Shown: positions 1 through 64,000, numbered from the stretch's first letter. The stretch is DNA of 64,000 bases from Eledone cirrhosa (GCA_964016885.1 OZ024741.1:76074001-76138000); one strand, 5' to 3'. The notes: generated by a model from the sequence alone, not told the origin. Translations and numbers: made by a program.

Positions 1-2596
1 TCTACACACTGTAGTATATATATAGTCAACATCTACACACTGTAGTATATATATAATCAACATCTACACACTGTAGTCTATCTATAGTCAACATCTACAC
101 ACTGTAGTCTACCTATAGTCAACATCTACACACTGTAGTCTATATATAGTTAACATCTACACTCTGTAGTATATATATAGTCAACATCTACACACTGTAG
201 TCTATATATAGTCAACATCTACACACTGTAGTCTATATATAGTCAACATCTACACACTGTAGTCTATATATAGTTAACATCTACACACAGTAGTCTATAT
301 ATAGTTAACATCTACACATTGTAGTATATATATAGTCAACATCTACACACTGTAGTCTATATATAGTTAACATCTACACTCTGTAGTATATATATAGTTA
401 ACATCTACACACAGTAGTCTATATATAGTCAACATCTACACACTGTAGTCTATATATAGTCAACATCTACACACTGTAGTATATATATAGTCAACATCTA
501 CACACTGTAGTATATATATAATCAACATCTACACACTGTAGTCTATCTATAGTCAACATCTACACACTGTAGTCTATCTATAGTCAACATCTACACACTG
601 TAGTCTATATATAGTTAACATCTACACTCTGTAGTATATATATAGTCAACATCTACACACTGTAGTCTATATATAGTCAACATCTACACACTGTAGTCTA
701 TATATAGTCAACATCTACACACTGTAGTCTATATATAGTTAACATCTACACACAGTAGTCTATATATAGTTAACATCTACACATTGTAGTATATATATAG
801 TCAACATCTACACACTGTAGTCTATATATAGTTAACATCTACACTCTGTAGTATATATATAGTTAACATCTACACACAGTAGTCTATATATAGTCAACAT
901 CTACACACTGTAGTCTATATATAGTCAACATCTACACACTGTAGTCTATATATAGTTAACATCTACACACTGTAGTCTATATATAGTCAACATCTACACA
1001 CTGTAGTATATATATAGTCAACATCTACACACTGTAGTATATATATAGTCAACATCTACACACTGTAGTCTATATATAGTTAACATCTACACACTGTAGT
1101 CTATATAGTTAATATCTACACACTGTAGTCTATATATAGTCAACATCTACACACTGTAGTCTATATATAGTCAACATCTACACATTGTAGTCTATTATAT
1201 AGTTAACATCTACACACTGTAGTATATATATATAGTCAACATCTACACACTGTAGTCTATATATAGTTAACATATATACACTGTAATCTATATATAGTTA
1301 ACATCTACACACTGTAGTCTATCTATAGTCAATATCTACATGCTGTAATCTATATATAGTCAACATCTACACACTGTAGTATATATATATAGTCAACATC
1401 TACACATTGTAGTATATATATATAGTCAACATCTACACACTGTAGTTTATATATATAGTCAACATCTACACACTGTAATATATATAGTCAAGATCTACAC
1501 ACTGTAGTCTATCTATAGTCAATATCTACACACTGTAGTATATATATAGTCAACACCTACACATTGTAGTCTATATATAGTCAACATCTACACACTGTAG
1601 TCTATATATAGTCAACATCTACACACTGTAGTCTATCTATAGTTAACATCTACAGACTGTAGTCTATATATAGTCAACATCTACACACTGTAGTCTATAT
1701 ATAGTCAACATCTACACACTGTAGTCTATTATATAGTCAACATCTACACACTGTAGTCTATCTATAGTTAACATCTACAGACTATAGTCTATATATAGTC
1801 AACATCTACACACCGTAGTCTATCTATAGTCAACATCTACACACTGTAGTCTATCTATAGTCATCATCTACACCCTGTAGTCTATATATAGTCAACATCT
1901 ACACACTGTAGTCTATATATAGTCAACACCTACACACTGTAGTCTATATATAGTTAACATCTACACACTGTAGTCTATATATAGTCAACATCTACACACT
2001 GTAGTCTATATATAGTCAACACCTACACACTGTAGTCTATATATAGTCAACATCTACACTCTGTAGTCTATATATAGTCAACATCTACACACTGTAGTCT
2101 ATATATAGTCAACATCTACACACTGTAGTCTATATATATAGTCAACACCTACACACTGTAGTCTATATATAGTCAACATCTACACACTGTAGTCTATATA
2201 TAGTTAACATCTACAGACTGTACTCTATATAGTTAACATCTACACACTGTAGTATATATATATAGTCCATATCTACACACTGTAGTCTATTATATAGTCA
2301 ACATCTACACATTGTAGTCTATTATATAGTCAACATCTACACATTGTAGTATATATATAGTCAACATATACACACTGTAGTATATATATAGTCAATATCT
2401 ACACATTGTAGTCTATTATATAGTCAACATCTACACACTGTAGTATATATATAGTCAACATCTACACATTGTAGTATATATATAGTCAATATCTACACAC
2501 TGTAGTCTATATATAGTCAACATCTACACACTGTAGTCTATTATATAGTCAACATCTACACATTGTAATCTATTATATAGTCAACATCTACACACA
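1..2596. repeat. 31-bp tandem satellite, consensus TCTACACACTGTAGTCTATATATAGTCAACA, running off the left edge
   Basis: About 83 near-identical adjacent units read directly. Each unit has two internal palindromes, CTACA-cac-TGTAG and CTATATATAG. Confidence 0.97.
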
Positions 2597-3218
2597 GGCC
2601 GTAAAACATTGCTTCAAAGAGAATCCCGTAATGTTCCACATTAATCCTTTCTCCGGCAAGAAAATAACCTTAAAATACTTGAAGTTAGCCGGTACTATCT
2701 AGAAATATACTAAAAGTGACACAAAACAGTTTTCGTACGTTTTTCAACACCTAAATAGACTTCTTTCCTGATATAACTGTTTCTTTCTGTTTGGTGTTCA
2801 ATAAGTTTTTTTTCTTTTGTTTTATTCCTTGCCTGTCTTTTCTTTCATTTCTTTCCTTGCATGAATGTTCTATTCGATGTATTAAACTAAGAATATAACA
2901 TTTTGGTTATTCATTTGTTTATACAAATAATTCCAACACCTCACGATCTGTCTAGACAGTTGTCAACATATAAAAGGTCATGGACACCGCCCTTTTCTCC
3001 CCGATAACAAAAATAATTATAAAACACAATACTAGAAACATTCCTTGGTGTGGCAATACCGCTATTTGGGAAGCATTAAACCAAATCCAGCGCTTCGCTT
3101 TTCGTGTGTAAATGCTGCCAACGTATGTTTATCGTACTTCTGAAATAAATAGGTGTGTCATTAAAATACATACATACGTACGTACATACGTGCATAACAT
3201 ACATACATACACACACGA

Positions 3219-3651
3219 AGGCTGCCCCCTCGTTATCGAGTATGGCCATTGCACGTTATACCATTATTAATTATTATTAATTAATTCTATCGTGCAATGC
3301 CTGTGCGTGAAGATATTTTTTAAAGTGAGGAAAGACTGTGCACTGAGCCAATCCCACTCTCTGAGCGACAGTAGCTATAACCCGAAAAAAAGAAAAGATC
3401 AACATCATCGGTAACTACTGAGCCGCAGATTTTATATTGGAGTTATCACAGTTTCCTGAGTTGGCTTCTCTTAGGAGAATGCCCTGACAAAGGATGTGGG
3501 TCCTTCACTCCCAGTGGTTTAACCATGCGGTACATGTGTATATAGATATTTACACACTTTTGGATGGCCGTTGACTCTTATGGGTTCTTCCGCCCTTTGT
3601 CAGGTTTTGTTTTTGTCCTGCAGGGTGTCCAAAATCACCCTCCTCACCAAG
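3219..3651 (-). mobile_element. RTE-derived non-autonomous (bipartite SINE-like) element, subfamily A, partial
   Basis: Shares the 3' terminus TGGCCATACTCGATAACG..GGCAGCC with the RTE fragment ending at 8181. Homologous to 12076-12575. Flanked by (CATA)n. Confidence 0.7.
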
Positions 3652-3686
3652 TAAACATACATACATACATACATACATACATACAT

Positions 3687-3945
3687 AAATGTTTGCATCT
3701 AATAACTGCATATACACATGTACAGATACAAAGCATATACACATGCACACATACAACTCAAAACATACGCATCCACACATACAATAACATCCATATCTAC
3801 ACATGCATGCATACATACATATCTACCTAGTTGATGTTGTGTAAATTCCAATGAGAGAGTCTTGTGTCTATGTTAGAAACCGACTCTCTCTCTATTGGTA
3901 AAACTTTGTGAAATTATAAAACCAGAAGAACATACATACATACAT
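3687..3945 (+). repeat. Direct repeat, copy 1 (copy 2 at 9001-9257; partial inverted relative at about 13803-13925)
   Basis: Near-identical sequence from TTGCATCTAATAACTGC to AAACCAGAAGAACATAC at both places. Confidence 0.92.
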
Positions 3946-6900
3946 AAAATGGCGACCGTTGTGGTCAGTGTCCGATAATCGGACGTGTGTAATTACGGCT
4001 TACATGAAGGCAACATACCATATATTGGAAAAAGTTGAGCTACATTACGCGGTAAGATTACATACAATAATTCTACATAAGTGTTTGAACTGTAAGTGTG
4101 TTGTAAAACACCTATTTATATGAACGATACATACACTTATGATATATGAACGATACATACACTTTAACATATAAATGCAACGTTGTTATATTACATTTAT
4201 AAAGAAATATACAAGTAACGTTTTCGATTCAGAAACAAAAATATAAGTGTTTGAACTGTGAATATGTTGTGAATAGGTTGTAGAACACCTATTTATATGA
4301 GTGATACATAAACTTTAACATATAAATACAGCGTTGTTATATTATATTACATTCATAAAGGAATATACTAAGTAACGGTTCTTTTTGTTGTCGATTCAAA
4401 CGATTCAAGAACAACGTTTAAAACACAGTTGTAGAATTAAAAACTAACTGAAAAGAAATATTACCCAAGCTGTGAATAACTTTAAATTTGATTCTGACAG
4501 AACTTTGTCGTAACTTTTAAAGAAGATCATCGACTATTTTGAAAAATAAATACGAAATATTAGTGAATAGACGAACTCATCATGGCAAAAAGTACAAGTC
4601 TCCTTCGACCAAATCGCAATTACAACCGTTGTACACAGTGGAGCTACGAGCTTAACAAAGTATTATATGAAGCATACAAACAATCTGAACCCCAAAAGTT
4701 CGGTTTTATGCAAAGGCTAAAAACTTTATGGAACTCCAAACACCCAGAATTAGACTTTTCTCCAAAACATTTAAATGAACAGGCAAAACGTATCATTAGA
4801 TGTAAATTGATACATCTAACGGAATTGAGTGATACTACAAATACAGCCCTTGTAGACAACCACCCCACCTCCACTGACAGACAAAGAGAATGGCCAGCTA
4901 AATCTAACAGTGAACAACTCATCAACAATTTTGCTGAAATCCATCCCACTTCCACTGAAGAACAGCGAGAAAGGTCAGCTGACTCTAGTAGTAATTGTCA
5001 CCGCATCAACAACGAGGCTGAAATTCATGACTCTACTGAACAAACAGAGCACCAAAAACTTGTGGGCTCCCTACAAGTGATATGGAACGATATGTTTCAA
5101 GAGATACACAGCCTTAATGTGAGTGACAGACCATACAACACGAGAGTCAGTAAAGAACCCACTAAATTGGAATTGGAAGCGGTGAACGAAATAGCTGGCA
5201 GTTATCTGAAGGCTATACGATCTAAAGGTGTAGAAACGACATTTGAAACGCTTAATGTTTTGTTATATGTTTCAGCTGTCACATTGCTATCATATAACAC
5301 ACATCTAAAACCACGCAATCAAGATACAAGCAGAAAGCCTGAACCAGCGTGGATGCGAAATTTAAAATCCAAAATGTTGTCCCTGAGACGAAGTATCTCA
5401 CACATCGCAGTCGTTATGAAATGCAACATAGAGAGCAACCTCACACGACACCAGGAAGACCTAAAGAAAAAGTTAGAGACGATTTGGAGATACAAAATTT
5501 AAAACTTTGAACTCCAAATTACACCAGTTGAAACAACAACTCACAGCTACAACAGAAAGACTGAAATATAAGTCAACAGCACATAAACGACAAGTGCTAA
5601 ATAGATTGTTTGCCAGAGATCCTAAATCAGTTTATCGCAGCTTCGGTGGCAAAAGCTCAATCTCTGTAAATGACACCCCTTCAAAAGAACAGGTTGAGAG
5701 CTACTGGAGATCTGTATGGGAAACGGATGACGGATTCAACAGACAAGCTAATTGGCTAAAAGAACTGGAACAGGACTACTGCCAACATGTCCAGACAAAA
5801 CAATATGACATAGATGGGTCAATACTGGAAACAGCTCTACAGAAAATGTCGAATAGGAAATCACCAGGCCCAGACCTCATTACAGGATACTGGTTGAAGA
5901 ATTTCACTTTCGATCGGCAAGATCTCATACGGCTGTTTACAGAAACCATTAAGGGCACACAAGAACTGCCCAGATGGTTATCAACTGCCTCTACTCTCCT
6001 CATTCCCCAAAATAGCCAAACCACCCTTGCTAAAAATTACCGCCCAATTGCCTGCCAAAACATCATGTATAAATTATATACTGGGTGCCTTAACCTGTTC
6101 TTACAGGATCACTGTGCTACCAACAACATCATAACACCTGAGCAAGCTGGTGGAAAGAGGGAGGTGTGGGGTTGCATAGATCACCTACTAACTAACAAAA
6201 TGATTCAGGAAAGAACAACAAAGAATCGCAGAAACATGACTGTCGTGTGGCTGGACTATCAAAAAGCATTTGATAGTGTACCTCATGGGTGGAATGTTAA
6301 GGCTTTGCAGTTAGCTAAAGTCCCACAACCATTGGTAGCTGCTGTTGAACGCCTGACCAAGAACTGGTACACCAGTTTGATCCTTAGAGGTGAGAAGGAG
6401 CAGGTTAAGACTGATAAGATACATTACCAGAAGGGCATCTTTCAGAGTGATAGCTTGTCAGTGCTACTCTTCGTTCTCTCACTGAATCCACTATCTTACC
6501 TACTCAAGAAACAAGGTGGACAAAGAAGTGGGCCCAGAAGTATCTCCCATCTTTTCTTTGTTGATGACCTGAAGTTGTATGGGCCAAATATCAATGACAT
6601 CAAGAAACAATTGGACCTCATTACACAATTTTCAACCGACATCAAAATGAAATTTGGTGAGTCCAAGTGTGCATATTTGGCAGTAAAACGTGGAAGAGCT
6701 GTGCCCTCCTCTAGAAATCTAGAGATGAACGGCCTGACAATACAACCTCTGCAGTCAGGTGACAACTACAGATATCTTGGACAGGATGAGAATGTCAGAT
6801 ATGATGGACCCATAAATAAGGAGAGAACCAGAACTGAATACCTCAGAAGAGTAAAGAAAATATGGTCATCAGAACTGTCAGCATACAACAAATACATTGC

Positions 6901-8170
6901 CCACAATACTTATGCTGTGCCAATTCTAACGCCAACATTTGGCCTACTGAACTGGTCATTGCAAGAACTAAGTGAGATGGATGTTAGAACTCGAAAACTT
7001 CTCAGTGTTACTGGGAACTTTAACATCAATGGTGATATGGATAGGCTATAATTCTCACGCAAGGAAGGTGGCCGGGGTCTAAAATCAATATTAACAACAT
7101 ATGAGACCCGGATAGTAACACTGAAGCAACACCTTCAACAGAGGAAAAAGGTTGGCAACCATCTTGCCCAGGTTTATGACCATGAAAAAAGAAATATCAT
7201 TAGAATAGCGACTGATCTGGAGGAGAGATATGGAATAAAGCCTGATATAAATCTCTCACCCAGAGAAATCGGAAGATCCTATTCAATGTTCAAACAAGAT
7301 AAAAAAATTGACCAATTTACAGAAAAAGTTGTGCATGGATACTTGAGGCGTAAAACACAGACCATAGAGGGGATAAACCACTCAAAAAGCCTGGCATGGA
7401 GTTCCGACAAGTTTATGACATCACACCTTGAGGGATATCTCTATGCAATACAGGAACAAGAACTCCCTACCAAATATCTGCTGCACAAAAGAGTAGGGCC
7501 AGCAGCTGACAATAAATGTAGGCTATGTAAAACAAAGATCGAGGATGTAAGCCACATTGTTGCCAGCTGCGAAAGAATGTCATCTCGCTACTACCTCCCC
7601 ATGAGACACGATGGGATAGCTAGAACCATCTGGAACGCACTTCGGAAAACAAAATTAACAACAAACGAGGAAGAATATATTGAGACAGATGGCACTAAGG
7701 AGTACTGGTGGAACCTGAATATAAAAACTGCCACCAAATTAAAGCACAACCGGCCTGATATTGTAGTTTGGGACCACACATTGAAAACGTGTTCTGTTGT
7801 GGAGATCAGCTGCCCACTTGATGTAAACGTTGTCAGAAAAATACAGGAGAAGGAGGACATCTACGGACCATTGATGAGGAGTTTACAAATCCAGTATCCA
7901 AGATACACCTTTAGCTTCATACCCATCATTATTGGTGCTACGGGTTATATACCAACCCGCTTGAACCAAAGTATGACTGAACTTGGATTTGCGGACAAAA
8001 AGCGCAGCTCCCTAATTCATAGTCTACAAATGGCTGCGATAGCTGGCACCTTCAAAATTTGCAAAACATTCTTGCGATTCAAGGGATGACAATTTCTTTT
8101 CTTTTACAACCTTGCCACCAGGAAGGTGGCCGGTCAAAAAAATATACTCGAAATTAAGAGAAAGAGAAAA
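3946..8170 (+). mobile_element. Near full-length R4/Dong-clade non-LTR retrotransposon (RT plus restriction-like endonuclease)
   Basis: 5' UTR with an internal duplication (about 4077-4225 and 4243-4378), a single long ORF, an about 80-bp 3' UTR, and (CATA)n at both junctions. Confidence 0.9.
4582..8089 (+). pseudogene. R4/Dong ORF (about 1170 aa) with one frameshift (about 5475) and one in-frame TAA (7049-7051)
   Basis: R4-type N-terminus (W..ELN..LY.AY..S.P...GF..RL..LW). RT motifs YRPIAC, EQAG, WLDYQKAFDSVPH, GIFQSDSLS, FVDDLKLY, YRYLG, then DRL*FSRKEGGRGL read through the stop. CCHC knuckle CRLC..EDVSHIVASC, RHD motif, and PD-(D/E)xK endonuclease NRPDIV..VVEISCP. Confidence 0.92.
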
Positions 8171-8180
8171 CATACATACA

Positions 8181-8966
8181 TGATGGCTGCCCCCACGTTA
8201 TCGAGTATGGCCATTGCACGAGGAAAAAAAAAAAATAATAAAATAAAAAATAAATAAATAAAATAAAATAAAAAATATATATATATATACACACACACAC
8301 ACATTAATAACAATAATAATAATAATAATAATAACAACAATAATAATAACGACAACAACAATAATAATATACATATACATATATATACACACACACACGC
8401 ACACACATAAGCATATATATACACACATGCACACACACGATAGCAACTAACAGCGCTGCGATCGAATGTGGCTTTTTAGCCCAGCCAATGATCTAAAATG
8501 TCTTGCACAGAGTCGGCAACCAAAACATTCACTGGGAATAGTCGGCTGTGGTTGGAGTTTGTGTACTTTTGCATGTCGCTTGAGTCCTCCTGCTGATTTA
8601 CATTCTCTACCACATGTTTGGCAAGCATGATGAGTAGCATCTCCAACAGCAGCCTGGTAGTCAACCACTGGTCTTACTTTATGACTGCGAAGATGACTTT
8701 CGAGTCCAGCTTTGCTTAGGCAGAGTCTCGCACAGACGCTGCATGTCAGCACCATAGGAGGACCCTCGCCGTCTGGAAGTGCAACAGCAATGCCCTTCCT
8801 CACATCCCGCTTTACTTTCTCGTATGCGATTCGAGATGCCTCAAAGGCAACTTTTCCCTCATATACAGTCTTTCTCCATTTATTACGATCAGCAGCAATA
8901 TTTTCCCATGTATCAGCAGAGATGTTAGCGTCTTTCAGAGAGGCTTTCAAGGAATCCTTATACCTC
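8181..8966 (-). mobile_element. 5'-truncated RTE-clade LINE 3' end with three C-terminal C2H2-type zinc fingers and a microsatellite-expanded 3' UTR
   Basis: KRYKDSLKASLK..WE..AADR.KWR is typical of RTE C-termini. Fingers: CSVC..LESHLRSH, CQTC..LKRHAKVH, CRLC..LKSHIRS. Stop at 8447-8449. Terminal motif TGGCCATACTCGATAACGTGGGGGCAGCCATC followed by (TATG)n. Confidence 0.85.
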
Positions 8967-9000
8967 TTACATACATACATACATACATAAAACATTCCAA

Positions 9001-9257
9001 AAATGTTGCATCTAATAACTGCATATACACATGTACAGATACAAAGCATATACACATGCACACATACAACTCAAAACATACGCATCCACACATACAATAA
9101 CATCCATATCTACACATGCATGCATACATACATATCTACCTAGTTGATGTTGTGTAAATTCCAATGAGAGAGTCTTGTGTCTATGTTAGAAACCGTCTCT
9201 CTCTCTATTGGTAAAACTTTGTGAAATTATAAAACCAGAAGAACATACATACATACA
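9001..9257 (+). repeat. Direct repeat, copy 2 of 3687-3945
   Basis: Only a few differences from copy 1 visible by eye. Confidence 0.92.
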
Positions 9258-9304
9258 TACATACATACATACATACATACATACATACATACATACATAC
9301 ATAC

Positions 9305-9914
9305 ATGGTGGCTGCCATCTCGTTTTCGAGTACGGCCACTACTTTATATCCATGTAGGAGAACCCCTACCGATGCGCTGAACGAGTGTGACTTTTTAGTC
9401 CAGCCAGCGACTTGAAAACTCTGGTACAAACACTACACTTGTGACAATTATTGACACATAGTGCTGGGCCCATGGTACCATGTGATGACAAGTGCAGAGA
9501 GATCTCCAGATATAAAGCAATGCCTGTGCCGTGAAGCTTTTATAGTGAGCAAAGGCACTGCACAAAGCCAGTCCCACTCTCTTAACCAAGATGATATTTA
9601 CCAAAAAGAAGAACAAGTCAACATCATTGGATACCATCAGGGTTGCAGGTGTTATATCAGAGTTTTCCTTCTCCTAGAATTCTGCCTTGACAAAGGCTAA
9701 GGGGTCATCTCTCCCAGTGATTTTAGATGGCCATTGACTCTTAAGAGCTCCTTTTCCCTTTGACAGGTTTTGTTTTTAGTCCTGCAGGATGTCCAAAGTC
9801 ACCCTCCTCATCAAGAAACCTTGGTGGGGTTGCCAGTTTAGTCGCCAACGACCCGACCATGGGACAGGTTGTACTGGGATACATGTTACCAGTAGCACCA
9901 ACTGGTGACCTGAC
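9305..9914 (-). mobile_element. Full-length (about 610 bp) RTE-derived non-autonomous element, subfamily B
   Basis: Highly similar to 51690-52296 and 38238-38638. Contains the RTE 5'UTR-like motif CTAGGAGAAGGAAAACTCTGA and an RTE-like 3' terminus. (CATA)n on both sides. No ORF with recognisable motifs. Confidence 0.8.
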
Positions 9915-10146
9915 ACAACATACATACATACATACATACATACATACATACATACATACATACATACATACATACATACATACGTAGCGATAGAATTTAT
10001 TTTGATGAAGCTCGAGAGATCAGTTCTCTTGTGGATGACTGAAGTGAAGTAAACCTTTATATATAAAGTAAATCATTTATTCTTGTTATTTCATCTAACA
10101 ATCATGTTAATCATCCAACTACAACTACTAATACCCTTCGTTAAAT

Positions 10147-10163
10147 TGGTGAACCCGACGTGA
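10147..10163 (+). promoter_or_regulatory. Primer-binding site complementary to the tRNA-Trp 3' end
   Basis: TGGTGAACCCGACGTGA, one mismatch from the usual Trp PBS TGGTGACCCCGACGTGA, 1 nt after the LTR end. Confidence 0.8.
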
Positions 10164-10691
10164 ATAATAAATTAAAAAAAAAAGAAAATACGAAGTGGTA
10201 TTTTAAAAACAGAAAACAACACGCAAACTTTTTTTCAACATGGCCAACATCTACAACCTTCTCAGCAATATATAATTACCAAGCTTCTCATCTATATGGT
10301 GCGATATGATAAAACTTCACGTTTTCAGATTATTCACCAAACTTCCATTCTACGGAATATTTACAGTGACTTCGCTTTTATGTTTCGATTCATTACCAAA
10401 CACTTTACCACGTACTTCGTAATCTCCAACAACAACAACAACAGACAATACTACTAGCTTCCTAGCAAGAAAACGATCACATAAAGAAGAGAAAACTGAA
10501 CTTTTTGTAAAGAACAATTATATAAATATAAAAAAAAAATTTTTTACAGGTTATATATGAACGTTCATTTTTTTTTTTTTTTTACTGTATTATATGCCTG
10601 CATCAAACACACATCATTTTCTTTGTCACACACCAACATGTTTTTGTCTATGGTATATTCTGAATTCGGTTAGGTCTCTGCGAGATCACTT

Positions 10692-11026
10692 TTCAACTGA
10701 TCGAGGTACGGCAACAGCTATCAAACACATGAGAAACAACCCATGGGGACTACACGCCTGGACTCACTCAGGCACGCAACTCAAAATTGCACACACTCAT
10801 GTCATAGCGTAAACCTCGACTCACTGGAAAAGCAACTTACGTATGATAATACATTGAGATTCAACGGGTCGAGGTTCGGCAACAGCTATTAAACACATGA
10901 TAAACAACCCACGGGCACTACACGCCTGAACTCACTCAGGCACGCAATTCAAAATTGACCACACTCATGTCATAGCGTAAACCTCGACTCACTGGAAGAG
11001 AATCTTACGTATGATGATACATCGAG
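10692..11026 (+). repeat. Two-copy tandem repeat (about 168 bp) inside the LTR element
   Basis: TCGAGGT.CGGCAACAGCTAT...ACGTATGAT.ATACAT occurs twice. Confidence 0.88.
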
Positions 11027-12075
11027 AGAAATAGTCCTGTGTTATCATATCGTAATCCGATACCGTAACCCCAACGTTCAGCCATCCATACACAACAGTT
11101 CGAAATACATGATCACAACTTTGTATATTTACAGTTTCTTCTAAATGTTACACACACACATACATACACAGTTATACGATTATTTTTTTCTCTCTCCTAA
11201 TTTCTCTGCACTCGAAATGCGGGCTTAGAACTCACATTTTGTGTGTTTTGGGACACGCTTCTGGAATCAGATTTCGCTACCCCTTTTATAATCGATCGTT
11301 GCTCCTCCATCGATCTGAGTAGGGAACTAATGTAGCGAAATCTGTCCACGCCTTGAACCTTAGGTGATACGTAAAGGTCAAACTCTAGGCCACCACCCTT
11401 TTGGTGTGAACAGGTTCATGCGTGGGCTATCCCCTTAAGGTGGGAGACAGAAAGCGACAGGTGTATAAAGCCTATATTTTCCCACCTTAAAAACAGAGAG
11501 ATCGGAGCATTACGCTAGCAATAAGCTATCTATGTAAAGATTCACCGCTACCTTCAGGCCGCAGAGGTCTACAGACCTTTACTCGCTCTCTCTCTCTCTC
11601 TTGGTCGCAGACTACACCAGCCTCATGAATCAACAACAAAATAACATTGTCAACCTTCGCAACTCGTGGTAACTTGTTTATTGTTCTTTTTGACTGAAGT
11701 GAAGTAAACCTTTATATATAAAGTAAATCATTTATTCTTGTTATTTCATCTAACAACCATGTTAATCCATCCAACTACAACTACTAATACCCTTCGTTAA
11801 ACTAGAGCAACTCCGTATGATGTTTGTCCTTCCGAGAAACGAGAGCAGAATGTCCTTAAGAAAATCTTATTTCCTATAAGCTGGAACTGACCTCAGTTTC
11901 TCACGACTAAGTTGCTTCAGAGATAAAGAAAAAATGAACATCGTGTTGTCCAGGGTCAGTGTAGTGGAGACCTGACCTAATTTGTTGAGAGTTCAACTTA
12001 CTGCTATACATACATACATACATACATACATACATACATACATACATACATACATACATACATACATACATACAT

Positions 12076-24410: not shown

Positions 24411-24453
24411 ACGTTGCTGACGATAGCTAATAAGCTTGAAACTAGTACAGCGT
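24411..24453 (+). ncRNA. Type I minimal hammerhead ribozyme, identical to 21166-21208
   Basis: Same 43-nt sequence while the flanks show substitutions. Confidence 0.72.
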
Positions 24454-24932
24454 TCTTTTGTCAGTGTTGAACAAACGAGCAGCGATGGTTGCTGGACACT
24501 ACGGCTTCATACGGGATGTTTGTTTACAAACACACCGAGCATTATAATAAATGTTCGGTGAATCCATACGTACATATATATATGTGTGCATGTATGTATA
24601 TATATATACATACTACTGTACGTCTGTATACATATATGTATGTACGTGTACATACTTATATTTAAGTAACAGCCGAACTAAGAGTGGGAAATGAAATTTC
24701 GTTTCATTTTTTTCCGTTTATATATATATATATATACGATATTAATAAATGGAAACTAAATTTATAAAACCATATTTATTTCATTATACATATTTCAGGG
24801 ATACCAAATTAAATTATGGTATGCCTTCATCAGACAAAATACAATATATAACAGTTTTACAAATAAGCTTTGGCGTACCCTTTTAAAATGCAACCATTAT
24901 TTTTGGAAGCCATCTGGATAGTGAATTGTTTA

Positions 24933-25105
24933 TTCGGTAGAGGGTCGGACGCCATGCTTTCCAGCATAGTTACGTCCCTTTACGATCTGAGTTCAAATCC
25001 CGCCGAGGTTGACTTTGCCTTTCATCCTTACGGGGTCGATAAAATAAAGTACCAGTAATGCACTGGATAATTGCTGGCCTTGTGCCTAAAGTAGAAACAA
25101 TTATT
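24933..25105 (+). mobile_element. tRNA-SINE copy lacking its 5' end
   Basis: Matches the family consensus from TCGGTAGAGGGTCGG. Confidence 0.88.
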
Positions 25106-26933
25106 TTAATAAGTCTTAGTGTTAAGGACAATTAGAAAAAGACGGAGAGAAAGAAAAAAGACGTTGAGAGAGAAAAGGAAAAAGAAAAAGAAAAAACGTG
25201 GAGAAATATCGGAGAGAGAGAAATGCATGGAGAAAAAAGAGAGAGATAAATAAATAAAGACAGGAGGAAAGAAAGAAAAAAGAAAAAAGGAAGAAATAAG
25301 AAAAACAGAGGAAAGCAACAGAGAGATATCAAGTCATCAGACAGATAGAAATACTCAAGAGAGAGAAATAATATATAGATAGAGGGGGAGATATACGTAA
25401 GATAAATTTCTATACTAAATATAAGGATATCTGTAGAATCCTTGGCTTTTTTAAATTTTTTAAATTTTTAAATTTTTAAATTTTTTAAACTTTTTAAATT
25501 TTTAAATTTTTTAATTATATTGATATAATATTTATTTAACTTTTATTTTTAATTTTTATTTTTATTTTTATTTTTATTTTTATTTTTATTTTTATTTTTA
25601 TTTTTATTTTTATTTATTTTTATTAGGTTTGTTTTGATTCTGATAGCTTCTCATAATTTTCATAATCTTCAATATCTTGATTAAAATATACGTAAGATAA
25701 ATTTCTATACTAAATATATGAAACATATTATTTTAACTTAAGATACTCTATAGTGTTTTAAAGATATTTAATGTTTAGAATTCGTTTGTCCTTTAGACTA
25801 TACTGATATAATTGTATTTCCAAAATATAATCCTTTGGTATTTTAAATTTAAATTTAAATTTTTTATTTTTAATTCATATTGTTATAATTATATTTCCAA
25901 GGTATAATCCTTTAGTAATATATTGATATTTGATTATCTCTATACAAATGTGTATGTGTGTATTAACATGCATATAAAAGTGTTATATGTTTTTTTATGA
26001 TTGTATATCTATCTGTATGTGTACATGAGCGATGCAGGTCTAACAATTGGTGAAGACGCACGCAAATATTTATTTATACATATGTATGTGTATATATATA
26101 TATGTATATATAAGTGTGAGGGTGAGAGTTATGTGTGTGCATGCCTACCCACGCAATTTTGATTGCAGATATGCATAATTTTAACAGAATGTTAAATGCA
26201 TGAATGGTAATCGTATATATGAAGGCATGAATGTTAATCGTATATATTTATGTATATATACTGTGAACTTTTTATAACACAAGGAATGTATAGAAGTGAT
26301 TAAGAGAAATCATTTGCGTTTTGTATGTCTATATTATAGACCTGAGTAGATATAATTTCTATTTTCACGACGTGCGTATATATATATATGTATATATTTG
26401 TCTATCTTTGCCGTAAGACAGTGGTTTCTCTAGCAATGTGTACATTTTGGATGCTAAACTCAAATTTTAGTATATTGATCTCAATTGTTAAACTAAACAT
26501 ATAATCATTATTAAACAATGTTTAATTTCTCATATTATATATTTATGTCCCATTCATGAATATTAATATTTATATTTTTATTATTCATTTCATATAAATT
26601 GTTAACTCAACTTAATATGACATGACCTAAAGTTTTCATTATCTCCCACTCTCTCTATATATTATTTCTCTCTCTTGAGTCTTTCTATCTGTCTGATGAC
26701 TTGATATCTCTCTGTTGCTTTCCTCTGTTTTTCTTATTTCTTCCTTTTTTCTTTTTTCTTTCTTTCCTCCTGTCTTTATTTATTTATCTCTCTCTTTTTT
26801 CTCCATGCATTTCTCTCTCTCCGATATTTCTCCACGTTTTTTCTTTTTCTTTTTCCTTTTCTCTCTCTCCGTCTTTTTTCTTTCTCTCCGTCTTTTTCTA
26901 ATTGTCCTTAACACTAAGACTTATTAAAATAAT

Positions 26934-27120
26934 TGTTTCTACTTTTGGCACAAGGCCAGCAATTACCCAGTGCATTACTGGTACTTTATTTTATCGACCC
27001 CGTAAGGATGAAAGGCAAAGTTAACCTTGGCGGGATTTGAACTCAGAATGGCAAGGGACGTAAATCTATGCGTCAAAGCATGGCGTCCGACCCTCTACCG
27101 ATACTGCCAATTTACCGCCC
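26934..27120 (-). mobile_element. Full tRNA-SINE with a 17-bp TSD (AGACTTATTAAAATAAT)
   Basis: TSD at about 26917-26933 and 27122-27138. Confidence 0.9.
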
Positions 27121-27424
27121 TAGACTTATTAAAATAATATAAACAATTCACTATCCAGATGGCTTTCAAAAATAATGGTTGCATTTTAAAAGGGTACGTC
27201 AAAGCTTATTTGTAAAACTGTTATATATTGTATTTTGTCTGATGAAGGCATAACCATAATTTAATTTGGTATCCCTGAAATATGTATAATGAAATAAATA
27301 TGGTTTTATAAATTTAGTTTCCATTTATTAATATCGTATATCTACTCCAAATACTTGTCGAGTGCTTTATATCAGTTATAAAAATATTTACTTGTTGTAT
27401 CCCAACAATTTTAAATAGAACTTT

Positions 27425-27469
<45 letters not shown>

Positions 27470-28593
27470 TATCAAAACATATTTCCTCTTTAATAAACGT
27501 CATGCATTCCCCTTATCGCCACTGCCTTCAACCTTCCTAGTCGAACCCATGAAATAGCACCCAACCTTTTTTTTTTAAATCGTACACCACTGTCTTCCAG
27601 AAGGACACATTTTTATATAGTGTAATCTTCGATACGCTTATGCCGAACAAAAAGACAGAATTGTCACGGCCGGGATGCTTTTGTTCTTACGCCTTATATA
27701 GTAAGAGTGATGGTGGTAACAATAGCGGCGGTGACATTAATACAACTGTAACTATTTCTTATAAGGTGGTGGTAGTAAACGTTGACAATACTTTGATAGA
27801 GGTAAAGGAGATTAATATATCAATGGTAACACAAACGTGGGAGGAAGGGGGAAATACAGAGAGAAATATGAAGTAAGGGGGGGGGAGAAAAACAGAGTCA
27901 AAATTAAGAAAAGGGGTGTGAAAGAGTAAAGGAAAAAGATAGAAAGAAAGAGAACGGGAGGGGGAGAGATAAAGACAAAAATGTGAGTGAACGAGAGAAT
28001 GAAGTGAAAGAGGGAGTAAAAGAAAGAGAGAGAGAGATAAAGAGAAAGAAAGATTTCATTCGGTCAGGGCTACATACCTGACATTTGTTTTTGTTCGTCA
28101 CTATTACCACTCCTATGAATAATATACCTTAATTCGACTTCTTGTCTGTCTCTAAATTCGTTTACCTGGAGAAGAAAGGACAAATTGCTTAGCTCACCTC
28201 CAATACTTCATCAAGCCACCACCCAGGTAACTAAACTAAACTAATTATTAATTATAATTAATTAACTGACTTAATTAAGACAGTCAACTTCAAATCCATA
28301 CACCTTATTTATTATATTTTTATCTTCCTCTTATTTTGTTTCCTTAATGAAGTCTTTTTGTTAAGTCCTAAGTCACCCACTCCAAATGACGACAGACGAG
28401 GTAACAAGTATTCTACTTTACTAAAGCCTGAGTTAGCCTCATGGGCCACAATATCAGTCTTCATACCCATCATGGGATCCTTTTTGAGGAAATATTTTAC
28501 GGACTTTTATGACGCCAACTGTTTTAGTCGTCTCTTACGACACGCTGAGATATGGCGTACATGTTCTGAACCGGATACACATAACATGATAAT

Positions 28594-28666
28594 TGTTTCT
28601 ACTTTAGGCACAAGGCCAGCAAATACTCAGTGCATTACTGGTACTTTATTTTATCGACCCCGTAAG
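28594..28666 (-). mobile_element. 5'-truncated tRNA-SINE with a 21-bp TSD
   Basis: GGATACACATAACATGATAAT at 28573-28593 and 28667-28687. Confidence 0.88.
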
Positions 28667-29479
28667 GGATACACATAACATGATAATATTGTCTTTTTGT
28701 ATGCCAAGCAATTATTCTGCATGTTCTGTGTCCTTGTGTATTTTCCCTTAAGACAGTAGAATGTGATTTAAATGAAATTTGGCTGCTATTTCTAACGTGT
28801 CAAGATGTTCCTTCCTTCATCATTCGTTGTCATTTTGGTTTCAGAATAATCCTATAGAACTGAGTCGGCAATAGCTGACAGCAAAATGAAACTAAATGGT
28901 ACTTGATCTTTTGCCTAAGTCATTCACGAAGCGCTTCATTGTAATTCCATAATTCAAATTGAAACGACCATTATATAAATTAGGGATAGAGGCTAAGATT
29001 TATTATTTGAGTTTAGAGGCTAAGACTTATGATTTGGATTTAGTGTTAAGGTTAAGGTTTAAGATTAGAGTTAGAATTAGGAGTCAGAGTTAAGTTTAAG
29101 TGAGGTTTATGCAATGTTTTGTTTCAAAATGAAATGTTTGTGAATTTGTTGATGCTTATTTTATGTAAATTTCATCGTGTAAAACAATAAAAATAGGAAA
29201 AAATTAATTTATATAGACACGCAATGTTTCTAAACGCTGTAAATGGTATGAATAAATACTATCATGTTAGCAAAACAATGATGGCGAAATTGATTTCATG
29301 CATGCATGAAAGGAAAACCCTAATATTGTCGGCCATTTTATTAAGTTCTTTTTCTAGGAAACTGCCTGCCCTTCCCAGCCAAAAGAAGGGAGCAGGACCT
29401 CAGTAGTAATAACAAGGATCTTACATAATAAGGATCATACAATTGGTGGGGAGGTCAGGGAATAGAATAGCCTGAAAGT

Positions 29480-29750
29480 AACACTGATAGACTTAGAATC
29501 CCAAGAACAGCTTGTTCAGAGCAGGCCCTTATATTGCACCCTCATCAACAAAGGCGCAAAATCCTTGCATGAGACACACATTCTGTAAAGCCAAGTCAAC
29601 TGGCGCTTCAAATGAAGCCATGGATTACATGTGCTCGACATGTGGCCAGAATATCCATGCCAGAATTGAACTCACCAGTCACCCATAGCTACATGAAGCC
29701 CATTCATATAGCCAAAGTGATATACTTCATTGATTACTGATGGACAAACA
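29480..29750 (+). mobile_element. Old RTE 3' remnant
   Basis: Decayed C2H2 finger YMCSTCGQNIHARIELTSH and an RTE-like terminal hairpin CATTGATTACTGATGGAC. Confidence 0.5.
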
Positions 29751-31679
29751 GCACTTTATTTTATCTGTAAAAAAATATGGATATGCAGAGATATCCTCAA
29801 TAAATCTAAATTATAAAAACTATACAACCTTTCTGTCTGTTTGGTATACACATGCTACAATCTGTCAAAACCGTTCCAATTTTTTCATAGAATTCATGGA
29901 ACACAAATGTAAGACAAAAAAGGTGTGCCAAATGTAAAACATTCTCTGTCAACAGTGTTATTTGTCTGACTCTCCATTTATCTCTGATTACTTATTCCAC
30001 CTGTCAAACAATGGGCTATGTACTAGTTAGTTGATGATGATAATAATTCACTTTTATTTTCTATCACATAAAGTATAAACCTCTTTCACAAAACAATGGT
30101 GGAATAGTTCAATGTAGTGAAACAGCACTCATCCTTCTAAAGTAAAGCTTTGAAATGGACAGTATGTTTTGCATAGAGAGTTTATACCTTTAGGATTTGA
30201 ACCGGCCATATCCATCTAGAATTCTCTCGCCTGTTTTTGTTCAAACCAGCTGTATCTGGCCACTCAACAGATGTTATGGTGTTGTTCTCAAAATAGATAT
30301 CAAAATCTCATAGATTCGATATTATATGAGATAATTATGTGATAAAATACAATAATATATATAGAGTAATGTGAATGCCAAAGGGTTATAGAATGTTTAC
30401 AAAATATGGATATACAGAGATAACAATAAATATTTTTCCCTGTTTAGGAAAGGCATAGCTGATAGAAAACTTCTTTTGAGTTCTACCATATATAGCCAAT
30501 AAAGCCAGTACAAAATGGTAAATAAGTGAAACATCATCTGTTGTGAGGTTTGCTACATATCTATCCTGAAAAACAGGGCATATGAGAGGGGGGGGGGTCC
30601 AGCCAGTACTTTGTTCCAGGGCCCAAGAGCTAAGAAGGCCCCACAGTAACCATGCAACATTCATTTCGAGAAAAATCTTTGCCTACTTCAGGCTCCAAAG
30701 GGGTCTTGTAACACCTTGCAAAATTTTTTTTGGAGGCCCTGCTAGAAGATTGAAAGGCAAAGTTGCCTCCAATATCAGTTGAACTCAAAGCATGAAGGGA
30801 CAAAACTATATACTAGTTATTTATCAGGCATTTACCAGTCCTACAATCCATATCTAAATCTTTGCTCCAGTCCACTCAGCTGGAAAAAACAAGTTGTACC
30901 AGTAATTCACACTCATGCTGAATCTCCCTGAGTACTATGTTAAGGGTACATGTGTCTGTCGAATGATCAGCCACTTGTATGTTAATTCCATGAGCAAACA
31001 TTTCTGTTGTTCGAACAATTGGAATACCCATCATTGGAATCAGTGCAGGTTCAACAGACACAATTTATTTCATAAATTTAAGCTCATTTATTCTTATAAA
31101 AATTAATGGGAGCATTTCAGATCATGTAGGACTCTTCTCAGACTCAGTATATTTGAGGCATAAACTCTCTGATTTAAATATTAACGTTTTAATTACTATA
31201 TTTCTATTGAAAGATATTGTCTATTATTTTCAAATTATTTTGAAAATAATCAAGGCTTTGGAGGGATTTAGCTGGTGTTTGAAGCATAACTTAAAAGTTT
31301 TTATAAAGAATTACGATGGGAAGTTTTTAGATAAATGTAAACATTCTAAAATAAGCAGTTTTGTATTGTAGAACCATAAGCAGTTTCAGGTGGCTGGGTA
31401 CCAAATAGGTTAATTCTATAATAGTTGTTATTAAGCCCTCATTGAACAGACTTATGATTAAATGCTTTCCACATCATCAGAATTGTATCCTCCAGTCACT
31501 GAGTGTTTTGGGTCTTAAATATCCTCATCCAGGTGACCTGACAGAGTTGATCAAGCTTCAGCTTGTGCCCAGGAGACATACATACTACTGACCCCACTGG
31601 TCACAACTTTTCAGTCAGAGCCATCTCAATGCCCACTTTGCTGCTTCCATATTGTTGGCTCTTCCCTTGCTCACTGAGG

Positions 31680-32858
31680 ACAGTGCAAACTTTGTACAGA
31701 GGTACTGTCAGTAAAGTCAGGGTAGGAATGGAGTTTAGTGAGGAATTCCAGATACAAGTAGGTGTACATCAGGGTTCTGTCCTCAGCCCGCTCTTGTTCA
31801 TTATAGTTCTCCAAGCCATAACAGAGGAGTTTAAGACTGGCTGTCCATGGGAACTTCCCTATGCTGACGATCTGGTTCTTATAACAGAATCAGTAGAGGA
31901 GCTAGAGAATAAATTCTGGCTATGGAAACAGCAGTTGGCAGCAAAAGGACTGAGAGTGAACCTAGCTAAGACAAAAGTGTTGATGAGTAGATAAGAGGAC
32001 AAAACTCTGATTAAATCAGGGAAATGGCCATGTTCGATATGCAGAAAAGGAACTGGTATAAATTCTATAAAATGCACACAATGCAGATCCTGGGTACACA
32101 AGAGATGTAGCGGGATAGCAGGCAAACTAACAGGTAGGGAGAAATACGTATGCAGTAGATGTACATGGAAATTAGACAGTAGAAGTCGCATTGATAGACA
32201 GATTTTTCAAATGCAGGTGGGTGCTATAGAAGTGGTGGATAGCTTCCGGTACCTAGGAGATCAGATTAGCATGGGAGGAGGGTGTTCCGAGGCCATAGTA
32301 TCTAGGATAAGGACGGGTTGGAAGAAGTTTAGGGAGCTGCTTCCTCTGCTGACGAATAAGGGTTTCTCCCTGTGTACGAAAGGCCGGTTATATGATGCCT
32401 GTGTGAGGAGCGCGATGTTGCATGGTAGTGAGACATGGGCAGCAACTGCAGAGGATATGCGACGGCTGGAGAGAAATGAGGCAAGCATGCTCCGTTGGAT
32501 GTGCAGTGTCAATGTGCGTGAACGACCCAGCATGAATGTGTTGAGAGAGAAACCGTGTCTGAGAGGGATAGAATGTAGTGTACGGGAGAGGAGACTGAGG
32601 TGGTATGGACATGTGATGCGCATGGAGGATGACCGATGGGTGAAGAAGTGCCAGGAAATGCCAGTTGAAGGAAGACGTGGTAGAGGTAGACCACGAAAAA
32701 CATGGGTGGAGGTGGTGAGAACAGACCTCAGATCGCTGAAGCTCACAGTGGAGATGATGAAGGACCATGACAAGTGGAGAGATGCTGTGCTGAATAAGAC
32801 CCGTCCCACCCTTGCAAGCAGGGAAGAGCAGACGTAAAATGATGATGATGATGATGAT
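31680..32858 (+). mobile_element. 5'-truncated RTE LINE (RT C-half, PHD-like finger, C-terminus), disrupted, with (GAT)n tail
   Basis: GVHQGSVLSPLLF, PYADDLV, FRYLG, RRLRWYGHV, GRPRKTW. Tail GATGATGAT at 32840-32858. Confidence 0.92.
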
Positions 32859-32957
32859 ATATATATAAATCAGGATAGAACCGGTTTGAAACTAGTTAGA
32901 TAATTACTCAACAAAGTACTCGATACTTGGGGTAGTAGAGTATGACTATATATATAT

Positions 32958-33126
32958 AATCAGTTACAACAGTGACATATACAGGTACTCAAGTTTTGTT
33001 GGGTTGTTTATCCCAACTCATTCAGCCTATTATAATAAACAAAACAAAACCAAAATGGCTGAATGAGTTGGGATAAACAACTCAACAAAACTTGAGTACC
33101 TGTATATGTCACTGTTGTAACTGATT
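32958..33126. repeat. Foldback (70-bp arms, 29-bp spacer) with a degenerate hammerhead core
   Basis: 32958-33027 is the reverse complement of 33057-33126 with about one mismatch. Confidence 0.9.
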
Positions 33127-33197
33127 ACACATAACTCTAAACATTTGGATATATATACCAAGTTTGTACTACAATATATGAGAGAAAAACCTTTTGT

Positions 33198-33900
33198 ATT
33201 CAGAGAGCTACTCCCATTACTGACTATAAAAGGTTTTTCTCTCAAAATGAAAGGCAGACTTTATGATGCACATATACGAACAACAATGTTGCATTGCAGC
33301 GAGACCTGGGTACAGTGTGCAGAGGACCTGCGAAGATTGGAAAGAAATGAAGCTTCCATGCTTCGCTGGATGTGCAATAGCAATATACGTAAACGGCAAA
33401 GTATAAATACACTGTGTGAGAAATTAGGCATAAGAGGAATCAGTTGTTGCATGCAGGAGAGGAGATTGTGTTGGTATGGACATGTGATGCGTATAAAGTA
33501 TGACAGCTGTATAATAAGGTGCAGGGCGCTTAAAGTCGATGGAAACCGTGGTGTGGGCAGGCTTAGGAAGACTTGGGATAAGGTAATAAAAGCTGACCTT
33601 GCACAATTACACCCCTCAAAGGCAATGACTCAGGACTGTGACCTCTGGTGCTATGCAGTTTTACGGAAGACCTACCCTCTATTGTTCTCGAGATGAGGCT
33701 TATACCTGGTAGGCAACACCTTCCTCAACCTGCTATCCTCTCTCATTCTTCTCCCTTAGCGGTAACCATACTTCCCCTACTACCCTGTTCACATTTTCCC
33801 CCCCAAGCCCCTCCACCCTCCCTAGTCCCCACTGTGTTGTGTCAGTGACACAACAAAGGTGCCCAGTCCCCACTGTAAAGGTGGGATCTAGCCATTGGGG
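33198..33900 (+). mobile_element. RTE 3' fragment (ORF end plus partial 3' UTR)
   Basis: FRELLPLL..KGRLYDA..LERNEASMLRWMC..WYGHVMR..RKTW. Confidence 0.85.
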
Positions 33901-33921
33901 TCCGGAAATTTTCATATATAT

Positions 33922-36186
33922 ATCATCATCATCATCATCATCAACGTTTAACGTCCGTGTTCCACGCTTGCATGGGTTTGGACGGGGGTAGTCCCACTTG
34001 AGGCAAGAGTGATTGTCTTGCTCGCATAGGACTGTCTGGCAGGTTTTCTACAGTTGGATGCCCTTCCTAACACCAACCACATTTACAGTGTGGGTCTGGG
34101 AGGTTTTTACCGTGTTGCCTACACGGCCACATTACAGCGTGGACTGTGTGTTTTTTTGTCGTGACACCTACACGATCTCATTTGTTTCGGCCTCGATGGC
34201 GCGGCACCAACATAACTTTACATAGAACGGGGTGGTGTGGATCGGGTGGGGGTGGTGGGACGGGGTGTATTTGTTAGAGATGCCTACTGGCTGGAGTAGG
34301 TTTTACTATATATTTAGGTAAGGCGGGTCTTCTCTGTTACTGAGTACCGCCAAAGGTCTCGGTCCAGTGACATTGTCTTGGAGAGGTGTAAGTGTGTGAT
34401 GTCGGAGTTTATCAGCTCGTCCCAGGTTTTTCTAGGTCTGCCTATTCCGTGACTACCGTCTATCTTTATTGCCCTGCACTTTGTTATACAGCTATCGACT
34501 TTCATGCGCATCACGTGTCCATACCAACGTAGCCTTCTCTCGAGTAAACAACATCTGATCCCTCTTATCTCTAATTTATTCCTTAGTTCGTTTATGCTTT
34601 GCCGTTCACGTATATTACTGTTACACATCCAGCGGAGCATGCAAGCTTCGTTCCTCTCTAGTCTGCGTATATCCTCTGCACACAATGCCCAGGTCTCACT
34701 GCCATGCAGCATTGCTGTTCGTATGCAGGCATCGTACAACCTGCCTTTCATTTTTAGTGAGAACCCTTTAGCAGCTAATAGTGGTATAAGCTCTCTGAAC
34801 TTTTTCCAACCAGTTCTGACTCTAGCTACAGTACTTTCAGAGCACCCTCCCCCACTGCTGATTTTATCGCCCAGGTAACGGAAGCTGTCCACTATTTCTA
34901 TAGAACCCTCTGCGCAATTGAAAGAGCTAGTAGTTTGTGGGCACTTGCTGCTACTTATTGCACCAGAGCACCGGCCACATGTAAAATCTATGTTCTTAGT
35001 TAGCCTACCTGTGATCCCACTACATCTTTTATGCACCCATACTTTGCATTTAGGACATAAAATGGAGTTTCTACCTACGCCTTTCCTACACACCGAGCAC
35101 GACCATTTCCCAGAAGGGACCGCCGCCTTGTTTTCTTTCCTACAAACTAGTACTTTGGTCTTAGCCAGGTTAATTTTAAGTCCTTTTGACTCTAGGCCGT
35201 GCTTCCATGTTTGGAATTTCTTCTCTAGCTCGGCCATTGATTCCGCTATGAGTGTCAGGTCGTCTGCGTATAGGAGTTCCCATGGGCAGCCTGTCTTGAA
35301 CTCCTCTGTTATGGCCTGAAGGGCAATAATAAATAGTAGTGGACTGAGAACAGAGCCCTGATGGACGCCGACTTTTACGCTAAACTCTTCACTATATTCG
35401 TTGTTAATTCTAACCTTGCTGACTGTTTCTTTATACATGGCTTGTATAGCCCTCACAAGCCATTCGTCAACGCCTAGTTTTCTAAGAGCCCACCAGATAA
35501 TGGAGCGGGGGACTCTGTCGAAGGCTTTCTCCAAGTCGACAAAAGCTAAGTAGAGGGGTTTACCTTTAGCTAGGTACTTCTCTTGTAGTTGTCGTACTAT
35601 GAAAAGAGCGTCTGTGGTACTTTTGCCTGACACAAACCCGAACTGCATTTCATCTAGGTCAATTCTCTCTCTGATTAGTTGCGCTATTACTCTTTCCGTG
35701 ACCTTCATGACCTGGTCGATTAATTTAATGCCTCTATAGTTACTCCTATCTAGGGCGTCTCCTTTACCCTTATAACAGTTAACGATGATGCTGCTATGCC
35801 AGTCCTTCGGAACAACCCCGTTCTGTACGACTTGGTTAACTATGCGGGTGACCATGGTGTGTCCCACCGTGCCAGATGCCTTCAGCATCTCAGCAACTAT
35901 TTCCGAAGGCCCAGCCGCCTTACCAGTCTTCATATCCTTGATTGCCTTACTTATTATACTCCCCTCGACTAACACTGCTGGTCCCTCTATTGGGTCGATA
36001 TGGGGGAGACTGCCTTTCTCCCAATTATTCTCCTCATTTAGAAGCCTTTCATAGTGACACTTCCAAGCTACCTTCTTATCAGCGTCGGTGATGGCAAGTG
36101 TGCCATCGTCGTTTAGTACACACTTCTCCCCGACAATATCACGGTTTTCCTTGACGCATTGCCTAGCAATCCTGAACACCTCACGT
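33922..36186 (-). mobile_element. Young 5'-truncated RTE LINE, (GAT)n tail, flanked by (TA)n
   Basis: Uninterrupted 621-aa frame, about 370-bp 3' UTR, tail at 33922-33942, (TA)n at both junctions. Confidence 0.95.
34314..36179 (-). CDS. RTE reverse transcriptase, 5'-truncated (no APE endonuclease), open frame
   Basis: NYRGIKL, QFGF, FVDLEKAFDRV, GVHQGSVLSPLLF, LLYADD, C4HC3 finger, FRYLG, RLRWYGHV, GRPRKTW. Confidence 0.9.
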   Translation of the reverse strand: MFRIARQCVKENRDIVGEKCVLNDDGTLAITDADKKVAWKCHYERLLNEENNWEKGSLPHIDPIEGPAVLVEGSIISKAIKDMKTGKAAGPSEIVAEMLKASGTVGHTMVTRIVNQVVQNGVVPKDWHSSIIVNCYKGKGDALDRSNYRGIKLIDQVMKVTERVIAQLIRERIDLDEMQFGFVSGKSTTDALFIVRQLQEKYLAKGKPLYLAFVDLEKAFDRVPRSIIWWALRKLGVDEWLVRAIQAMYKETVSKVRINNEYSEEFSVKVGVHQGSVLSPLLFIIALQAITEEFKTGCPWELLYADDLTLIAESMAELEKKFQTWKHGLESKGLKINLAKTKVLVCRKENKAAVPSGKWSCSVCRKGVGRNSILCPKCKVWVHKRCSGITGRLTKNIDFTCGRCSGAISSSKCPQTTSSFNCAEGSIEIVDSFRYLGDKISSGGGCSESTVARVRTGWKKFRELIPLLAAKGFSLKMKGRLYDACIRTAMLHGSETWALCAEDIRRLERNEACMLRWMCNSNIRERQSINELRNKLEIRGIRCCLLERRLRWYGHVMRMKVDSCITKCRAIKIDGSHGIGRPRKTWDELINSDITHLHLSKTMSLDRDLWRYSVTEKTRLT

Positions 36187-36829
36187 TATATATATATATA
36201 TATATATATTATAAAAGCCTGTTTTTTACACAAGTCATTTGGGTTATTTGGGGCAGGATGAAAGTGAATGGATGAGACAAGTGATAGAAATGAATGTGGA
36301 AGTAAGTAGAAGGGGAAGACCAACAAAGACATGGTTGAAGATGATGGAGGAGGAAATAAAAGCCAGGGTTGGTGAGGGAAAATTAGGCTCAATGGAGTAA
36401 CTTTTCTGCTACTCTCACAAAGCTAACTATTGCTTTAGCAAAGAAAATGACCTTAAAAGATGCTTGTTGTTGCTCACCCACTCCACTGCTCCTTGTACAC
36501 ACCACTGCATTCTTTTCTACTGTCATGCTCACTATGAATGAACTACTGAACTTGTCATCTGCCTTCACACACACCTTAATAATTTACACCCAAACTGTTC
36601 AATTTAACATGGCAACAGCCTGGGATATAATGCATTTGTTTTATTTTATCAGTTCCATTTAAGATGTCTTTCTTTTTTCCCCTTTGGTATTTATTTCTCA
36701 TACAGTTAGTGTACAGAGATATATCCCTCTATTTATTTCAGCCACACACAAACACATACATACAAACATACACACACATACATGTTATTGGACCACTGTC
36801 AGTACCATTGGTCCCAGTTGTTTGATCAA

Positions 36830-37082
36830 TATAACAGCCTGCCCATCAAATTAACATACAAGTGGCTGAGCATTCCACAGATATGTGTACCTTTCATGTA
36901 AATCCCAGGGAGATTCGGCATGAAACAATATGTGACAAGGCTGACCCTTGGAATTACAGGTATAACTTATATTTTGCATTTGAATGAACTGGAGCAATAT
37001 GAAATAAAGTGTCTTGCTCAAGGACACATGCTGCCAGGAATCTCATGACCTTATGGTCATGCAGCTTTAACCACTAGGCTAC
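36830..37082 (-). mobile_element. CORE-like SINE remnant (relatives at about 30860-31010, 45630-45750 and 51322-51425)
   Basis: Shared TGTGTCCTTGAGCAAGACACTTTATTTCA..TTGCTCCAGT and AGCCACTTG.A.GTTAATT motifs. Confidence 0.6.
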
Positions 37083-37734
37083 ACATCTTCATACACACAC
37101 ACACATGCATCATCATCATCATTTCACATCTTGTTTTCCTTGCAGGCATGAATTGGATGTGTTGTTAGTCAGTCAATGTTACCACCTGGCTATATTTCTA
37201 TTTCTTCTTCTATCACTCATTCTATCTTCAGATAAAGGAGTAATGTCTGAAACATTAAGACTCTTTTCCTACTATATTAAGCATTAAACTAATATAGATC
37301 ATCATTGTACTGTACTGTTCTTTGTTGTTTTTCCTTGTTGACTTTTCTTGTGTGTGTAAGGCATCCACTTATATCGAACTTATATGGTCCCCAGGCTAAC
37401 ATAGAAAAGCAGGCATAAAGTGATGACTAAATACATCTCTCTCTCTCTCTCTTTTATCTGTTCCAGCCACCCTTTATATATATATATATATATATATTTA
37501 ACTTTAGCATGCCTCAATCTATTATTTTATTTTTATTATCATTTACCTAAAATATACTGCCTCATTAATATATATCTATATACATAATCGTTATTTAAAT
37601 ATTTCTAACAATAAGTACTTCATAAGCTTTACATACCGAATATGTTGACATTGATTATCTTTGTTAAAGTTTACATTTAGGAAAATATTCAACAGTGTAA
37701 ACTTTCCTTTTTGCTGGCTAAATACTTTATTATA

Positions 37735-37891
37735 ATAATTGTTTCTACTTTTGGTACTTTATTTTATCGACCCCGTAAGGATGAAAGGCAAAGTTAACCT
37801 CGGTGGGATTTGAACTCAGTCCGTAAAGGGACGTAACTGTGCTGCAAAGCATGGCGTCCGACCCTCTACCGATACTGCCAATCCACCGCCC
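37735..37891 (-). mobile_element. tRNA-SINE copy with an internal deletion near the tail
   Basis: Reverse complement of the 48634 family sequence. Confidence 0.88.
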
Positions 37892-38106
37892 AATAATATT
37901 AGTAATAAACGAAAGATATATACTTTATATCATTTCTATTTATTTTATATTTTTTCGATGATGTAAAGTTTTATGTATAATATAAAGCAAAACATGTCCT
38001 CTTCAGGCAAAATATCGTTCATCACCAACCATAAGCTTGGTGGTCACCAACATGTCCAGCTCGTTTGTCTCCCAGCATATCATGAAAAAATTATACATCT
38101 CCTATG

Positions 38107-38182
38107 TATTTTGCCTGAAGAGGACATGTTTTGTTTTGTTGTACATAAAACTTTACATCTTCGAAATATATATAGTAAAATA
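38107..38182 (+). ncRNA. Type I hammerhead ribozyme in the right arm of a foldback (arms about 37900-38014 and 38107-38223)
   Basis: TATTTTGC-CTGAAGA-G..long stem II..C-GAAA-TATATA-TA-GTAAAATA. 8-bp stem I, then AATAAA. Confidence 0.7.
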
Positions 38183-38237
38183 AATAGAGATGATATAAAG
38201 TATATATCTTTCATTTATTACTATTATATATATATGT

Positions 38238-38638
38238 ATGACCCCTTAGCCTTTGTGAAGGCAGAATTCTAGGAGAAGGAAAACTCTGATATAACACCTG
38301 CAACCCTGATGGTATCCAATGATGTTGAAGTGTTCTTTTTGGTAAATATCATCTTGGTTAAGAGAGTGGGACTGGCTTTATGCAGTGCCTTTGCTCACTA
38401 TAAAAGCTTCACGGCACAGGCATTGCTTTATATCTGGAGATCTCTCTGCACTTGTCGTCACATGGTACCATGGGCCCAGCACTATGTGTCAATAATTGTC
38501 ACAAGTGTAGTGTTTGTACCAGAGTTTTCAAGTCACTGGCTGGACTAAAAAGTCACACTCGTTCAGCGCATCGGTAGGGGTTCTCCTACATGGATATAAA
38601 GTAGTGGCCATACTCGAAAACGAGTTGGCAGCCACCAT
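38238..38638 (+). mobile_element. 5'-truncated subfamily B RTE-derived element
   Basis: Reverse complement of about 9305-9708. TA/TATG flanks. Confidence 0.85.
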
Positions 38639-39470
38639 ATATATGTATATACATATTTTAGCCTCTAAAATTGGATTTTTTCATGTCTCATGTAAAACTT
38701 TAACAGATCAACAGTTATGAATCAAGATATTATCCTGAACAAAAATGTTATGAAGCAATTAATTTTTCTACACTATTGTGAACTAATGCATGCATCAAAA
38801 CACGTCCTACTAAATACTTCACTGACAAATCTTAAGTATGTCTGCCTCATTGTTATAAATACTGGTTATTGCACTTTATATTTATTGACTTGTATTTACA
38901 TTACCATTACTCCTAACTCCAATGGTGATGTGTATTGAGAAATGTTTCACGTTTGTTTCATCTTACTGGTCACGTTCTGTCATGGGTAGCAATACAACTA
39001 GGCTGAAATTCATTATTATATTATTGCTGCATCAATATATTGTACTATAATTTCTTATATAAACTAGTTCGATATGTATTTACAGGTAGTACATTTCAAT
39101 TATTAGTCGGAATCAATAGAATGAATAAAATGCCTTGACATGCCTCAAAATCAAGTTGGGAACCAACATTAATGTTGTGACAAGAGTTTTAAGACCATTT
39201 GCCTTGCTAATGCAGGGGTTAGCCCTTTCCTTGATATCAAATTATTTAGTTACTTTTTACAACATGCAGGGGTATTGTGTACTTATTGTAAACCAGATAC
39301 ACACAGTCAGAAACTGTGTTTGGATATGTAAAAACGTCAGTTTTATTATTATATCATTTCTGTTTTTATTCATACGGAGTCCATTTAGGCTATTATTTAT
39401 GGATGTGGTATTTTGGAATGTAGTTGGAATTTTGGCTACTCAAAAGAATTGTCTATATAATATTTATATT

Positions 39471-42085
39471 TTTCTTCTTCGCCCTCTTATTCCTGAGAGG
39501 CTCGTTGGGGCAAAGTCCACAAACACTCCTTCCAGTGGGTCCTGTCAGAAGCAATCATCTCCAACTGATCCAATTAGATCAACAAGTGAGGCCAGCCAAG
39601 CTCATAGATGTTATACAACCATCTTGCATGGGGTCTACCCCTGGGTATACTGCCGGTTGGTTTTGCTCATAAAAATCTGTCCAGTGATTCTTTCCTGAGA
39701 CCTTCTAACCACATGCCCATAGTATCAGAGCTGTGATATCTCAATTCGGAAAAGTACCTGGAGTAACTCTTTGATCTCCAAGCTATACACTCTATCAAGT
39801 AACATTACTCCACAGACCCTTCGGGGGAACCCCATTTCGACTACTTGTATTCACGATCGTATTCTTTCGGTCATTACCCAAAATTCATGACCATAGGTAA
39901 GGGTTGGCATGAATACTGAATTGAAGATAGTGTGTTGGGCTTCTAAACCTACCTCCCTTTTTCTGATTACTGACTGCTGAAGCTGGCTCATTATTACACC
40001 AGCTCCTGCAATTCTTGCACTTAATTAAGCCTCCTGCCTTCCATCACTCGTGAACATTGGCTCTGAGATACTTGAACTTCTCCACCTGCTTCATTGGAAC
40101 TCCATTCACATGTAGAGTTCACTGCGTAAGCTTCCTTGAGAGGACGAGTGTCTCAGTTTTTGCAGCACTGATTTTCATTCCAGCCATGCAGCACTTGGCA
40201 TCAAACCTATCAAGTGCAAATAGATTACTTTCTGTTGAGTTAAGTAACACCATGTCGTCTGCAAATTCCAGCCAACTGATATTACACCCACCAATCTCGA
40301 TACCACTTCCAACTTAGCTGCGCATGTCAATCATGTTCATGAAAATAATGAACAGTAGAGGTGACAGTATGCACCCTTAGCAGAGTCCGACTCATTGAAT
40401 GGCTTCGATTTAGCACCATTTATCTGAACACAATTACCCGGGCATTCGTATAGAGACATCAGGGCAGCAAGAATCTGACCATTGATCACATACTCCTACA
40501 CAACCTCACACAGCAGGTCCCGAGGAATGTAGTCATATGCCTTTTCGAGGTCTACAAAACAAGAATATACCTACTGGCAATACTACTACAATTTCTCAAA
40601 GTCCTGCCACTGTGTGAATATCTGGTCAGCTGTTCTGCATCTGGGGCAAAAACCATATATTCACCAGCTAGCTTGGACTTGACAATCTCTCTGCATCTCA
40701 TTGCCAGACACTTAGCATAGATTTTACCAAGGAGGCTTAACAAGGAGATCCCTCTATGATTGGAATAATCCCTGAAAACAGGGATTTTCATTCCGATTGC
40801 CATTGCTTAGGTGCCTTTCCAGAGATCCAGGCCACACGGCACACATAAGTCAGTCAGATAATACATTCTCTATTTAAGGCTTTTAAAATCTTGGGTCGGA
40901 TTTCATCTTCCTCAGCAGCCTTGCCACATTTGTGTTCTTTAACTGCTCTTGTGACCTCAGCCTTCCAGATGCACCTTGTGTTCATCAGAAGTATGCTGTT
41001 GTTGTTATTGGGTTTAGGAGATCAGCAAAGTATTCTCTTATCCTTGCGAGGATACCCCTCTCTGAAAAGAGGAGAAACCCAGATGGAGGAGGACTTCTCA
41101 TTACGAAGTCAGCAGATTGTTTGCCAGAACACTTTATTTGCTGATCCAAAGTCAGATTCTAGCTTAATCCCCAAAGTTCTCATATGTTTTAACTTTGGAT
41201 GCTTTTATTGACTCTGCTGTGATTCTTCATGCCTCTTTCGCCCACAGCATTTAACAGCTGAAGCAGAAACTGCTGAGCTGAACAATTTTTACTCTTTCTC
41301 AATGTCTTCAGTTTGCTCAGAGAGTTCTCTGAATTTGTATGCAACAGTATGTGCATGCCTGGTCCTGACTTCCTTACCCATCAACACTCTCCACTTTATC
41401 CTGTAGGTCACCCTGGCTTTAGGTAGCCTCAAGTTACAGATAACTAGATGGTGATCAGTTGACAGCTCAGTCCCTCTCTTAACACAAACATCCAGCACAG
41501 AACCGAAGAGATCAGAGACAATAACAAAATCAATTATTGATCTCTGTCCCTGATTTCTCTTGTACCATGTATATTTATGGATGTCTGTGCTGGAAGGTGT
41601 TCATAATAGAAAGTTCATTACTAGAACAGAAGTCTAATAAGGTCTCTCCATTTGTATTTAGATAGGGGTTGCCATTCCTTCCAATCACTCCTTTCCATGT
41701 TAGGTGGTCAGTGCCAACAAGTGCATTGAAGTCTCCCATTAAGATATACAACTCAGTCTTAACTACATCTAACACTGCAGTGACTTCATCAAGGAAGGAC
41801 CTGTATTCTGACTCCTTGTCTGGTACATAAACTTGCACCACCCACAGAGACCTATCTTTCAGCCTAAGCTTCAAGAGGCAAATCATCTCTCCTAATGGGA
41901 TTCAGTCCATAACACATTCTGACAGCCAGGTGGGGGTGGGGGCTTGTGAGTATCCCCACTCCCACCTGTGCAGTCATTTCTGGTACCACACCAGAATAGT
42001 GGAGTTTCCATCCTCCATTCAAATTTACAGTATCATAACCATGGAACTTTGTTGAGGAAAACCCAACTATATTAGCAGGTAGCAT
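39471..42085 (-). mobile_element. Decayed, near full-length RTE LINE (Expander/Rex3-like) with APE and RT remnants and a (GAA)n tail
   Basis: APE motifs VQVYVP, LMGDFNA, IMNTF, TDHHLV. RT motifs NHRGISLLSL.GKIY and DLEKAYD. Multiple stops and frameshifts. Confidence 0.88.
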
Positions 42086-42899
42086 TATATTTGACCCCAT
42101 AAATTTAGTCTAAAAAATAGTCTAAAAAATTAGACTAAAATATTAGTCTATAGCTATTTCTGTTGACCGCCAGGTAGCCTATCTGGTTTTACACTGCCTT
42201 CCAAAGCTCTCCATCATCACTATTATGAGCCCTCGTACCTTATTCAACCCAGTATCTTCCAGCATGTTATCTATGTATTAGTATATACAGCATATATATT
42301 ATATGTACACACACACATGTATATATATATATATAATATATATATATAGGGAAAAATGGAACGGGAACAAAACAGAGAGGCAGTGCGAACAAAGGTTTAT
42401 TAGTTTCATGCTCATGAGAGTGGGGGGTGGGGGGGACGTTTCGGGCATAAGCCCATCTTCAAGCGAAAAGTGTGTGGGAAGAGAGTTCCAAGGGTGTGTA
42501 GGGGAGTGGGGGAGAGACATTTAGAAAAGAGGGGGTGAGAGGAAATGGTGGAAGTGGTACAAATGAAAATAAATATGAAAAAAAATATGAAAAAATAATA
42601 ATAAAAATAAAAATAAACATGAAGATAAACAAGTGGTGGAAGGGTGTGGGCGTGTAGGGGTGGTGGCGGGTGGAGTGGGGAGAGAGAGGCGGGGTGCCCG
42701 AGCGGGGAGGGCTGAAGGTGGTTTGTGTGTGTGTGAAAGTTGGGGGAAGAATGGGGTTCCATGTTCTTGGAAAAGGTGTGTGGGGTGGGGTGTAGGTTGG
42801 TGTGTGTGTGCGTGTGTGGATGGGGAGGGGTCAGAGGGGGGAGAGAGGATTCCGGAGGCTGAGTGTGTAAATATGTGGGGGTACGCACGTGTGTGTGGT

Positions 42900-43240
42900 G
42901 TTTATACGTATTGTGGATGTAGGTGGCGTGTGGGAAAAAAAATGTTTGTGAGTGTATGTCCATGGGTAAGTTCCTAAGGTAGTTCCGTAGAGGGTGTTGT
43001 GGGTTGCCGGATATTTTCCTTGTGATGGAGTTGATTCGTGGGAGCGATGTCCAATGTGTGTAATCCGTGGTTGGGTTGGTCGGAAGAGGGAGATGTCAGG
43101 TGCGCGTGCAACAGGAAGTGGTCAGAGGGTCAAGGAAGGAGGAGGGCTGTGTGTCTGTGTGCGGAAACATGGTCAGAGGGTCAGGGCATAGCAGCAGTAG
43201 GGGAGAATGGCAGGTGGAGAAAGTCGGTGTGTGCAGAGGT
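42900..43240 (-). mobile_element. Possible L2/Crack-group LINE C-terminal remnant
   Basis: Minus strand reads AILPYCC..., then RKISGNPQHPLRNYL...TFFFPHATYIHN, resembling KI..DP.HPL...SFFP.A...N. Confidence 0.4.
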
Positions 43241-46200
43241 GTGGTGGACGGAGTAGAGGATGGGTAGGTGTGAAAGGTGGAGTGGGAAGGGGGTGTATTA
43301 GTAGAGGTGTTAGTGGGATATATATATATACACACAAAATTAGTGTGTGTATGTATGTGTGTGTGTGTGTGCATGCGCACACACATGAATAAGTCATGTA
43401 TGTATTTATGTGGTTGTCAGTCAGACATATATGGATAGTGGCACATTTGTTAATCAGTTGACAATTAAATCTGCTGTCACTGTCAGCAACACTACCACCA
43501 ACTATATAAATAACTATATTATAAAGCAGAAACCTGAATTATCACACCAGCTCCTGCTATATACTCATATACAGAAGTGATAATGAAGGAGCAATAAGTG
43601 GAGGGAAGCTGATTTGTTTTGGTATGATGTCAGTTGAGGTGAAATAGTTCTTTCATAATATGTGATGTGAGCCAAGCCTTATGTGATTTAAAATTTGATG
43701 CCAGCATTATTTGGACAATAATTTCCACATTGTAAAAATGATGTAGCACTCATCGTGGTATTTAAAAGAATAAAATTTTAGCTTTTCCAGCGAATCCAAG
43801 ACTTATTATGACATTATTTATTTTTTATTTGTTATTGGTCTCTAGAGTGCTTTGATTCTTATAACACTTCATTTCTTATGGGGATACCATGTCAAGCTGC
43901 AGCAGTTTTCAAGGTGAGGCCAAGCAAATGTAGAGAAGAGAAGGATAATGGCATTTAGATCTCTAGACCATAAAGTTCTAAGGACTCTGGAGCACATCCT
44001 GTGGACAATGTCAACTTTGTTGTTGGTGTGAGAGCTCCAGTTATTACAGTTACACTTAAGTCTCTTATGTTATTTGATGCAACAAGAAGTTCTCCCAAAA
44101 GAACAGTCTTCTTTTCCAAAGTAGATTAGCTAAAAAGTTTTCCTTATCTAGAAGCATACTGCCTTTTACCACCTATTAAATAACAATGTGTAGATATGAT
44201 TGAAGGTATGTCCGGTCCCCTATCTTGCTGTTGACATTCTGAAGTTTATTTATGAAAAAAAGGGGGTGGGGAAGAAACTGATTGTCAGATCAAACCAAGG
44301 AAACTGTATTAGTCTTCTTATTGCTATTATCAAATTGTCACTTTCCAGGGGCAGTAGGTGGGATTTGAACTCGGAACAAATAGAACCAGAATAAATACTG
44401 CAAAGCATTCCAACAATTATGCCAATCAACTGATTGTGAACTTGTACTCTATATATTGACCCGCAAAAAAAAAAAGGTGAAGTTGACGACTGCAGGATTT
44501 GAACTCTGCATAGAAAGCTGAAAAACTACCAGGAAATTTTATCTTATGCTTGAACTACTCTGCCTGTATTCATAAATCTATCAATCTCTCTATTTATCAT
44601 CCCTGGACTCTGTAAGCTGTAGCAAAGGCAACTTGTTTAGGAGAGCAGTAACTGATTAAGAACTGAAACGAAGTAGAGAGCACTCTTAGTCCTGACAGAC
44701 AACATGCTGGTAGCTAAACTAAAATTGACAGTAACATTTGTTTATATACTGCATAAACAATATGTCCTACAATTTAGGAGATTGAGGAAGGTTAGCAAAT
44801 GTTTGGATTGGCTTCTACAAGGACATCCAGCCATAAAAAAAACATCAAATCATCTCATCCAACCCATGCTAGCATGGAAAAGCAGACATAAATATAATGG
44901 TTGCTGATGATGAAATATTTGTGTTACTAAAACTCTGGTTTAAATTTTACTATTCTGTAGTCAGAGATTAAATCTTCTTGTATATCATCTTCCTGCTGAC
45001 AGGTTAGAGTGATATGCAAGTTAAATGATTAGACACATTAAACTGATATATTCAGATATGTGATAAATAAGAACAAAAGAACAAAAACAAAAGAAAACAT
45101 AAGTTAATAACTGATATTGTTTCCAAGGTGACTATTTAGAAGAGCTGTTAGAGTACTAGATAGTATGCCATGCAGTATTTGTTTCAAGCCTCTGCTGTCT
45201 GAATTCAAGTCTAATGATCCTGCAAGTGCGTGGGTGAAACTCCACAATAACAAGGCTCACTGCTTAGCCTTAATAAATGAATATTTAAACTCTACTTTGG
45301 TATTGAGTACTTTTTCTGACTTTTGTCAATAACATAAAGATATATATATATCCTATCATTATATATGACCACTTTCTTTTTCTCACGTATCTTGTAAACT
45401 TCCTAGTCCAAAGGGTCACTCATACCTAAAGAATTACTAATTGATTTTATGAACTATTTTTAATCTTATCTTTTGTGTTTCTGTATATACTTCATTGTAA
45501 TTCATTTATTCTGTGAATATCACTTGGCCTTCTTTGATAATATTGTGTAACTGGGACAATATTGGAGTACTTTGTCTACAGTTGTATGAAAGTAAGTTAA
45601 CAGCATGGGATTTATTGGTTAGGCTGTTGAATTAAGGGTGCACATGCATGTGCATGTCTTTGGAAAGCTCAGCCACTTCCACTTTAATTTCACGAGCAGG
45701 TGTTCTATTGTTCAAACAACTGTTGGAACACTTATGTTGGAACCAACAGAGGTCCAACATAACACATGGAGGTAAGGCAATGTTATAAAAGACAACTTGT
45801 TTCTAATAACACTTATGTCCACTTAATGTTTTAAGTTTTGGTTGGTGGTTGAGGATGACCATAACTTAGACTACACAGCATTTCAACAGCCTACATCATC
45901 ATCATACATCTGTTTTTCTGTAAAATGATGATGATAAAGATGATGTATGCTGTTTAAGTGCTGTGTAATTCATCATGGTCTTCTTTAACCACTGATGAAC
46001 AAGCATGACTATATCGTCATCATCATCATCACTATCTTTGTTTTACATCTGTTTTCCATGCTGGCATGTGTTGGATGGGTTATCATAGTCTGAGATTAGA
46101 TGAATTGGAGAACCATTCCTTGCTTATATGTTCCATATTTTGGCATGGTTTCTACAGCTGGATGCCCTTTCTAATTCCAACCACTTTACAGAGTGCACTG

Positions 46201-47375
46201 GGTGAATTTTATTGCTATGACAGTAATGTAGAGATCTTTAAAGGCCACAGATTTCTGGCAAAATCAAAAACAAAAACGGTCAATTCCCAACTAAACATTC
46301 TTTCAGTTGTGCTGAGGCCTTATGGGTAAATATTTAGGTTTAGTGGTTGTGACCATGTCTTTCTGATACTACTGAAATTGATGTAACTGTTTAACTTGAA
46401 CTCTTGGGTATTGAAAGATATATTTAAGTCTGTAATTTTTTAAGACAATAAAGGGTAGTGAGCACTGTTCATAGTATATGACAGCCTCTTATTGGTGACA
46501 ATAAAATGCAACCAACACACTCAGTAAAGTGTTAGTGCTGATTAACCAATGCCATGTGAGTGGAATTTACTAGATGGAAACTGCAGAAATCTGGCATATA
46601 TATATGTGTGTGTGTCCATGCATGCATTGCATGTGTGTGTGCATATGTACATATGTGTGTGAGTTTGTTTACATTTGTGTCTGCGTTCCTGTCCTGTAAG
46701 TTGATTGTTCAACAAAAAAAGAGATTGATAAAATAAGTACTGGGCATAAATAAGAATTTGGTAATGGCATCAATATGATTGACTGAATCAAGTTGATGCT
46801 ACAACATGGCCACAGACTAATGACTGAAACTAGTAAAAGAATAAAAGTATACATATATATGATTAGCAGTGGCAGTAACAACAAAGAGAGAGAAAGGTAT
46901 TAATGATAGCAATGGTAGTAACAATGTGGAGCTGTACAATTAAAAGATCTGTATGTAATGGTTTCTGTACGCACAGTAGGAGGAGGCGAAAAATCACATG
47001 GTTGTCTCAACGAACAAAAACACCTTTTGTTAGCAGCAATAACACAAAGTACATGAGAGAGAGGAGAGCATACAGGCAGGTAGTTAAGAGGGAAAAGGTA
47101 AAGAAGAGAAAGGACAGGGAGGAGGAAGGGTGAGTTTAACCCTAGCATATGTTTTCCTGAGTGTTTAATTATATATTTGTTAAACTGTAGAGGTGAAAAA
47201 TCTTGATTGCTCTGAATTGTTTGTTTCACACCAGAAAGCCATTAAACTCTTGACTATATATGTAAGACTTACCTACATACCAAACACCATACTTAGACAC
47301 TTGACTATATTATATGTAATTTACCTACCAAACATCACAATTATACATTTGGTTATATTATATGTAAGACCTACC

Positions 47376-48525
47376 TTCTTCTTCTTTGCCCACTTATACC
47401 TGGGAGGGTCTAAAGGGAGAGTCCTCAAGAATGCCTTCCAGCAGGTCCTGTCAGAAGCAACCATCTCTAGTTGATCCAGCTGGATCCCCAAACAAGACCA
47501 GTTGATGTTATCCAACAATTTTTCTTGGAGTCTACTCCTCGGTCTCCTGCTGGTTGGTTTTGCCTGTAAAATCTTTCCAGCAATTTTTTCTTGAGACTTT
47601 CTAACGACATGTCTGTAATATTGGAGCTGTGATCTCTCAACTCAAAGAAGTAGAAACTCTACCTGGAGTGACTCTCTGATCTCCAAGTTATACACTCTAT
47701 CGAGTAATGTTATTCTAAAGACCCTTTGGAGGAACCCCATTTCAGCCACATGTATTAGCAATCATATTCTTTCTCTCATTACCCAAGATTCACAACCAAA
47801 TATTGACACTGCGGCAGGTCTTTGAGAAATCATGGGAGTATTGCAAAGAGGTGTATACTTATTTTGTAGACTTCAAAAATGAACATGACCATATTCCACA
47901 GCATTTGTTGTGGAAGGTTCTGCAGGAGTATGGGGTCGATGGACAGCTTCTTGTTGCCCTGATGTCTCTATACAAATGCTCTAGTATTTGTGTTCAGATA
48001 AATGGTCCTAAGTCGAAACCATTCAATATGGGTGTCAGATTCCACCAAGAGTGCATACTGTCACCTTTCTTGTTCATTATTGTCATGAACAGGATTGACA
48101 TGTGCAGCTGAGTTGTAAGTGGTATTGAGACGGGTGAGTGTAGGATCAGTTGGCTAGAATTTGTAGACATCATGGTACTACTTAACTCATCAGAAGGTGA
48201 TCTCCAACATGCATTTGATAGGTTTGCTTTGAGTGTTGTACAGCAGGAATGAAACTCAGTGCTGCAAAGGCTGAGACATTCATCCTCTCAAGGAAGCCCT
48301 TGCAATGTGAGTGGAGGTTCACTGAAACAGGTGAAGTTCAAGTATCTCAGAGCTGTGTTCACAAGTGATGGAAGGCAGGAGGCTAAATTAAGCGCACGGA
48401 TTCCAGAAGCTCGTGCAGTCATGTGCCAGCTTCAGCATTCCCTCATCAGAAGGGAGGTAGATGTTTTTACCCCCCAAAAAGCTAAATTGCTATCTTCAGT
48501 TTGGTATTCCTGCCAACCCTTACCA
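47376..48525 (-). mobile_element. Expander-like RTE copy with an inverted 5' segment (3' part 47376-47797 on minus; RT part 47800-48525 on plus)
   Basis: Both pieces align to the 39471-42085 family and are adjacent in element coordinates. Confidence 0.8.
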
Positions 48526-48633
48526 ATGACAGAAAGACCTATCTACCATACACAACAATTAGACATTTGGCTTTCTGTAAGACCTACCTACCTACTATCC
48601 TCCACACTTAAACAATTGGCTATATTATATGTA

Positions 48634-49016
48634 AGGCGGTGGATTGGCAGTATTGGTAGAGGGTCGGACGCCATGCTTTCCAGCATAGTTACGTCCCTTT
48701 ACGATCTGAGTTCAAATCCCGCCGAGGTTGACTTTGCCTTTCATCCTTACGGGGTCGATAAAATAAAGTACCAGTAATGCACTGGGTAATTGCTGGCCTT
48801 GTGCCTAACGTAGAAACAATTATGAAGGGCGGTGGATTGGCACTATCGGTAGAGGGTCGGACGCCATGCTTTCCAGCATAGTTATGTCCCTTTACGATCT
48901 GAGTTCAAATCCCACCGATGTTGACTTTGCCTTTCATCCTTACGGGGTCGATAAAATAAAGTACCAGTAATACACTGGGTAATTGCTGGCCTTGTGCCTA
49001 AAGTAGAAACAATTAT
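48634..49016 (+). mobile_element. Head-to-tail dimer of full tRNA-SINEs (48634-48822 and 48827-49016)
   Basis: Two near-identical copies of about 190 bp with A/B boxes, core and tail. Confidence 0.92.
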
Positions 49017-49984
49017 ATGTAAGATCTACCTACCATACACCACATACATTAGACGGCTATGTTATATGAAGGCAACAAATTAGTAGAGTTGTTAGACTAT
49101 CAGATAGAATGCTTTGTGGTATTCACTCTGGCTCTCTATGATCTGGGTTCAAATTCTGCTGAAGTAAATTTTGCCTTTCTTTCTTTTGAGGTCAATAAAA
49201 ATAAGTTCCAGTTCAGTATTGGGGTCAATTCTTCCTCTGTATCTCTTTTCTGTTTCCTATCTCTCTCTTCATTTCACTTTCTTTGGGAGAAATCAGCTGT
49301 GGTCAAATCAGGAGAGGGATGGGATCTACCAGATTTTCAAAATGCCCAAAACACACTGTGTCACTATATGGCCCTTACAATTCCATAATGAATTATGGGT
49401 CAATACAAACATACTATATGTAAGTCTGACATACCGAATACCAGTGTGCTCAAACAATGGGTAGTACAAGAGTTATCTAAAAAGAGTCTTTCAAATGGAA
49501 AAAAAATGTCCTTCTTTGCAGGGCCATATTAACAGCTATATAAGCCCTCAAGCAAAGCAATGCATTAAAGCTCTTACATACAAAACCACAACATACTTAG
49601 ATGAGTATTGTGCCCCTTGACTTGGTGGGCCTCTGAGCAACTGTTCAGTGTGCCTATGCCTTACAACAGCACTACTACTACTGTCAAGGCTGTTGTAGAA
49701 TACATTATAAGCCTCTAGGGCAAAGCAAAGCACTGGGGCCTCTACACACACAATCACAACATAGAAATATTAGCTGGGGGCTCCTAGATCCAGTGCTCCT
49801 TCCCCAGACAACTGGTTAGTGAACTCATGCCTTAAGATGGCACTGTGTTTTTGCAACAATTAAATTATCTTTAACAAGAACTGAAGAATTGGTTAATTTC
49901 ATTACATTGAGAAGGAGACATCAAATCTTTTGAGGGGTTGTGGTGGGGCATATTTAGATAATTTCTCTATTTCATTTAAAGATA

Positions 49985-50380
49985 CATGTATGGGAGCGAT
50001 ACATGCATGATGAACATGGAGCAACAGAGAAAGCTGGAAAGAAAGGAAATGAGAATGATCTGGTGGATGAGTAGAGTATCATTCAGAGAGAGAAAAACAG
50101 TGAATTGCAGAGGGTGGTGGGAATAGAACCAGTGATAAATGTTGTGAAGAGAAATCAAATGACATGGATGGGTCACATGTTAAGGAAGGATGAAAGTGAT
50201 TGGGTGAAAGGAGTAATGGAAATGAATGTGGAAGGAAGTAGTGTAAGGATAGAACTAAGAAAAACATGGCTAAAGATGGAGGAGGAAAGCCAGGTGAGAG
50301 GGTGATGTAGATAAGGCAAAATGAAGTAGCTTGTCATGGTGCTTTGCAAGGTTAACTACTGCTTTAGCAAGGAAACTTTA
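49985..50380 (+). mobile_element. Old RTE 3' remnant
   Basis: YGSDT..KLERKEMRMIWWM and WMGHMLRKDESDWVK..RKTW. Confidence 0.65.
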
Positions 50381-50599
50381 AACACCAACAAACCACCTCA
50401 AATTTAAAATGTGAACTAAAATCTCATTATGACATGACAGATATCAGATTTCAGTAGTTAAATATTTCACTTTTGTTATTAAGTTGAAAAATAGTTATTT
50501 CGTTAAACCTCTCATAATTGTTGATTATTTTGATAAAACACAAAGGTAGTATATTCTTGTTAAAAATATGGTCATAAAATGGTTAAAATACCTGTTGTT

Positions 50600-50890
50600 G
50601 TATTTGGAGATAAATTATCATCTGTTGGGACTGATGCATTGATCAAGAGAAACATCCTTGGTTTCCTTGATGAGAATCCCAATGTATGGCCACTGTGTCA
50701 TTCTCTGGTGTATGCCTATACCACTTCTTTTCTATCAGTATTTCATAATACTGCATAACTTCCAGTGTATGAAAGCCCAACTTTCTCATGTCTGTGGATA
50801 TATACTTTCCAGGCTCAGACTGGCCATCAAGAAACAATGTGGTTAATTGTTTCTTCCCTATCTCCAAATATTCTGTAGAACTTAACATAT
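50600..50890 (-). mobile_element. Old R4/Dong-like fragment (zinc knuckle to RLE region)
   Basis: RIFGDREETINHIVS (decayed CCHC) and KWYRHTPEND.VAIHWD. Confidence 0.6.

Positions 50891-64000: not shown

Follow-up and report, generated by a model that had tools for sequence, protein, structure and literature searches.

A retrotransposon of apparent R4/Dong type in the genome of Eledone cirrhosa lies between two nearly identical copies of a short block, each bordered by (CATA)n tracts. Was the second copy made by the insertion of the element, as a very long target site duplication (TSD), or was the block doubled in some other way? A sequence-only reading of the locus had taken the former view and proposed a TSD of 260-290 bp running from one tract to the next. 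We find that the repeat is real and that its material was misidentified in that reading. The mechanism lies between unequal exchange, our leading though still tentative explanation, and a long TSD, which we regard with some doubt.

Layout of the locus

The window is the whole stretch of DNA that was analysed, 64,000 nt on one strand (GCA_964016885.1, OZ024741.1:76074001-76138000), and all coordinates refer to it. On the plus strand the order is S2, CATA tract, block, tract, an element of family A, tract, an RTE-type piece in minus orientation, tract, block, tract and S1. The features are:

3217..3654, probably minus strand: S2, a non-autonomous, 5'-truncated element, left neighbour in the array; its 3' tip is common with the RTE-type piece
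3655..3687, plus strand: (CATA)n tract 1
3688..3930, plus strand: left stub of family B, last codons and 3' UTR with hairpin; rare G at 3769
3931..3945, plus strand: (CATA)n tract from the left stub to the 5' end of A
3946..8170, plus strand: family A, full-length, predicted R4/Dong-like non-LTR retrotransposon; RT, CCHC knuckle, RLE-type motif
8171..8181, plus strand: CATA run, 3' end of A and tail of the RTE-type piece
8182..8968, minus strand: RTE-type fragment, young and 5'-truncated; C2H2 zinc fingers at the ORF end
8969..8988, plus strand: (CATA)n tract ahead of the right stub
8989..9242, plus strand: right stub of family B, about 255 nt; rare G at 9082, private T at 9196
9243..9306, plus strand: (CATA)16, tract 2
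9307..9917, probably minus strand: S1, a 610-nt high-copy non-autonomous element kin to S2, right neighbour in the array

The RTE-type piece (787 nt), which carries the putative clade name of the sequence-only reading, sits between two CATA runs. The first 39 nt of S2 are 95% identical to the RTE tip, and S2 probably depends on RTE. The region 3166-9983 consists wholly of repeats, and no contig examined spans it.

The block at 3688-3930 is found again at 9001-9242; over the 237 nt that begin with the shared motif, the copies differ at a single position (A at 3883, T at 9196). The near-identical recurrence described in the sequence-only reading is thus confirmed, as are its (CATA)n borders, which are 3655-3687 and 3931-3945 for the left copy and 8969-8988 and 9243-9306 for the right copy. 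The left stub is about 243 nt long after 5' truncation, and the position of its junction is uncertain by 1-4 nt. The 5' ends of the two copies differ, the left copy having one T more and approximately 12 nt fewer than the right copy. It had further been held that removal of the RTE-type piece joins the right copy to A apart from an indel. The piece does lie between CATA runs, but the supposed indel is family-B sequence. The direct repeats adjoin both ends of A only once the 787 nt are removed, and their 5' ends then still differ by those approximately 12 nt.

Identity of the block and targeting of CATA tracts

Judged from its sequence, the block is the 5'-truncated 3' end, comprising the last codons and the 3' UTR, of a second, predicted R4/Dong-like family, which we call B. 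In a search of the 3.0 Gb genome with the block, 40 of 40 scored matches had 95-100% identity over nearly the whole block. All 30 fetched loci share one 3' end point, followed by CATA-type sequence. Leaving aside the window's own, 26 of 28 fetched loci extend upstream into the B ORF, including the 12 nt that the left copy is without. Full-length B is 4,101 nt; the 60 sampled copies range from 257 to 4,101 nt, a variable 5' truncation, and 3 of them are full-length. The window stubs match positions 3864-4101 (left) and 3854-4101 (right) of the 4,101-nt reference. Protein identity between B and A is 53% in the RT part and 52% in the C-terminal part.

An exact 23-nt B motif occurs in 4,231 copies genome-wide, and we place the family at 4,231 copies at least. 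Searches for truncation within approximately 20 nt of the window stubs gave 227 raw matches, with at least 58 distinct loci among the matches listed. From 63 reverse matches we estimate that about 125 of the 4,231 copies (approximately 3%) are truncated in this 20-nt interval. Both 5' junction types of the window stubs are also found at other loci. The 3' UTR of B holds a hairpin (z -3.6), which is weakened by the private change of the right copy.

The block had been read as host target DNA. It is instead a retrotransposon tail and a dispersed high-copy repeat, whose 3' boundary is shared and whose 5' boundary recurs elsewhere. The genome matches and the motif count rule out unique host DNA, and a SINE with fixed ends is ruled out by the extension into an ORF and the variable 5' truncation.

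The element between the stubs has a single ORF at approximately 4582-8089, disrupted by a frameshift near 5475 and a stop at 7049-7051. A domain search of A gave RVT_1 (E 1.6e-21) and zf-RVT (E 9.9e-6), and no APE was detected by it. The translation contains the motifs C-x2-C-x8-H-x4-C and RPD...E, which we take to be a CCHC knuckle and an RLE-type motif, respectively. The best relatives of solved structure are R2 proteins (E 2e-26), with L1 behind (E 8e-16); the C-terminal part gave no PDB match. We suggest that A is R4/Dong-like, based on its domain layout and microsatellite targeting. The earlier assignment to this group agrees with RT, CCHC, RLE-type motif and CATA target. None of the 120 listed homologues of A carries an R4 or Dong name. 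Dong and R4 are described as carrying an HDV-like ribozyme at the 5' end (PMC3774820). An Rfam search over 2600-12600, which divergent ribozymes would escape, gave 16 weak matches and no ribozyme family.

Candidate ends of A number at least 610 (5') and at least 146 (3') genome-wide. In a set of 261 A and B elements with both flanks, the window's included, CATA-type sequence follows the 3' end in 260 and the 5' junction has a tract in 221. A B copy has its 3' end no more than 200 nt upstream in 7 of 94 A elements. Head-to-tail arrays in (CATA)n tracts are built from A, B, RTE, S1 and S2. Whatever the mechanism at the locus, two families that are young, abundant and specific to (CATA)n are present in this genome. 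In those parts of the literature covered by our search we found no description of a CATA target.

Origin, age and doubling of the stubs

The 60 B copies were drawn from contig C1, out of the first 72 listed positions of the motif; where two lay close together the second was dropped, and so was one locus that the set already contained. The left stub is at distance 1 from the right stub, compared with a minimum of 3 and a median of 8 to the sampled copies. Both stubs have G at 3769/9082, where A is found in 57 of 57 informative sampled copies (59 aligned, 2 gaps, 1 broken copy dropped). Genome-wide, the exact motif has G 26 times, including both stubs and 24 others, versus A 2,266 times. In the reads of three other runs, a non-A letter is present at this site in 1.9-2.4%. 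A role of the G as marker of a young subfamily is unsupported, as six other carriers do not group; they are 3.6% apart mutually and 3.6% from 11 non-carriers. Near-consensus copies, with at most 1 substitution, make up 3 of 59 sampled B copies. Since a variant at 1%, truncation in a 3% class and near-consensus age would seldom come together, we infer from this one site that both stubs quite probably descend from one local ancestor.

Over 3,500 nt, the A element carries 15 substitutions that are private to it; the distance to its nearest copies is 35 in 3,497. The private changes predict 2.0 differences between the stubs, versus the 1 observed (P(<=1)=0.40); the distance of A to the majority predicts 4.9 (P=0.04). 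The RTE-type piece differs from the majority of its 29 nearest copies by 2 substitutions in 573 non-simple sites. With 1 difference versus about 2 expected, the duplication of the stub is about as old as A, and the RTE-type piece is as young as A or younger. An RTE-type piece older than A, which would exclude a TSD, is not seen. This timing fits a TSD, and it also fits a duplication shortly before A, or an exchange between alleles after A had inserted.

Our favoured, if tentative, explanation is that the stub was duplicated by unequal exchange between (CATA)n tracts and not by an insertion reaction. In brief, one B stub would have inserted, acquired the G and then been doubled. There are two possible routes. 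In the first, the stub would be duplicated in tandem, and A and the RTE-type piece would land later in the middle tract. In the second, an allele with A to the right of the stub would cross over with an allele without A. The exchange would join the tract that follows A to the one that precedes the stub, giving stub-A-stub in one step.

Support comes from the rare G shared by the stubs, their distance of 1, and two surveys. Adjacent duplicates with 4-31 shared rare variants are present at 7 of 235 loci (L119, L126, L171, L196, L275, L183 and L072/L084). Tract-bounded units thus get doubled with nothing between them and exchange at tracts is active here, so that such exchange can mimic a long TSD; some of the most similar of these pairs (L119 and L171) could be assembly errors. 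For family A, 39 other loci with an intact 5' end were fetched, of which 38 had the 3' end. None of these 38 full-length copies has a non-microsatellite duplication at both junctions, and a long TSD is therefore not repeated at the other insertions of the family surveyed. This outcome and the high copy number of the block are two of the results that the sequence-only reading had named as speaking against its proposal.

By rough arithmetic, we put the share of element-bordering tracts with a duplicate on either side at about 1.4%. If elements later inserted there, roughly 2 pairs separated by an element would be expected per 260 elements; one good candidate (L008) and one weak candidate (L253) were seen. 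On this rough rate estimate, the tandem-first route and a TSD come out about equally probable. Unequal exchange takes the lead through the addition of the between-allele route, which is itself conjectural.

Some observations count against unequal exchange. The stub divergence fits the moment at which A inserted and the RTE-type piece is not older, as a TSD predicts, and at least one real long TSD (L170) is due to family B. The 12-nt loss and the extra T need added events, as they do in any model with a common origin. Moreover, neither an allele with a single stub nor one that has both stubs but lacks A was seen among contigs, which break in repeats, or among raw reads, RAD reads from an SbfI-type site near 3617 included, where the left junction 3590-3698 was skipped as repeat. 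A candidate empty allele from the contig joint 3946-8170 was uninformative, as its 25-nt sides fit many loci.

A true long TSD, which we consider possible but doubtful, would have arisen by A making its bottom-strand nick in tract 1 and its top-strand nick in tract 2. The B stub would thereby be duplicated within approximately 270-290 bp including pieces of tract, and the RTE-type piece would later have entered the copied tract. The left copy would have lost its 12 nt at a small hairpin while the strand was single-stranded; the missing bases do fall within a 6-bp stem, though a weak one (z -0.9). The near identity and common G of the stubs fit this explanation, and so do the match of their divergence to the age of A, the RTE-type piece being no older, and the compatible tract lengths. 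The 260-290 bp TSD of the sequence-only reading finds partial support in that the stubs look like duplicates of the right age, and it is weakened by the 0 of 38 other A copies. Also, the copies do not adjoin A as found.

A duplication reaching beyond the tract was found at 2 of the 261 A and B elements (L170 and L186), both of family B and shorter than 140 bp. L170 is a truncated B copy. The last 70 nt of its upstream flank recur unchanged where the downstream S2 begins, 5-7 rare variants are common to both stretches, and its 5' junction lacks a tract. The TSD at L170 is 77-135 bp with tract (up to approximately 65 nt of tract), and the second cut is in non-tract DNA. L170 is clearly a real long TSD made by family B. 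L186 is likely a TSD of 30-47 bp, again with the second cut outside the tract. These two loci favour a long TSD in principle, but they amount to a clear rate of about 1 in 260 and to lengths shorter than needed here. Two cuts in neighbouring microsatellites, as proposed earlier, find no support, given where the second cut of L170 lies. In 124 of the 261 elements there is at most 20 nt of tract downstream, which bounds the TSD at about that length.

The locus L008 (S1-B-S1) has 4 shared rare variants and 24 differences in 607 nt, and 0 of 3,523 background pairs reach 4. It could be a second tract-to-tract case, but tandem duplication and later insertion explain it equally well. Other S1-B-S1 loci (L200, L203, L204 and L253) were rejected as long TSDs, having 0-1 shared rare variants and family-level likeness. 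Same-family neighbours that flank A (L103, L108, L118 and L119) were rejected for unequal lengths, offsets or 85-94% identity. Among 7 tract-passing matches, three (L183, L093 and L095) reflect noise in the tracts, of which the controls yielded 3-5, and L147/L149 are due to short repeats at the end of B.

The stubs may also be two separate B insertions with near-equal truncation, an explanation that we find unlikely. B is very abundant and clustered in arrays, approximately 3% of its copies are truncated in the same 20-nt interval, both junction types exist elsewhere, and the different 5' ends would be explained without a deletion. The shared G would have to come from recurrent mutation or from gene conversion over 5.3 kb. 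Unless conversion is added, the 1% variant, the 3% truncation and the near-consensus age (3 of 59) must coincide. An assembly artefact, with two alleles of one stub placed in tandem, is highly improbable, since all junction types are common in this genome and different elements lie between the copies, even though 3166-9983 is all repeats with no spanning contig.

Comparison with known elements

Like the Dong/R4 elements (Bombyx Dong, DongAg, DongBg and Ascaris R4), A has a single ORF, RT, CCHC knuckle, RLE-type motif and a microsatellite target. Unlike them, its target is (CATA)n, common to two families at 53% identity. The R9 TSD is a regular feature, made at a fixed rDNA site. A long TSD in the window would resemble R9 in coming from an RLE element; unlike in R9, long duplications are rare here (0 of 38 A copies, 2 of 261 overall). 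Dong elements are reported to target TAA repeats (PMC3812793), and a TSD of 13 bp is given for R4 (PMC6895275). Young Dong-R4 families have been reported in octopus (PMC13282606, PMC9115989). For R9 of Adineta, a 126-bp TSD is cited (PMC6895275, PMC9977147). Dualen-4b_cRei of Chlamydomonas is described with variable TSD-like duplications, more than half of them longer than 50 bp, with a median of 900 bp (PMC9977147). Dualen makes these long duplications routinely and has RLE and APE, whereas no APE was detected in A. A TSD of 270-290 bp would be no record, as the Dualen median is already published. It would add another case to a phenomenon already known, one of note because no APE domain was detected in A.

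It is conceivable, though we doubt it, that CATA-targeting R4/Dong-like enzymes sometimes nick the second strand tens to hundreds of bases downstream. The distances between nicks might then be 77-135 bp at L170, approximately 280 bp in the window and perhaps approximately 700 bp at L008, a series we hold equally questionable. If true, an RLE-only retrotransposon would copy its neighbours together with their tracts, multiply its own targets and help build arrays. A real long TSD would mean that an RLE-only LINE can cleave the second strand a long way from the first nick and in loose coupling to it, a point relevant to how TPRT gets completed.

Exchange or slippage between microsatellite-bounded repeats is what the seven tandem loci resemble, where tract-bounded elements are doubled. 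Unlike in a plain tandem exchange, the copies in the window are parted by two later or allelic insertions and so look like a TSD. If unequal exchange is the right explanation, the locus is a warning that recombination can forge a convincing long TSD in microsatellite-targeted arrays.

Duplicated blocks at other loci

Family B, the second R4/Dong-like family, lies between duplicated blocks at one other locus of the same genome (G000) and possibly at a second:

L170 (contig C1, G000:C1:18875179-18882179), 2322-4102 of the locus: 5'-truncated family-B copy flanked by a target-site duplication (TSD) of 77-135 bp
L008, 120-2425 of the locus: elements in the order S1-B-S1

S1 and S2 are related non-autonomous elements of the same arrays. 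At L170, the truncated B copy is clearly flanked by a long TSD (77-135 bp), and the second cut is placed within an S2 element, in DNA outside the (CATA)n tract. The S1 pair of L008 differs at 24 positions in 607 nt and has four rare variants in common; a tract-to-tract duplication of approximately 700 bp is possible at this locus. Tract-bounded elements are also found as tandem duplicates or triplicates with identical truncation points, at L119, L126, L171, L196, L275, L183, L072/L084 and L063.

The 3' region of family B

The end of the B ORF carries a quasi-palindromic site (window 8989-9010 and B copies) that is unusually variable between copies, with two main forms present in 30 and 26 of 59 copies. 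The same site falls within a zone of frequent truncation, where 7 of 60 copies are cut off at a point 257-297 nt before the 3' end. Loci L147 and L149, located 112 kb apart, hold B stubs whose 5' junction is identical to that of the left window stub; downstream of these stubs lie short repeats made of the terminal 46 nt or so of B plus tract.

Element A and the RTE-type piece

The 5' UTR of the full-length element A contains an internal duplication, 75% identical (window 4077-4380). Many full-length A copies have a shorter 5' UTR, lacking approximately 200 nt, and these are associated with a different 3'-end variant, which suggests two A subfamilies. At L032, L047 and L052, short A pieces (either 10-15 nt from its start or an internal stretch of 45 nt) lie in the tract immediately before the 5' junction, a pattern such as template jumps would leave.

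The ORF end of the RTE-type piece (window 8450-8968, minus strand) encodes three C2H2 zinc-finger-like motifs. A genome search with this piece gave 908 candidates, the best 40 of which are 99-100% identical.

Other repeats in the window

Two inverted copies of a 1.6-kb RT-encoding LINE fragment (33931-35537 and 54979-56586) are 99% alike and 19-22 kb apart, with older relatives at 31675-33672. Positions 1-2595, 53606-54975 and 56595-64000 hold a minisatellite whose 31-bp unit occurs 83 times, together with long (TA)n-based satellites.
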